64,000 bases of DNA from Acidobacteriota bacterium (lineage in GTDB: Bacteria; Acidobacteriota; UBA890; WLXD01), in NCBI GenBank assembly GCA_963666055.2, contig CAXWPH010000009.1, positions 1 to 64,000 of the forward strand. The letters run 5' to 3'. Made by a program: the position numbers and the translations under genes. The notes under the pieces were generated by a model that was given only the letters and a program-made list of their open reading frames with translations, did not search any database and was not told where the DNA came from. Shown one piece after another: positions 1-64,000 of this stretch (position 1 is the first letter of the stretch; each line of letters starts with the position of its first letter).

Positions 1-49
1 GGTGGGCCGACACGGGTGCTGGCCGTCGTGCCGCTGAGCTGATCGCCTT

Positions 50-218
50 TAGCAGGGTGCTGAAGAACTCTGGTGGGTCTTGGTTACGGCGTCGTGGAGC
101 CATCTGCAGCGTTGGCCCTCCTGGACGATACGACAAGCATCGCCTGCGTCGCGCCGCCTTGCATCTGGCCCCACGACGCCGTAACCAAGACCCACCAGAG
201 TTCTTCAGCACCCTGCTA
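50..218. mobile_element. MITE-like / REP-like inverted-repeat element
   Basis: Perfect 48-bp inverted repeat (50-97 vs 171-218) with TA at both ends. The ends (TAGCAGGGTGCTGAAGAA) resemble IS5/IS1182-type termini. No transposase inside. Confidence 0.75.
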
Positions 219-1346
219 GTACTCGCGGAAGATTCGCCGCAGCTCGTCCGTATCCTCGGTGTGCATCAACGCCACCATCAACAGAACGCGAGCTTTCTGG
301 GGCAGCAGGTCGTGGCCGGCGAGCGTGCCGCAGCGACCGGATCCGACCCAGCCCGCCCCCGTGTGGCTGGAGCGAACGACGAAGGTGCCCGCCTCAACCA
401 CCTCGCAGGCCGCCTGTTGTTGGCCGGGGGTCGTCGACCCGGCACCCGAGCCGGCCAGCACGATACCGCGAGAGCCGGCTGCCGCAAACGCCCGGATATC
501 GGTACCGTCGGCACCGTTGTACGTGTACGAGATATCAATACGCGGCAGATCATCGGTGGTCTTGTCAGACACATCGAACTCGCTCCGGAAGGTGTGCCGG
601 CGTTCGACCCGACGGTGATAGATCGGTCCATCCGGCTCGACAGTGCCGACCGCACCCCAGCTTCGCGACTGAAATGTCTGCACTCGGTTGGCATGCGTCT
701 TGGTAGCATCGCGCGCCGCGTTGATTTCCTGATTGAGCACTACGAGCGCACCTCGACCACGAGAATCCGGGTACGCCGCCACCTGTATGGCGTTCAGCAA
801 GTTCAGGGGACCATCGGCCGAGGTTGCGGTCGCAGGGCGCATGGCGCCCACCAGCACGATCGGCTTCGGGGTCCGAACGGTGAGGTTGAGAAAGTACGCC
901 GTCTCCTCGAGGGCGTCCGTTCCGTGTGTTACCACCACGCCGTCGACCTCGCGATTGCCGGCGCCGCCGAGCAAGATGGCGTTGATTCGCTGCGCTAGCG
1001 CCAGCCAGTCGGCCGGCGCCAGCGACGTCGAGCTAACGTTGCTGAACTGCTCGGAGCTGACGTCGGCGACCGCGTCCAGCCCAGGGACAGCGGCCAGCAG
1101 CTCCTCGATTGGGATCGCCCCCGACCGGTACCCTGCGACGGTCCCGGGGTCGCCGCGGCCGGCGATCGTTCCCCCGGTGGCGACGACACGGACGTGGGCG
1201 CGGAGCGCCGCCCGCTGCGCCGCGTGGTGCGCCGCGGGCTCTGGCGCCACGCCAAAGCTCGTGGGGCCGGCCCATCCTAGACTCCACACGCCGGCGATGA
1301 AGATACGCGCGGCGCGGCGCGCTGTGGTGGGTGGGCAAGGATTCAT
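216..1346 (-). CDS. L-asparaginase, type II-like, probably exported
   Basis: Motifs ATGGTIAG, VVTHGTDALEETAYFL, GAMRP, SADGPLNL; N-terminal signal-like stretch. Confidence 0.92.
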   Translation of the reverse strand: MNPCPPTTARRAARIFIAGVWSLGWAGPTSFGVAPEPAAHHAAQRAALRAHVRVVATGGTIAGRGDPGTVAGYRSGAIPIEELLAAVPGLDAVADVSSEQFSNVSSTSLAPADWLALAQRINAILLGGAGNREVDGVVVTHGTDALEETAYFLNLTVRTPKPIVLVGAMRPATATSADGPLNLLNAIQVAAYPDSRGRGALVVLNQEINAARDATKTHANRVQTFQSRSWGAVGTVEPDGPIYHRRVERRHTFRSEFDVSDKTTDDLPRIDISYTYNGADGTDIRAFAAAGSRGIVLAGSGAGSTTPGQQQAACEVVEAGTFVVRSSHTGAGWVGSGRCGTLAGHDLLPQKARVLLMVALMHTEDTDELRRIFREY

Positions 1347-1495
1347 GGCAACCCCGGAGAGCAGATGCGGGAACATTCAGAAGCGGCGCAATCTTATCTG
1401 GTCGGCGAGGCACGCCATACTTGCGAGCCGCCACCGCGGAGCTCGCAGCAGTTGAGCTTCGCGGCTGAACGCAGTCTTGCGGATTGAGAGGGCGA

Positions 1496-2161
1496 TCAGT
1501 CTGGCCGGCCGTACCGCCGCAAGCCCTGAGCCGACGCCATCAGCACCATGTCGGCTCCGCGCCGAGCGAAGATGCCGCAAGTGATCACCCCGGGAATCGT
1601 CTCGAGCTCGAGCTCGAGCGCCAGCGGGTCGGTGGCGCGAAGCCCGCGAACGTCGACAATCGGGTTGCCATGGTCGGTGATCGTCTGCGGCCGCGGCAAC
1701 GGGTCACCGCCGAGCTCACGAACTCGCCGACATACCGCCTCGACGGCCATCGGAATCACCTCGAGCGGAACGGGAAACTCGCCGAGCACATCGACGCGCT
1801 TGGTTTCGTCGACAATGCACACAAAAATCTCCGCCGCCGAGACGAGGATCTTCTCGGCGGTCAGCGCCGCGCCACCCCCTTTGATCAGCGACAGACCAGG
1901 ATCGAACTCATCGGCACCGTCGACGTAGACTGGGAGGCGCTCTACCTGGTTCAAATCGACAACCTTGACGCCGATTGCCCGCAGCCGCTCCGAGCTAGCC
2001 TGCGAGGCGGAGACCGCCGCCGGCAGCTGATCGGCGATCGTCGACAGCACGGCGATGAAATGGTTGACGGTCGAACCGCTGCCGACGCCAAGCACCTCGC
2101 CAGGCCGGACGAACTCCACCGCCGCCTCGGCGACTTGCCGCTTCTGCGCCTCGCTGCTCAT
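1496..2161 (-). CDS. rpiA: ribose-5-phosphate isomerase A
   Basis: Motifs GVGSGST, DGADE, IKGGGAALTAEKI. Confidence 0.96.
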   Translation of the reverse strand: MSSEAQKRQVAEAAVEFVRPGEVLGVGSGSTVNHFIAVLSTIADQLPAAVSASQASSERLRAIGVKVVDLNQVERLPVYVDGADEFDPGLSLIKGGGAALTAEKILVSAAEIFVCIVDETKRVDVLGEFPVPLEVIPMAVEAVCRRVRELGGDPLPRPQTITDHGNPIVDVRGLRATDPLALELELETIPGVITCGIFARRGADMVLMASAQGLRRYGRPD

Positions 2162-2216
2162 GTGTGCACGCTATCCGGCGGCGGGACTCGCGTCCGTGTC
2201 GGAACCGCCGCCCGAC

Positions 2217-3143
2217 TCAGACTACGAGTTGCTCGATACGGTGAACCCGGTCCTCGATGGGCGGATGGGTTGAAAACAGCCCCTTGGCCCGTTTTTCCCA
2301 GCGCTTGATCGGCTGCACAATATACATGTGTGCGGTGGCTCGATTGGCCACCTCGAGCACCTCGCGATCACCTCCGAGCTTGCGCAGGGCAGCGATCATG
2401 GCGTCGGGATTGCGCGTCAGCTCGACTGCTCCGGCGTCGGCGAAGTACTCGCGCTCACGCGACGCTGCCAGCTGAATGAGCCTCGCCAGTATCGGTGCGG
2501 CCAGCGACAGCAGAATCGCCAGGATGAGCAACACCGCTCCGCCACCGCCATCGCGCGAGCCGCCGCTGCGGGAGCTCCTGGACGCACCGCGATAGCGCAT
2601 GCTGCGCCAGGAAAAATCGGTGATCAGCACGACCGTTCCGACGAGAGTAGTCAAGAGCATTGCCAAGCGGATATCGAAGTGGCGAACGTGGGAGAGCTCG
2701 TGCGCAAGCACGGCCTGTAGCTCGTCGCGCGACAGGCGCTGCCGCAGCCCGGTGGTGATCGCCACCGCGGCGTGCTCCGGGTCGCGCCCCGTGGCGAAGG
2801 CGTTTAGTGCCGAGTCGTCGATCAGGTAGACCGCCGGCACCGGCATTCCGGCGGCAATCGCGAGCTCGTCGACGACGTTGTGTAGCTGCGAATCCTCGTC
2901 GCGGCTGACCTTGCGAGCACCGCTCATTCCCAGGATCGCGGCGCCGCCGCCGTAGTAGCTCCAGGTCGCCACCAGCACCGCACCGCCGCTGCCAATCACA
3001 GCAAGCGTCAGCGCCCCACTCACACCCGCGTCGAACAAACCGGCGCCCAAAACCCCCACCAGCAGGCCGATGAAGAGCACGAACACGATCACCAGCAGAG
3101 CGCTGTTGCGACGGTTCCGGGCGATCAAATCGTGGTAGGTCAC
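2217..3143 (-). CDS. htpX: HtpX-like M48 zinc metalloprotease
   Basis: Motifs NAFATG, HELSH, SREREYFADA, FSTHPP; downstream of lemA. Confidence 0.9.
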   Translation of the reverse strand: MTYHDLIARNRRNSALLVIVFVLFIGLLVGVLGAGLFDAGVSGALTLAVIGSGGAVLVATWSYYGGGAAILGMSGARKVSRDEDSQLHNVVDELAIAAGMPVPAVYLIDDSALNAFATGRDPEHAAVAITTGLRQRLSRDELQAVLAHELSHVRHFDIRLAMLLTTLVGTVVLITDFSWRSMRYRGASRSSRSGGSRDGGGGAVLLILAILLSLAAPILARLIQLAASREREYFADAGAVELTRNPDAMIAALRKLGGDREVLEVANRATAHMYIVQPIKRWEKRAKGLFSTHPPIEDRVHRIEQLVV

Positions 3144-3171
3144 CCCCGCCCGCTCCCTGACTCAGCCGCGC

Positions 3172-3726
3172 TCAGAACTTGACTTGCGGAGCCTCCCGTT
3201 GCTCCGCTTCCTCAAGCTCGAAGAAATCGCGGTGTTGGAAACCAAACGCCCCCGCGAAAAAGTTGTCGGGAACGCTCTCGATGCGCGTGTTGTACTGGCG
3301 CACGCTGTCGTTGTAGTGCTGGCGCGCGAAGGCGATCTTGTTTTCGGTCGACGTCAGCTCTTCCTGGAGCTGACCGAAGTTCTGGTTCGCTTTCAGATCA
3401 GGGTAGGCCTCCGACAGCGCGAACAGCTTTCGCAGCGCGCCGCTGATCATGTTCTCGGCCTGCGCCTGCTCTTGCACGGTGCCAGCGTCTATTCCCGCCT
3501 GCCGAGCCTTGACCACGGCTTCGAAGGTCTCACGCTCGTGACTAGCATAGCCCTTGACCGTCTCGATCAGGTTGGGAATCAGGTCGTAGCGGCGCTTGAG
3601 CTGCACATCGATCGCCGCCCAGGCATCCTGGCAGCGCACTTTCAGCCGTACCAACCGGTTGTAGACACTGACCAGCCAGCCGCCGACAACGGCCAACAGC
3701 CCCAGAAGACCGAGGAAGCCAAACAT
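3172..3726 (-). CDS. lemA: LemA family protein
   Basis: Motifs IDVQLKRRYDLIPNL, EAYPDLKANQNF, ENKIAFARQHYN. Confidence 0.95.
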   Translation of the reverse strand: MFGFLGLLGLLAVVGGWLVSVYNRLVRLKVRCQDAWAAIDVQLKRRYDLIPNLIETVKGYASHERETFEAVVKARQAGIDAGTVQEQAQAENMISGALRKLFALSEAYPDLKANQNFGQLQEELTSTENKIAFARQHYNDSVRQYNTRIESVPDNFFAGAFGFQHRDFFELEEAEQREAPQVKF

Positions 3727-3730
3727 CAGG

Positions 3731-4792
3731 TCACTCCTGGCCTGCCGCCACCGGCTCGCTGATCTCAGCCGTCCTGTTCGATTCGCGGCCACCGACTTCT
3801 TTGGCCTCGAGGAAGGGGATCTGGCGGCGTAGGCGAGCCCCAACCTCCTCGATCGGATGTTGATGCTCGCGGGCGCGACGGGCGTTGAATTCCACCAGAC
3901 CGGTGCGATTCTCCTCGACCCAGCCTCTCGCGTAGGTACCGTCACGCACGTCCGCGAGTATCTGCCGCATCTCGGCGCGCGTCTCCTCGGTCACCAGGCG
4001 CGAGCCACCTTGATAGCCGCCGTGCTCGGCAGTATCCGAGACGCTGTGCCACATGTAGGACAACCCGCCCTGGTACATCAAGTCGACGATGAGCTTGAGC
4101 TCGTGCATGCACTCGAAGTAGGCGATCTCGGGCTGGTAGCCGGCCTCGACAAGGGTCTCGAACCCGGCGCGGACCAGGGCGGACACGCCCCCACACAGCA
4201 CCGCCTGCTCGCCGAAGAGATCGGTCTCGGTCTCCTCGGTGAACGTGGTCTCCACCACTCCGGCACGAGCACAGCCGATCCCAGCCGCGTAGGCGAGGGC
4301 GTTCTGCAGGGCGCGGCCGCTGGGATCGCGCTCCACCGCCACCAGGCCCGGCGTGCCGGCTCCCTCCTGGAACAGCTCGCGCACTCGATGCCCCGGCGAC
4401 TTCGGCGCCACCATCGATACGTCGATTCCTTTTTGGGGGTCGATGAGGCCGTAACGAATGTTGAAGCCGTGCGCGAACATGAGGGTGTCGCCAAGCTTCA
4501 TGCACGGCGCGATCTGGTTCTTGTATACGTCCGCCTGACACGTGTCCGGTGTCAGGATCATCACCACATTGGCCTGCTCGGCCGCCTCTTCGATGCTCGC
4601 CACCGTGAGGCCGGCGGCGGCCGCCTCCTCTCGGCTGGCGCTGCCATCTCTCAAGCCGACGATGACCCGCACGCCGGAATCGTGAAGGTTGAGGGCATGC
4701 GCGTGCCCCTGGCTACCGTAGCCGATGATCGCCACCGTGCTGTTGATGATGTCCGCGGTATCGGCGTCTTTGTCGTAATAGATGCGTGCCAT
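3731..4792 (-). CDS. ilvC: ketol-acid reductoisomerase
   Basis: Motifs [38 protein letters not shown]. Confidence 0.97.
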
Positions 4793-4815
4793 GGTCACTC
4801 CTCGTCGCCCTTTTT

Positions 4816-5346
4816 TCAGCTGCGCTTATTCTGTATCGCGTGCTGCAACGTGCGTTCGCCCTTGCCCATGGCAATGGCGCCGTGTCGGGCCAGCTCGAGA
4901 ATCCCGAGCGGCTCGAGCTTTTTGGTCAGGCTGTCGATCTTGTCGGCTTCTCCGCTCATCTCGATAATCACCGCCCCCGGCGAATCATCGATGACATGGG
5001 CCCCGTATTCGCGACAAACCTCGTTGATACGCGGAAGATTATCGTCCGCGCCTGCCACCTTGATCAGCGCCAGGTCGCGAGCGACATGCGGTCGGCGCAC
5101 TATGTTCTCGACATGCTGCACGCAGATCAACCGGGCAAGCTGCTTGGTGACCCGTAACGCGTCGTCGGCATCGCCGCGTATCACCAGCGTCAACTGTAGC
5201 TTGCTGTCGTCAGCGGTGCGCGACACGCTGATCGTCTCCAGCAGCACCTGGCGGCTGCGCAGCAACCCGGTGACGCGCCCGACGACGTCCTGACCGGAAC
5301 ACACCAGGACAACCAGGGTCTGCCGATCCAACGACTCGGGGTCCAC
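4816..5346 (-). CDS. ilvN: acetolactate synthase small (regulatory) subunit, divergent ACT domain
   Basis: Lies between ilvB and ilvC; motifs [21 protein letters not shown]. Confidence 0.88.
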
Positions 5347-7047
5347 CTACGACTCGACTTTCTGCATGCGCTTTCGTTCCCGCCGGATCATGCTGTTGAG
5401 CGCCGCACCCGCCGCCACCATCGGATACACGACGTCGTGCTGTTCCACGACGAATTCGATCAAGAATGGCGTACCCTTGTGCTCCCGCGCCCGGCGCACT
5501 GCCACATCGACTTCGTCTCTCTCGGTAACGCGACACGCCGGAATGCCGAAAGCACCGGCCAAGCGGCGGAAGTCCGGATGGAACATCGGCGTGGCGTTGT
5601 AGCGTCGCTGGTGGAACAACTCCTGCCACTGACGAACCATGCCCAGGTAGCCATTGTTGATGATGGCGATCTTGACCTCCACGCCCTCTTGAACGGCGGT
5701 TGCGAGCTCCGGCATGGTCATCTGGAAGCCGCCGTCGCCGACAATCGCCCAGACCTCTTCCTCGGGGCGTGCCATCTTCACACCGATTGCCGCTGGTAGC
5801 GCAAAGCCCATCGTTCCCATGCCGCCGCTGGTGATCAGCGTCCCGGGACGATCGTGCGGGTAGTATTGCGCCTCCCACATCTGATGCTGGCCCACATCAG
5901 TCACCGAGATCGCCTCGCCGTCCGTGCTACGCCACAGTTCGTGGATGGCGTGCGCTGCCAGGAAGCTGTCCGGGTCGGGCGGGTGCGTGAGGATGTCGCG
6001 ATCAGCGTCGTCACTCTGCCATGTGCGGATCTTGTCGATCCAGCCCTGATGATCGGCAGGCTCGAGCCCCGCTGCCATCGCCCGGATCCAGTCACCCACG
6101 TCGGCGACGGTGCCAACCTCCACATGGATCAGCTTGTTAATCTCAGCCGCGTCGATGTCGATATGGATCTTCTTGGAGTGGGGCGAGTACTCCGACAGCT
6201 TCCCGGTGACGCGGTCGTCGAACCGCATGCCGAGCGCTAGCAACAGATCGGCATCCTGGATGGCATTGTTGGCCGCAGCCTCTCCGTGCATCCCCATCAT
6301 GCCGAGCGACAGCGCATGCGTCTGCGGGAAACCGCCCTTGCCGAGGAGGGTTTGAGTCACGGGAATGTGCAACGTCTCGGCGAACGCCACGAGCTCGTTG
6401 TGGGCTGCCGAAATGATGACCCCGTGCCCGGCCAGGATGACCGGGCGCTCGCTGGCGCGCAGCAGCTCGTGGGCGCGCTCGAGCTCCTCGCTGGGGATTG
6501 CCACCGGTTCGTCGGCGTAGACGGGCCGAGGCCCCAGCTCGGCGGTCTCCAGCTGTACGTCCTTGGGAATATCGATCAGTACCGGCCCCGGCCGGCCACG
6601 GCGCGCGATGTGGAACGCTTCGTGGATCGCCGGTCCGAGCTCCGCGGCAGTGCGCACCAGGACGCTGTGCTTGGTAATCGGCAAGGTGATGCCGATGATG
6701 TCGGTCTCCTGGAAGCCATCCGTCCCCATCAAGTGCTGCGGGATCTGACCGGTAATGAACACCACCGACGACGAGTCCATCATCGCAGTAGCAATGCCCG
6801 TCACCAGATTGGTAGCGCCGGGTCCACTGGTGGCGATCGCCACCCCCACCTTGCCGCTGGCGCGGGCGTAGCCGTCGGCCATGTGCGCGGCGCCCTGCTC
6901 ATGGCGTGTCAGCACGTGGTGAACCTGCGGATACTTGCTGTGCGCGTCGTAGGTCGGCAGAATCGCGCCGCCCGGATACCCGAACACGACGTCGGCACCC
7001 TCGCGAACGAGACACTCCCATACGATCTCCGCACCGGTGAGCTTCAT
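5347..7047 (-). CDS. ilvB: acetolactate synthase large subunit
   Basis: Motifs VFGYPGGAILP, RHEQGAAHMADGYAR, GDGGFQM, NNGYLGMVRQWQ. Confidence 0.97.
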   Translation of the reverse strand: MKLTGAEIVWECLVREGADVVFGYPGGAILPTYDAHSKYPQVHHVLTRHEQGAAHMADGYARASGKVGVAIATSGPGATNLVTGIATAMMDSSSVVFITGQIPQHLMGTDGFQETDIIGITLPITKHSVLVRTAAELGPAIHEAFHIARRGRPGPVLIDIPKDVQLETAELGPRPVYADEPVAIPSEELERAHELLRASERPVILAGHGVIISAAHNELVAFAETLHIPVTQTLLGKGGFPQTHALSLGMMGMHGEAAANNAIQDADLLLALGMRFDDRVTGKLSEYSPHSKKIHIDIDAAEINKLIHVEVGTVADVGDWIRAMAAGLEPADHQGWIDKIRTWQSDDADRDILTHPPDPDSFLAAHAIHELWRSTDGEAISVTDVGQHQMWEAQYYPHDRPGTLITSGGMGTMGFALPAAIGVKMARPEEEVWAIVGDGGFQMTMPELATAVQEGVEVKIAIINNGYLGMVRQWQELFHQRRYNATPMFHPDFRRLAGAFGIPACRVTERDEVDVAVRRAREHKGTPFLIEFVVEQHDVVYPMVAAGAALNSMIRRERKRMQKVES

Positions 7048-7059
7048 CGGACGACCCTC

Positions 7060-7135
7060 CTATTCGAGGAGCACTGCGCCATCGCTGGCGCGCTGCTGAC
7101 CATGCTCGAGTATCGCCGCCGCCAACAGCGCCACG
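7060..7135 (-). pseudogene. probable C-terminal relic of dihydroxy-acid dehydratase (ilvD)
   Basis: With small frameshifts the minus strand reads RG-LLA-RRYSSMVSS-ASDGAVLLE*, resembling the IlvD C-terminus (GxLAxYAxLVSSASxGAV). It ends just before the ilvB RBS. Confidence 0.55.
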
Positions 7136-7175
7136 GACTCGAGTGTTCTGTAACGGGTTACACGACACTGTCTAC

Positions 7176-7204
7176 AAAAAAGGCTCCCGCGCCCTGCGGG
7201 AGCC
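7176..7204 (-). terminator. intrinsic terminator / probable attenuator upstream of the ilv operon
   Basis: Minus strand GGCTCCCGC-AGGGC-GCGGGAGCC-TTTTTT, about 130 nt upstream of ilvB. Confidence 0.75.
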
Positions 7205-7773
7205 GCGATTCGCCTGGGTGTCTTCGGCGTCTAGTCGGCGGCCCCCGCATCCCCCGGGATTGCTACGTCGCCCAGGGTACCGATGGGGCCGGTAAGCAGG
7301 AGGCTGCCTGGTAGCCCCGAGGAAAGTCCGAGAGACGACCAAGCAAGCAGCGCACGCGCGCCATGCAGCCCTGGCGAGGGCCGTCGCGCGTCAAGCTCAC
7401 TTCTTCGATTTGTCAACTCTCACCTCTCGAATCGCTCAAAAAGCGGACGTTAGCAAGACTCGAGAGCATCGGTCAATAGCGGCGAGAGCCGCCTGAGCAG
7501 AAAGATTCTCGCTCTGAGTGATGCGCGCTGCGAACAGTGCCCGCCAAGGCCCGCTGATGCGGTCACTCGCGCTTGAATCACAGGTTATGCTTACGTTACT
7601 TCCACTGCTCGGTCGATGCGCGCATCCGCGCAGGAGTAGCGGCACAGATCAATTCTCGCCAAGCACGCTGATCAGCGAGCGGGCGATCGCTCGTACCTTC
7701 CACAGATTTCGCCTGCGCTCGTGTTGCGCCTCACTCAGAGAGTCCTCCAGGCAACCTCGGAGAAAGACACCCA

Positions 7774-9741
7774 GTGGCCTCCAACAGCCATAACGGAAAC
7801 GGTACTCGGACGAGTCAGGACCTTGCCTGGCGCGTCGGAGGCGCTCAAGGCAGCGGCGTCGACACCGCGGCGCTCATTTTCCAGCGCGCGTGCGGTATCG
7901 CCGGCCTGCATCTATACGGTCGACGGGAGTATTACTCCAACATCATGGGGCGACATAGCTACTATGACGTCCGCGCCTCGGAGATCCCCCGCACGGGGCA
8001 TCGCGACACCGTCGATCTGCTGACCACATTCGAAGCCGAAACGCTGGTCCGACATATTCTCGCCGTTGGAGAGGGGGGAGGCCTGATCTACACGACCGCC
8101 GATGCCGACATTGCGCTCACCAACATCACGTTTCTCGATAAGCGACTGACCGACGACCTGACCGCCTACCTGGAGGAGCGCGAGCTTCCCGCGACCACCG
8201 CCGGCCTGCTCGAAGACGCACGCAATCGCAGCGTACAGTGCTTCGAGGTCAACTACGACGATATCGTGATTCAGCTGGCCGAGTCGCTGGAGGTGCCACA
8301 AGCGGTTGCGGCGCGTACCAGAAACACGCTGGCGGTGGCGGTCTCGACAGCGCTGCTCGATTTCCGACGCGATTTCGTCAAGAAAGCTCTAGAGCGCACC
8401 TGGCCGGGTCGACAGAAAATCATCGACATGAACGTCGAGGCGGTCGAGCTGACATACAACTACGTCGATGAGCAGTTCGACCGGAGCGACTTCTCGATCG
8501 ATCTAAACCCCGCTGAGACCACTGAGAAACGCATGCTCATCAACGGCAACCAGGCCGTTGCGCTCGGCAAGCTCGCCGGCGGCGTCGCCGTACAGAGCTA
8601 CTACCCGATCTCGCCGGCAACCGATGAAAGTACGTTCCTGGAGGCGCACGAGGAGTTCGGCAGGCGCGACGGCGGCGTCACGAACGTGTTGGTGGTGCAG
8701 ACCGAGGACGAGATCTCGGCGATCACCATGGCAGCGGGTGCAGCGCTGACCGGCGCTCGCGCCTCGACCGCAACGTCGGGGCCAGGCTTCGCGCTCATGT
8801 GTGAGGGCCTTGGCTGGGCGTGCATCAACGAGGTGCCGCTGGTGATCACGCTCTGGCAACGCGGCGGGCCTTCCACCGGCATGCCGACACGCAACGAGCA
8901 GGGCGACCTGCGCATTGCCACCGCCGGGGCGCACGGCGATTTCCCGCTCATCGTCGTGGCCTCGGGCGACATCGTCGAAGCGTTCTACGACGCCGCCGAG
9001 TGCTTCAACTACGCCGACCGCTATCAGACGGTCGTCGTGCATCTCCTTGACAAGGCGTTGTCTAGCTCGTCGCGCACGCTGCCCTACTTCGAACTCGACA
9101 AGGTCACTATCGACCGTGGCAACATCGCGGCGCCCCGCGGTGAGAGCAATGGCACCGCCTTCCCGCGCTTCGAAGTCACGGAGTCGGGTGTCTCGCCGCG
9201 TACGCTGCTCGGTCAGCCTGGCAACGCACACTGGATGACTGGGGGCGAGCACACTCCACAAGGCCGCGTCACCGAGGATCCGGTCATACGCGAGCAGCAG
9301 ATCGAGAAGCGCGCCCGAAAGATGGAGCTGGCGGCGAGGGAGATCTCTCTTGACGAAAAGCTCAAGGTCTACGGTGATCGCCAGGCCGCCCTGACGATTC
9401 TCAGCTGGGGCTCCAACAAGGGAGCCATCCTGGAGACGCTCGATCTTCTCGAGGAGGAGGATGCCGCAGCACGCTTCATCCAGGCGCGCTTGATGCTGCC
9501 TTTCCCCGCCGACGAGTTCAGCGAGCTGCTCCAGGACGCCGCCCCGTTGGTCATCGTCGAGTCGAACTTCTCCGGCCAGTTCAGCCAACTGCTGCGCCAG
9601 CACACCGGAATCAAGCCAGATCACTTGATCGTGAAATACAACGGCCGGCCGATCTCGGCCGAAGAGCTCGTCGTGGCCATCAACGAAATCCGCGCCGGCG
9701 AAGCACCGGCCCGCATCGTGCTTCGCAACCCGCTCCAATAG
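7774..9741 (+). CDS. 2-oxoacid:ferredoxin oxidoreductase alpha subunit
   Basis: Motifs GGAQGSGV, YYPISPAT, EDEISA, TATSGPG, QRGGPSTGMPT. Confidence 0.95.
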   Translation: MASNSHNGNGTRTSQDLAWRVGGAQGSGVDTAALIFQRACGIAGLHLYGRREYYSNIMGRHSYYDVRASEIPRTGHRDTVDLLTTFEAETLVRHILAVGEGGGLIYTTADADIALTNITFLDKRLTDDLTAYLEERELPATTAGLLEDARNRSVQCFEVNYDDIVIQLAESLEVPQAVAARTRNTLAVAVSTALLDFRRDFVKKALERTWPGRQKIIDMNVEAVELTYNYVDEQFDRSDFSIDLNPAETTEKRMLINGNQAVALGKLAGGVAVQSYYPISPATDESTFLEAHEEFGRRDGGVTNVLVVQTEDEISAITMAAGAALTGARASTATSGPGFALMCEGLGWACINEVPLVITLWQRGGPSTGMPTRNEQGDLRIATAGAHGDFPLIVVASGDIVEAFYDAAECFNYADRYQTVVVHLLDKALSSSSRTLPYFELDKVTIDRGNIAAPRGESNGTAFPRFEVTESGVSPRTLLGQPGNAHWMTGGEHTPQGRVTEDPVIREQQIEKRARKMELAAREISLDEKLKVYGDRQAALTILSWGSNKGAILETLDLLEEEDAAARFIQARLMLPFPADEFSELLQDAAPLVIVESNFSGQFSQLLRQHTGIKPDHLIVKYNGRPISAEELVVAINEIRAGEAPARIVLRNPLQ

Positions 9742-9751
9742 GCAGGCTGAC

Positions 9752-10729
9752 ATGACCACCGCACCGACCAAGACGCAATACAAGGCCAAGGACTTCCAGC
9801 AGCCGAGCCCCAATGATTGGTGCCCGGGCTGCGGAGATTTCGGCATCCTCAACGCCATGCAACAAGCGTCTGCCAAGCTCGGCCTCGACCCCTCCAAGAC
9901 CGTGAACGTCGGCGGCATCGGCTGTTCCGGCAAGGCGCCCTATTACATGGGCACGTACGGCGTGCATACGTTGCATGGCCGCCCGATCCCCTATGCCACC
10001 GGCATCAAGCTGGCGAATCCGGAGCTTACGGTGCTGATTTCCGGCGGTGACGGCGACGGGCTCGGCATCGGCGCGGGTCACTTCGTGAACGTGGGGCGGC
10101 GCAACGTCGACCTGACGTATGTGATGTTCAACAACGAGGTCTACGGCCTGACCAAAGGGCAGGCGGCGCCGACGATGGCGATGGGCATGCAGACCAAGAG
10201 CCTTCCCGAGCCCAACATTCAGATGAAGCTCGATCCGTTGATGATGGCGTACGCCAGCGGGTTCACGTGGATCGGACGCGGCTACTCGTTCAACGTAAAA
10301 CAACTGGTAGACCTGCTTGTTCAGGCAATTTCGCATCCCGGGCTGTCGTTCCTGGATGTCCTGCAGCCCTGCCCGACCTACAACAACCTGCACACCAAGG
10401 ACTGGTTCGCCGGTAAGGATCTCGAGGAGGTGCGCCCGCGCGTGCAACCTCTGCCGGACGACTACGACCCGGTGATCGAGCCCGAGATGTCGGAGGACGA
10501 GCGCTGGGAGCACACACGCGACTTCATGGAGATGTCACAGCGCTGGGGCGACTATATTCCGACCGGCTTGTTCTTCGAGAACCGTGCGGTGACCAACTTC
10601 GCGTCCCGCCTCGGCGTCCGCATGCCGAGCTACTCGGCGCAGGCACCGGCGGTGAAGACGATCGCCGACGAAAACGGCCTGAGCAACGCCATGCTCGAGC
10701 CGATCTTCGACGAGCTGGCGATCAACTGA
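9752..10729 (+). CDS. 2-oxoacid:ferredoxin oxidoreductase beta subunit
   Basis: Motifs WCPGCGDF, GIGCS, HGRP, GGDGD, NNEVYGLTKGQ. Confidence 0.95.
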   Translation: MTTAPTKTQYKAKDFQQPSPNDWCPGCGDFGILNAMQQASAKLGLDPSKTVNVGGIGCSGKAPYYMGTYGVHTLHGRPIPYATGIKLANPELTVLISGGDGDGLGIGAGHFVNVGRRNVDLTYVMFNNEVYGLTKGQAAPTMAMGMQTKSLPEPNIQMKLDPLMMAYASGFTWIGRGYSFNVKQLVDLLVQAISHPGLSFLDVLQPCPTYNNLHTKDWFAGKDLEEVRPRVQPLPDDYDPVIEPEMSEDERWEHTRDFMEMSQRWGDYIPTGLFFENRAVTNFASRLGVRMPSYSAQAPAVKTIADENGLSNAMLEPIFDELAIN

Positions 10730-12785
10730 GCGGTGCTACCTCGACCCTGGCATCGTTGAAGCACGCCCCATCGCCGACGTCGGTGTAATGGTCAGGCACC
10801 AGTGCGTTGGTGGTGCGCCCGTTCAGGGTGTTGTGCTTCCACAGTCCCTTCGGCATGAATACCACGCCTGCCCGCACCCGGTCGGTAACCTTCGCCAGGC
10901 AGTGCATCTCGCCGATCTCGTTGTACACGCGTAAGCGCGAGCCATCGACGATGCCGCGGGGCGATGCATCGTCGGGGTGGATGCTCAGCGCAACCTGCCC
11001 GCGGTGGAGCTGTCCGAACGTCGAGCTCAACCGGCGACCGGTCGCCGGCGAGACTAGCGACAATGGGTGCGCGTCGGTGGCGGGATCGGGGCGAAATGCA
11101 TAGAGCCCGTCAACGGCAGCGCGATCCAGCGCTTCCGGCACGAGATGAACCTTGGCGTCCGGCGTGCGCGGCATCATGTCGACGAACTGCACGGCGCCGG
11201 TGTTGAAGTCGGAAATCGCGATGCCCTCACGGGCAATCGAATCTCGAAAGTCATTGTCGCTGAGAATCGCCGAGGACAGCTCGTCGGCACCGTGCGGATC
11301 CCCGTCGCGATTCAATCCCAGCCGCGCGCACAGCTGATCGAAGACCTCGTAGTTCGGTCGCGCCTCACCAGCTGCGCGGACCACGGCATCGGCTTGCTGA
11401 ACGACCAGCGCACCATAACCGCTGCGCAGCTCGGTGTGCTCGAGAAAGACGGTGGCGGGTAACACAACGTCGGCGTAGAGCGCACTATCGGTCATTACCT
11501 GTTCCAACACCACGGTGAACAGATCGCTGCGCCGCAGGCCCTCGAGGACGCGTTCCTGATCCGGGAGAATCGACGCCGGGTTGCAGTTGTACACGAACAG
11601 CAACTTCACGGGCGGGTCGTCGGTATCGAGCAACGCACGTCCGAGGCGATTCATGTTGATCGTGCGCGCACCACTGGGCGGCTCGTTGGCGGCGCGCGTT
11701 GCGTCGAGCGGCAACGCCCCTCCGTTGCTGAGCAGGTACCCGCCGCCGAGGACACCGAACTTGCCAGCCACCGCCGGAAGCGCCAACACCGCAGCCACCG
11801 ATGAGCAGCCGTTGCGGTTGCGCTCCATACCCCAACCAGCACGGATAGCCGCTGGACTAGAGTCGGCGTACCAGCTCGCCAGCGTTTCGATCTCCGCGGC
11901 GACTATCCCGGCGACGGAGGCAGCACGCTCCAGCGTCCACTCCGACGCGCGGCGCCGAAACTCGTCGACCTGAAGTGCATTGTCGGCCAGGAACTCGAGG
12001 TCGGCTCGATCGTTCTCGAACAACCAGTTGGCCACCGCGAGGGCCACCGCGACGTCGGTTCCGGGGCGCAGGGCCAGATGCAGATCAGCCTGGCGCGCCA
12101 GCCGATTGCGGCGCGGATCGAGCACCACCATCTTGGCGCCGCGGCGTCGCGCCTCCTGAATGTGGGGCAGCAAATGGATTCCGGTGGCGGCAGGGTTACA
12201 TCCCCAGATGACGATGAGCTCGGCATGGGCAAAATCGGTGAAAGCGACGCCAGGCATCTTGCCGTACATGCCCATTGCCGCCAGACCGGTCGGAACGGCA
12301 CATACATTGCGTGCCAGATTCGAGGCGCCGAGGCGACGGAACAACCGGGCATCGGTGGTGTCCTGGGTCAACACCCCATTGGAGCCACCATAGCTGAGCG
12401 GCAGAATGGCCTCACCACCGAACTCGGCCACCACATCGCGCATGCGCTCTGCAATCAGGTCAAGCGCTTCGTCCCAGGTCGCTGGCCGGAAGTTCCCCGC
12501 GCCCTTCGGCCCGACGCGAATTTGCGGTTCCAGTATGCGCTCGCTGCCGTACAGGTGTTCGGGTAGCCGGCGCACCTTGTTGCAAATAAACCCGTCAGTG
12601 AGCGGGTTGCGCCGGTCACCTTCCACCGCAACAACCCGGTCGCCTTCGACCTCGACGGTCAAGCTACAGGCGTCCGGGCAATCGAGCGGACAATGAGACT
12701 GCGTCTCCACGGGTACCTCCCCGCGCGCGCTCAGACTATGATCTGAGTTGGTACGCGTTGATGTTGCGACGTGACTGGTCGACAT
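10722..12785 (-). CDS. molybdopterin-dependent oxidoreductase (DMSO reductase superfamily), cytoplasmic
   Basis: N-terminal CPLDCPDAC...GFIC 4Fe-4S motif, ADVVLPAT, C-terminal IHPDDA dinucleotide-binding domain; no Tat signal seen. Confidence 0.9.
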   Translation of the reverse strand: MSTSHVATSTRTNSDHSLSARGEVPVETQSHCPLDCPDACSLTVEVEGDRVVAVEGDRRNPLTDGFICNKVRRLPEHLYGSERILEPQIRVGPKGAGNFRPATWDEALDLIAERMRDVVAEFGGEAILPLSYGGSNGVLTQDTTDARLFRRLGASNLARNVCAVPTGLAAMGMYGKMPGVAFTDFAHAELIVIWGCNPAATGIHLLPHIQEARRRGAKMVVLDPRRNRLARQADLHLALRPGTDVAVALAVANWLFENDRADLEFLADNALQVDEFRRRASEWTLERAASVAGIVAAEIETLASWYADSSPAAIRAGWGMERNRNGCSSVAAVLALPAVAGKFGVLGGGYLLSNGGALPLDATRAANEPPSGARTINMNRLGRALLDTDDPPVKLLFVYNCNPASILPDQERVLEGLRRSDLFTVVLEQVMTDSALYADVVLPATVFLEHTELRSGYGALVVQQADAVVRAAGEARPNYEVFDQLCARLGLNRDGDPHGADELSSAILSDNDFRDSIAREGIAISDFNTGAVQFVDMMPRTPDAKVHLVPEALDRAAVDGLYAFRPDPATDAHPLSLVSPATGRRLSSTFGQLHRGQVALSIHPDDASPRGIVDGSRLRVYNEIGEMHCLAKVTDRVRAGVVFMPKGLWKHNTLNGRTTNALVPDHYTDVGDGACFNDARVEVAPLS

Positions 12786-12853
12786 TCTAGCGAACGGTGT
12801 TCGGGCTCGTAAATGGGGGCATGTCAGGTCCGGAACCTAGCGGGGTGGTCCGC

Positions 12854-14188
12854 ATGCAGGCGTTTTCATTTCTGCATTGCGCCGATGTTCATCTGGGGGC
12901 ACCGGTGCGCGGTCTCGGTAGGCTGCCAAGCCGATTGCGCGAGCGGCTTCGCGATGCGCCGACCGAAGCGCTCGCACGCCTGGTGGCCACCGCGATCAAC
13001 CGTGAGGTCGATGCGGTCATCGTGGCCGGCGACCTGTTCGATGCCGATGACCGGAACCTGCGTGCTCACGCCGAGCTCCGCGAGCAGCTGCAACACCTCG
13101 ACGACGCCGGCATACCGAGCTTCATCGCGACCGGCAACCACGACCCGCTCGGGACCTTGTCGACCGGGGTGCGGTTGCCGGAGTCGACCTACGTTTTCGG
13201 ACCCGACGTGGAATCGGTGCCGCTGCTTCGGGACAGCGCCGAGATAGCGCGAATCTACGGTGTTTCTTATCCGAAGTCGGCCACCTACGAGAATCTGGCG
13301 GCCACCTTCCCGCGCAACCCCGATGGCGACTTCGCGATCGGCGTGCTGCATACCAACGTCGGCGACCAGGTCGGCCACGACCCCTACGCTCCCTGCCAGC
13401 TCAGCGACCTCACCCAAACGAGTTTCGACTATTGGGCGCTCGGCCACGTTCACACCCGCGCGACGCTGCATTCGCGGGCACCGGTTGTTCACTATCCCGG
13501 CAACCCGCAGGGTCTCCATACGCGCGAGCCCGGCGCGCGAGGTGCGACGTTAGTCACTGTCGACGAGAGCGGTCGTGTGAAGCTGGAGCCGATATGGAGC
13601 GATGTGGCGCGCTGGCATCGTGTCCGCACTTCAATCGACGAGCTCGAGGCGATCGATGATCTCATCGGTGCTTTCGCGGAGCTGGCAGGATCAATCCGCG
13701 GCTCGGCCCCGAATCGGATCCACCTGGTTCGCTGGACCCTCACCGGCAGCGGTCCCCTGCATGCGGAGCTCTGCCGGCCGGCAACCGAATCAGATCTCTG
13801 CCACGTGTTGCGCGCCGCGCAGGCAATACGCGCCCAGGGTCATCCAGTGTGGCTGGAGCGTCTGGACATCACGACGAGCGCGACGCACGACATGGAACGG
13901 CTCCGCAACCAGCAGGATTACCTGGGGGACATGCTTCGGCTCGCAGCGGAGATTCGAGATGCTCCACCAATCCCGAGCGCCGCCAACGTCGGTGACGCGC
14001 GTCCCCCGGCCGACGATCCTAGCGGCATCGGTGCCAGCGTGCGGACCGAGCTCGCCGAGCTTCTCGACCATCCGCGGCTGACGAGAGCATTGGGCTCGGA
14101 CCCGTGGCTCGCACTCCGATGGAGAGAGATAGTCTCCCAGGCCGAGGCCCACGCTATCGAGCACCTGGCGCCAACCGAGGCCAACTGA
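12854..14188 (+). CDS. YhaO/SbcD-like metallophosphoesterase (DNA repair exonuclease)
   Basis: Motifs HCADVHLG, AGDLFD, GNHD, YWALGHVH, YPGNPQG. Confidence 0.9.
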   Translation: MQAFSFLHCADVHLGAPVRGLGRLPSRLRERLRDAPTEALARLVATAINREVDAVIVAGDLFDADDRNLRAHAELREQLQHLDDAGIPSFIATGNHDPLGTLSTGVRLPESTYVFGPDVESVPLLRDSAEIARIYGVSYPKSATYENLAATFPRNPDGDFAIGVLHTNVGDQVGHDPYAPCQLSDLTQTSFDYWALGHVHTRATLHSRAPVVHYPGNPQGLHTREPGARGATLVTVDESGRVKLEPIWSDVARWHRVRTSIDELEAIDDLIGAFAELAGSIRGSAPNRIHLVRWTLTGSGPLHAELCRPATESDLCHVLRAAQAIRAQGHPVWLERLDITTSATHDMERLRNQQDYLGDMLRLAAEIRDAPPIPSAANVGDARPPADDPSGIGASVRTELAELLDHPRLTRALGSDPWLALRWREIVSQAEAHAIEHLAPTEAN

Positions 14189-14190
14189 CG

Positions 14191-16812
14191 GTGATCTTCC
14201 GTCGGGTACACATCGAGGGCTTCGGAATCTGGCACGACCTCGATCTATCGGATCTGGGTCCGGGCGTGAACGTGTTCCTAGCACCCAACGAAGGCGGCAA
14301 GTCGACGCTGATGGCTTTCATTCGCGCCGTCTTGTTCGGCTTCAAGCGGCGCGGTGACCCACACCGATACGAGCCCCTACGAGGCGGCCGACACGGCGGG
14401 TTCATCGACGTGGAGACCAGTGGCACCGGCTACCGAGTCTCCCGCATCGACGACGGCACTTCGCGCGGCGAGGCTGTGGTGACAGGCGCGGATGGCAGGA
14501 GGTTCGATCCCGGCAAGCTCGGATCGTTGCTCAGCAATACCACCGAGACGCTATACGAGAACGTATTCGCATTCGGCCTCGAGGAGCTCCAACGCCTCGA
14601 CACACTGCAGGCCGAGGACGTCGCCGGACATATCTACAGCGCCGGAATGGGAGCCGGTACGCTCAACCCAGTCGTTTTTCGTCAGCAAATTCAGGAGGCG
14701 CTGGAACGACTCTATCGACCACGCGGCAAGAAGCCGGAAATCTCGCGCCTGCTGAGCGACATCGAGGCAACGCAGGATCGACTCGAGAACCGCCAGCAAA
14801 ATGCCAACGCGCATGCGGAGCTCGTCAGGCGACGCAAGCGTTTGAACGAGCGCCGCGCACAACACCACGCGACGCTGGAGCGGCGCCAGGAAGAGTACGA
14901 AGACCTGGCGCGCCTTCAAACCGCCTGGCCGCAGTACCAGAAGCTGCTCGAGGCCGAAGCGACCTTCGAGGCGGTGGGCGTCGCACCGACGCGTCTGCGG
15001 ATTGGAAACGTTGCGCGGGCCGAGGCCAGCCAGAATGCGTCAACCGCGGCAGCCGGGGGCGGAGTTGCAATCGCGGAAGCATCGTCCGACCTCGGCTCCA
15101 CCGAACAGGTCGATGTCCTCGATCTGATGTCGTCGGCGCAGCGAGCGCTGCTCACCCAAGCCAGCCGTATTCGCGGCCTGATGAGCAATGCCGAGCGGCT
15201 GCGGGAGCTTCACGCCACGGTGGACGCGCGCCAGCGCGAGGCTCGACACCTGCGCCACGCGCTGTTCAACGACCTGGAGGAAATGGGCGGCGAATGGTCT
15301 CTCGATCGGGTCAGAGCAACGCGCACCGACGTAACCGTGCGTGACGAGATTCGGCAATGGAGCGAACGCTTCCAGGAAACGGAGACCCAGATCCGAACCA
15401 CCGACGCGCGCGCCACAGACGCCAACCTGGTTTACCAAGCGATGCTCGAGAACCGCGAGCAGATAGGTCGCGGCACCCTCCTGTCGACCTGGGGGTTAAT
15501 CGCCGCAGCGATCACGGCAACCGCGATTCTGGTTCCGGCACCGGCGCGTCTCACGAGCAGCCTCGCAATTCTGTCAGTAGGCCTGTTGCTGGGGATCCTG
15601 ATGACCTGGTTGTACCAGCGGGGGCTGCGGCACCGTCGTTCCGACCAAGCGCTCGCCGCTCAGCGCGAGGCCAACCTCTGGCAATCGCACAACGACGCCA
15701 ACAACGCCCTGGCGACCGTATCCGACGAATGGAGCGACTGGTTAGGCGGGCAGGGGTTGCCTCGGGAGCTAAGCACCCAGGGCGCACTGGACCTGCTGGA
15801 TCGATTGCGCCAGAGCCAGGACAAGGACCGCCGCGCGCAGGCCGCGGAGACCACCGTAGATACCGCCATGGCGGAGCTGCAGCGAGCCTGCATGACAGTC
15901 TTGTCGGTGCTGGAACAGCTCGACCGACAGGCAATGGACCTGCGCTATGACACGCTCAAGATGGTCGACCCGCTGTTGAGCACCATCGGAGAGCTGCAGG
16001 CTGAAGTCGAGGCGGTGGAGGAAAATCGCGAGCGCATTCGACAGGTCCTCAACGAGTACGCACGGGCGCGCGCTGGCCTGCGTGCCCTTGCCGGCGAGGA
16101 GGGCGCGGCAGAGTTCCAACGACGCCTCGAGGCGACGAATCCAGAGAGCCTCGCTCGCGCCCTGGGTGAAGCCCAGGGCCACCTGGTCTCGGCACGCGCA
16201 GACCGTGATGCGATCAACGAGAAGCTCGGCGCGCTCCGTCAGCAAAGCGACGATCTGGAAAATGACGTCGAGTTGCCAAACTTGCTACAAGCTCGCGAAA
16301 CACAGCGTACTGACCTTGTCGAGCAGCTACACCATTGGGCCGGGCACGCCGTCTGCGCGGCACTCTACGATGAGGCCAAGCGCAAGTACGAAGCCGAGCG
16401 ACAGCCCGAGGTTGTACGCCTCGCGAGCCGCTATTTCCAGATGATGACCGACGGCCGATACACGCGAGTTATCGCCCCCCTGGGCGAAAACCGGCTGGAG
16501 GTCGAGCAAGAGCGCGGCGATCGCCTGCCGCCGAGCGCGCTATCACGCGGCACCGGTGAGCAACTGTATCTCGCCATGCGGCTTGCACTCGCCAAGGTCT
16601 ACGGCGACCAGGCGGTTCCCTTACCCCTGGTAGCCGACGACATCCTGGTGAACTTCGACGACGACCGCGCCCGCGCCACCGCTGCGCTGCTGAGTCTCTA
16701 TGCCAGCGAGGGGCACCAGATCCTCGCATTCACCTGCCATCGTCATCTGGTGAGGACCTTCGAGACCAACGCACCGGAGGCCCAGATACGCGCTCTGCCG
16801 GCACACGCCTGA
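14191..16812 (+). CDS. YhaN/SbcC-like AAA (SMC-type) ATPase with internal transmembrane pair
   Basis: Walker A APNEGGKST, signature LSRGTGEQLYLAMRLA, DDILVNFD, FTCH. Confidence 0.9.
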   Translation: MIFRRVHIEGFGIWHDLDLSDLGPGVNVFLAPNEGGKSTLMAFIRAVLFGFKRRGDPHRYEPLRGGRHGGFIDVETSGTGYRVSRIDDGTSRGEAVVTGADGRRFDPGKLGSLLSNTTETLYENVFAFGLEELQRLDTLQAEDVAGHIYSAGMGAGTLNPVVFRQQIQEALERLYRPRGKKPEISRLLSDIEATQDRLENRQQNANAHAELVRRRKRLNERRAQHHATLERRQEEYEDLARLQTAWPQYQKLLEAEATFEAVGVAPTRLRIGNVARAEASQNASTAAAGGGVAIAEASSDLGSTEQVDVLDLMSSAQRALLTQASRIRGLMSNAERLRELHATVDARQREARHLRHALFNDLEEMGGEWSLDRVRATRTDVTVRDEIRQWSERFQETETQIRTTDARATDANLVYQAMLENREQIGRGTLLSTWGLIAAAITATAILVPAPARLTSSLAILSVGLLLGILMTWLYQRGLRHRRSDQALAAQREANLWQSHNDANNALATVSDEWSDWLGGQGLPRELSTQGALDLLDRLRQSQDKDRRAQAAETTVDTAMAELQRACMTVLSVLEQLDRQAMDLRYDTLKMVDPLLSTIGELQAEVEAVEENRERIRQVLNEYARARAGLRALAGEEGAAEFQRRLEATNPESLARALGEAQGHLVSARADRDAINEKLGALRQQSDDLENDVELPNLLQARETQRTDLVEQLHHWAGHAVCAALYDEAKRKYEAERQPEVVRLASRYFQMMTDGRYTRVIAPLGENRLEVEQERGDRLPPSALSRGTGEQLYLAMRLALAKVYGDQAVPLPLVADDILVNFDDDRARATAALLSLYASEGHQILAFTCHRHLVRTFETNAPEAQIRALPAHA

Positions 16813-16837
16813 CGTTTTTGATCTCGTAGCGCGCCGG

Positions 16838-19168
16838 CTACCAAGAACCTGCACCGAAGAGCGGGTCGGCCGCGTCGTCGCCAAGTAGGTGGCGGTCGAA
16901 CCACGCTTTGTACCGACGCCATCGATCGATAACAAACGACGGCTTGCCAACCGGATCCTCGTCGTCCGGATAGATGATCAGCCCGGTGGCGGGCCCGCCA
17001 TCGAGCATTCGCCGGCGCAGCCGCGCGAACATGCCCTCGCTGAGCGACGCGGGTACGCGCCAGTCGTTCTCGTCGAGCATGAACATCGTCGGTGTAACCA
17101 TGTCGTCAACCGTGAGAATCGGCGCTAGCCGCTCGTAGACCCTACGTACGGCGGGCTCGTAGGGGAGCCCGAGCTCTCGCTCCAACCAGCGCCGCAACTC
17201 GTCGGTGCCGTAGTAGGCAAAGTGGTCGGGCTCTGAGGCACCCGAGATCGCCGCGGCGAAACGGCCGCTCTTGGTGATCAAGTAGTTGGTCAGGATTCCG
17301 CCATAGGACAAGCCGACGACGCCGATCCTTTCAGGATCGATCGCATCGCGCTGCTGCAAGTGATCCACCCCGGCCAGCACATCGTCGAAATCGGCGCCTC
17401 CCCACTCGGCCCACAGGCTATGTGCGAACGCCTGTCCGTACCCCGATGAGCCTCGCGGGTTCAGAAAGAGCACCGCGTAACCCTGCGCCGCGAGCCATTG
17501 ACGCTCCCAGGAGAATGCCCAGGTGAACTGATCCATCGGACCACCGTGCAGGCGCACGATGAGCGGGTGTCGCGCACCCTCGGCGGCATCCAGCGGCCGC
17601 ATGAGCCAGCCTTCTATGACCTGCTCCTCGGTGCTAGAAAAGCGAAGTGGCTCCGGCTCCGCAAGCCGCACGCTACGACGCCACCGCTGGTTGAGCTCTG
17701 TGAGCCGCACCAGATCGACCGCCGGCGGCAACGCGGTGGGCTGCATATGCGCGTTCGGATCGCGCAGTGGCACGGCCGTCCGTTGAGCGTCGGTGGCAAC
17801 CGCGTAGATCTCCGCTGGCTCGCTTCCCCACGAGAGCTCGGCCAACACCTGGGATCCATCGCCGGTGAGGGTGAACGCGCCGACCACGCGCGGTCCGGCG
17901 ATAACGGCGCCCGCGGTACCTGCCGGAACGGCTGGCGCAGCGCGACGACGCCCGATGCCCAGGAACCCGCGACGTCGCTCACCGAGACGCGTCAAGCCGG
18001 TGGACACTTGTAGCAACGGTACGGTCCCGCGGTCCTGAATCGTCACGTAGATCGTTGCCCGATCGGAGGACCAGGCCGGCGCGGAAGCGATTGGGCGATC
18101 GATCTCGGCGGTTAGTTCCTGTGCCTCTCCGATCTGAAGCTCGGCGGGCGGCGGACCATCGTCGTCCTCGCCTTGCGGCGGGTACAGGCCGATCATGCGC
18201 AATCGGCTATTGGCGTAGACGGGTGGGTCGTCGGGAGTATACCGGTAGGCCAGGAACCGGCTGTCGGGCGACCAGGCGGGAACGGCCTCCGTTCCGCTGC
18301 TGTTCGTAACCCGAATCGGCTGGCCGCCCTCCGGGCTCACCAGCCAGATCTCTGACTTGTTGTCAGCGGCGGCGGATTCCTGCGCTCGGTTCGAGACGAA
18401 CGCAATCCATCGGCCATCAGCCGACCAGGCGGGCGAGGCGCCGTCCTGGGGACCTTCGGTGAGGCGACGAACCGGCAGCGGGGCCGACGCGTGGTCGGGA
18501 ACGTCAGCCACGAAGAGATGATATCGCCGCGCGCCCAGGTACCCGACGCCGTGGGCTCTGGACTGCAACCGCGTTACCACCCAGGGCAGCGTGTGTCGCT
18601 CCGCCGGCGTGTGCGGCGCCGGCGCTAGCAGCCTCGCGCTGGTAGTCGGCTCGGCGATGGCGCCGGCTCCGAGCGTCGGCAACGCCGTAGGAGCCGATAC
18701 CCGCGACTCCTGGCTCACCAGTACGATGCGATCACCATCTGGACCCCAGGCGAAATCGGTCACTCCTTCCGCTAGGCCAGTCAGCCGCCAAGGCGCGCTA
18801 CCGCTCCATGGCAGCAGCCAGACTTGAGAATCTCGCAGGTACGCCAGCCACGAACCGTCGGGCGACAGGCGCGGGTGCGACCCCGTCTCTACGAGACGGC
18901 GCAAGCCACTACCGCTAGGGCTCATCTCCCACAGCGAGGTCACACTGGCGTCGGCAGCACGGTCCATCCGCGTGCGCGAGAAGACGACACGTCGACCGTC
19001 GAGGCTGGCCTCGATGTCCCCGGTGCGGACCATCTCGTAATAATCGGCGAGCTCGAGCAGCCGCAACGCTGGCTGCTGCTGCTGAGCGGCGACGGCGGCA
19101 GGTTCGGCCAGGAGCAGCCCCACCAACAGGAGCCACCTGGTGGCACAAGACGCACGTCGGCTGGGCAT
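16838..19168 (-). CDS. S9 family (acylaminoacyl/prolyl oligo-) peptidase with beta-propeller; catalytic His apparently missing
   Basis: Signal peptide, WSPD/WSAD propeller repeats, HGGP, NPRGSSGYG, GLSYGG, NDWRVP. Confidence 0.88.
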   Translation of the reverse strand: MPSRRASCATRWLLLVGLLLAEPAAVAAQQQQPALRLLELADYYEMVRTGDIEASLDGRRVVFSRTRMDRAADASVTSLWEMSPSGSGLRRLVETGSHPRLSPDGSWLAYLRDSQVWLLPWSGSAPWRLTGLAEGVTDFAWGPDGDRIVLVSQESRVSAPTALPTLGAGAIAEPTTSARLLAPAPHTPAERHTLPWVVTRLQSRAHGVGYLGARRYHLFVADVPDHASAPLPVRRLTEGPQDGASPAWSADGRWIAFVSNRAQESAAADNKSEIWLVSPEGGQPIRVTNSSGTEAVPAWSPDSRFLAYRYTPDDPPVYANSRLRMIGLYPPQGEDDDGPPPAELQIGEAQELTAEIDRPIASAPAWSSDRATIYVTIQDRGTVPLLQVSTGLTRLGERRRGFLGIGRRRAAPAVPAGTAGAVIAGPRVVGAFTLTGDGSQVLAELSWGSEPAEIYAVATDAQRTAVPLRDPNAHMQPTALPPAVDLVRLTELNQRWRRSVRLAEPEPLRFSSTEEQVIEGWLMRPLDAAEGARHPLIVRLHGGPMDQFTWAFSWERQWLAAQGYAVLFLNPRGSSGYGQAFAHSLWAEWGGADFDDVLAGVDHLQQRDAIDPERIGVVGLSYGGILTNYLITKSGRFAAAISGASEPDHFAYYGTDELRRWLERELGLPYEPAVRRVYERLAPILTVDDMVTPTMFMLDENDWRVPASLSEGMFARLRRRMLDGGPATGLIIYPDDEDPVGKPSFVIDRWRRYKAWFDRHLLGDDAADPLFGAGSW

Positions 19169-19244
19169 GGGGCCTCCATCAGCCTGTTCAGTTTTCGGGG
19201 AGGCGGAGTTTGCCGTGCTCGTACGGCCTCGTCCATCCTATGGT

Positions 19245-19985
19245 ATGGCATTTCAACTCCGGCGCGCCGACGCTGTTTTCTTCGATCTCGACGACACCCT
19301 GGCCGACACGCTCGGAACGCTGGTCGGTCCGGCGTTGCAACAAGCTGCGGCGCGCATGGTCGCCGCCGGGCTCGATACCGATGAATCGACGGCCGCAGAT
19401 TTCATGTGGCGGCTGGCCGAGCGCGGCGAGGGAGCAGACTACTTTGCTGGCGCGCTGGAACGCTTCGGGGCGATCAGCGGCGGAGATTCGGCAATCGCCG
19501 AGCTCGGCCGGCGTACTTACTTCACCACCGATGTCTCGGCGCTACGTCTCCTCCCCGGCGGCCGGGCCCTGCTGGAAGCGCTCGCTCCCAAGCACGCGTT
19601 GTTCCTGGTAACCGCCGGCGACCCCCAGACCCAACAACGGAAGCTCGAGCGGCTGGCGATCACCCGCTTCTTCCGCGCCGTACGGCTGGTGTCTTCGATC
19701 GCCGGCGAAAGTAAACGCAACGCGTTCAAGGAGCTGGTTGCAGAGCACGCGCTGGCACCGCAGCATTGTATTTGTGTGGGTGACCGGTTGGTCGGCGAGA
19801 TCCGCGACGGCAACAAGCTCGGGATGACGACGATCTGGATACAGCACGGCGAGTTCCGTCACCTGGGAGCGCAGACCAAAAACGACCAGCCGAGTCACAC
19901 GGTAGCAAGCCTGAGCGAGCTCGCGGCGCTGTTCGGTGTGGAACGAGCGACCGCCGGTGGGGGAGATGCTAGAGCCAGTCAGTAG
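19245..19985 (+). CDS. HAD family hydrolase
   Basis: Motifs FFDLDDTL, LVTAG, VGDR. Confidence 0.85.
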   Translation: MAFQLRRADAVFFDLDDTLADTLGTLVGPALQQAAARMVAAGLDTDESTAADFMWRLAERGEGADYFAGALERFGAISGGDSAIAELGRRTYFTTDVSALRLLPGGRALLEALAPKHALFLVTAGDPQTQQRKLERLAITRFFRAVRLVSSIAGESKRNAFKELVAEHALAPQHCICVGDRLVGEIRDGNKLGMTTIWIQHGEFRHLGAQTKNDQPSHTVASLSELAALFGVERATAGGGDARASQ

Positions 19986-20328
19986 ACGCACGTACGCGCG
20001 CATCGAGGAGCTCGTGAACGAGGATGTGGTGTGCGGTCACACGATTCGCTTTTGTCCTTGCCGCGTTCTGCCCGAGACGGTGCTGAACCTGAAAGGTGTA
20101 ATCCTGGAGATTCAGCGACTGTGGATCGGTAGTCTCGGAACCGTCGTCTGGGACGAGCTGCAATCGCATTCGGACGGCCGACGGTTCTTCGCGGGCCAGG
20201 TACGCCTCGTCGATGTGCAGGAGGGGCGGCCGCAGATGGTGGCCGTGTGGCTGCGCGTCCCGGCCGACTACCCGCGCCGGTTCAAAGTGCAGCTAGTCGA
20301 TACAATCGAACCGTGGAGCCTACCGTAG
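19966..20328 (+). CDS. hypothetical protein
   Basis: RBS (GGGAG) plus ATG; fills the gap between HAD and pyk on the same strand. Confidence 0.6.
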   Translation: MLEPVSRRTYARIEELVNEDVVCGHTIRFCPCRVLPETVLNLKGVILEIQRLWIGSLGTVVWDELQSHSDGRRFFAGQVRLVDVQEGRPQMVAVWLRVPADYPRRFKVQLVDTIEPWSLP

Positions 20329-20381
20329 GGATCGATGTTGACACCTCGCCCGCGCGGCGAATCGGTACTGGAGCGAACGCG

Positions 20382-21881
20382 ATGAAGCAGAGCGCCGGGC
20401 AAACGCGCCGGACCAAGATCGTCTGCACGATCGGTCCGGCAACGCAGGAGCGCGACCAGCTCGAAGCTCTCATTGACGCTGGCATGGACGTGGCGCGGTT
20501 GAATTTCTCCCACGGGGAGCCGGAATGGCATCGCAGTACCGTTGCGCTCATCCGTGCCATCTCGGCCGAGCGGAAGCACCCCATCGGCATCATGCTGGAT
20601 ATTCCCGGCCCCAAGCTTCGGATCGGCGATATCCCCGATGGACCCATCTTTCTGGTTAGTGGCTCCGTCGTGCGACTCGTACCCGGCGACGCACCAGGAA
20701 ACGCCGGCGAGATCTCGGTCAACTACGCCGCGCTGCCGGACGAGCTGGAGCCCGCCGACCGGATCTTCCTCGGCGACGGCGATGTCGAGCTCGAGGTGGA
20801 ATCGACCGACAGCAAGACAGTGCACTGCCGCGTGATCTCCGGTGGACCCGTCTCTAGTCACAAGGGCATGAACTTTCCCACCAGGACGCTGTCGTTGCCC
20901 AGCATCACGCTCGCTGACCGAGACGCGATCGCGCTCGGCGTGGAGGTCAAGGTCGACTTCTTGGCGCTGTCGTTCGTTCGTAGCGGCGCCGACGTCGAGC
21001 TCGCACGCGGCGTGATTCTCGAACACGGTGGTAATTTGCCGGTGATCGCCAAGATCGAGAAGCACGAGGCGATGCAGAATCTGCAAGGGATCATCGAGCA
21101 GTCTGACGGATTGCTCGTGGCGCGTGGCGATCTGGCCGTAGAGATACCTCTGGAGGAGGTACCGCGAGCACAGAAATACATCATTCGGAGCGCTAACGTC
21201 GCCGGGAAGCCGGTGATCACTGCAACCCAGATGCTGCAATCGATGCTAACGGCCACACGACCAACACGTGCCGAGGCCACCGATGTAGCGAACGCTCTGT
21301 ACGACGGGACCGACGCCGTGATGCTGTCGGAAGAGACGGCGGTCGGGTCCAACCCGGTGGGCGCGGTGAACATTATGCGACGTATCTGCCTCGCCACCGA
21401 GCGCGACATGGAGTCACACGAGATCGAACGGAAACTGCCGTCGGAGCGTCGCGGCTCGGTCCCCGACGTGGTCGCCGCAGCGGCAGCCCTGGTCGCTCGC
21501 TTGCTGGAGGCAGCCGCGATTCTGGTTCCGACCCGCACCGGCAGCACGGCTATCAAGATGGCGGAGTTCCGACCGCGTCAGCCGATCCTGGCGATCAGCA
21601 CACACCCGGCAACAGTAGGAAAGCTGACGTTGACCTGGGGCGTGACCCCGTTGCTGGGGAGCGAGGTTCCAACCCACGAAGCGATGCTAGCGGAGGCCGA
21701 GGCGACCGCCCGTGAAGAGGGTTTGTTGCAAGAAGGTGACCTGGTGGTGATCACCGCCGGATTTCCGGTGGGTGGCCCCGGGACAACGAATACCTTGACG
21801 GTAAAGGCCATCGGTGAAGACTTGGCGGTTGGCAGATGGGATGATCATGCTGCTCTATTGACCGATTCCTATGACTCGTGA
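20382..21881 (+). CDS. pyk: pyruvate kinase
   Basis: Motifs TKIVCTIGPA, ARLNFSHG, IAKIE, VARGDL, ATQML, MLSEETA. Confidence 0.97.
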   Translation: MKQSAGQTRRTKIVCTIGPATQERDQLEALIDAGMDVARLNFSHGEPEWHRSTVALIRAISAERKHPIGIMLDIPGPKLRIGDIPDGPIFLVSGSVVRLVPGDAPGNAGEISVNYAALPDELEPADRIFLGDGDVELEVESTDSKTVHCRVISGGPVSSHKGMNFPTRTLSLPSITLADRDAIALGVEVKVDFLALSFVRSGADVELARGVILEHGGNLPVIAKIEKHEAMQNLQGIIEQSDGLLVARGDLAVEIPLEEVPRAQKYIIRSANVAGKPVITATQMLQSMLTATRPTRAEATDVANALYDGTDAVMLSEETAVGSNPVGAVNIMRRICLATERDMESHEIERKLPSERRGSVPDVVAAAAALVARLLEAAAILVPTRTGSTAIKMAEFRPRQPILAISTHPATVGKLTLTWGVTPLLGSEVPTHEAMLAEAEATAREEGLLQEGDLVVITAGFPVGGPGTTNTLTVKAIGEDLAVGRWDDHAALLTDSYDS

Positions 21882-22555
21882 GCGAGGGCGCGTCGATGTC
21901 GTCCCAGTCGATCGAGGACTACATCAAGGCGATCTTCGAGCTCGGCAGCGGTAAAGCTCCCGTGCGAACGTCGGCGATCGCTGAACGGCTGGAAGTGCGG
22001 CCCGCGTCGGTCAGCAACATGATGCGCCGGCTCGCAACTCTCGCTTTGGTCGAGCACGAACCCTATCGAGGCGTGACTCTGACCGCCGACGGCGAACGCC
22101 TGGCTCGACGGATGATCCGGCGCCATCGGCTGATTGAGCGTTTTCTGAGCGAGTACCTCGAGTACCCGTGGGACGAGGTTCACGCTGAAGCCGAACGCCT
22201 CGAGCACGCGGTAAGCCAGCGTTTCGTGGCGGCGCTCGATCGTCTGCTTCAAAATCCGGGCACCGATCCGCACGGAGCACCCATACCGGCCAGCGATGGA
22301 TCGATGGACGACCCCGAGTATCCGCCGTTGTCCGAGCTGGAGATCGGAGAGACCGCAATCGTGCGCCGTGTCAACGACGGCGACGCGGACCTCCTGCGCT
22401 ACCTTGGTGAGATCGGCGTGCGCCCCGATGTGGACCTGGAAATCGTCGATCGTGGAGCCCAGGGCGACCCCATGACGGTACGGGTCGGCGGCCGCATCTG
22501 CCATCTGGGTCATGCGGTCGCGGGCGGCGTGTTCGTGGAACGGGTCTCGGGATAG
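21878..22555 (+). CDS. DtxR/MntR family metal-dependent regulator with FeoA domain
   Basis: Motifs EDYIKAIF, RRHRLIERFL, VHAEAERLEHA, DPHGAPIP. Confidence 0.92.
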   Translation: MSEGASMSSQSIEDYIKAIFELGSGKAPVRTSAIAERLEVRPASVSNMMRRLATLALVEHEPYRGVTLTADGERLARRMIRRHRLIERFLSEYLEYPWDEVHAEAERLEHAVSQRFVAALDRLLQNPGTDPHGAPIPASDGSMDDPEYPPLSELEIGETAIVRRVNDGDADLLRYLGEIGVRPDVDLEIVDRGAQGDPMTVRVGGRICHLGHAVAGGVFVERVSG

Positions 22556-22607
22556 ACTCTCCACACTGCGGTTTCGAGCACTCCAACGAGCAACAAGGTC
22601 TTCTCAG

Positions 22608-23003
22608 ATGCCCGTCCTGCGACAAATCAGCGTTTTTCTGGAGAACGTCCCCGGCCGCCTGGCGACCCTCTGCAACACGCTGGAGTCGAGCGGCATCGAC
22701 CTGCGTGCCATGACAACCTCGGAAGGCAGCGACTATGGAGTCGTCCGCATACTCGTGGACGACGTCGACGGCGCCGAGGAAGCGCTTCGCAACGCCAGCT
22801 TGCCGTTTTCGACCATCGAGGTACTGGCGTTAGAGGTAACCGACGAGCCGGGCGCGCTGGGCAGGGTTGCGGTGCGTCTGGCAGAGGCCGGTATCAACGT
22901 CGAGTATGCGTACGCTACCGCCGTATCCGGAATGGCCCGGGCACTCTGTGTGTTCAAGGTAGCCGATCCGAACGGCGCCGAAGCGTCGCTCGGACAGCCC
23001 TAG
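22608..23003 (+). CDS. tandem ACT-domain protein
   Basis: Motifs QISVFLENVPGRL, DEPGALG, INVEYAY. Confidence 0.85.
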   Translation: MPVLRQISVFLENVPGRLATLCNTLESSGIDLRAMTTSEGSDYGVVRILVDDVDGAEEALRNASLPFSTIEVLALEVTDEPGALGRVAVRLAEAGINVEYAYATAVSGMARALCVFKVADPNGAEASLGQP

Positions 23004-23012
23004 CGTCTTGAA

Positions 23013-23438
23013 TTGGTACCGCACACGGTTGTTGTGGATTTCGCCGTAGCCCTGTTGGCCACATCGGTGGTATGCGATTTGCTGGCCAGCACGGTGGACG
23101 AAGGGGATCTTCGCATTGTCGCGTCCTGGACGCTGATATTCGGCGCGCTGGCGGCGGCATTCGCGGTGCTCTCTGGCTATGCTGCCCACAGCGCCGCGCT
23201 ACCGGCCGGCGCCGCGGAGGCGACCGTGCTGCGCCACCGATTCGGTGGTTGGATCGTACTGTTGACGTTTGCGCCGCTCGCTGCGTGGCGCCTGCTGTCC
23301 AGAGGACAGCTTCCAAAACGTGGCCGCAGCTTGTATTGGTTACTGGCGTTACTCGGTGCGGGGGCGCTTGCGGTCACCGCCTACCTCGGCGGCAGCGCGG
23401 TATTCCGGCACGGCGTCGGGGTCGCCCTGGCACCCTGA
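23013..23438 (+). CDS. DUF2231-like membrane protein
   Basis: Four hydrophobic helices, PHxxVVxFxVAL start, YLGGSAVFRHGVGV end. Confidence 0.7.
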   Translation: MVPHTVVVDFAVALLATSVVCDLLASTVDEGDLRIVASWTLIFGALAAAFAVLSGYAAHSAALPAGAAEATVLRHRFGGWIVLLTFAPLAAWRLLSRGQLPKRGRSLYWLLALLGAGALAVTAYLGGSAVFRHGVGVALAP

Positions 23439-23563
23439 TGCGCAGCGGCGCGCCCCTGAGGGCACAACCTCGGACGTCGGCCGCGCCCGGCCGCGATCCC
23501 GTGCCTGTTTGTGATGGGCACGAGGTTTCCCTGGTTGTTACAATCTAGCGCCGAGGAGGGTTT

Positions 23564-23944
23564 ATGCGCTTCACGGTGTCTGAGATCGCAATGGCAACCC
23601 GTCTGCGCGGTGCCGGGCTTCAATGGGATCCGCAGCCAGGCCACTACATTTTCGACATCGACGGCGTCATGAAAGCCGGATCACCGCTCCAGGCCAGCGT
23701 GTACCTGATCGCCAGCCCGAATCAGACTGCCTCCGCGGCTGGGGGCCATGAGATTCTGGCAAGCGGCTTCGCGTGGCTACCGACATGGGAAGATGCGCGC
23801 GCCTGGCTCGTGGACCGCGGAGTCAGCCCGAAGCAATTGGCCAGGGCGCTCGAGAACGGGCTGGAGGAAGGCCTCAGCGACCGCGAGTCGCTGTACACGC
23901 TGATTATCGAGCACCTCGAGAAGGACTCGCAGGAAAGCACATAA
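23564..23944 (+). CDS. hypothetical protein
   Basis: Strong RBS GAGGAGG; translationally coupled (TAATG) to the next gene. Confidence 0.7.
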   Translation: MRFTVSEIAMATRLRGAGLQWDPQPGHYIFDIDGVMKAGSPLQASVYLIASPNQTASAAGGHEILASGFAWLPTWEDARAWLVDRGVSPKQLARALENGLEEGLSDRESLYTLIIEHLEKDSQEST

Positions 23945-24870
23945 TGTCCTGGAACCGAATCGGGGCTCTTCGCCTCCTGATCGTAGCCTGCGCTCTGCTG
24001 CTACCGGCGTGCAACCAGACGCCGACGGAGATCACACCGTTACCCCGAGCTGTCGGAGAGGTCCAGGCGATATTGGTGGACGTGACCTCGTTACAGCCGC
24101 TGGACCCTGGAACGGACGGCATCTACTACCTGTGGGCGCTGCTCGAGCGTAACGAATCGCAAAGCCTCGGCGCATTCAATATCGGCGCCAGCGGCCAAAT
24201 GGTCGATACTTCGGGGGCCCCGCTCGGCGAGTTTCGCTCCGACCAATTCTCTTTGCGCGAAACGCTCAGGATGCTGATCACCATCGAGTCAGATGCCGAG
24301 GCGCCGTCGGCCCCTAGCGGTATGCAGATGCTTTCCGGTACTTTCATCGAGGGGGTGGCGACGCTCACGGTGCCTATCTCGTCGGCGATTATGAGCGCCA
24401 GCGGTAGTGTACAAATCTTCACACCGACGGACGGTCCGGACACCAACGAGACCTCCGGGTTCTGGATGGTGGATGGCAACGGCGATCCTTCAGTGAGCCT
24501 GCCCGACACTACCGCCGCGCTGATCTATGAGACATTCATCGACATCAACGGCAGCTCCCTCGGCGTCGGCCGGTTCGACCGCTCGGACCAAGCTGACGAC
24601 TTGTGTCGATTCTGCGCTGACGATGCGCCGGCACCGGAGCGCCCCGGGGAAGACTTGCTGGTCAACGCGCCCGACGGCCTGACGTTCCCCGCGAGTCTTG
24701 CCGGGGCCCGCATTACCGTGAGTCTCGAGGGCCGGACGTTTGATTTTTTTCCTCGATCACAGCTGATCGTTCTGGAGGGATTTGTTCCGGTTGGCGTGAC
24801 ACCGAGGACGCTCCTCCCGTTGATCAATCGGACCGACTCCTTTCCCTCTGGCACAGCCATCCTCTTCTAG
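23944..24870 (+). CDS. hypothetical lipoprotein
   Basis: Signal peptide with lipobox-like LLPAC. Confidence 0.75.
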   Translation: MSWNRIGALRLLIVACALLLPACNQTPTEITPLPRAVGEVQAILVDVTSLQPLDPGTDGIYYLWALLERNESQSLGAFNIGASGQMVDTSGAPLGEFRSDQFSLRETLRMLITIESDAEAPSAPSGMQMLSGTFIEGVATLTVPISSAIMSASGSVQIFTPTDGPDTNETSGFWMVDGNGDPSVSLPDTTAALIYETFIDINGSSLGVGRFDRSDQADDLCRFCADDAPAPERPGEDLLVNAPDGLTFPASLAGARITVSLEGRTFDFFPRSQLIVLEGFVPVGVTPRTLLPLINRTDSFPSGTAILF

Positions 24871-24879
24871 GAGCATCGC

Positions 24880-25569
24880 TTGAAGTTGCGCTCGCTTCCC
24901 GCCGCTTTGCTGTTGATCGGGCTGGCGCTTGCGCCGAACGCAGCAAACGCATCGCCGGCAGGAAGCCTGATTCCACCGACGGCGGATGAGGAAAACAATC
25001 GACGCGGCGCCGGGACCGTCGGTCTGTTTGATCTTCAGCAGACCATCCGTCGCAGCGACCGGCCGCCTTCGGACCCGGTCGGTGGGTTCCAGATCAGCCT
25101 TATCGGAGCAGTGCAGATGCGTGGTTCGGCTTCAGGTCAGGCGGGTATCGCCTTCAGCTATTTCAAGCGCTCGACCGGCAACGTGGGCATCGAGTTCGAG
25201 GGCGGTATGACGCGCGGTCCCAACGGCCAGATCAACCACGGGCTGATCAGCTTCATCTTTCAGTCTGGCGGGCGGTCCAGCAAGCTAGCACCTTACCTGG
25301 CGGTGGGCGGCGGCATCTTTCATGCCAACGAGCGGTTGCGGGATCGGGTGGTCGAGGCGCTGCCAACGTTCGGTATCGAGCCGATGGAAGGGCTCGAGAC
25401 GGGCCCGTTGATCGCCTTCGGGCTCGGCTTTCGCTTCTATCTTTCGGAGAAGGTATCTTTCCGCGCCGACTATCGGGAGATGAAGGCGATTACCAGTGGC
25501 AGCGGGAGTCTGTTCAACCGCCTCTTCTCGCTACGCCGCATCGGCGGATTCCTGTCGTTCCAGCTCTAG
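24880..25569 (+). CDS. outer-membrane beta-barrel protein
   Basis: Signal peptide, amphipathic strands (PYLAVGGG, FGLGFRFYL, FRADYR), C-terminal FLSFQL. Confidence 0.75.
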   Translation: MKLRSLPAALLLIGLALAPNAANASPAGSLIPPTADEENNRRGAGTVGLFDLQQTIRRSDRPPSDPVGGFQISLIGAVQMRGSASGQAGIAFSYFKRSTGNVGIEFEGGMTRGPNGQINHGLISFIFQSGGRSSKLAPYLAVGGGIFHANERLRDRVVEALPTFGIEPMEGLETGPLIAFGLGFRFYLSEKVSFRADYREMKAITSGSGSLFNRLFSLRRIGGFLSFQL

Positions 25570-25843
25570 TGGCCTGTAACAGATGATCGTTGCATATCGT
25601 GGTGGCGAAATGGGTCCGGATGCCAGGCGCGACGACGAGACGATGTTTGCCCATCGTGGAGGAGGAGCAACGCCGCAGACGGGCCGATTTCGCCGCCATC
25701 CTGCGGACAGATGGGCAGTTGCGGGCGATCTCGGCGTTGCGCCTCGTCGACGATGCCCATTGCATCGCCTTCCTCGCCGCGCCTTGATCTCACCCGCAAA
25801 TCCCATCTGCGATATGTAACAATTATCTGTTACAGGCCGCTAG
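25566..25843. mobile_element. MITE-like / REP-like inverted-repeat element
   Basis: CTAG at both ends; about 34-bp imperfect terminal inverted repeats (CTAGTGGCCTGTAACAGATGATCGTTGCATATCG vs CGATATGTAACAATTATCTGTTACAGGCCGCTAG); two inverted copies of an internal unit shared with element 50-218. Confidence 0.75.
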
Positions 25844-25859
25844 GGCCTGAGTCAGGACA

Positions 25860-26010
25860 ATGGCAGGGTGTCCGCACCCGCAAGCGAAAGGCCGCCGGGC
25901 ACCTGCCGGGCTAGCTCACCGGGTTCAGAGCGAGGGTCCCCTGTTTCCCCTTCCGTCCGACGTTGTCCCGGTTCCGCGAGCCAGCCCGACTGATGCCCGG
26001 CGGCCTCACG
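25860..26010 (-). ncRNA. candidate sigma54-dependent small RNA (long hairpin, GGA-rich loop)
   Basis: Long stem 25889-26006 starts about 4 nt after the predicted +1 of a sigma54 promoter; seven GGA motifs; no convincing ORF. Confidence 0.6.
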
Positions 26011-26020
26011 ACTCTCAAAG

Positions 26021-26036
26021 TGCAAGTATGATGCCA
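26021..26036 (-). promoter_or_regulatory. sigma54 (-24/-12) promoter
   Basis: Minus strand TGGCATCATACTTGCA = GG-N10-GC, matching TGGCA-N6-TTGC; immediately downstream of a bEBP gene. Confidence 0.8.
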
Positions 26037-26216
26037 ATCCAAGGCTGGCGAGAACACAGAGACCGCTCCAGCATCGTCGAGCAACGGTAAGTCCCCTCCT
26101 GTCAGCGGCTTCGCCGCAGCAGCGCAACCTCGCTGAGGAGCGCGGCGCGTTCCGATCACGAGTCGGACAACGGTGATCTGCGTTGCCTTCGACGGCGGGT
26201 CGACGACGCGGTGTGG

Positions 26217-27743
26217 TCAGCGTCGATGCGTCGACGCCTCTGCCTCGGGCACGTCGATGCGGTGCCGGCGCAGCTTGTGGTACAGCGAAGTGCGCGGGAT
26301 CCCCAGCACCTCAGCGGCTCGTGTCTTGTTGCCCTTCACCGCAGCGAGCACGCGACGAATATGCGCCGCGACAACGCTGTCGAGCTTGGCGTCGCCCAGA
26401 TCAGCTTCCGACAGCGCCGCATTAGCGTCGACCATCGGCGCCTCTACTTTGCTCATCGACGCGCTGATCGCCGGCGGTAGATCCTCGACTAGGATCTGCG
26501 CCGACTCCGACAGCACCGCTGCACGACGGACAGCGTTACGCAGCTCGCGCACGTTGCCCGGCCAATCGTAGCCGATCAGCGCTGCCGAGGCGTCGTCGCT
26601 GAACCCGGTCGGGCCGCGGCCATTCTCTTCCACGAAGTCACGTCGAAAGTGCTCGGCAAGCAGCGGGATGTCCTCGCGACGCTCGCGTAGCGCCGGTACG
26701 TGCAATCCGAAAACATTGAAGCGATAGTAGAGGTCCTCGCGAAAGGAACCCTCGTCGACCAACGTGCGGAGGTCCTGGTTGCTGGCCGCGATGAAACGCA
26801 CGTCGACGCGTCGCGCACCGCGATCCTCCCCTACTTTCTGGATCTCCCCGTACTCCAGCGCGCGCAGAAGCATCACTTGCAATCGTGGGCTCATGGCCTC
26901 GAGCTCGTCGAGAAACAGTGTGCCGCCGTCGGCCAGCTCCATCTTGCCGGCCTTGTCCCGGTGTGCACCAGTGAAGGAGCCCCGGACATGCCCGAACAAC
27001 TCGGATGCGAGGAGGTCGTCGGCGAACGCGCCACAATTGACGATCATCAACTCGCGATCACGTCGCGGCGAGAAATAGTGCACCCCGTGGGCAAGGAGCT
27101 CCTTGCCCACGCCGCTCTCCCCGGTCACAAGTACGGGCTCCTTGGTGGGCGCAACCCGTTTGACCAGCGCTTCGATGTCGCGAATCTGCTTCGAGATCCC
27201 GACAATCTCGACGTTGTAACCGCGGCGGCGAGAGTAACGCGTCAGCCACAAGCGTCCGATGACCATCGAGATGGCCTCGGCGAACTCCTCAAGCCGTTCC
27301 CGATGCTCGCGGGTATAGTGGCCGCGCTCCCGAGACTCGACCGATAACACGCCGATCGCCTCGCCCTGCAGCCGGATTGGAACCACCAGGTCGGCCTGTA
27401 CATCCTTGAAGGCCGGGAAGTAGTACGGGTCCTCGCTAACGTCGTTGGACATGTAGGTCTGGTTGTTGTGGTAGACCCACGTGATGATGCCAGGTGACTG
27501 GGTGTCGAGCTCCAGCAGGTTCGGAAGGTCGGCGAGCAACTCTCCTTTTTCGCGGTGGGCAATCAGCCGAACATCGCCGTCCTCGTTCTCCATCACGAAG
27601 ATCGAACCGTAGTCGCTCTCGGTCAGCGTCTTGGCGAAGTCGACAAAATCCGCCAGCACAGGCTCGAGCACCTGGTCGCTGGAATAGACGTCGAGGCATA
27701 CTTTCTGGAGAATGTCGCGCGACAGCGTATCGGATGTCGACAT
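26217..27743 (-). CDS. GAF-domain sigma54-dependent Fis-family activator (bEBP)
   Basis: N-terminal GAF, GESGVGKE, ELFGHVRGSFTGA, FREDLYYR, WPGNVREL, C-terminal Fis HTH. Confidence 0.95.
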   Translation of the reverse strand: MSTSDTLSRDILQKVCLDVYSSDQVLEPVLADFVDFAKTLTESDYGSIFVMENEDGDVRLIAHREKGELLADLPNLLELDTQSPGIITWVYHNNQTYMSNDVSEDPYYFPAFKDVQADLVVPIRLQGEAIGVLSVESRERGHYTREHRERLEEFAEAISMVIGRLWLTRYSRRRGYNVEIVGISKQIRDIEALVKRVAPTKEPVLVTGESGVGKELLAHGVHYFSPRRDRELMIVNCGAFADDLLASELFGHVRGSFTGAHRDKAGKMELADGGTLFLDELEAMSPRLQVMLLRALEYGEIQKVGEDRGARRVDVRFIAASNQDLRTLVDEGSFREDLYYRFNVFGLHVPALRERREDIPLLAEHFRRDFVEENGRGPTGFSDDASAALIGYDWPGNVRELRNAVRRAAVLSESAQILVEDLPPAISASMSKVEAPMVDANAALSEADLGDAKLDSVVAAHIRRVLAAVKGNKTRAAEVLGIPRTSLYHKLRRHRIDVPEAEASTHRR

Positions 27744-27752
27744 GCGGTCATT

Positions 27753-29219
27753 CTATCTCGACTGCCCGACCGTCTCCGCGTCCGTGACGACAAGCGATAG
27801 CTGCTGCAGCTCCGGCGACCATCGCAAGCCCCAGGCGGCCGCAAAGTCGACACCGAGCACGGCCTGTGGTGCCACCCAGCTCGAGCCAGGAGGTGCACCA
27901 AACTGGGACTCGACTCGATAGATGTATGGCGCCCCGAAACCACCGAGTCGGGTGGCGAGTATGACGCTCTCTGTGATCCGACGGTCGATCGGCTCGGCAT
28001 CGTGTACGGTCGCCTGCACCAACCCATCGTGGCTGATGCGTGACGGCCCCGACAGGTCGATGCTTGCCGCCACCCGTACCGTCAACAGTCGAGGAAACAA
28101 CAGCAGCTGCGCCTCCAGCCCATCGATGGGCACGCGTACATCGATCCAGTGCATTGCACGAGCCTTGGGCTCGCTCGACCACGGAGCATCGCTGATGGCC
28201 GACAAATCGAGGCGCGGCGGCCTGATGACCATGCGATCCTCGCTGAGCCACAACTCCCAACCGAGCGTCGAGATAACGTCGAAACCGAGCTCGCCATCGG
28301 CGCCGTCCACCGCCTGCAGCACGAATGGTACCGCCGCCGAAGTCACCCGGCCCAGCTCGACGGGCGCGACGGCGTGGCCGCCACTTTCCGGGTCGCCGTG
28401 GACGACCAGTCCGACCCGGCCGACCAACTCGGGCGACAGCGTCGATCGCGGCGACTGAAGCGACAGTCTCAGGCGTGCCGTCGCGCCACCCATGCGGACA
28501 ACAACGATCGGCGCACCCGCAGCATCACGTTCCAACGGCACCGTCCCGGCAACGCCATTCCAAACGATCGCCGCCCCGCCGGAGTGCTGCGGCACGGTTG
28601 CCGCCGCCGCCGCCGCGGTCGCCAGTCGCGAGCGAGCGGCCGCATCTTCCGAAGCTTCGGCGGCGGCGCTCAAGTGCTGGGCCGCCGCGGTCGAATTCCC
28701 CTGTCGCCAGGCTAGCGCAGCCAGCAACCGCAGCGCCCGGGCTCGCGTCCGTTGGTCGGTTGCGAGCTGCTCGGCCAGCGATCTCGCCTCATCGAGCCGC
28801 CCGAGGGCAGCGGCGGCGCGGGCTAGCCCGAGCATCCCCTCCGATGACCCCGATCCCGCAGCACGACGAAAGAAGCTCTCAGCTTCGAGCAGTTCGCCAG
28901 AGCGCCACAGCGCCCGTCCGAGCCAACTCCAAGATTCAGGTCCCGGGGCGCGACGTTCGTACAACCTTGCCCTGGTCAGCGCGGCGGTGATCTCGCCGGC
29001 GTCCAGAAGCTGACGCATTTCGGACTGAACCAAGATCGCCGGGCTGTCGATACCGGGTCCGGCTCCCGCACAGCCCCAAGTCCCGACAACAAGCGCCGCC
29101 CGTCCGAGCGAGCTCAATGACCACGTCAGGGGGCGTAAAAGCCGGCCCAGCCCACTTCTGTCGCCTCGGGATCCGATGCTATGATCTGCGCTGGAAGGGA
29201 GGCATATGAAGATCGACAA
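27753..29219 (-). CDS. TPR-containing putative lipoprotein with degenerate aspartyl-protease-like domains; true start probably downstream
   Basis: WGC lipobox-like motif, TPR-like helices, DGELGFDV / AVLGVDF motifs; no intact DTG. Confidence 0.6.
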   Translation of the reverse strand: MSIFICLPSSADHSIGSRGDRSGLGRLLRPLTWSLSSLGRAALVVGTWGCAGAGPGIDSPAILVQSEMRQLLDAGEITAALTRARLYERRAPGPESWSWLGRALWRSGELLEAESFFRRAAGSGSSEGMLGLARAAAALGRLDEARSLAEQLATDQRTRARALRLLAALAWRQGNSTAAAQHLSAAAEASEDAAARSRLATAAAAAATVPQHSGGAAIVWNGVAGTVPLERDAAGAPIVVVRMGGATARLRLSLQSPRSTLSPELVGRVGLVVHGDPESGGHAVAPVELGRVTSAAVPFVLQAVDGADGELGFDVISTLGWELWLSEDRMVIRPPRLDLSAISDAPWSSEPKARAMHWIDVRVPIDGLEAQLLLFPRLLTVRVAASIDLSGPSRISHDGLVQATVHDAEPIDRRITESVILATRLGGFGAPYIYRVESQFGAPPGSSWVAPQAVLGVDFAAAWGLRWSPELQQLSLVVTDAETVGQSR

Positions 29220-29451
29220 CTACCTGTCTCGCTGGCATGAGTTTCGCGAATGGTCAGCGACAAACCGGCCCGATATCGTACCTTCGGTAGAGAATCTCGG
29301 CTGCGAACTTCGTGGCGCGATCACCCAATACCGGCAAGCCACCGACCCCAACCAGCGCCAGATCCGCATGGATCTCATCAAACAGCACTACGATCGCGTG
29401 GTCCAGTGGCACATGGAGGAGATCCTATCCAAGCTCGATCGCGAGCCCTAG
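29206..29451 (+). CDS. hypothetical protein
   Basis: RBS GGAGG plus ATG, 81 aa, plausible composition. Confidence 0.65.
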   Translation: MKIDNYLSRWHEFREWSATNRPDIVPSVENLGCELRGAITQYRQATDPNQRQIRMDLIKQHYDRVVQWHMEEILSKLDREP

Positions 29452-29777
29452 TAGGCCTCTGCGCGTAGGTAGACTCCTGCGGCGATTCGGGAACGAGTCC
29501 GGCCCAACGATTGCACCTCACATTCGACCCGCTGGTACAGGCCATTGGCGACGTCCTCGAACTCGTCGAGCCGTTCCATCTCGGCGGCCGCAACCTGGCG
29601 GAACAGCAACCCGACGATCTGCTGGCCGGCCGCCGGGCGCGCCTGATAGTGGCCGGTCGCGGGGTTGATCTCGCGCTGGTGGTCATGCAGGAGGGCCGGG
29701 ACACAGATCGGCATCCGGCCTAGTAGGCCGACGATGATCTCCGCCCGGCACAGCTCGCCGTAGACGAACAGGTTCAA
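29448..29777 (-). CDS. gamma-glutamylcyclotransferase/AIG2-like protein
   Basis: Motifs LFVYGEL, LDEFED...YQR. Confidence 0.75.
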   Translation of the reverse strand: MNLFVYGELCRAEIIVGLLGRMPICVPALLHDHQREINPATGHYQARPAAGQQIVGLLFRQVAAAEMERLDEFEDVANGLYQRVECEVQSLGRTRSRIAAGVYLRAEAY

Positions 29778-30124
29778 CCGTCGGCGTCCGCCGCCGCCTG
29801 AAGTCGATGCGCCAGCGTCTTGATTTCCCGCCGCTGCGGGAAGCTGAGATGCTGTCCCAGATCGGATTCGATGCGCAACATCAGCAGCGCTGCGTCGACA
29901 GCGGTGGCCACCAGCTCATCCGAACGCCCGGCTCCATTGGCCGGTGCATCGGTGCCACCGGCTCCTGGCTGTGACTCGACCCAACGCTCGAGCTCATCGC
30001 GATCGAAGCGTACGTTGAAGCCGAGCTTGCGATGCGGCACTTTGCCGGTCCGGACCCACTCGTACAGTGTCTTGGGCCGGATGCCGAGGAACTCTGCCGC
30101 CTGATCGACGCGCCAGAGAGTCAT
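29774..30124 (-). CDS. excisionase-like helix-turn-helix (HTH_17/BldC-like) protein with C-terminal extension
   Basis: VDQAAEFLGIRPKTLYEWVRTGKVPHRKLGFNVRFDRDELERWV. Confidence 0.88.
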   Translation of the reverse strand: MTLWRVDQAAEFLGIRPKTLYEWVRTGKVPHRKLGFNVRFDRDELERWVESQPGAGGTDAPANGAGRSDELVATAVDAALLMLRIESDLGQHLSFPQRREIKTLAHRLQAAADADG

Positions 30125-30288
30125 AGTTCGCCCCCACCCGGTGTCGGTTGCCCCCCAACCGACACGAGCACGCTATCGTTGTAATCGGCGTTTGGCAACC
30201 GGTTGGCGCGACCATTTGCGCCCTTTCGGCTGCCTCCCTATACTTACTCGCCTATCTTGTCGCTAACGTTTCTTCAGCCCTCGAGACG

Positions 30289-30813
30289 ATGGACTCCGCG
30301 CCTACCCAGCGCCCGCGCAAGTTGCGGCCGACCGACGTGCTCAAGCACGAGCACCGACAGATAGAAGAACGCCTGCAGGTGCTGTCGTCGGCCCTGAAAT
30401 CGCTCCGTAACCAGGGGTCGGATGCCGAGATCCTCGACCGGATCGAGGAGGTGGCGCAGTACATCGATCGCGAGATGGCGGTACATCATCGCAAGGAAGA
30501 GGAAGGGCTCTTCCCGTTGCTGGCACGCTACCTTGACGAGGATCTCCACCTAGACGGCCGCATCGCTGATCACGAAGACCTCAAGATCATGAGCGGCAAG
30601 TTCAAGCAAACGCTCGAGGAATGCCGCAGCACCAACGATCATTTCGCCGCCCAGATGTTGAGGGGTTACGGCCTCTACATCGTCCATCTCGTGCTCGAGC
30701 ATCTGCTCAAAGAGGATGAGATTCTCTTCCTGGTTGCCGACCGCTATCTCAGCGACGAGCAAGAGGACGAGATCTTGCGGCGGTTCGGCGAGATCGAAGC
30801 GGCCGTTTCCTGA
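30289..30813 (+). CDS. hemerythrin (HHE) domain protein
   Basis: Motifs LKHEH, HHRKEEEGLFP, DHE, EHLLKEDEILF. Confidence 0.85.
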   Translation: MDSAPTQRPRKLRPTDVLKHEHRQIEERLQVLSSALKSLRNQGSDAEILDRIEEVAQYIDREMAVHHRKEEEGLFPLLARYLDEDLHLDGRIADHEDLKIMSGKFKQTLEECRSTNDHFAAQMLRGYGLYIVHLVLEHLLKEDEILFLVADRYLSDEQEDEILRRFGEIEAAVS

Positions 30814-30880
30814 TCGGAACCGTCACCCGTCTCCCCTTCTCTATCGATTCCTCGGACCCCGTGCCTTGTGTCGCGTCGTC

Positions 30881-30916
30881 TCTATGGATACCATACCCCC
30901 CTATGGTATCTATAGA
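30881..30916. promoter_or_regulatory. CsoR-type operator
   Basis: TCTATGGATACCATA-CCCCCC-TATGGTATCTATAGA: AT-rich inverted repeat flanking a C6 tract, directly upstream of csoR. Confidence 0.85.
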
Positions 30917-30942
30917 GACCTCCCGGAGCAGCGTGACACACG

Positions 30943-31227
30943 ATGAGTAGTCCTCCCCACGGAGCGCCGCATCACGACGAGATCCGTCGGCTGCGCCGCA
31001 TCGAAGGGCAGATCCGAGGTCTGCAGCGAATGATCGACGACGATCGATACTGTATCGACATCCTTACTCAGATACGTTCCGCCCAGCGCGCCCTGCAGCG
31101 TGTGAACGATTCGATCCTCGAGCGTCATTTGCTCCACTGCGTAGTACAGGCGGCAGAGAGCGGCAGCGAGCGTGTACGCGATGAGCGCGTGCGCGAGGTA
31201 ATGCAAGTGCTGGAGCGTGGGCGGTGA
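30943..31227 (+). CDS. csoR: copper-sensing repressor
   Basis: [15 protein letters not shown]...YCIDILTQ...HLLHCV (C-H-C ligands). Confidence 0.92.
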
Positions 31228-33476
31228 GCGTGGTAGGTGCCACCGTCCGCACTTTGCCGGTACGCGGCATGCACTGTGCCTCCTGCGCCGGTAACGTGGC
31301 CCGGGTACTGCAGGCTCTGCCGGGCGTGAACGATGCGACCGTCAACCTGGCGACCGAAAGAGTTCGCGTGGAATTTGACGCCAGCGACGTTGAGCTGTCC
31401 ACCCTGGCGGAGGCAGTGTCATCCGCCGGCTTCGAGCTTGTTACAGAGCCCGCGATCGCGACCTCCTCCGCTGCCGAAGCCAGCACTCCGGCAGCGCTAC
31501 GCGAGGCCCAGGGACGCGTCTTCTTCGCCTGGTTGTTCACGCTGCCGATCATGCTGATCATGGCGGGCAGCTGGGCATTCGGCAGCCCCTGGCCCGATCC
31601 GTTACTGCACAAGCTGCTGATGCTGGTGTTGGCGCTTCCGGTACTGTTCGTCGTCGGCATCGAGACGCTGTCTAGTGCGATGGCGGCGGTTCGTCGTCGC
31701 AGCCCCAACATGGATGTGCTCATCGCGCTAGGCACAATGGCGGCCTACGCTACCGGGCTGCTGGCCCTGTTCACGCCGATCGCCAGCTTCTCGGGCATCG
31801 CGGCGATGATCATGGCTTTCCACCTGACGGGTCGGTACATCGAAACCAAGGCCAGGGGCCGCGCCTCAGACGCGATCCGACGATTGATCGAGCTGGGCGC
31901 CAAGAGTGCGCGCATCGAGGTGGACGGACAGGAGCGGGAGGTGGGCATCGAAGACGTCGGGGTCGGCGACATCATGGTCGTCAGGCCGGGCGAGCGCGTG
32001 CCTACGGACGGCGTCGTCGTCGCAGGAAGCAGCGCCATCGACGAGTCCATGGCAACGGGAGAGCCGCTGCCGGTCGTCAAGCAACCGGGCGATGAGGTCA
32101 TCGGTGCAACGCTCAACCAGCGTGGCCGCTTGCGGGTGCGCGCCACGCGCATCGGCGGCGATACTTTTCTGGCGCAGGTGATCCAGCTGGTCGAGCAATG
32201 TCAGTCGACGAGGGTTCCGATTCAGCTACTCGCCGACCGCGTGACTGCCGTGTTCGTCCCCGCGTCGCTGTTGATCGCGTCGCTCACGTTCATCGCCTGG
32301 GTGGTCGCACCGGGGCCCCTCGGCACCGTGGCGCGCGCCGCAGCAGCCGTATTCCCCTGGGTGAACCCGGATCTGGGTGTCGTCTCGCTGGCCGTGTTCG
32401 CCGCCGTCGCCGTGCTAGTCATCGCCTGCCCCTGCGCTCTCGGCCTCGCCACCCCGACGGCGCTGATGGTGGGAACCGGACGCGCCGCGGAGAACGGTAT
32501 CCTCTTCCGCTCCGGAGCGGCGCTGCAAGCCCTGGTGGACGCCGACGTGATCGCCTTCGACAAGACCGGCACGTTGACCGCCGGCAGCACTCAGCTGACC
32601 GGCATGACCGTCACGCCGGGCTACGATGAGAACGAGGTTCTGAGGCTGGCCGCGGCGGTAGAAGACGCCTCGGAACACCCGCTGGCCGCGGCGGTTGTCG
32701 ACGCCGCACGCGCACGCGGGCTCGATCTCCCGCCCGCCGACCATTTCGAGGCCATTGTCGGCCGCGGCGTGGTAGCTCGAGCGCTCGACAGAGAGATCGT
32801 CGTCGGGAGCCCGATCATGATGCTCGAGCGCGGCATCGCGCTCGGGGCGCTAGAGACCGAGGCGACTCGGGTGGAGAACGCCGCCGAGACCGCCATCGCT
32901 GTGGCTATCGACGGGAAGTTAGCCGGATTGCTGGCGATCAGTGATCCGCTCAAGGACGATTCCGCGGCGGCGATCGCGCAGTTGCGCCAGCTCGGCCTCG
33001 AGCCGTTGATGCTTACCGGTGATAACGAGCGCACCGCCCGCGCGATCGCCGCGCGAGTCGGCATTACCGAAGTGGAAGCTGGCTTGCTGCCCGACACCAA
33101 GTTGGAATGGATTCGTCGGCGTCAAGAGGACGGCCAGAAGGTCGTCATGGTGGGCGACGGAATCAACGACGCCCCCGCTCTCACCCAAGCTGACGTCGGC
33201 GTCGCCATCGGCACCGGCACCGACATCGCCATCGAGGCGGCCGACGTCACCGTGGTGCACGGCGATCTCGATTCTGTCGTTCGCGCCGTGCGAATCGCCC
33301 GTCGGACGTTTACGATCATCCGCCAGAATCTGTTCTGGGCTTTCTTCTACAACATCGTGGCCGTGCCTATCGCCGTGCTCGGATTGCTACATCCGGTCAT
33401 TGCCGAGATGGCGATGGCGCTGTCGTCGTTAACGGTCGTTGCCAACGCGCTGCGTCTGCGGCAACAGAGCTTCTGA
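31224..33476 (+). CDS. copA: Cu(I)-translocating P1B-type ATPase
   Basis: Motifs [38 protein letters not shown]. Confidence 0.95.
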
Positions 33477-33521
33477 GCACTGCGCCCTCGCATGTGCCCA
33501 CACCCCTATTTCGATCGGCTG

Positions 33522-34592
33522 CTACATATCCAACAGCATCGCCTCGACGGTAAGCCCAGGTCCTAGCCCGATCGCCACGCCAGGCCCAGTGCGCTTCTGG
33601 TCGCGTGCGGCCGCGAGAATGAAACCGATCGTGGCGGAGGACATGTTGCCGTAGCGCTCGAGGACTCTCCGCGACAGGGCCAGCATTCCGGCGTCCAAAT
33701 CCAGCGCCTCGGCAAACGCGCCGAGAACGCGCGGACCACCCGGATGTATGGCCCATGTCTCGACCTCATCAGCACGAATACCCTGCGACGCGAGCCAGCC
33801 GAGCAGCCACTGGGCGGCGCCATCTCGGACCAGTGTGGGTAGGTTGGGCGACAACGTCATCTCGAAGCCGTGATCGCGAATCCGCCAGGTCATGGCGTCG
33901 GAGCTGTCCGGTAACAGGATCGACCCCTGCGCCAACACGCGAATAGCGGACCCCGAGCCTCCGACCACAAGAGCCGCAGCGCCATCAGCGAACAGGGCGT
34001 TGGCGACGAGCTTCTCGGAATCCCACACGTAGCTGTAGTGCAGGCTGCACAACTCGACAGCACATACCAGTATGCGGGCCTCCGCGTTACTCCGTGCGAT
34101 CGGACGTGCCAGCGCCAGCGCGTTGAATAGGCCGTGGCACCCCATGAACCCGAGGTGGGCCCGGGTGACCTCGGGGTTGAGCCCGAGCCTCGAGACCAGG
34201 CCGGCGTCGAGCCCCGGAGCAAAGAGACCCGTGCACGACACCGTCAACAAATGGCTGATCTCGCCCGGCAACACACCGCCATCGGCAAGCGCGCGCCGTG
34301 CAGCAACGTCACCCAAGTCCACCGCGTGCCGCTCGTAGGACTCCATCCGATCACCGGTCGACGGGCCGCGGTAAGCTTCGCCCTGGCGCGGCGGATAGAA
34401 CCGCTGCCATGGCCTCGTCGCTGATTCGAGCAAGACGCTATATCGACGTTCGATCCCGGTTCGGCGGAAGAGCGTGCGCAACACACGGCCCTGTCGCGAA
34501 TCGCGGCACACCAGCTCGGCGCTCAGCGCCGCAGCGTCGTCCTGAGCGATTGCCAAGCGCGGCAACGCCGTGCCGATGCCGCGGATATTCAC
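33522..34592 (-). CDS. type III polyketide synthase
   Basis: Catalytic GFMGC, IHPGG, YGNMSS; GPGLTVE; GTGA overlap with the upstream gene. Confidence 0.93.
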   Translation of the reverse strand: MNIRGIGTALPRLAIAQDDAAALSAELVCRDSRQGRVLRTLFRRTGIERRYSVLLESATRPWQRFYPPRQGEAYRGPSTGDRMESYERHAVDLGDVAARRALADGGVLPGEISHLLTVSCTGLFAPGLDAGLVSRLGLNPEVTRAHLGFMGCHGLFNALALARPIARSNAEARILVCAVELCSLHYSYVWDSEKLVANALFADGAAALVVGGSGSAIRVLAQGSILLPDSSDAMTWRIRDHGFEMTLSPNLPTLVRDGAAQWLLGWLASQGIRADEVETWAIHPGGPRVLGAFAEALDLDAGMLALSRRVLERYGNMSSATIGFILAAARDQKRTGPGVAIGLGPGLTVEAMLLDM

Positions 34593-35734
34593 GACAATAT
34601 CGCCGGAGCCTGCGACCGCGGCGTCACGAACCGACCCAGGTTCGGCCGGACACGCAGTGTACGAAGCGCTAGCGCTCCGATTCGAGGCCACTCTGCCAGC
34701 AGCCCGACGGCACGGCTAAGCCGCTGACGACGGCTGATCCAGCACCGCTGTTCGCGCTCCCAGCTGCTTGCCCGCGTCGGGCTCCAACGACCCGCCAGCT
34801 CGGCCGCCGCAGCCCCGGCACGACCACCTGCCTCGAGCGCCCAGCCGATGCCCTCCCCGGTGAACGGCTCCCAGAATCCCGCCGCATCGCCCGCCGCGAT
34901 GACCCGCCGCCGGGTGACGCGCGCCGGCCGGAACCGTAGTCCCGGGGTGCCGCGCCATGCACCGCGATCCGGCAATCGGGGCATTCCGGCGTCGCCAAAC
35001 AGCTGGTTCGCCGCGGCGACGAAGTCGGCCCCGGCCAGGGCTCGGCTTCGCAAGGAGGCGGCGACGTTGACGGTGCCATCGGCGAGACGAACGGCGCCTG
35101 CGTAGCCGGCGCCGCCAACTGCCATGTAGACGGTGCCGGGTTCAAATCCTTCCGCCTCGGCGGCGAAGGTCGCACCCACCCCGACGTACCGCGGCTTGCG
35201 CGCCGGCATGCGGCCGAGCGCGGTACCTGCCAAGCCGTCCGCCGCGATCACCAGACGCGCCCTTACCTTCCACGAACCATACGCAGACCGCAACGTGACA
35301 CACCTCCAGTGCACGGCGTCTTCATCATCCAGGCGCGCCGCGGCAGGGTGCAGCACCGCGACCCCGGCTGCCACAGCGCGCCGTGCGAGGCTCGCATCGA
35401 GCCAGGCGCGTGATACGGCGACCCCATCGCACAGCTGTAGCTCGGCTTGCTGCCCCCAGCCACCGATGGTCACTGCCCGAAGTGGCTCACCAACAGCATC
35501 GACGGGGATCCCGAGGGAACGCAGCTGAGCCAGCGACCCGGGCGACAGGCAGCAACCACAAACCTTGTAGCGTGGCAGCTTTGATCGCTCCACGAGCAAC
35601 ACACGCAGGCCGTCGCGTCGCGCGGCGATCGCCGCCGCGCACCCGGCGGGTCCCGCGCCGATGACCACGACGTCCCAGAGCTCCTCTGATCCGGGCATTG
35701 GCGCGGTCGGCACCGTCACGGCCGCGCTCGTCAT
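34589..35734 (-). CDS. FAD-dependent oxidoreductase/monooxygenase
   Basis: Motifs VIGAGPAG, KVCGCCL, IAADG, AGDAAGFWEPFTGEGI. Confidence 0.88.
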   Translation of the reverse strand: MTSAAVTVPTAPMPGSEELWDVVVIGAGPAGCAAAIAARRDGLRVLLVERSKLPRYKVCGCCLSPGSLAQLRSLGIPVDAVGEPLRAVTIGGWGQQAELQLCDGVAVSRAWLDASLARRAVAAGVAVLHPAAARLDDEDAVHWRCVTLRSAYGSWKVRARLVIAADGLAGTALGRMPARKPRYVGVGATFAAEAEGFEPGTVYMAVGGAGYAGAVRLADGTVNVAASLRSRALAGADFVAAANQLFGDAGMPRLPDRGAWRGTPGLRFRPARVTRRRVIAAGDAAGFWEPFTGEGIGWALEAGGRAGAAAAELAGRWSPTRASSWEREQRCWISRRQRLSRAVGLLAEWPRIGALALRTLRVRPNLGRFVTPRSQAPAILS

Positions 35735-36432
35735 CGAGGCTCGGCCAGCAACAGGTATCGGCGCGGCCAGTGTCGGCGGATGCGCACGCGCCGCAGGCCC
35801 GCTGCCCGTGCCCGCGCCACAACTTCGGCCGGTTTGAACGCGGCGCGTACGGAGCGCGGCCCGTCGGTGTGCACGATGCGCGACCGGCTCAGAAGGCGTG
35901 TTCCGACGAACGCGAGGAGAACTCCGGCTGCCCCACGCACGAGATCGTCGACTACCACGAGTCGACCAGCGGCTTGACGCATGCGCGCCAGCAGGCGGAC
36001 CGCGTCGGCGTCGTCGAGATGGTGGATCAGTAAGTTGCTCATGACAACATCGTAGCCACTCGGCAACTCGTCGATAAGGACATCAGCGACGCGAAAGCGG
36101 GCCGGAGTGCGCGACCGCGCCGCCGCTCTTCGTGCTTGATCAATCGCCAACGGGCTCATGTCCCAACCTTCGACTCGAAGTCGAACCCCGGCGGCCAGGG
36201 CGCACTGGTACAACCCCAGCGCTACATCGCCTGAAGCACAGCCCAGGTCGAGTACGCTGAGCTCGATCGAGCCAGCGAGCGCCTGAGACATCGAGCGCCA
36301 TATCGTGGATGGGACTCGCGAAAAGCGATTCACGCGAGCCAGCCCAGCGAGGGCCTGTCGATGGAAATTGGGGTCGAGGCCCGGCTGATCCATGACCTCA
36401 GGCACCACGACGCGACGGCGGAGTCCGAGCAC
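35731..36432 (-). CDS. SAM-dependent methyltransferase
   Basis: Motifs EVMDQP, VLDLGCASGD, YDVVMSNLLIHHL. Confidence 0.88.
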   Translation of the reverse strand: MLGLRRRVVVPEVMDQPGLDPNFHRQALAGLARVNRFSRVPSTIWRSMSQALAGSIELSVLDLGCASGDVALGLYQCALAAGVRLRVEGWDMSPLAIDQARRAAARSRTPARFRVADVLIDELPSGYDVVMSNLLIHHLDDADAVRLLARMRQAAGRLVVVDDLVRGAAGVLLAFVGTRLLSRSRIVHTDGPRSVRAAFKPAEVVARARAAGLRRVRIRRHWPRRYLLLAEPR

Positions 36433-36477
36433 GTCATGACTCTACAGCGCACCAGCGTCCCGTGCGGAAGCAGGTTG

Positions 36478-37116
36478 TCACGCGCCATGGCCTGCTAGCA
36501 GGCGAACACCCTCGACGCGCTGCCGGTACCTGTAGAGAACGCGGCGCACGTAGTTCTGGGTTTCGGCGTATGGCGGTATGCCGTCGTAACGACGCACCGC
36601 GCCCTCACCGGCGTTGTAGGCCGCCAGCGAGCGCTCGAGGTCTCCGTCGTATCTCTGCAGCAGCCCGCGGAGGTGGCGCACGCCAGCGTCCAGGTTCTGC
36701 CACGGATCGAAGGGCCTGTCGACGCCGTACTGGCGGGCGACATCCGGCATGAGCTGCATGAGCCCCATGGCGCCCCTCCGGGACACGGCGCGCGGGTTGA
36801 ACCCCGATTCCATCTCGACCAGCGACTCGACGAGCCGGTGGTCTACGCCACCACGCTCAGCGACGTCATGACTCAAGGAGATGAGCTCCGCAACAGCGAA
36901 CGTAAGGCGCAGGCGACCCGGCGGCCGGAAGGTCGTAGGCAACCGGCGGTGGCAACTCGAGTCCGTGGCGCTGTCGGTAATCACCATGGCGCCATCGTCG
37001 GTGGTATAGACGCAGGGCTCCGACATGCCCTGAGCGAGCGCCGCCGTCGAGGCCAAGCAGGCCATGAGCGCCGTCAGACAAGAAAGCCTGCCGACGCCAC
37101 TAGCGACGCTGGGCAC
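36478..37116 (-). CDS. lytic transglycosylase (SLT domain); start uncertain
   Basis: Motifs MESGFNPRAVS, GAMGLMQLMP, AAYNAGEG, ETQNYV. Confidence 0.9.
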   Translation of the reverse strand: MPSVASGVGRLSCLTALMACLASTAALAQGMSEPCVYTTDDGAMVITDSATDSSCHRRLPTTFRPPGRLRLTFAVAELISLSHDVAERGGVDHRLVESLVEMESGFNPRAVSRRGAMGLMQLMPDVARQYGVDRPFDPWQNLDAGVRHLRGLLQRYDGDLERSLAAYNAGEGAVRRYDGIPPYAETQNYVRRVLYRYRQRVEGVRLLAGHGA

Positions 37117-38398
37117 CACCAACCAGGCGACCCTCGAGCCACGAGAGATGCTGAGTGAGGTAACGGGCAATTTTCGGACGATCGGTTCCGCCCGCCGCGA
37201 GGAATCGATAGTAGTGGTCGACGGCGCGGTCGAAGTCACCGATTTCCTCGTAGACCAGACCCAGGTTGTAGTTGGCCAGCGGATCGTCTGGATTCAGCGC
37301 CAGCACCTGCATGAAGGCGCGCTCCGCGTCCTCGTAGCGTCTCCATCGAGTGAAGATCAAACCCTTGTTGGTATAGGCGTCGAGGCGTTCCGGATCCAGC
37401 GACAGGGTGCGGTTGAACTCGATCAGCGCGCCATCGTAGTTGCCCATGCCGTACAGCACCACGCCCAGGTTGTTATGCACCGACGCATTGTTCGGCTCGA
37501 CCGAGGCAGCCTGTCGCAAGTGACGCTCAGCTGCCTCCAAACGCCCTTGTTGCTCATACAGAACACCCATGTTTGCGTTGACCTTGGCGTTGTGCGGATC
37601 GTGCCGCAGCGCTCGCTTGTAGGCCTCCTCGGCGCGGGCCAACGCGCCCTCTTTCTGGGCACGCACACCCGCCGCAAAGGCGTCGCGGACTCCCGGATCG
37701 AGGAGCGTCTTACTCGAAGGGGGCACGCCACGACCGCGATCGGCAGCCACGTTTCCACCGGCCGACTCCCTGCTGCGGTCGGGCGCCACGCGCCTGGCGC
37801 TGGGAGCGGCTGGGCGGTTCGAAGTCAGGTCGATGTCGCTTCCGCGGCTCGAAGTTGCGGCTCGGTTCTCCACCTCGAGACTGAAGCTGGGCTCGGGTTG
37901 ACGTTCGCTCGCATTCGCGGACGCCGCCGGCATCTCGGGCAGGTTGGCCGAAAGGTCGTTCATCTCGTTGTTGGCTGCCGCCGGCGGCAGCGGCTTCGCA
38001 CCGGCCATCAGAGCGCCCGTGCCGAGGTCGCCGCCGGATGACTCGAGAGCGCCACCATGGGCCGCGTTCGGCGGCGGGAAGCGCACCGAATCACGCGGGC
38101 TCGCAGTGAGATCCGTCAACAGCGCACGGCCGTCGTTGGCTCGCGGGCCGGAGAAGCTCGGCTGCATCCACCACAGCACCGTCGCCACGACAGCGACGCC
38201 GGTAGCTGCCATTGCGCCGATCCAAACAGCCGGTCCAGGCTGGCGACGCATGGACGCCCGCGGGGCCTCGGGAGCGCTCAATCGGCGCAACAGCGCATTC
38301 GAGCCGTGCATCGGACCCGGATCCGGTACCACTGGTGCAGCGCCGCGACGCCGGTTCTCGTCCTGCACTCGCTTCAAGGCATCGAGGATGACACTCAT
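37100..38398 (-). CDS. GspB/ExeB-like N-terminus with C-terminal TPRs (MshN-like)
   Basis: MSVILDALKR start, one TM helix, about five TPRs (NNLGVVLY, YNLGLVYE). Confidence 0.8.
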   Translation of the reverse strand: MSVILDALKRVQDENRRRGAAPVVPDPGPMHGSNALLRRLSAPEAPRASMRRQPGPAVWIGAMAATGVAVVATVLWWMQPSFSGPRANDGRALLTDLTASPRDSVRFPPPNAAHGGALESSGGDLGTGALMAGAKPLPPAAANNEMNDLSANLPEMPAASANASERQPEPSFSLEVENRAATSSRGSDIDLTSNRPAAPSARRVAPDRSRESAGGNVAADRGRGVPPSSKTLLDPGVRDAFAAGVRAQKEGALARAEEAYKRALRHDPHNAKVNANMGVLYEQQGRLEAAERHLRQAASVEPNNASVHNNLGVVLYGMGNYDGALIEFNRTLSLDPERLDAYTNKGLIFTRWRRYEDAERAFMQVLALNPDDPLANYNLGLVYEEIGDFDRAVDHYYRFLAAGGTDRPKIARYLTQHLSWLEGRLVGGAQRR

Positions 38399-38405
38399 TG
38401 GCTTC

Positions 38406-39767
38406 CTAGCTCCCGGTGGCGTCGGCCACAGCGACCGCCTCGGCGTGGGCAAGCCCCGACTCCTTCAGCTTCGAGGCGGTCTCGCGTGCCGAGGCCTGAT
38501 CGTCGAATTCACCTACGGTGAGTCGATACATCGTGCCCATGCCGGGAACGTCGGCTCCGATCAGGAAGTGGACGTACCCAGCTTCGTGCAGACGTCCGCG
38601 CAACTCGAGGAGGTAGTCATCGTCGGGCTGCCGGAATGAGCTCAGATAAACCGTGAAGGGTTTCTGCGGCATCACCAGATCGACGACTACGTTGCCGCTA
38701 CCGAAGGTCACGTCGTTCGGTGCCGCGCTGAGGCTGCCCTCGGCGCGCGGCGTCGGCGGATCGGCGAGCGCTGTGGTCTGGTTGGCGCTCCAGGCAGCGT
38801 AGCTGCCGGCACCGAGCGCGGCAGCCAACACGATTCCGGCGAGCGCCTGTACCGGCTTCGCCGAGCGCGCCTGTGCCGGCGGCTGCGAGACCATGTGGAC
38901 GGGCTCCGGCCGCTCGATCGGCGCTGCGCCCGGCTCGGTCAAATCGAGTGTGGCGGCGGCTCGATCGATGATACCGGCATCGATCAGTCGAGTCTGCTGC
39001 GCGTAACCGGCAAGCAAAGCGCGGTCGCCCAGCAGGTTGACCAAGCGTGGCACACCTTCCGTATAACGATACAGACTGTCCAGGGCCGCGTCGTCGAACA
39101 CCACGTCGCCATCGCTACCGGCGATGCGAAGTCGATGGTCGATGTAGCGGCCGACCTCGTCACGCCCGAAGGGCTGCAGCGTGTAGCGAACGGAAACCCG
39201 CTGTGCCAGCTGGCTGAGCTCGGGGGAGGCGAGCAACCGCCGCAGGCCGAGCTGCCCGGCGAGGACAATCTGCAGCAGCTTCTGCTTCGAGGTCTCGAGG
39301 TTCGACAGCAGACGGATCTGCTCCATGACCGGCAGCGGCAAGTTCTGCGCCTCGTCGACGACGAGAACTGCGGCGCGACCCTGCATGCTGAGACCGATCA
39401 GATAATCGTTCAGCCGATCGACGAGCTCCTGTTTGCTCGCTTCCAGACCCTGCCCACCCTCGAACTCGGCCCGCGTGGCAACGCCGAAGTCCTGCAGGAT
39501 GATGCGCAGCAAGTCCTGCTCGGACAGGTACGGGTTCAGGACGATCGCCGTAACGATGTCGTCGCCGAAGCCATCGAGCACGGTGCGCAGCAGCGTCGTT
39601 TTGCCGGTGCCAGCTGCCCCGACAAAGCACATGAAGCCCTCGCGCTCACGCACACCGTAGCGCAGCAAATCGCGTGCCTCCGCGTGGCACCCCGAGGCAA
39701 AGAAGTACTTCGGGTCGGGGGTCAGGCTGAAGGGCTTCTCGATGAGCCCGTGGAAGTCTAGATACAT
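38406..39767 (-). CDS. ExeA/GspA/MshM-like AAA ATPase with C-terminal SPOR-like domain
   Basis: Motifs PFSLTPDP, GAAGTGKT, VDEAQNL, GVPRLVN. Confidence 0.92.
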   Translation of the reverse strand: MYLDFHGLIEKPFSLTPDPKYFFASGCHAEARDLLRYGVREREGFMCFVGAAGTGKTTLLRTVLDGFGDDIVTAIVLNPYLSEQDLLRIILQDFGVATRAEFEGGQGLEASKQELVDRLNDYLIGLSMQGRAAVLVVDEAQNLPLPVMEQIRLLSNLETSKQKLLQIVLAGQLGLRRLLASPELSQLAQRVSVRYTLQPFGRDEVGRYIDHRLRIAGSDGDVVFDDAALDSLYRYTEGVPRLVNLLGDRALLAGYAQQTRLIDAGIIDRAAATLDLTEPGAAPIERPEPVHMVSQPPAQARSAKPVQALAGIVLAAALGAGSYAAWSANQTTALADPPTPRAEGSLSAAPNDVTFGSGNVVVDLVMPQKPFTVYLSSFRQPDDDYLLELRGRLHEAGYVHFLIGADVPGMGTMYRLTVGEFDDQASARETASKLKESGLAHAEAVAVADATGS

Positions 39768-39786
39768 TGCTGGCCTCCGAAATCCA

Positions 39787-41529
39787 TCACTGGCCGTAAC
39801 GCGCACCCGCGGCTGAGCGACGGCGCATCTCGAGGCGCTGTAGCTGGTCGCGCATGATCTCGCGTATGCGGTCGCCGTTGAGTATCGTCGGGGTGATCAT
39901 CACGATGAGGTCTGACTTGCGGGTGCTGCGATCCTGGCGCCTGAACAACGCGCCCAGGATCGGGATGTCCCCGAGTATCGGGGTCTTGGACACGGTCTCG
40001 CGCGTGACGTCCTCGAGGAGACCGCCGATAAAGATGGTCTCGCCCTCCCGAACACGGATGACGTTGTCGGTCACACGTACGTCCATGATCGGGAAGCGAT
40101 CGCCGTTGGGCGAAATCGCCTCGCCGGCGAGGCCGGTAATCGCCGGCTGGATGCTCATCGTGATCCAACCATCGGCCGATATCTGCGGCGTAACCGAAAG
40201 GATGACGCCGTTGGTGACGGTGCCGGGGTTGGTCACCGTCTGAGCCAGTCCCCCATGTTCGTTGAACACGATCTGCGTGGTAAAGAACACCTCCTGCGTA
40301 CCGACGGTCAGCAGCGCAACCTGGTTGTTCATGGTCACAACGGACGGCGACGACAGCACGTCGACATCGCCCTGATTCGACATCGCGCCGAGGATGGCGT
40401 TGAAGTTCTGGCGCTGGATACCGGCCTGGAAGATGTTCAGGCCGCTGGCGCCAACCGTTTGGGCAGCGGTCAGACCGAGATCGGTGAACACGGCGCTCCA
40501 ATCGACGCCGGCGGCAAATTCCTGGTGCATCAGCACCTCGACGATCTTCGCCTCGATCAACACCTGCCGTTGAGCGATTTCCTCGACCGACGCCAGGTAC
40601 TCACCGATCTCATCGAGCACGTCCGGATAATGACGCACCATGACGCTGCCGGCGCTGCGATTGACGTGCAACGCGGGGCCATCGCCGCCGCCGAAGCCGC
40701 CGCCGCTGCCGAAGCCACCGAGCCCGCCGCGCAGCCGCTGGCGGTTGGGATCAAGCGGATCGAACCCGCCGCCGGCGAAACCGCCGCCGTATCCGGAGCC
40801 CATGAGAAAAAGAGTTCCCTCAGTGATGTCGTCCCAGATGAAGCTCGGATCGCTCGACTGCACGGAGGCGGAGCCGCCGCCGCTGCCAGCGCGTCCACCA
40901 CCGCCAATACCACCGCCAATACCACCGGCGCCCCCGTTGAAGCCACCATTGTTACCCTGGACACCGGTGCTTACGCCGATCGTACGCGAGCCGTTCCGGT
41001 CGGTCTGCACGATGTCGAGAAAGAAGAAGCGCGTCTCCATCTGCCGAAGCCCGATCTTCAGCACCCGGTTCTCGACTCGGTATTGGAGCCCGAGCGGGGT
41101 CAGCAAGCTGTCCAGCAGAACCGGCAGCGTCACGCCGACGATGTCCTGTGTCACTACGCCGGACACATCCGGCTCGATGACTATCGACAGATCAGACTCG
41201 CGCGCCACCGCCAGCAGGACGGCGCGGACGTCAGTCTCGCGCACCCTGAGGCTGTACGAGCGGCCGGGATCGTAGCCGGTGTCGTCGAGCGACTCCTCGA
41301 TCGACGTGGCCGGTGCTTCGGCGATGCGGGCCTGCGGACCGAAGTCATCGATCGACGGGCGCCCGGGCTCGTCCCAACTGGGCAGCGAGGGCGCTGCGGC
41401 TGTCGATGTGGTCGGCGCTGCCTGGGCGTTGTTGTACCCACGCGACACGCAACCCGGAATCACGGCAACGGCAAGTAGCAGTGCCGCGGCCGTCTTCCAA
41501 CGGGACGTTCGTACGCTTCGGTTTGTCAT
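39787..41529 (-). CDS. secretin lipoprotein (MshL/GspD/PilQ family)
   Basis: Lipobox IPGC, QVLIEAKIVEV, LSVTPQI, PILGDIPILGALF. Confidence 0.93.
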   Translation of the reverse strand: MTNRSVRTSRWKTAAALLLAVAVIPGCVSRGYNNAQAAPTTSTAAAPSLPSWDEPGRPSIDDFGPQARIAEAPATSIEESLDDTGYDPGRSYSLRVRETDVRAVLLAVARESDLSIVIEPDVSGVVTQDIVGVTLPVLLDSLLTPLGLQYRVENRVLKIGLRQMETRFFFLDIVQTDRNGSRTIGVSTGVQGNNGGFNGGAGGIGGGIGGGGRAGSGGGSASVQSSDPSFIWDDITEGTLFLMGSGYGGGFAGGGFDPLDPNRQRLRGGLGGFGSGGGFGGGDGPALHVNRSAGSVMVRHYPDVLDEIGEYLASVEEIAQRQVLIEAKIVEVLMHQEFAAGVDWSAVFTDLGLTAAQTVGASGLNIFQAGIQRQNFNAILGAMSNQGDVDVLSSPSVVTMNNQVALLTVGTQEVFFTTQIVFNEHGGLAQTVTNPGTVTNGVILSVTPQISADGWITMSIQPAITGLAGEAISPNGDRFPIMDVRVTDNVIRVREGETIFIGGLLEDVTRETVSKTPILGDIPILGALFRRQDRSTRKSDLIVMITPTILNGDRIREIMRDQLQRLEMRRRSAAGARYGQ

Positions 41530-41564
41530 CCCAGATCTCCTCAATCCAGCTCTCAGCGGGCTCA

Positions 41565-42152
41565 TCAGTACCTCCCGACGGTGCCGCTGCGCGAGCTCAG
41601 ACCGATCGCGGCGTCAGCCATTCTCAAGACATGCCGTTGTCCTCCAGAGGCGAAGACCACGGTCTCATCGGTTACATCGACTACCTGCATGCCGGCGACG
41701 TTGTCGCCGACGGTCACGACTTCGTTGTTGATCACCGCTACGCGGCGCCCAGTGCTATCGGTCACGATCGCTGACAAGTACAGGTCCTCATCCATCGTGA
41801 CGCCAGCATCGACATAGACCGGGGCAAAGTTGTCGAGCGCCCAGATCTCGCGCGGTGTGAAAAATGGATTGCGACCCCAGTTCGAGTCGATCGTCAGATC
41901 GGCGGCGGTCAGCTCGCCGCGGCGCTGCGTCGCTTGGGTCGGCGTTCGCGGTGAGCTCGGCACCGGCCGTTGACCGGGCGTAGCCCCCGGCTGCTCAAAG
42001 CCCGGTGGGCTCAGGTTGGGATCCTGGGGCAGGGGTCCGGTCTGCGTGTCGCCGCCGAAACTTCCCCCCACGCCGGTGAAGTAGAGCGCGTTGTACAGCA
42101 GCACGGCCACAAAGACGATGATCAGCACGGTCAGGACGTTTCGGCTACCCAT
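41565..42152 (-). CDS. PilP/MshK-like assembly protein
   Basis: TM anchor, GRNPF, LSAIV...AVINNEVVTVGD; position before the secretin. Confidence 0.7.
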   Translation of the reverse strand: MGSRNVLTVLIIVFVAVLLYNALYFTGVGGSFGGDTQTGPLPQDPNLSPPGFEQPGATPGQRPVPSSPRTPTQATQRRGELTAADLTIDSNWGRNPFFTPREIWALDNFAPVYVDAGVTMDEDLYLSAIVTDSTGRRVAVINNEVVTVGDNVAGMQVVDVTDETVVFASGGQRHVLRMADAAIGLSSRSGTVGRY

Positions 42153-42810
42153 TGCCGCCTCCCTGAGCTCCGACGGGTCCGCGAGAGCGACTTGGATTCG
42201 CGTCGCCAGACGACGTATCCGAGGCGCTGGGACGGAAGTAGACGAGCAAACGTAGATCGGTAACTACTTCAGGGAAGGCGCGCTGGATCTCCAGACCCGC
42301 CACCTCGGCAACCCAACCCAAACGTCCGACCTGAGCAATGAAGCGGCTCGTGGCGACGAAATCTCCGAACACACGGCAGTTGAGTGGCACGTAGCTGGCA
42401 CCCGGCACGGCACCGATCACGCGGACAGACTCCGGCGGTGCACCACCGGTCCCAGCCACCGGCGCGGCGCTCTCACTGGTGATGAACAGCTCTATCCCCT
42501 CGGCCTCCCCCATCCGTACGAGCGACTCGATCAGCAGGGTGAGCTCCGACTCCGGGCTGAGGCGGCTCATCAACTCGTCGTTAGAGCTCTGCCAGGCGGC
42601 GCTCTCGGCCGGTGAAGTGGGCGGAATGCTCTCGATCTGGCGCTCTATCTGGTCGAGCTGTGATTCGGCAGCCTCGATGTTGCTGGTGGCGGCTGCCTCG
42701 CGCGCTCGCATCGGCTGTACGAACCACAGCCAAAGCAAGAGCGCCACGAACAGCACCGCCATGCCGAGAATGGCAGCGCGAACCTGGGGTTGCAGATCCG
42801 ACCAACTCAT
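42145..42810 (-). CDS. PilO/GspM/MshJ-like protein
   Basis: TM helix, coiled coil, GDFVATSRFI ferredoxin-like motif; operon position. Confidence 0.7.
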   Translation of the reverse strand: MSWSDLQPQVRAAILGMAVLFVALLLWLWFVQPMRAREAAATSNIEAAESQLDQIERQIESIPPTSPAESAAWQSSNDELMSRLSPESELTLLIESLVRMGEAEGIELFITSESAAPVAGTGGAPPESVRVIGAVPGASYVPLNCRVFGDFVATSRFIAQVGRLGWVAEVAGLEIQRAFPEVVTDLRLLVYFRPSASDTSSGDANPSRSRGPVGAQGGGNG

Positions 42811-44642
42811 TGTCCGCCTCCGGCGATCGACCTGAGCTGAAGGGCGACCTTGAACCCGACCGACGTCGCCGTCGGTCCGAAGGCCGGCAGTTCATCCAGC
42901 GTGGTACGTAAAGGTTGCTGATCTCGGGGACCGCTCGTTACCGCGCCACGGCCGACCCACATCGGATCAAACAGCCACAGGCTGCTAGTGCGATCGTCGC
43001 GCGTCACCGCGGGTCGCCCGTTGCTGAACGATCTGTTGTTGAACGACCGGGGCCGCGATTCAGCGAAGGCGCCGCGTTGGAGGCTTCTATCACGGTCATT
43101 GCGCGTCACCGCTGATCGCCTGCCCTTGAACGAGGTTCCCCCTGGAGCGAAGCGGCCGCGCTGAGCGCCCAACTGTCGGGCCTGCTGCAACACCGCCGGG
43201 CCGCTGCGGGCGCCCTCCCACCCGATCACCAACGGTTCGATCAGATGCACGTCGTGGACGATCGGATCGCTCACCATAGTGCTGTAGAAGCGGTTGAAGA
43301 TAGCCTGCGAGCCTGAGCGCGAGTCGCCCAGCACCAGGCCCTGGACGACGGCATCCCAGTACCGCTGACCGCGTGGGCCGGCGACCGGTTGCCAGGTGAC
43401 GTTCTCGATGACGAGCTCTTCCGGGGCCCGCTGGCTGAGACGTTGCAGAACTGCGCCCATCAGCGTTGTCTCGAGCGAGCGCTGCTCCAGCAGGGCTCGC
43501 CGTGCGGCGTGATTCGAACGCTCCTGCGCTGTGGCGCGAACCTCCCATAGCTCCAGCTGCCGCTGCGAGATCTGCTCCTGCACCTGCGCCATGCGATTGT
43601 TCTTGACTGCGGAGTTCAGCAGAGCCAGCACCCCCCAGCCCACCAGGAATAGCAACAAGGCCGCGGCGGCCACACGGCCGATCGACATCGCCTGACGGGT
43701 GCGGTCCTCGTTGACCTGCTCGGGAGACACCAGGTTGCCGCTGTCTTTCCGGGCCATCGACGCCGCCCCGAAAGCCACCGCAAGCGCCGGCTGCTCGATC
43801 GGGTCAATGGCGTCGTTCAGGTCGACGTGGTCGCTGACATCGAACAGCTCGACGTTTACGCCAAGGGACTCGCGCAGATGGGACGCCAGATCGGTGAGAT
43901 CCTCCATGGGCCCAGCGAGCACCAGCCGCTGCACCGTAGCGCCTTGGGCACGCTGCCCGAAGTAAAGAAACGAGCGACGCAGCTCGGTGGCTACCAGATC
44001 GGCCATCGAGTCGGAGTCGCCGCGGAGGACGAAATCGTGCACCAGCTCGAGGTTCCCGTCCTGGAACACCAACAGGTAGGAGCGGCTGCCCGACAGGTAG
44101 GCAATCGCGGTACCGCCAGCGATCGGCGGCAACAGCTCCATCGCCTGCGCCAGCGCTGCAGGAACCGTGGTCACCGCATCGGCGCTGAGGCCGGCAGCCT
44201 CGACAGCGTCGATGGCATTGCGCATCGTCGATTTGTCGATCGCCGAGATCAGCACTTTCTGCTTGGCGACCCCGCCCTCGTGCACATAGCCAACTGCCAT
44301 GTGTGAGTACACGAGCTGGCTCTCCGGAACTGGCGCCAGCTTGCGCACCTCGGCACCGGCGGCCAAATGGCGCTCGCTATCCGACATCTCGGGCATGTTG
44401 ACCAGGTAGTGGTAGATATCACCGTCGATCACCACGGCGCGCGCCGATCGGCCGCCAATGCCCACGGTCTCGAACCAACGGCGAATCCACTGGCCCAGCT
44501 CGCGACCGCTAAAGCCGGCGTGGGCGGCATGGCCGGCACCGACCACACGCGGTGGGTCGCCGCGCAGCTCAGCGGCAGCCACGCTGCGCCCGAGCTCGAT
44601 ACCGACGCGACCGCCGCCGCGCAACTTATCCATGAAACCCAT
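42807..44642 (-). CDS. PilM-PilN fusion (GspL/MshI-like)
   Basis: VGIELG start, ELRRSFLYF, LVLAG, AVAFGAA, then NLV motif, TM and coiled coil. Confidence 0.8.
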   Translation of the reverse strand: MGFMDKLRGGGRVGIELGRSVAAAELRGDPPRVVGAGHAAHAGFSGRELGQWIRRWFETVGIGGRSARAVVIDGDIYHYLVNMPEMSDSERHLAAGAEVRKLAPVPESQLVYSHMAVGYVHEGGVAKQKVLISAIDKSTMRNAIDAVEAAGLSADAVTTVPAALAQAMELLPPIAGGTAIAYLSGSRSYLLVFQDGNLELVHDFVLRGDSDSMADLVATELRRSFLYFGQRAQGATVQRLVLAGPMEDLTDLASHLRESLGVNVELFDVSDHVDLNDAIDPIEQPALAVAFGAASMARKDSGNLVSPEQVNEDRTRQAMSIGRVAAAALLLFLVGWGVLALLNSAVKNNRMAQVQEQISQRQLELWEVRATAQERSNHAARRALLEQRSLETTLMGAVLQRLSQRAPEELVIENVTWQPVAGPRGQRYWDAVVQGLVLGDSRSGSQAIFNRFYSTMVSDPIVHDVHLIEPLVIGWEGARSGPAVLQQARQLGAQRGRFAPGGTSFKGRRSAVTRNDRDRSLQRGAFAESRPRSFNNRSFSNGRPAVTRDDRTSSLWLFDPMWVGRGAVTSGPRDQQPLRTTLDELPAFGPTATSVGFKVALQLRSIAGGGQ

Positions 44643-44644
44643 GA

Positions 44645-44776
44645 TCACCTCTGGCCGTTGACCGGCCGCTGTCGGTTGAGTTCAGCGTTGAGTTCAGACG
44701 CGTCGTCCGCAGGTTCGGCGTCGTCGATGATCGTGGCGCCGGCCTCGTTCTTGGCGACGTAGTTGAACCTCGGCAT
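44645..44776 (-). pseudogene. N-terminal stub of PilC/GspF platform protein
   Basis: MPRFNYVAKNEAGATIIDDAEPADDASELNAELNRQ resembles PilC N-termini (MPxFxYxAxxxxG); starts 5 nt after the pilB stop; only 43 codons. Confidence 0.7.
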
Positions 44777-44780
44777 GTGC

Positions 44781-46535
44781 TTACTCGCGCCCGACGCGCC
44801 CGAGCTCCTCCAAAGTAGTCTGGCCACGCCGCACGACCTCGAGGCCGTGCTGCATGAGCGTGCGCATTCCTTCCCGCATCGCGACCTCGCGAATCGCCCG
44901 CGTATCTGCCTGGTGCTTGATCGTTTCGCGAATCGCGTCGCTGACCATCAGGATCTCGAAGATGCCGGTGCGACCGACGTAGCCACTATCTCCGCAGAGG
45001 TGGCAGCCGGCGCCGCGCAACCATTCGCCATCCAGTGGCTCACCCTCGAGGCCAAGCCGCACGAGCATCCCCATGTCGGGCTGTACAACCTCGGCGCAGT
45101 GCTTGCACACCTTGCGTACCAGCCGCTCGGCAACGGTGGAAATCATCGTGGAGCCGATCAGATAGGGCTCGAGCCCCATGTCGATGAGGCGCGGGAACGT
45201 GCCCGCCGCCTCGTTGGTGTGCAGCGTCGAGAGCACCAGGATGCCGGTCAACGCGGCTCGCATGGCCAGCCCTGCGGTCTCCGGATCGCGAATCTCACCG
45301 AGCAGAATGACGTCGGGATCCTGCCGCAGCACCGAACGCATACCGGTCGCAAAAGTGAAGCCGGCACGGTTGTTGATCTGGCTCTGGCGGATCTCCGGAA
45401 TGCGATACTCGACCGGATCCTCGAGCGTCACGATGTTGTTAGCGAGCATGTCGAGGTGCGACAGCATCGTGTAGAGGGTCGTCGTCTTACCCGAGCCAGT
45501 CGGCCCGGTGAGCAGCACGATTCCCTTGGTTCGCTTCACGGAGTCCTCGAGCATCTCCAGCGTGGAGCCCTCGAGGCCGAGCTCGCCCAGCCCGCGGAAC
45601 AGCATCTGCCGCTCGAGCAGACGCAGGGCAACCTTCTCGCCGAACACCGTCGGGAAGCAGGAGACACGAAGATCGACCTCTTTGGAGGCAACGTGGTAGG
45701 TAAGATGGCCTTCCTGCGGCAGTCGCTGCTCGGCGATATCGAGGCCGGCGATGATCTTGATGCGCGACATCAGCGAGTGCTGGATCTGCTTCGGAAGCAA
45801 CGGTCCTTGCTGCAGGAGCCCATCAACGCGATAGCGCACCCGTACGATCTCTTCCTCAGGGTCGATGTGAACATCGGTGGCGCGCAGGCGTAGCCCCTGG
45901 TTGAGGATCTCGTCGACCAGGCGCACCATCGGCTCATCGGCGGAGGCGCCGGGGTCGGAAACGAAGATGCCGCCGCGCGCCACGTTCTGGCGCTCGGCGT
46001 CCTGTCGCTGCACCGTCTCGCTGACCGGGCCCTCCAGCACGCCGGCACCGCCGTAATACCGGTCGATGGCGCGGCGAACGTCGCCCTCGGTGGCGCAGAA
46101 CTGCTTCACCTGGAAGTTTGTACGACGCTCGATCTCGTCAATGGCGAGGATGTCGAACGGATCCGTACAGGCGACCAGCAGGCTACTGCCGGAAACGGCC
46201 ACGGGCATGACCTGAAAGCGTGGTGGTACGTCGCGCGGTACCGCCTGCACGGCGGCGTTCTCGACCTCATCCGGCCGGAACTCGCGGAAAGCAACGCCGG
46301 CCATGTCAGCGAGGGCACGCGCCAGCGTCTCCTCGGTGAGCAGGCCCTGATTGACCAGTACCTGTCCGAGATGCGCACCATCGCCGGCATTCTGCCGCGC
46401 CAGCACATCATCGAGCTGCTGGCGCGTCAGCTGGCGGCGATCGACAAGATAGTCGCCAAGACGCACCGACACAGGGCCACTGGGCGAATGCCCATTGGAG
46501 CCACCGTAGGCGTTCTGGTTGTCTCCGTGCTGCAT
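44781..46535 (-). CDS. pilB: PilB/GspE/MshE extension ATPase
   Basis: RLGDYLV (MshEN-like), TDVHIDP, GPTGSGKTTTLY, TLEDPVEY, LRQDPDVILLGEIRD, two CxxC. Confidence 0.93.
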   Translation of the reverse strand: MQHGDNQNAYGGSNGHSPSGPVSVRLGDYLVDRRQLTRQQLDDVLARQNAGDGAHLGQVLVNQGLLTEETLARALADMAGVAFREFRPDEVENAAVQAVPRDVPPRFQVMPVAVSGSSLLVACTDPFDILAIDEIERRTNFQVKQFCATEGDVRRAIDRYYGGAGVLEGPVSETVQRQDAERQNVARGGIFVSDPGASADEPMVRLVDEILNQGLRLRATDVHIDPEEEIVRVRYRVDGLLQQGPLLPKQIQHSLMSRIKIIAGLDIAEQRLPQEGHLTYHVASKEVDLRVSCFPTVFGEKVALRLLERQMLFRGLGELGLEGSTLEMLEDSVKRTKGIVLLTGPTGSGKTTTLYTMLSHLDMLANNIVTLEDPVEYRIPEIRQSQINNRAGFTFATGMRSVLRQDPDVILLGEIRDPETAGLAMRAALTGILVLSTLHTNEAAGTFPRLIDMGLEPYLIGSTMISTVAERLVRKVCKHCAEVVQPDMGMLVRLGLEGEPLDGEWLRGAGCHLCGDSGYVGRTGIFEILMVSDAIRETIKHQADTRAIREVAMREGMRTLMQHGLEVVRRGQTTLEELGRVGRE

Positions 46536-46625
46536 GTTCGGACCTCTGAGAGGCTATTTTGGCCTCTAATGATCTGGATTAGTTAATATTTCATAGAATA
46601 CCATCTCAAAACATTCTAAAAAGCC

Positions 46626-48065
46626 TTATTTAACCCTTTTGACCATCATGACGACGCCGGCAACGGCAGGCACGGCGGGGAGCAGGATCACCAGCAGTGC
46701 GAAGGTGACCGCCTTTTGCCCTTCGGTCAGCAGGACGCGCTTGTTTGATACCTCCTTCGGAAGGATCGAGATGAGCTCCTGCTGCCCGGCCAACCAGCTC
46801 ACCGAGTTCACGAACAGGTCGCCGTTGCCCTGCCAATTGAAGAAGGCGTTGGTGGCGAACTCGACGTCGCCGATGGCGACCAGGATCGGCTCACCCACCG
46901 GTACCGGCTCACCGGTACGCTGACGCTCACGGAACGCTCGGGGCGTCTCGTCGAGCAACTCCGACACCGCCACGACGAGCGGCAGCGGACCCTGACGATC
47001 AACTCCCTCGTCCCAGCGCGCCATCAACGCGCGCTCGAAATCGGTCTCGCCCCACGACGACGGGGTGCTGCTGGCCAGGGCGCGGGCGTCGATGCCTTCG
47101 GGCAATGTGTCGATGGTGATCGATCGCGGCATGCTGAACAGCGTCATGGCGCCGAAGCCGTCGGTAATCGGGTGGGGCTCGTACCGATCGACCATCGGCA
47201 CCTGTACGCCGAGGCCGAAGGCCTGCCCGTTGCGCCCGGTATCGATGATGAAATCGGCGTTGACCTGAAGGCCATAGCCGGCAACCAAGGCCTCGATCTC
47301 GGGCAGGTCGGTGTTGCTCTCGAGCATCGCCATCAGCCGGCCGCCGTTCTGTAGATAGGATTCCAGGGCGGCGCGCTCCTCCGACAGCAGGTCGGTGCTC
47401 GGCCCGGCGATGAGGATGACGCGGCAGTCGTCGGCCGCCTGACCCGCGGCCAGGTTGAGCTGCAGTGGCTCGTAGTTGACCTGCCTCAACGCGGTGACGG
47501 CGGCCGAGAAGCCACCGCGACCCTTGTCCACAGGTAGCCGCTCGCCGTGCCCTGACAGGAAGCAGACCGGCACCGCATCGCCCCGCGTCGCCGCCAGGAT
47601 GGCGTTGGTGATCGCCGGCTCACTCGGACCGTCGGCGCGGCGAACGGAGTCGCCGGCCTCGATGATCAATGTCCCATACGTGCGTACCTGGTGCGCCTGG
47701 GCAAGCGCCGGCTCAGCCTCAGGGTCGACCAGCCGATACTCGATGAACGAAGAACCGTCGGCGTAGCCTTTCAACAGACGCTCGACACTCGGATCCTTGG
47801 CGCCCTGGACAAACGCCGTCAGGGTCACCGGCTGATCGAGCGTGTTCAGCGCCGCTCGGCTGGAAGCCGACAGACTGAACAGCTGTGCTTCGGTGAAGTC
47901 CCAGGTCAGCGGGTTGTAGGTGACCACCCAGCTCACTAGGAACGCACAGGCCAGAAACAGCACAAGGCGCAGGCCAGCGAACGTCCACTCGGTCACTCGC
48001 AGGCTGGTAGCGAACAGCTGCCGAAGCCGTTGCAGGCGCGGCTCGGGGTTGACGGCGGCGCTCAT
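46626..48065 (-). CDS. GldG-like ABC transporter auxiliary protein
   Basis: Motifs WDFTEAQLFSLS, FLSGHGE, GGRLMAM, NGDLFVNSVSWL; C-terminal TM. Confidence 0.85.
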   Translation of the reverse strand: MSAAVNPEPRLQRLRQLFATSLRVTEWTFAGLRLVLFLACAFLVSWVVTYNPLTWDFTEAQLFSLSASSRAALNTLDQPVTLTAFVQGAKDPSVERLLKGYADGSSFIEYRLVDPEAEPALAQAHQVRTYGTLIIEAGDSVRRADGPSEPAITNAILAATRGDAVPVCFLSGHGERLPVDKGRGGFSAAVTALRQVNYEPLQLNLAAGQAADDCRVILIAGPSTDLLSEERAALESYLQNGGRLMAMLESNTDLPEIEALVAGYGLQVNADFIIDTGRNGQAFGLGVQVPMVDRYEPHPITDGFGAMTLFSMPRSITIDTLPEGIDARALASSTPSSWGETDFERALMARWDEGVDRQGPLPLVVAVSELLDETPRAFRERQRTGEPVPVGEPILVAIGDVEFATNAFFNWQGNGDLFVNSVSWLAGQQELISILPKEVSNKRVLLTEGQKAVTFALLVILLPAVPAVAGVVMMVKRVK

Positions 48066-48856
48066 GAGCTGCGCACTCCTCGCCACCGCAAGCTCTCGAG
48101 AGCCAGGTGGGTCATGAACAAGAAGAAGGCGGTGAACCAGAGCAAGTAGTTGGCGTCGGGCAGGCTGATCACACCGACGCGGAAGTCGCCGAAGTGGTGA
48201 TGCAATGACAGCCAGCGAACACCGTCCTGCCAGATGCTGGGCAGCAGGTTCGCGGGCGCGTCGACGAACCAGAAGATCAGCAGCAGGCCATAGCCGCCGA
48301 ACGCCGCCACAACCTGGCTCTCGGTTAGCGCCGATACCCACAGCGTCGCGGCCAGCATGGCCGCGGACAGCAGCAGCAGCCCGAGGTAACCGGTAATCCA
48401 GACCGCCGGCTCGTTGGCGCCGAAGTACGCGAGCACGTATTGGAAACAGAAGGTCGGTGCCAGCAACACCACCAAGAACAGAAAGGCGCCGGAGAACTTG
48501 CCCCACATGATGCCGGCATTGGTGACCGGTGAGGTGAGCAGTAGCTCCATGGTGCGGCGTCGCTTCTCTTCCGCCAGCAGCGCCATCGCCACGATCGGCA
48601 GTATGAACACCAGCAGCCACGCCGTGATATCGAGGAAGCTGGTGCCGATCATTGCCGGTACGTTGAGCAAGTTGCCTTGCGGCCCGAGCTGCTCGGCCCG
48701 AACGTCGGCGCTGCGTCCTTGCACCACCCAATAGTTCAGAATGGAAATGAAGAACACTGACTCGGCGAGCCAGAAGACCGCCATGAGCGCGTACGCTACC
48801 GGCGACACGAAATAGCTGTGTAGCTCACGCTTGCAGATTGCCCAGGCTCCGCGCAT
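48062..48856 (-). CDS. GldF-like ABC-2 permease
   Basis: Motifs KRELHSYFVSPVAY, AEEKRRRTMELLLTSPV, GKF. Confidence 0.88.
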   Translation of the reverse strand: MRGAWAICKRELHSYFVSPVAYALMAVFWLAESVFFISILNYWVVQGRSADVRAEQLGPQGNLLNVPAMIGTSFLDITAWLLVFILPIVAMALLAEEKRRRTMELLLTSPVTNAGIMWGKFSGAFLFLVVLLAPTFCFQYVLAYFGANEPAVWITGYLGLLLLSAAMLAATLWVSALTESQVVAAFGGYGLLLIFWFVDAPANLLPSIWQDGVRWLSLHHHFGDFRVGVISLPDANYLLWFTAFFLFMTHLALESLRWRGVRSS

Positions 48857-48874
48857 CAACCCTCTCCTTTTCCG

Positions 48875-49846
48875 TCAGGCCACACGCGGCTGTTGGTCGA
48901 CGTCATCAGAATCCGGCTCCTCTGTAAGTCGTAGGAAGATTTGCTCGAGGCTGAGCTCGATACGGCTTATGCCGACAAGCTCCCAGCCACCGTTAACAAT
49001 CGCCGCAGCAAGTTGCGGGCGGAGGTCTCTGTCGGCCGACGTCGCAACCTCGCAGCGCCAACAACCTGGCTCGGTGTCGTCGACCAGGGCGACGTTGTCG
49101 GCGCCGGCGACAGCCTGAAGCGCGCGACGCATCGCGTCGACGTCGCCGCGAGCCTGTAACACGATCTTATGGCCACCGCTGAATCGCTTGGTCAGCGCCG
49201 CCACCGTATCGGTGGCAACGACTGCTCCCCGGTGCAGCACGACGAGCCGCTCGCAGGACGCGGCGATCTCGTTGAGGATGTGGCTCGACAGAATCACCGT
49301 GTGCTCGCCAGCGAGCTCACGAATGAGCTGGCGTACCTCGATGATCTGACGTGGGTCGAGCCCAGAGGTCAGCTCGTCGAGAACCAGCAGGTCAGGCGAG
49401 TGCAGGATCGCCTGCGCCAGCCCGACGCGTTGCCTGTAGCCTTTGGAAAGCTGCTCGATTGGCTGCCCGGCTCGATCCTCGAGCCAGCACAGGGTGAGGG
49501 CGCGCTCGACAGCGGCGGCGCGCTCCGACCTGCGCATACCCTTGAGCTCGGCCACGAACATCAGGTACGCGCGGACGCGCATCTCCGGATAGAGCGGCGG
49601 AACCTCGGGCAGATAGCCGACGTGCCGCTTCACCGCCAGAGGCTGGCGCGCGACGTCGTGCCCGGCAACCTGGACTACGCCCGAGGTGGGGGGCATCGCA
49701 CCCGTCAGGATACGCATGGTTGTGGTCTTGCCAGCGCCGTTCGGACCTAGCAGCCCAACAACCTCGCCGGCGGCGACGTCGAACGAGATGCCGTCCAGGG
49801 CGGCGACCGAACCGAAGCACTTGGTCAGATTCTCGATGTGGATCAT
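48875..49846 (-). CDS. GldA-like ABC transporter ATP-binding protein
   Basis: Motifs GPNGAGKTT, LSKGYRQRVGLAQA, LDE, SSHIL. Confidence 0.92.
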   Translation of the reverse strand: MIHIENLTKCFGSVAALDGISFDVAAGEVVGLLGPNGAGKTTTMRILTGAMPPTSGVVQVAGHDVARQPLAVKRHVGYLPEVPPLYPEMRVRAYLMFVAELKGMRRSERAAAVERALTLCWLEDRAGQPIEQLSKGYRQRVGLAQAILHSPDLLVLDELTSGLDPRQIIEVRQLIRELAGEHTVILSSHILNEIAASCERLVVLHRGAVVATDTVAALTKRFSGGHKIVLQARGDVDAMRRALQAVAGADNVALVDDTEPGCWRCEVATSADRDLRPQLAAAIVNGGWELVGISRIELSLEQIFLRLTEEPDSDDVDQQPRVA

Positions 49847-49978
49847 CGAACGTCCGGCGTGGAAGGCAGACAAGAAAAGCCGCCGGGAGGTTATTCGCAG
49901 CCTCCCGACGGCCAAATCTTCGCTAATCCGGACAGATCGATGCTAGCTCATAATGACATAAGAAATTTTTTCATTCCC

Positions 49979-50028
49979 ATGACAGTACTTGTCCGTCCAT
50001 GGCCGTCCTTGTCATATCTTGAGAGGTC
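49979..50028. repeat. five degenerate direct repeats with exact 10-bp period
   Basis: ATGACAGTAC/TTGTCCGTCC/ATGGCCGTCC/TTGTCATATC/TTGAGAGGTC, upstream of the gldA-like gene. Confidence 0.6.
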
Positions 50029-50068
50029 AAAAATGGCCAAGAATAGCTTGGGGTGACTAATTGCTGGA

Positions 50069-50920
50069 TTACCGAATCCCGCCTACCCCTGCCAGCACGG
50101 CGGTTTGATCGTCGCCACCCGTGTACCAGCCCCAGGGCTGGTCGAAGGCGGTCTCGATCTGCTCGTTCGGCCCCGCCGAGTAACAGACCACGGCCGAGCT
50201 GAAGAACGGCTGATGGCGGCGCCAGTACGCATGGGTGTTGTATAGCGTAGCCGGCGGCAGGTGCAGGGCGAAGACATTTGCCATGTAGCGGTTGCCCCAC
50301 GGATCGGCATTGATGCGGTCGGCGATGTACGGACCACGCCATGGTGAATGCTGGTCCGCGAATCCGTCGACCAGGAAGCTCAGGCCAACCTGATAGTACG
50401 CGTCGGTGTCGGCGATGAACGTGGCGCCGCGCTGCAGCTGCCAATGGGTGGCGCCGATCGCCGAGGCTGGAATATCGCCGTTGCCGACCAGCAACCCGGC
50501 CGCCTGGTAGGAGCCGCCGGTGTTGTAGCTCACGCCGGTCGAATAGGCATTGACCGCACCCGGGCTCGACTGCCCGCCGGTAAACGAGTACGTCTGCGTC
50601 GTCACCCCGGTCTGTCGCGTGGTGGGCTCACCGCACCACTCACCGCAGTCATCCACACAAGCGCCGCAATCGCCTGGCGCCAGGTCGCAGCCTTCGCACC
50701 ACTCCATGCTGGTGGTGTGGGTCTGCTGCTGGACGAGCAGCTGCCCGCCGCTCGTCGCGCCGTAGCCGGAGGCCGCGTAGCCGGTCTGATAGCTGCGGTC
50801 GTAGCTTCCCCAGAAGGCGCTCTCGCCGACATCGTCGAGCATCATCTTGAGGGCCGTGCACAGCACGCCAAGGTCATCGCTCAGGCGAATCTTACGCGCC
50901 AGAGAGTTGAACTGGCCGAT
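50069..50920 (-). pseudogene. GspG-like pilin cassette F lacking prepilin leader and hydrophobic helix
   Basis: Frame reads IGQFNSLARKIRLSDDLGVLCTALKMMLDDVGESAF...WRGPYI...DPWGNRYMANV...SAGPNEQIETAF; in-frame stop upstream; no GFTLxE. Confidence 0.75.
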
Positions 50921-51043
50921 GCGTCCTCGAAGATAGCGCCTTCGCCGACGTCATCGAGCATCGCTTTGATCACCGAGCATATGGCGCCGAGATCCTCCTT
51001 GACGCGAACGAATCGGGCGAGCCGCTTATACCGGGCGACCGCG
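50881..51043 (-). pseudogene. pilin fragment E (amphipathic helix segment only)
   Basis: AVARYKRLARFVRVKEDLGAICSVIKAMLDDVGEGAIF aligns with the start of cassette F and the helix of cassette B; joined out of frame to F. Confidence 0.7.
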
Positions 51044-51370
51044 TTGTGCACCGGATATGCCGAGAGCTGGCGACGTGAGCCACGTCGTTTGCGTGGTCCC
51101 CAATGTAGAGCCAACAGGAAGGCTTGACCAAACCATCGCGCCCAGCGGCCGCGTTTGGCCCGCCGGTCGTGCCCTGGCGTCGTCGACCCTGGCAGCAGCA
51201 GCCAGCTCATGCCAGCACCCGCAGGCAAGCGGCTCAACGCGCGTCTGCGGAGTCCCAGCCTGGCGGTACATCGCCAGGGCCGCCCACGATTAGCAGATCG
51301 GGACATCGGCGGCCATGACCGCGCACCGGTGCTCCGGCGGGCGCGCATGTGCGCGGCACTCTGGCGAGCA

Positions 51371-51820
51371 TCAACCGGAATCGTGTTCGCCTACGAGCTT
51401 GAGACCGGCATCGCCACCATGGTTCTTCTGCCAGTACGCGATGTCCATTTCGCGGAACCGCCAGTGGCCACCGACGCTAACGTACGGCAGTCGACCCTCG
51501 ACGACCTCGCGCACCAGGGCATCGCGAGTCATCTCGAGGCGCAAGGCCAGGGTCGCAACCGTCTCTACGCGAATGCTGCTTTCCACGTGAGATCCCCAAC
51601 TGGTCCAGGCTTGGTCAACAATTGGGTGGAGCGTATGCAGCCTAGGCAATCCGCCGGCACGTTCCAGCCAGAGCTCGATGTCGCGTTCGCGAAAGCGCAA
51701 GTTGCCCGCAATGCTGACGTAGGGAAGCCGACAACGCTTGACTTCGCGCTCGATGGTGCGGCGCGGCAGGCCGAAGCGTTCTGCCAGAGTTTCGACGGTC
51801 TCGAGGCGCTGCCGCTTCAT
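51371..51820 (-). CDS. tandem (two-domain) excisionase-like HTH protein
   Basis: Two repeats: ETVETLAERF...RLPYVSIAGNLRFRERDI and ETVATLALRL...RLPYVSVGGHWRFREMDI. Confidence 0.85.
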   Translation of the reverse strand: MKRQRLETVETLAERFGLPRRTIEREVKRCRLPYVSIAGNLRFRERDIELWLERAGGLPRLHTLHPIVDQAWTSWGSHVESSIRVETVATLALRLEMTRDALVREVVEGRLPYVSVGGHWRFREMDIAYWQKNHGGDAGLKLVGEHDSG

Positions 51821-52040
51821 TGCTCACAACCGGGGGGTTCAAGGACTTGCCTTGTCTGGTGGAGAGCATGAAGCGAGCGCTGCGCACGCGCAACAGATCG
51901 AGTCCAGCCTTGGCCGCACGGGTCCACCGACCTCTGCCCCAACCGCAAAGACGGGTAGCAAAGGGACGGGTGGGAAAGCGCCAGATACCGCCGAACGTTC
52001 GGAGCCGTGGTTGGCTACGAGTCGCCGGCCACTGCGAACC

Positions 52041-52298
52041 TCAGAGTGAGGAGGACGCGTGGCGGCCTCGGCCGCCCTGAATCACGCGGAAGCGCGAGCG
52101 CTGCAGGCGGGAGCGCAAGTAGGACTCGACGTCGACCTTTCGATAGCGCCGGCGTCCTCCCACCATGACGAACGGGAGACGGCCGCGAGCCACCTCGCGC
52201 TGCACCGTCCTGGGGCTGACCTGTAGGTACTCGGCCAGCGAGAAGGTGGTGAACAGGGTTGTATCGGCCATCTGCGTCGACCTGTTTGTGGGGCTCAT
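52041..52298 (-). CDS. excisionase-like HTH protein (alternative start 52271)
   Basis: LAEYLQVSPRTVQREVARGRLPFVMVGGRRRYRKVDVESYL. Confidence 0.88.
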   Translation of the reverse strand: MSPTNRSTQMADTTLFTTFSLAEYLQVSPRTVQREVARGRLPFVMVGGRRRYRKVDVESYLRSRLQRSRFRVIQGGRGRHASSSL

Positions 52299-52482
52299 TC
52301 GCTCGATCTCTGTACGCTGGAATCGACCCTACCGTTCGTCAACAAAGTACGCAAACGGCGCCGCAGCGCGGTGGCCCGCCATGTCCGGTGAAAACGCGCG
52401 ATTCGATCAGAGGATCGACAGTGGTGGCCCTGGTCGCGTCGATCATGCCGGCTAGGCTGCAGTATGGCGAGCGACCCTCGAC

Positions 52483-53154
52483 TCATTGGATCCGGGCGCT
52501 GATGTCGAGGGGGCTGGCAGCGGCGTTGCCCAGCAGCTGCGCGTCGGCCGACGGGTACAGGGTGTCGAAGACACCATCAGGGCCCGCCGACAGGGCCCAT
52601 ACGGCCCGCTTCTGCTGCGCGCCACCGGCCTCGAAGGCGCCGGGATTCACCGACAGGTACTCCACGTTGATAGCGTAGCGGTTGCCCCATGGATCGCTCT
52701 GCATGTGCGCGTTGAGGTAGGGGCCGTTCCAACCCGATCCGCTGAGTGCGGTCTTCAACGGATAGCCGATGTCCCCTGACGAGGGACGATTATTGACCAA
52801 CTGGTTGGAGATGAAATCGACCATCGTGGGGTCTGTGTTCAGCCAGGGCTCTGCACCAAGGCGCGCCTCGCCAACGGCGCCGGGCGAGACCAGCAGGGCG
52901 ATGCGGCTCTGCCGCTGGCCGTCGGCGAACTGGGCGTGAAATCCGTTGTCCCGAAAGAACTCGAAGACCGAGTCGGCCAGGATCCGCACGTCGTTCTGCG
53001 CTCGTGCGAGCCGCGATTGGTGCAAGAAATTGAAGACCGACGGAGCAAGGATCAGACCGAGAATGGCGATCACCGCGAGGATGATGGTGATCTCCAACAG
53101 CGTGAAACCGCGCGCCCGCGCGCCGCTGCCGTCGGCTTCCGGCACTGGATTCAT
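52483..53154 (-). CDS. GspG-like prepilin D (intact)
   Basis: ARG|FTLLEITIILAVIAILGLILAP; WNGPYL; DPWGNRY; SAGPDG. Confidence 0.9.
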   Translation of the reverse strand: MNPVPEADGSGARARGFTLLEITIILAVIAILGLILAPSVFNFLHQSRLARAQNDVRILADSVFEFFRDNGFHAQFADGQRQSRIALLVSPGAVGEARLGAEPWLNTDPTMVDFISNQLVNNRPSSGDIGYPLKTALSGSGWNGPYLNAHMQSDPWGNRYAINVEYLSVNPGAFEAGGAQQKRAVWALSAGPDGVFDTLYPSADAQLLGNAAASPLDISARIQ

Positions 53155-53741
53155 CTGCTGCCCCCGGACACCACGCGGATCAAGTCGTCGTCGCCAGGTA
53201 CCACGCCGTCGATCTCGAACGGCGTATCGACCTCCTCGTCCGGGCCGGCAGACATCACGAAGATATCGAAGCGGTAGCCGGCGTTGTCCTCGGTGGCGCT
53301 GTCGGCGATCGGGTCCAGGTACAGAACGTTCACCGCATAGCGGTTTCCCCAGGGGTCGGATCGCACCGGCGCCGACACGTAGGGGCCGCGCCAAGCGAAC
53401 CGCGCGCCGAACCCTTGCTGGTTGGCGAACGGAGCGTTCCTAGACGGTACGGCGGCGATCCTGTCCTCGGGGGTCCGGTAACCGGCCGACGGTTCGTTGC
53501 CCGGCGTGTTCTGCACGAGATGGTTGGCAAGAGTATCGACCACGTGCCCATCGTACGGGCGCCGCCAGAGCCAGAGGTCGTCGCCGTTGCCCTCGTCAGG
53601 AGTGTCGCCGTCGCTGACGAGGCTCAGCACGGTCAGCACCACGAGGATGATCGTGTCCTCCACCAAGGTGAAGCCGCGGGCGCTCGCCTGGAACGATCGC
53701 ATCCGTGCGGTGCGCGTCGTCTTGAGGTGAGTGCGGGTCAT
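53151..53741 (-). CDS. GspG-like prepilin C with in-frame internal deletion (possible pseudogene)
   Basis: ARG|FTLVEDTIILVVLTVLS joins directly to LVSDGDTP; WRGPYV, DPWGNRY, SAGPDEEVDTPF. Confidence 0.8.
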   Translation of the reverse strand: MTRTHLKTTRTARMRSFQASARGFTLVEDTIILVVLTVLSLVSDGDTPDEGNGDDLWLWRRPYDGHVVDTLANHLVQNTPGNEPSAGYRTPEDRIAAVPSRNAPFANQQGFGARFAWRGPYVSAPVRSDPWGNRYAVNVLYLDPIADSATEDNAGYRFDIFVMSAGPDEEVDTPFEIDGVVPGDDDLIRVVSGGSR

Positions 53742-53751
53742 CGAAGTCTCT

Positions 53752-54606
53752 TCAGCGCAAGGAACCGTAGGAAACCGGGTAGGCGATGTCGTCGTCGCCG
53801 AGAACGAAGCCGCCGACGGAACCGAACGGCGTATCGAGCTCCTCGTCCGGACCTGCCGAGAGCACGATCACAGGCCGGATAAAGCCGACCGAGTCGCCGC
53901 CCTGAGGCACCGTCAGCCAAGCGACGTTGGCCATGTAGCGATTGCCCCACGGATCCGGACGGATTGCATCCAGATAGGGGCCGCGCCAGGCGAACTCCGA
54001 GTTGAAGCCCTGGCCACTGCTGCCGTCAAAGTGTAATCCGCCAGGCACACCCGAGCTGTGATCGCCCGAGACCATATCGGCGGGTGTCCGATAACCCTTC
54101 CAGTCGGGGCCAGTGCCGCCATCGCCAAAGTCGCCCGGGTAGTTCTGGATCAGGTGATTGGCGAAGGTGTCGACAATTCCGCCGTTCAGCCATACATCGG
54201 GAAAGTCGGTGCCGGCATCGCCCACCGTCGAGCCCAGCGGCTCGCGCCACTCATAGAACTGACTGCCACCATCCGGCGTATCGCCATCGCCGATGAGCAG
54301 GCCGACCGGCGGAGCGTCACCGTCCTCGGAGTAGCGCTCGGGCGAGCGCCAGCTGGAGCCGCCCATGGGTTTGGAGTGGAACGAGCTCTCGCCGGTGTCC
54401 TTCAGCATGTGCATCATTGCAGCGCCGATCGCGGCAACATCCTCGCGAACGCGCGCGTCGCGCGCGTCGCGCAAGAACACCCCAACCTGCGGCAGCAGAA
54501 TGGCCGACAAGATCGCCAGGGCCATCACGATGATCGACACCTCGATCAGCGTGAATCCGCGATCACCGACGTTATTCTGGTGCCGTCCCTGGCCCAGTTT
54601 CGTCAT
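53752..54606 (-). CDS. GspG-like prepilin B (intact)
   Basis: DRG|FTLIEVSIIVMALAILSAILLP; WRGPYL; DPWGNRY; SAGPDEELDTPF. Confidence 0.9.
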   Translation of the reverse strand: MTKLGQGRHQNNVGDRGFTLIEVSIIVMALAILSAILLPQVGVFLRDARDARVREDVAAIGAAMMHMLKDTGESSFHSKPMGGSSWRSPERYSEDGDAPPVGLLIGDGDTPDGGSQFYEWREPLGSTVGDAGTDFPDVWLNGGIVDTFANHLIQNYPGDFGDGGTGPDWKGYRTPADMVSGDHSSGVPGGLHFDGSSGQGFNSEFAWRGPYLDAIRPDPWGNRYMANVAWLTVPQGGDSVGFIRPVIVLSAGPDEELDTPFGSVGGFVLGDDDIAYPVSYGSLR

Positions 54607-54650
54607 GGCTTTCTCCCTGCGTTTTCGGGCGTGGCAGGCTCGACGCATCG

Positions 54651-55135
54651 TCATCGTCCCGGCACGCTGTCGGGCCCGGTCGAGAACAACACCGCAATGT
54701 CGTCGTCCCCGGGGACGAACCCGTCCATTTCGAAGATCGAATCGATTTCCTGATCCGGACCCGCCGACAGCACCACCACATCGATGCCGTCCGTCTGGCT
54801 CAGGAAGTAAACGTTGGCGGCGTAGCGGTTGCCCCACGGGTCGCCGTGGCCGAGGTTTAGGTAGGCGCCGCCCCAGGCGTGCAACTGCGAGAGCGTGCCG
54901 GCGATCGGATCGCCGCACTCGGCCAGGCTCGCGAAAGCGCGGCCGGGGTCGTTTCCGGGTACGTTGGAGATCAGGTAATACTCGAAGAAGTCCACCCATG
55001 TGCCATCGACGGGCTCTGCCCAGCGCTCTCCGCCTTCGGGTCCCAAAGCCGGGATGTCGCCGGCGGTAACTAGAATCTCGACAGCGTCGCCGTAGCCGTG
55101 ATCTCGATCATCGTCATGCCATCGTTACGGCTCAA
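54651..55135 (-). pseudogene. GspG-like pilin cassette A with frameshifting internal deletion
   Basis: RBS plus TTG; (M)SRNDG|MTMIEIT, then a frame change near 55098 to GDAVEILVTAGDIP...WGGAYL...DPWGNRY...SAGPDQEIDSIF. Confidence 0.78.
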
Positions 55136-55211
55136 GGAATTCTCCCCTGGCGAGGGCACGGCTGCCGTAAATCTCCGGCGTCTGCGCCTCGGCGCAAACC
55201 GCAGACCATTT

Positions 55212-55430
55212 TCAGCGAATCGCCGCAACACGCTCTCCGAACAACGGTGTCGCGTCGTAGCGATCCTGCGATTGGCTCTGCAAGTACGTCTCCACGTCCT
55301 CCGGGCGATACCGGATGAGGTCGCGGATGCGGATGTACGGCAGTCGGCCGGCCTCACGCTCTCGACGCACGGTATGCGGCGAAACCTGCAAGTACTCGGC
55401 CAGAGATTCTGTCGTGTGAAGACCCAACAT
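55212..55430 (-). CDS. excisionase-like HTH protein
   Basis: LAEYLQVSPHTVRREREAGRLPYIRIRDLIRYRPEDVETYL; RBS GGAGG. Confidence 0.88.
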   Translation of the reverse strand: MLGLHTTESLAEYLQVSPHTVRREREAGRLPYIRIRDLIRYRPEDVETYLQSQSQDRYDATPLFGERVAAIR

Positions 55431-55503
55431 TGACTGCCTCCGTGTTTCCCCGCCCTTGCGGGGGTTCGGTCAACTGCGGTGCGAGTACAGGACCCGGTAG
55501 GAC

Positions 55504-55722
55504 CTAGCGCTCGCCCCAGTTGGCCTGCGAAGCAAACGTATCGGTGTCCAGCGACATGCTGGCGTTACGCTCGAGATATGACCGCACGTCGCTTTCGCGA
55601 TAGCGGATCTGCCCGCGAACGCGGCCAAACGGCAAGCGGCCCTCCTTGCGCTCGCGACGGATCGTCCGCGGCGAGACCTGGAGCAGCTCTGCGAGCGTCT
55701 CGGTGGTGTAAAGCTTCTGCAC
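55504..55722 (-). CDS. excisionase-like HTH protein
   Basis: GTG start after RBS GGGGAG; LAELLQVSPRTIRRERKEGRLPFGRVRGQIRYRESDVRSYL. Confidence 0.88.
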   Translation of the reverse strand: MQKLYTTETLAELLQVSPRTIRRERKEGRLPFGRVRGQIRYRESDVRSYLERNASMSLDTDTFASQANWGER

Positions 55723-55797
55723 GGTTGCGTACTCCCCTGTTGGCGGGTTTCGCCTCGTTTCGGTAGGCGCCGAGCCGAACTCGACACCCGAGGAGGG

Positions 55798-55814
55798 AGC
55801 AATCGCCGTGCCAA
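55798..55814 (-). promoter_or_regulatory. sigma54 (-24/-12) promoter
   Basis: Minus strand TTGGCACGGCGATTGCT, consensus TGGCACG-N4-TTGC. Confidence 0.9.
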
Positions 55815-55865
55815 ACTCGGCCGCGCCTCGTACGAGGCCACCGAACGCAGTCCGCTGTTTCTTCA

Positions 55866-56000
55866 TAAGTCACTGCAACAAAAGCGTTTATCGAATACTA
55901 GCGGTGCTCTACAGTGCTGGTAGCGTCTCCCCCGTCCGCCCGTACATTACGTCGATCGGAACTGACTGGGACACCGTAACTCACTGATATCAAAAGGTTT
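55866..56000. promoter_or_regulatory. two related IHF-like sites (55866-55889, 55977-56000)
   Basis: TAAGTCACTGCAACAAAAGCGTTT and TAACTCACTGATATCAAAAGGTTT; the second contains WATCARNNNNTTR (TATCAGTGAGTTA, minus strand). Confidence 0.6.
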
Positions 56001-56018
56001 GCCGTCTCACCTACAAGA

Positions 56019-56038
56019 CATGTAGGAACTCCTACATG
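56019..56038. promoter_or_regulatory. candidate upstream activator sequence
   Basis: CATGTAGGAACTCCTACATG palindrome containing TGT-N10-ACA, about 205 bp upstream of the sigma54 site. Confidence 0.65.
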
Positions 56039-56190
56039 CTGCGGGGGGATCGTCGATGCCAGGTGGGGACGCCGCCAGACAAGCCGGTACTCTCGCGGCC
56101 AGACATGGCCCCCAACGGCCAGGGGGAGCTTCGACCGTTTGCGTGGGCGGGTGAGAGGGCCCCGAAGAGATGCGCGGAGGGGCCGCCTAC

Positions 56191-57585
56191 TCAGCCTTTC
56201 AGTCGCTCCACGTCGATGCCGTGTTTCTTGACCTTGTGCCACATCGAGCGCTCGGAGATGCCCAGCCGTCGAGCCGCCGTCGTCTGGACGCCGCTGCTGC
56301 TACGTAGCGCGTCGATCAGAATCTGGCGTTCGATGCGGTACATCGTGATCGGCAGGCTATCATCGGTCCCGGTACGTGCCGCGCGCTCGGCGACAAGCGA
56401 TCCCTGCACGACTTCTAGCGGTAGGTCTTGTCGCCGCAACTCGTTGCCTTCGCTCCAGATCACCGCACGCTCGACCGCATGGCGCAGCTGCCGTACGTTC
56501 CCCGGCCAGGCATAACCAACCAAGGCGTCGAGGGCCGCAGGTGAGATGCGCTCCAGGCGCTTGCCGTGCACCTCGTTGGCTTCGTGGATGAAGTGTTCGG
56601 TGAGCAACGGAATGTCCTGCAAGCGCTCGCGCAGGGGCGGCAGATCAACGGTGACGACGTTGAGACGGAAGTAGAGGTCTTCGCGAAAGCGGCCCTCGCG
56701 GACCTCGAGTGCAAGATTGCGGTTGGTAGCTGCCACCACCCGAACGTCAACCCGCACGGGCGCCACTCCGCCAACCCGATCGAACTCACGCTCCTGCAAC
56801 ACGCGCAAGATCTTGGCCTGCGACTCCAGGCTCATGTCGCCGATCTCGTCGAGCAAGATCGTGCCGCGGTCGGCGAGCTCGAATTTTCCGATCTTGCGCT
56901 GGTGTGCGCCAGTGAACGCGCCCCGCTCGTGACCAAACAGCTCACTTTCCAGAAGCGTCTGGGGGATCGCCACGCAGTTCAGCTTCACGAACGGGCCGTC
57001 GGCCCGCTTGCTCTTGAAGTGAATGGCCGCCGCCACGAGCTCCTTGCCAGTGCCACTCTCGCCAAGCACCAGGACGGTGGTGTCCGACCGCACGACCTTC
57101 CCCAGGGTCTCGAAGACTTGTTTCATGGCCCGCGACTTGCCGATCATGTTGCCGAAACCGCTGACCCCTCCGGCCTGGGCGCGTAGCCTGCTGCCCTCAC
57201 GCGCCAAGGTGCGCCGCTCTAGCGCGCGTCCGATGACGACGCGCAGCTCGTCGATCTGTATCGGCTTGGTGAAGAAGTCGTACGCTCCGCGGTCAACCGC
57301 AAGCGCAGCGGTACGCCGGCTGCCATAGGCGGTCATCATCGCCACCAGAACGGCTGGCTGAAGTCGCCGCACCTCCTCGAGTATGTCCAGTCCGGCGGCA
57401 TCAGGGAGGCGCTGATCTAGCAATACGAAGTCGTATCCTCCGTCGGGCTCTGCCAGCAGCTCGAGGCCCTCGGCAGCGGTCTCGGCCTCATCGATCACGA
57501 GACCTTCGCGAGCCAACGCTGCATGGAGCGTATAGCGCAACTCGGGATCATCATCGATGATGAGCAGTCGCTTCGTATCTACCAT
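56191..57585 (-). CDS. NtrC-family sigma54-dependent response regulator (PilR-like)
   Basis: Receiver IIDDD...LLDQRLP...KP, GESGTGKE, GAFTGA, WPGNVRQL, Fis HTH. Confidence 0.95.
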   Translation of the reverse strand: MVDTKRLLIIDDDPELRYTLHAALAREGLVIDEAETAAEGLELLAEPDGGYDFVLLDQRLPDAAGLDILEEVRRLQPAVLVAMMTAYGSRRTAALAVDRGAYDFFTKPIQIDELRVVIGRALERRTLAREGSRLRAQAGGVSGFGNMIGKSRAMKQVFETLGKVVRSDTTVLVLGESGTGKELVAAAIHFKSKRADGPFVKLNCVAIPQTLLESELFGHERGAFTGAHQRKIGKFELADRGTILLDEIGDMSLESQAKILRVLQEREFDRVGGVAPVRVDVRVVAATNRNLALEVREGRFREDLYFRLNVVTVDLPPLRERLQDIPLLTEHFIHEANEVHGKRLERISPAALDALVGYAWPGNVRQLRHAVERAVIWSEGNELRRQDLPLEVVQGSLVAERAARTGTDDSLPITMYRIERQILIDALRSSSGVQTTAARRLGISERSMWHKVKKHGIDVERLKG

Positions 57586-59088
57586 CTACGCTGCTCCTGC
57601 CGTTAGCTGCTCGCCGGCAGGGAACTGGGCCGGGCCCACAAAGTTGGCGGCGCAAGGTGGCAGTCGCAGCATGAATTCGGTGCCGCGCTCGAGCGTGCTA
57701 TCGACATCGATCGATCCACCATGGGCATAGACGATCTGCTGTGCAATGGCCAAACCCAGGCCAGTACCGCCGCGCCCCGAAACGAACGGTTGGAAGATGC
57801 GCTCGCGGTCTTCTGAGGCGACGAACGACCCCGTGTTCGCAACCCGCACCTCCACCTGCGCATCGCGGACTCGGGTCGCTACCTCGATGCGCCCGCCGGC
57901 CGGAGTGTGGGCGTAGGCGTTGCGCAACAGGTTCTCGATGGCGCGGCTGAGTCGCGCTGGGTCAACCATGCAAGGGGGGAGCCCGGGCTCGAAGCCCTCG
58001 GAGAGCACAATGTCATCGTCCTCGGTCTGACCCATTTTCACGAACTCGACGGTTTCGTGGACCAACGAGCTGATATCGCGTTGCTCGAGATCGTGGATCT
58101 CGGTGGGCACCAGATCGAGGAGCTGCCCCACTAGTCGCTCGATGCGCTGAGACGCGCGCGACAGGACATCCAGGTGACGATGTCCCTCATCGCCTGGAGG
58201 TAGGCGCTCGTGCAGCACCTGGATGAGGCCGAGCACCGAGCTCAACGGGTTGCGGATCTCGTGCGCCAACTCGGCGGCGAATCCGCCAATGACCATCAGG
58301 CGATGCGCACGGCTTACTTGGCGCTGCACTTTCTCGGTGTCGGCGGCGCGCTCGAACACCACCAATACTGAGATGATCGACTCCTCGCCAGCAAGCACTG
58401 TGCCTTGGAGATCGACCATGAGCCGCTGTCCGCGCCGATTGACCCAAGCCAAGCCGTGTAAGTCGAACGGCTCACTGCGCTCCAGAGCCCCGACGAGCGC
58501 CCGGGTCAGCTCGACGTTATCGGGCACGTCCGGGATCAGCTCGGAGAATTCGCGGCCGATCATCAGATCGGCGTCTACACCCAGCGCCACGGCGGCGCGC
58601 GGATTGATCGACAACACGCGTCCGTCGCGCGCGAACGAGATCAGGCCCTCGACAACCGAGCTACGGGCATATCCGCGTATCGATTCCAACAGATCATTGA
58701 TCGCACTCACCAGCGGCGCGACCTCGCCATCGGCCTCCAACTCCACTGGGAAGCTGAAGTTCCGGCGCGCCAGAAACTCGGTCCGTCTGGCAAGTGTGCG
58801 TAGCTGATTAGTAAACGCCAGCGCGATCGACAGGCCTATGCAAGCACCGAAGACAGTCAGGCCCAGGAGCCAAAGCCACGACGCCGGCAGGGTCGCCCAG
58901 ACAAGAGCGGCATCGCGCGGCGACATCAGGTTCGTAGCATCGGTGCGCCCGACTTCGAACGCATAGAGCCCGACACCGAACGCCAGCAGCGCCATTACGA
59001 ACGGTAGCGCTACTGCGAGCCGCAGGTGCAGCTTCCAGCTAATACGGCGCCTGACGCCGCTGAGCGCACCAAACCAACGATCGAGCAT
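57586..59088 (-). CDS. PAS/HAMP sensor histidine kinase (PilS-like); start placed at ATG 59088
   Basis: Two TM helices, PAS, AHEIRNPL, NLLRNA, FQPF, GTGLGL. Confidence 0.92.
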   Translation of the reverse strand: MLDRWFGALSGVRRRISWKLHLRLAVALPFVMALLAFGVGLYAFEVGRTDATNLMSPRDAALVWATLPASWLWLLGLTVFGACIGLSIALAFTNQLRTLARRTEFLARRNFSFPVELEADGEVAPLVSAINDLLESIRGYARSSVVEGLISFARDGRVLSINPRAAVALGVDADLMIGREFSELIPDVPDNVELTRALVGALERSEPFDLHGLAWVNRRGQRLMVDLQGTVLAGEESIISVLVVFERAADTEKVQRQVSRAHRLMVIGGFAAELAHEIRNPLSSVLGLIQVLHERLPPGDEGHRHLDVLSRASQRIERLVGQLLDLVPTEIHDLEQRDISSLVHETVEFVKMGQTEDDDIVLSEGFEPGLPPCMVDPARLSRAIENLLRNAYAHTPAGGRIEVATRVRDAQVEVRVANTGSFVASEDRERIFQPFVSGRGGTGLGLAIAQQIVYAHGGSIDVDSTLERGTEFMLRLPPCAANFVGPAQFPAGEQLTAGAA

Positions 59089-59324
59089 TCCCTGCTCCAG
59101 GGCAACGGGAAGGCGAAACCCAGAATTGAACAAGCTCGATTCTAGCGAGGCACGCGTCACTGTCGAAGCGAAAACGCTTTTAACCGTCGCTGTAGCACTT
59201 CTCAGGCCATATTTGACCATGTTTTCATCTTAAAACACACAGAACGATGTTTTAGGGCTGACTTGACCTATTCGCACTGACTACCATCGCGCCAGACACG
59301 ACTCCTCCGACTCCCGTTCGAGAG

Positions 59325-60221
59325 ATGATGATGCGAAAGAACGCTGCCTTGACCCTTTGTTGCACCGTCATGCTGATGGCCGCAATAGGGGCCTGCGGGT
59401 CCGCACGCAACGCCAATGGCGGTATCGTCGGTAGTGCACCCGAGGCGCAGTCCCAGCCGCTACCGAGCGCCGTTCGTGGCTCGCAACCCAGCGGGTCCGT
59501 GCAGGCGGGGACATTCGGGGTGAATGATCCTCAGGTAAGCGTCACGACCCCGGCGATCAACTGGGGAGAAACCGTGAATGGCAGCGTTCCGTACGACTGG
59601 AGCACGCGAGTATCCAACCCGAACTCGCGCGCCGTCGTCGTGAAGGTAAAACTCGATTTCGTTGACTTGCAAGGACAGACTGTCCACGAGGACTGGGTCA
59701 GCGGTCAGATCGGTCCGTCCTCGGACGCGCTGCTGCAACAGACCGGCTATATCGATAACGCCCAGCTCGACCTGGTCGCCGAGGCTCGCGGGGCGCCGTC
59801 GGCCTGGTGGGCCGATGAGCCCTACAAGTTTCGCACCGTCGCCGCTTTCGTCGACGGGCTGCAGCGGCTCGAGGTGTTCTTCGTTCTCGAGGACTGGGAG
59901 GGTCGTCCCGTAACTGCCTCCGGCATCGTCGATCTCTACATTATCGAGCGCGAACGGCCGCGCGCCGGCTTCGCGGGCGGCGCCATGGCGCGCCCCCTCA
60001 ACACTCTTTATGCGCGACGCTTCGACGTCGGCGGACGCGATTATTCGAATCGCCGGATCGGTTTCAAGAACACCGACTACACGCCGCCGGCGGTAACGCT
60101 CGGCCCGATCCACTATTCGATCTTCGATCAGGAGCCCATCGGCGATGAAGGCATAGTGCGTCTGGTGTTTCGTACTGCCAGCGGCACGGAGATCATCGGC
60201 GAGGACCGCGTCTATTTCTAG
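59325..60221 (+). CDS. hypothetical lipoprotein
   Basis: Signal peptide with IGAC lipobox; divergent from the kinase. Confidence 0.75.
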   Translation: MMMRKNAALTLCCTVMLMAAIGACGSARNANGGIVGSAPEAQSQPLPSAVRGSQPSGSVQAGTFGVNDPQVSVTTPAINWGETVNGSVPYDWSTRVSNPNSRAVVVKVKLDFVDLQGQTVHEDWVSGQIGPSSDALLQQTGYIDNAQLDLVAEARGAPSAWWADEPYKFRTVAAFVDGLQRLEVFFVLEDWEGRPVTASGIVDLYIIERERPRAGFAGGAMARPLNTLYARRFDVGGRDYSNRRIGFKNTDYTPPAVTLGPIHYSIFDQEPIGDEGIVRLVFRTASGTEIIGEDRVYF

Positions 60222-60399
60222 CAGGCCGTGGCGGCGAAACACATCATGGTTGAGCTGGCGCGAAGTCACGCCGCTATGGCGACGCTACGATAGCGACTGT
60301 AGCGGAGCCGAAAGGTAGCAGCTGCACCCGAGACGTCAAGACAACAACTGCCCCGGGGATGCCAAGGCAGCAGCGCACAGAATTGCACAGCGTACCGCC

Positions 60400-60428
60400 T
60401 TGACAGTCTGTCTCGCAGCGCGTAAAGT
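60400..60428 (+). promoter_or_regulatory. sigma70 promoter
   Basis: TTGACA-17 bp-TAAAGT. Confidence 0.7.
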
Positions 60429-60551
60429 GATCAACGTTGACTATGCTGAATCAGGGTTCGCTAGTTCTGGCGACACTTGGTCGGCGCTGACCGCGACGCT
60501 ACTCCGGTTCGATAGCCCGGAGCTACCTTGCGGCATTCGAGGAGGGACACG

Positions 60552-60758
60552 ATGGCCGAACGCGAAACGCGTCCGACGATCATGACGCTGGATGAGGTCG
60601 CCCGGTACCTCCGCCTGCACAAGTCGACGGTCTACCGGATGGCGCGCGAGGGGAAGCTCCCGGGCAACAAAGTTGCCGGCCAGTGGCGGTTCAAGAAGGA
60701 ACGCCTGGTGGACTGGTTCGAGGATCAGCAGCGCGAGCTCGAGGACTCGCTCGAGTAA
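60552..60758 (+). CDS. excisionase-like HTH (HTH_17/BldC-like) protein
   Basis: MTLDEVARYLRLHKSTVYRMAREGKLPGNKVAGQWRFKKERLVDWF; RBS GAGGAGG. Confidence 0.92.
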   Translation: MAERETRPTIMTLDEVARYLRLHKSTVYRMAREGKLPGNKVAGQWRFKKERLVDWFEDQQRELEDSLE

Positions 60759-60776
60759 GCGGGCAGCCGGCTCCGA

Positions 60777-62213
60777 TTAGCGGCGGTACCCGGCTCGCAC
60801 TCGCTTGATCAGTGTGCCGCGCTCTATGCGCGCGTCGGCGTCCACGCCGTTAAGCAGCGACAGTGTGTCGAGGCTGGCCGCAGGCCCCGCGTCTACGAGC
60901 GCGGCGAGTGGGCCGGCTCGCGGCGCCGCGAACACCTCCAGCCGATCGGGGTTGTAGCGGTCTGCCTCGGCACGTGGCAGGCGTCGAAAGCTCCGCTGCC
61001 AGCGATCAATGGTGCCCGCATGGCGCTCGAAGACCGTTGCGCGGCTGTAGCCGATGAGGTCGTATACCAAATCGCCATAGTGAACGAAGACATCGCTAGC
61101 ACGGACCGCGATTTCGTTGCTGGTGGCGTCATAGCGCGCTCGGTACGCCGGCAGCCCCCCCACAGACGTGGAAGCTCCGACCACCGAGGTGGCAGACCGC
61201 GCTCGTATGGCCGCCCTGGCGTGTGCCTCCAGGCTTTCCCCTTGCATAGCTCCGATAGTCAGACCGACGACCACATCGCCGCTGTCGGGAGCCGAGACAA
61301 CCGCCTGCTTACCGTTCTGCAGCTGCCATCCGTCAGGAAAGTCGACCTGGAACAGAAGGTCGGGATGCTTGAACGTCCCGTCGACGACCAGACCTTGACG
61401 CGGATTCGGACCGAACACGATGCCGTCGACACGGCGTAAGTACGCGTCTCGACCGATGCGAAGATCGGCACGTCCCGCAACCAGAGGCTCGGAGCTCGCA
61501 AGAACCCGCTCAACCCGATTCGCGGGCGCCGGGTGCGTCGACAGCCAGGTGGGAAGACGCCCACCGCCAGCTTCGGACATCAGCGAGATCGTCCGAAAGA
61601 ACGCCGCCAGACGGCGCGGGTCATACCCCGCGCCGACCGCATAGCGGATACCCAGCTGATCGGATTGAAGTTCGTCATCGCGGCCGAACTTGAGAAATAG
61701 TACGCCTACACCCGCCTGCAGGATGCCGCCGAGCGCGCGCACCTCGGACGACAGAACACTGCCCGCTCCCAGCCCGATCTGCGCCAGCGAAGCACCCGTG
61801 TAGCGCTGTGCGCCATGGCGCGCCGTCACATGGCCGATCTCGTGCCCGAGCACCCCCACAACCTCCGCCTCCGAGTTCATGTAGGCGAGGATGCCCCGCG
61901 TCATGTAGATATAACCGCCTGGCAGCGCAAAGGCGTTGACGATGGTGTCGTCGACAACGCGAAACGTCCAAGGCAGCTGTGGGCGCTCACTTGCGGCAGC
62001 CATCGTGTGCCCGGTCTGCTCGATCCACTCGGCCAGCTCGCGGTCGTCGTACAGGCCATATTCGGCCACTACGAGCTCGTCGTTCTGGCGACCGAGCTGG
62101 ATCTCCTGCTCCTCGGACAGGAGCATCAGCTCGCGCCTGCCGGTCACCGGATTGACAGCGCAGGCCACGGCGGCCAGGAGCGCCACCACAGCGAGGCCGG
62201 CGGTACTCCTCAT
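60777..62213 (-). CDS. M48 family metalloprotease lipoprotein (BepA/YfgC-like)
   Basis: VAC lipobox, NAFALPGG, HEIGH, LSTHP. Confidence 0.9.
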   Translation of the reverse strand: MRSTAGLAVVALLAAVACAVNPVTGRRELMLLSEEQEIQLGRQNDELVVAEYGLYDDRELAEWIEQTGHTMAAASERPQLPWTFRVVDDTIVNAFALPGGYIYMTRGILAYMNSEAEVVGVLGHEIGHVTARHGAQRYTGASLAQIGLGAGSVLSSEVRALGGILQAGVGVLFLKFGRDDELQSDQLGIRYAVGAGYDPRRLAAFFRTISLMSEAGGGRLPTWLSTHPAPANRVERVLASSEPLVAGRADLRIGRDAYLRRVDGIVFGPNPRQGLVVDGTFKHPDLLFQVDFPDGWQLQNGKQAVVSAPDSGDVVVGLTIGAMQGESLEAHARAAIRARSATSVVGASTSVGGLPAYRARYDATSNEIAVRASDVFVHYGDLVYDLIGYSRATVFERHAGTIDRWQRSFRRLPRAEADRYNPDRLEVFAAPRAGPLAALVDAGPAASLDTLSLLNGVDADARIERGTLIKRVRAGYRR

Positions 62214-62812
62214 GGCGATCCGCCGGTCACCGCCGGATCGGGCCGCGCTTCGCCCCAGATCGCCTCGCACAGCTCGGGGTCGGTCTCCGCCAGCCGTTCC
62301 GACGCCAGGGCGGTCAGCTGGTGGGGAAAGACGGGCCTTTCCGCCACGCTATGAAGGTAGTAGTGCGGGCCGATCAGAAACGCCCGGCGCTCCGGGCGAA
62401 AGTACACCGTGGCAACACGAATTTCCGGCATATTGCGTCGCGCATGCCGCCGCAGGTATTCGATCACCTCGTATATGGTTCGTCCGGTATCGAATAAATC
62501 GTCGACGATCAACATCTGGTGTACGGACTCCACCTCGTCGGTCACATGCTTGAGGCCACGAATATCGAAACCGTTGCCTTGCGAGATCCCTTCCAACGAT
62601 TGCGTACGAATCGCGGTGTGGTAGAAATCGTGCCCCTTGCAACGGAACAACTCGTGGATGGCGATGCCAGGTGGGGCGCCGCCGCGCCAAAGCGCGACGA
62701 GGAAATCGGGCCGATAGCCATCGTCCCAGATCTTCTTGGCGAGACGAAAACAATCGGCCAGATATTCGTCCGGATCCAGACTCATGGACGTCCTGGCGTC
62801 GGCCATCGTCAC
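62210..62812 (-). CDS. type I phosphoribosyltransferase
   Basis: Motifs VALWRGG, LIVDDLFDTGRT. Confidence 0.85.
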   Translation of the reverse strand: MTMADARTSMSLDPDEYLADCFRLAKKIWDDGYRPDFLVALWRGGAPPGIAIHELFRCKGHDFYHTAIRTQSLEGISQGNGFDIRGLKHVTDEVESVHQMLIVDDLFDTGRTIYEVIEYLRRHARRNMPEIRVATVYFRPERRAFLIGPHYYLHSVAERPVFPHQLTALASERLAETDPELCEAIWGEARPDPAVTGGSP

Positions 62813-63549
62813 ATCGCCGAGGGCGGCGGTGGCAGCCTGGGCGGACGAAGCTTGTGGGCATTGGCCAGTCGGCGAGATTCCACCCGCTGGCGCAGCTCCT
62901 GATCCTCGAGCCCACCGAGCAAGTACTCTTCTAGCTGCTCATAGCTAAACGCGAGCTCTTTCTCGTCGGTCTGGCCGCGCCAAATTCCCGCCGAGGGCGG
63001 CTTGTCGACGATCTCGCGGGGAACCTGCAGGTATTCGGCCAGCGTCACGACCTCGCTTTTCACCAGGTGTCCCAGGGGCAGCAAATCAACCCCCCCGTCA
63101 CCGTACTTGGTGAAATAGCCGAGGGACATCTCCGAGCGATTTCCCGTCCCGACCACCAGATAGCGGAACTTGTTGGCGTGATAGTAGAGAGCCGTCATCC
63201 ACAATCGCGCCTTGAGGTTCGCGAGGGGCAAATCGGGCGGCTCATCAGGTTCGGGATCGGCGCCCAGCAAACGGGCAAAGCCCTCGTAGACAGAGTCCAA
63301 GCTCATCAGCTTGGAGTTGAGTTGGAATTCGTTGACCACCAGCCGCGCGTGGTCGATATCTCGATGGTCCGAGTGTACCGGCAGGATCAACGCCAGGTGC
63401 GTGTCGGGGAACGCCCGTCGCGCCAGCTGCGACAGCACAGCCGAGTCGACGCCTCCGGAAAGACCGAACACGACGCCGCGTGCGCCGGCGGATTCGGCTT
63501 CCGCCCGCAGCCAGACGACCAACTGACCCGCTATCTGCTCAGCGTTCAT
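62809..63549 (-). CDS. nadE: NH3-dependent NAD+ synthetase
   Basis: Motifs GLSGGVDS, GYFTKYGDG, KPPSAGIW, GQTDE. Confidence 0.93.
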   Translation of the reverse strand: MNAEQIAGQLVVWLRAEAESAGARGVVFGLSGGVDSAVLSQLARRAFPDTHLALILPVHSDHRDIDHARLVVNEFQLNSKLMSLDSVYEGFARLLGADPEPDEPPDLPLANLKARLWMTALYYHANKFRYLVVGTGNRSEMSLGYFTKYGDGGVDLLPLGHLVKSEVVTLAEYLQVPREIVDKPPSAGIWRGQTDEKELAFSYEQLEEYLLGGLEDQELRQRVESRRLANAHKLRPPRLPPPPSAM

Positions 63550-63606
63550 GCCCGAATGTTAGGGAGTCACTGTGAGCGGGTCAAAAACAGCGCCGAACAA
63601 AGGGGA

Positions 63607-64000
63607 TCAGCTGACGATGGTATCGATGACCGCCTGATCGACGGTCACCGAGTAGCTGTCGCGTAGGGACTGCAGGTAGGCCTCGAAGAGCCGGTTGCGG
63701 CGTTGCGCCACCTCCTGCTCGCGCAGCTGCTCCTTCTGCTCGGCGAACAACGCCCAGTCAGGCTGAACGTGCTCCACGACTCGAAACACGACGAATCGAC
63801 CATCGAGCTTTACCGGGCCACCGGTATCGCCCGCAGCGAGTTGGAAAGCCGCCTGCATCAGCGCCGGGGCGCTACCCAATACCGGGACGATCTCCTCACG
63901 CGCCAAAAGCTGGCTGGATTCGACTGTGGCGCCCGCCTCCGGCGCAATGATCGCCAACTGTTCGCCGGCCGCCAGCCGCCCAGCGTATTCGCGGGCACGC
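63607..64000 (-). CDS. C-terminus of a SurA/PpiD-like periplasmic chaperone (runs off the window)
   Basis: AAFQLAAGDTGGPV...FVVFRV...YLQSLRDSYSVTVD; frame open to the window edge. Confidence 0.65.
   Translation of the reverse strand, partial: RAREYAGRLAAGEQLAIIAPEAGATVESSQLLAREEIVPVLGSAPALMQAAFQLAAGDTGGPVKLDGRFVVFRVVEHVQPDWALFAEQKEQLREQEVAQRRNRLFEAYLQSLRDSYSVTVDQAVIDTIVS

Follow-up and report, generated by a model that had tools for sequence, protein, structure and literature searches.

A rod-shaped small RNA encoded behind a sigma54-dependent GAF activator gene in Acidobacteriota, with predicted pairing to a co-regulated lipoprotein leader

The window analysed here, a stretch of 64,000 nucleotides from an Acidobacteriota genome, encodes a small RNA with the shape of a long closed rod immediately behind the gene of a sigma54-dependent GAF-domain activator. 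The reality of this structured RNA gene is hardly in doubt. Modelled folds and duplexes suggest that the RNA works as a base-pairing anti-antisense activator, whose exposed G-rich loop would free the Shine–Dalgarno sequence (SD) of a target leader; we give this reading a probability of about 0.5. The predicted target is a lipoprotein mRNA, and the lipoprotein gene carries the same enhancer motif as the RNA. The features of the locus are collected in Table 1.

Table 1. Features of the RNA locus in the window
Feature	Position	Strand	Basis
Rod-shaped small RNA	25889..26006	-	fold z; pairing and compensatory change in 35 sequences
Predicted transcript of the rod RNA	~26010 to ~25885	-	ends predicted only
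Near-invariant G-rich core, predicted pairing region	25928..25961	-	invariant alignment columns; duplexes with lipoprotein leader
Exposed loop segment CAGGGGA, predicted seed	25937..25943	-	unpaired probability in 35/35 homologues
Sigma54 -24/-12 box	26021..26036	-	19/19 genomes, 21/21 metagenomic homologues, 0/36 chance matches
GAF - sigma54 AAA+ - Fis-type HTH enhancer-binding protein, 508 aa	26217..27743	-	Pfam GAF_2, Sigma54_activat, AAA_lid_14, HTH_8
Three palindromic enhancer-like sites YG[AT]C-N8-G[AT]CR	26190-26205, 26204-26219, 26221-26236		enrichment vs shuffles

Results

Structure and conservation of the rod RNA

The rod begins no more than 4 nt from the predicted transcription start and is about 120 nt long. 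Its outer helices comprise 15 + 13 + 6 = 34 bp and carry an apical region of 43 nt. The folding energy is -98.3 kcal/mol (z = -4.9), which none of 200 shuffled sequences equals. A rod-like hairpin of more than 30 bp at this place had been proposed in a preliminary description of the DNA, and both its extent and its stability are borne out. The same description saw a loop of 43 nt. The size of the apical region is right, but its predicted fold consists of two short weak helices with an 11-nt capping loop. No large central bubble is predicted in the rod. The segment CAGGGGA is the only one that is open in all 35 homologues, with unpaired probabilities between 0.74 and 0.99, and the apical GGACGGAAGGGG is mostly paired (unpaired probability 0.29-0.38).

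In an alignment of 35 distinct sequences 95% of the cells are paired, and 14 of the 24 outer-stem pairs show compensatory change. Neither 500 shuffles nor any slid register gave a comparable result, in a shuffle test that is inflated by kinship among the 35 sequences. About 34 nt of the apical region are near-invariant in this alignment, equally so in family 2, and the 5' strand of the upper stem, GGGYYGGCU, is fixed in both families. The apical pairs vary little, which is compatible with the predicted apical helices. A core variant, GGAA to GAAA, is found in 3 of the 35 sequences and keeps the GNRA word. The rod contains six GGA trinucleotides at this locus and four to seven among the homologues. 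Seven had been counted before, six in the rod and one in a following hairpin. The count itself stands, whereas the hairpin with the seventh (25879-25866) and the GCGGA bulge are not conserved in homologues.

A search of Rfam 15 at E up to 5 and 10 gave nothing at the gathering threshold, and the best matches, at about 20 bits, were unrelated microRNA hairpins; no known housekeeping RNA was hit.

Distribution and genomic surroundings

With a covariance model built from the 35 homologues (R2), a single locus was detected in each of 19 out of 26 genomes of the class, an uncultured group of Acidobacteriota; all 12 near-complete genomes are among the 19. The possibility that the hairpin is a multicopy repeat detached from sigma54 motifs is thereby answered: none of the 19 genomes has a second copy of the rod, and a sigma54 box always precedes it. 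No match was obtained with R2 among 139 sampled genomes outside the class, where stricter filters were applied. Among 275 genomes outside the class, five encode an activator of about 700 aa (40-43% identity), and its neighbourhood gave no convincing match to the RNA. The unpublished genome G047 may be among the negatives outside the class, and no positive claim uses it. Viral contigs gave two chance matches only, and 12 of 13 database records with the core are titled Acidobacteria or Acidobacteriota. Contigs of relatives were also found in RNA libraries X1-X5 and X8 at depths of 2-14. Some lie inside the rod, many extend beyond it and activator-like parts are covered too; at this low depth they are uninformative on ends or strand.

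As described before, no credible protein gene follows the RNA. The next gene (24880-25569, plus strand) encodes a beta-barrel protein and converges on it. Between genomes the downstream genes differ in identity and direction, which makes a leader function improbable. The beta-barrel gene is set apart from the RNA by a separate element, a 278-bp MITE-like multicopy repeat with inverted ends (25566-25843), which accounts for the multicopy BLAST hits, has at least nine near-full copies in the genome at 94% identity or more and is absent from the same place in the closest relative, G002. Upstream of the activator, a block of a TPR gene, an 81-aa orphan, a GGACT-family gene and an excisionase-like HTH gene (27753-30124) stays together in both families; the 81-aa and HTH proteins are 45-95% conserved. 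In genus g9 (G015, G016, G017 and G025; 1.2-2.5 Mb, 55-88% complete) the RNA, the activator and the beta-barrel target are all absent, which suggests joint loss.

Further observations concern genome G000 as a whole. ARAGORN reports a tRNA with a CUA anticodon, labelled Pyl (C5:65608-65685), and two tRNA-SeC genes (C6:7932-8029 and C13:66090-66187). Runs of at least 20 G or C occur on several contigs (for example at C15:345751 and C7:140341) and are possibly assembly artefacts.

Promoter, activator and enhancer

The -24/-12 box reads TGGCATCATACTTGCA and predicts +1 near 26010, the same placement as in the preliminary description. It precedes the RNA in every one of the 19 genomes, and in a pattern scan of metagenomes and viruses it stood before 21/21 true homologues and 0/36 chance matches. 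The gene rpoN, for which a check had been advised, is present in the genome.

Among the 26 genomes, the 19 with the RNA are also those with an activator orthologue of at least 64% identity, whose gene lies within about 260-365 nt of the core. This gene shares the strand of the RNA and stands upstream of it, except in one genus, where it is inverted and divergent. The expectation of covarying homologues beside orthologues of this gene was thus confirmed in 19/19 genomes. The loop G[AS]FTGA (GSFTGA or GAFTGA) and Walker B are intact in 63/63 homologues, and the GAF region has 63 relatives, each with at least 57% identity. The GAF domain has no conserved Cys, and its best solved relative is Ta0848 (E 4e-8). 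Against the NorR model the protein scores 309 bits, below the 476-bit cut-off.

The palindromes YG[AT]C-N8-G[AT]CR occur 105 times in 32 upstream regions, compared with a mean of 11 in 200 base-shuffled sets. Every one of the 32 regions has at least two, and 79 of the 105 sit 150-210 nt before the box. At the loci with an inverted activator gene, L007-L009, the enhancer remains with the RNA. From this linkage and co-distribution we infer that the activator would bind at these sites. A semi-conserved segment at 26090-26110, located 45-75 nt before the box in many homologues, resembles a putative IHF site. Altogether, the earlier proposal of a sigma54-promoted RNA tied to a GAF activator is strengthened by the joint occurrence of RNA, activator and box in 19/19 genomes, the covarying stem and the upstream enhancer, and control of the RNA by sigma54 and the neighbouring activator is very probable.

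A regulon with a shared enhancer

An enhancer weight matrix run over the 5.7 Mb genome identifies two triple clusters. One is the RNA locus, which was in the training set, and the other precedes a sigma54 box and the gene of a GWxTD-domain exported protein. With a relaxed pattern, 4 of 287 sigma54-like boxes in G000 reach a two-site enhancer score of at least 27, and the next box scores 17. These four lead to the RNA, the GWxTD-domain protein, the beta-barrel protein (weak PF13505) and a lipoprotein of 124 aa (C15:1542205). The last is Gly/Tyr-rich and belongs to no Pfam family, and its lipobox-like cysteine was recognised by reading the sequence.

Box and enhancer are kept in 11/11 family-1 GWxTD orthologues and in 0/18 other GWxTD loci. 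Of the six lipoprotein loci five have them, as do 18 of 21 beta-barrel loci, where the three exceptions are one cut by a contig end, one with a variant box and one without the gene start. The beta-barrel gene was detected in 20 of the 26 genomes, every one of the 19 RNA carriers among them, and the lipoprotein in 6 of 26 (five proteins in a separate count). Further exported proteins carry the enhancer motif in family 2. Three genomes, only 69-81% complete, have enhancer sites without RNA and activator. The composition of the regulon points to a function in the cell envelope.

Some regulon leaders share another motif. In family-1 GWxTD leaders and family-2 beta-barrel leaders (G000 C15:2034000-2034090, L149-L161; L215-L222), the sequence CGCUCCC stands some 25-35 nt past the box, and many folds place it in the internal loop of a hairpin. 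A cis element or a protein site would be possible roles for this motif, and it shows no significant pairing with the RNA. Its enrichment (3/10 vs 59/3297) is not counted as evidence, since the pattern was written after seeing the leaders. A sigma54 leader before G000 C11:185382 contains AAAACAGGGGGAGACCCCCC, which is similar to the apical loop of the RNA.

Predicted pairing with the lipoprotein leader

The lipoprotein was chosen by its enhancer before pairing was tested. When 32 regulon leaders were scored against the core of their own genome, the five lipoprotein leaders, from all five genus-1 genomes, gave z values of -2.7 to -3.8, and none of the remaining 27 paired significantly (z of -2.3 or higher). 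Among start regions, counted crudely as SD-bearing regions, the lipoprotein site ranks 2/5919 and 1/3307, and 0/1000 dinucleotide-shuffled cores pair with the leader as well as the real one. In the reciprocal test, with 30,653 purine-rich 31-mers sampled at every sixth position, only the antisense of the target itself and nine poly-G runs beat the core.

The predicted duplex with the leader (G000 C15:1542165-1542220) is split into two blocks with about 4 nt between them. In block 1 a GGUYCCYG-like stretch of the leader pairs with the RNA loop, and in block 2 a pyrimidine stretch pairs with GGAAGGGG. Across genus 1 the leaders differ largely by C/U changes that preserve pairing with G. In all five genus-1 leaders a hairpin with a 5' strand complementary to an exposed part of the RNA is predicted to hide the SD, and block 2 is the predicted SD-hiding strand in five of six homologues. 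With block 2 held open, predicted SD accessibility rises from 0.00-0.52 to 0.73-0.86. In this form the side idea of an SD mimic, raised in the preliminary description, gains support as a predicted pairing with the anti-SD strand of a co-regulated leader.

The site is kept in 6/6 lipoprotein homologues. The sixth, from G005, belongs to another genus, is 41% identical and has no detectable box or enhancer, and was left out of the 32-leader test for want of a box; 2/500 shuffles pair as well there. For this homologue the modelled binding leaves the SD hidden (0.26 to 0.33). A similar two-block site is found before an OmpA-family lipoprotein gene (leader at G000 C11:68430-68545), with sigma54 box and without enhancer, in 3/3 genus-1 genomes examined and is absent in 4/4 family-2 homologues. 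One OmpA-family homologue (L281/L282, G002 C9:1720037-1720707) is split over two frames, by a frameshift or an assembly error.

Several results limit the strength of this pairing. With unfolding costs included, the lipoprotein is 16th among the 500 best sites that were rescored, and dozens of genomic sites have comparable duplex energies when position is ignored. Any SD-like RNA will in part be complementary to a leader that hides its SD. Kinship among the five genus-1 genomes means that they do not count as independent, and the RNA core is invariant among them, with no two-sided covariation. Among 59 sigma54 leaders scored in family 2 (G011-G014; drawn from 112 boxes, some of which were left out, and restricted to those with a downstream SD and ORF) nothing comparable was found. 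A pattern search for family-2 targets gave matches at the control level, and pairing was absent at 20 additional candidate enhancer loci drawn from the two families. Because family 2 yielded no target, the invariance of the core across the whole class still lacks an explanation. A search for long perfect antisense targets gave no 14-mers and a few scattered 12-mers. Weighing both sides, we consider pairing between RNA and lipoprotein leader in genus 1 slightly better than an even bet.

Discussion

The proposed mechanism can be outlined as follows. Sigma54 polymerase under control of the neighbouring GAF activator would transcribe the rod RNA, and the same activator would drive both the RNA and the lipoprotein gene via the shared enhancer. 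Pairing would start at CAGGGGA on the C/U-rich stretch of the target leader and could spread to GGACGGAAGGGG as the weak apical helices melt. The hidden ribosome-binding site would then be released and translation raised, and the outcome would be a coherent feed-forward loop. The very stable rod may take the place of an RNA chaperone. There is apparently no Hfq: TIGR02383 was not found in G000, which is 95.7% complete.

Other functions have to be weighed against this one. The preliminary description favoured sequestration of CsrA/RsmA, for which the four to seven GGA per rod would speak. None of the 26 class genomes, the 12 near-complete ones among them, yielded a csrA gene (PF02599) in a search that was positive in 3 of 14 reference genomes used as control. 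Nor does the rod present its GGAs in a series of hairpin loops: a single one is reliably open, most are paired or not conserved, and 31 of 35 homologues have an ANGGA count of 0-1. With no csrA found in these genomes and no set of conserved, exposed GGAs, this function is extremely improbable. A role as decoy or scaffold for some non-CsrA protein, which would bind the invariant apical domain, the leader match then arising from shared likeness to ribosome-binding sites, deserves more attention, and we regard it as unlikely rather than implausible. It would explain why about 34 nt of core, including predicted non-canonical positions, and GGGYYGGCU are fixed beyond the needs of a seed, and why a class-wide mRNA target was not found. 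Several regulon leaders also share CGCUC(CC) with the invariant UCGCUC of the RNA. No candidate protein was found, however: besides CsrA and Hfq, Ro60/TROVE (PF05731) was not found in G000, and on this ground a Y RNA was rejected as well. The reciprocal best match and the G005 site also favour real pairing. If a protein decoy were nevertheless the true function, its partner would be an unrecognised RNA-binding regulator.

A pairing RNA could also act mainly by repressing other envelope mRNAs, with the lipoprotein as a minor or lineage-specific target, like MicA and RybB, which are the repressing arm of sigmaE. The regulon consists of exported proteins, the OmpA-family site ends 5 nt before the SD, where either sign of regulation is possible, and the SD is not freed at the G005 site. 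Yet the best-ranked site lies on the anti-SD strand rather than on the SD, and the G-rich seed is unable to pair with a purine-rich SD, so that we hold predominant repression to be distinctly improbable. A diverged SRP (4.5S) paralogue or a 6S-like RNA, acting on Ffh/FtsY or RNA polymerase, is highly improbable. The rod is similar in size to SRP RNA, and in an end-to-end alignment with the SRP RNA of its own genome 10 of 500 shuffles are as good; the shuffle control breaks self-complementarity, and the likeness is thus overstated. Retention of the GNRA word and the exported products of the regulon would also fit. Against this, the SRP and 6S models give no match at E up to 10, R2 misses the genuine SRP RNA, and a normal SRP RNA exists elsewhere in the genome, which led us to reject an SRP RNA. 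A distant origin of the RNA from SRP RNA is possible in view of the weak likeness. A 6S RNA was rejected because our rod has no large central bubble and a better candidate stands behind zapA. That rod, at G000 C1:92251-92450 (L046), has a central bubble and is likely a 6S RNA missed by RF00013, which has no match in the genome; the gene next to it we take to resemble rny. Finally, many family-2 loci are followed by a same-strand gene, as a cis-acting leader, terminator or mobile repeat might be. In family 1 the next gene is convergent, in family 2 the followers vary by genome, and the single-copy rod is separate from the neighbouring multicopy repeat; the chance that the rod is such an element is minute.

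Activation by anti-antisense pairing thus remains our preferred reading, and it can be extended, tentatively and with more doubt than confidence, to a class of chaperone-free activators. Here a rod of about 45 bp would present an SD-mimic tip, which unzips its apical helices and invades two pyrimidine blocks, as a second, translational key in the sigma54 envelope regulon of a class-specific GAF sensor; the RNA gene would perhaps be a duplicate of the SRP RNA gene. No matching riboregulator was found in Rfam or in the searched literature; subscription journals and the supplementary tables of motif surveys could hold one. Sequence alone has provided a testable circuit, with sensor-activator, motif, four-member regulon, RNA and named target site, and the whole circuit could be rebuilt in E. 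coli, a sigma54 host. If the reading is true, a long closed rod achieves translational activation without Hfq and would offer a compact RNA switch for engineering.

Comparison with known systems

The closest system in genomic arrangement and mode of action is NrsZ of Pseudomonas, encoded in the ntrC-PA5126 intergenic region. It is an RpoN-dependent sRNA of about 226 nt, processed and NtrB/C-dependent, and is reported to switch on the translation of rhlA by opening a 5'UTR structure in which the RBS is held (PMC8395346). Common to both are the sRNA gene directly behind the gene of an enhancer-binding protein and, for the mechanism proposed here, activation by RBS melting. Our RNA differs in its one-component GAF activator, its single rod of about 120 nt and a predicted target that shares the enhancer, and there is no Rfam similarity. 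In Myxococcus xanthus, the sRNA of the nla19-pxr locus, about 108 nt long, is encoded behind the gene of a sigma54-dependent regulator, likewise with its own sigma54 promoter and conserved synteny. Pxr is described as a triple stem-loop that is under a response regulator and blocks development (PMC5568312), and we found no match to our RNA in sequence or structure.

The mechanism proposed here is that of the GlmZ-glmS and DsrA-rpoS pairs, where the sRNA competes with an SD-hiding hairpin (anti-antisense activation). GlmZ uses Hfq (PMC2267818), whereas Hfq was not found in G000, and the predicted seed of our RNA is located at the far end of its long rod. The NorR-norVW system of E. coli resembles our locus in its GAF-AAA+-HTH activator, three enhancer sites and sigma54 promoter (PMC2831303). 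Here, the output includes an RNA, the activator falls short of the NorR model score, and its GAF domain has no conserved Cys. With Rsm-titrating RNAs, which depend on multiple GGA sites for the Rsm protein (PMC8395346), the RNA shares several GGA trinucleotides; it differs from RsmY/RsmZ and CsrB-type sponges in that CsrA was not found in its class, its GGAs are not spread over multiple loops and it forms a single rod.

By sequence or fold the RNA is outside the NrsZ, Pxr, GlmZ and DsrA families. Its conserved box, linked intact activator and upstream enhancer sites would place it, judged by these genomic features, among the sRNAs controlled by sigma54 and enhancer-binding proteins, together with Pxr, NrsZ, CrcZ and GlmY.
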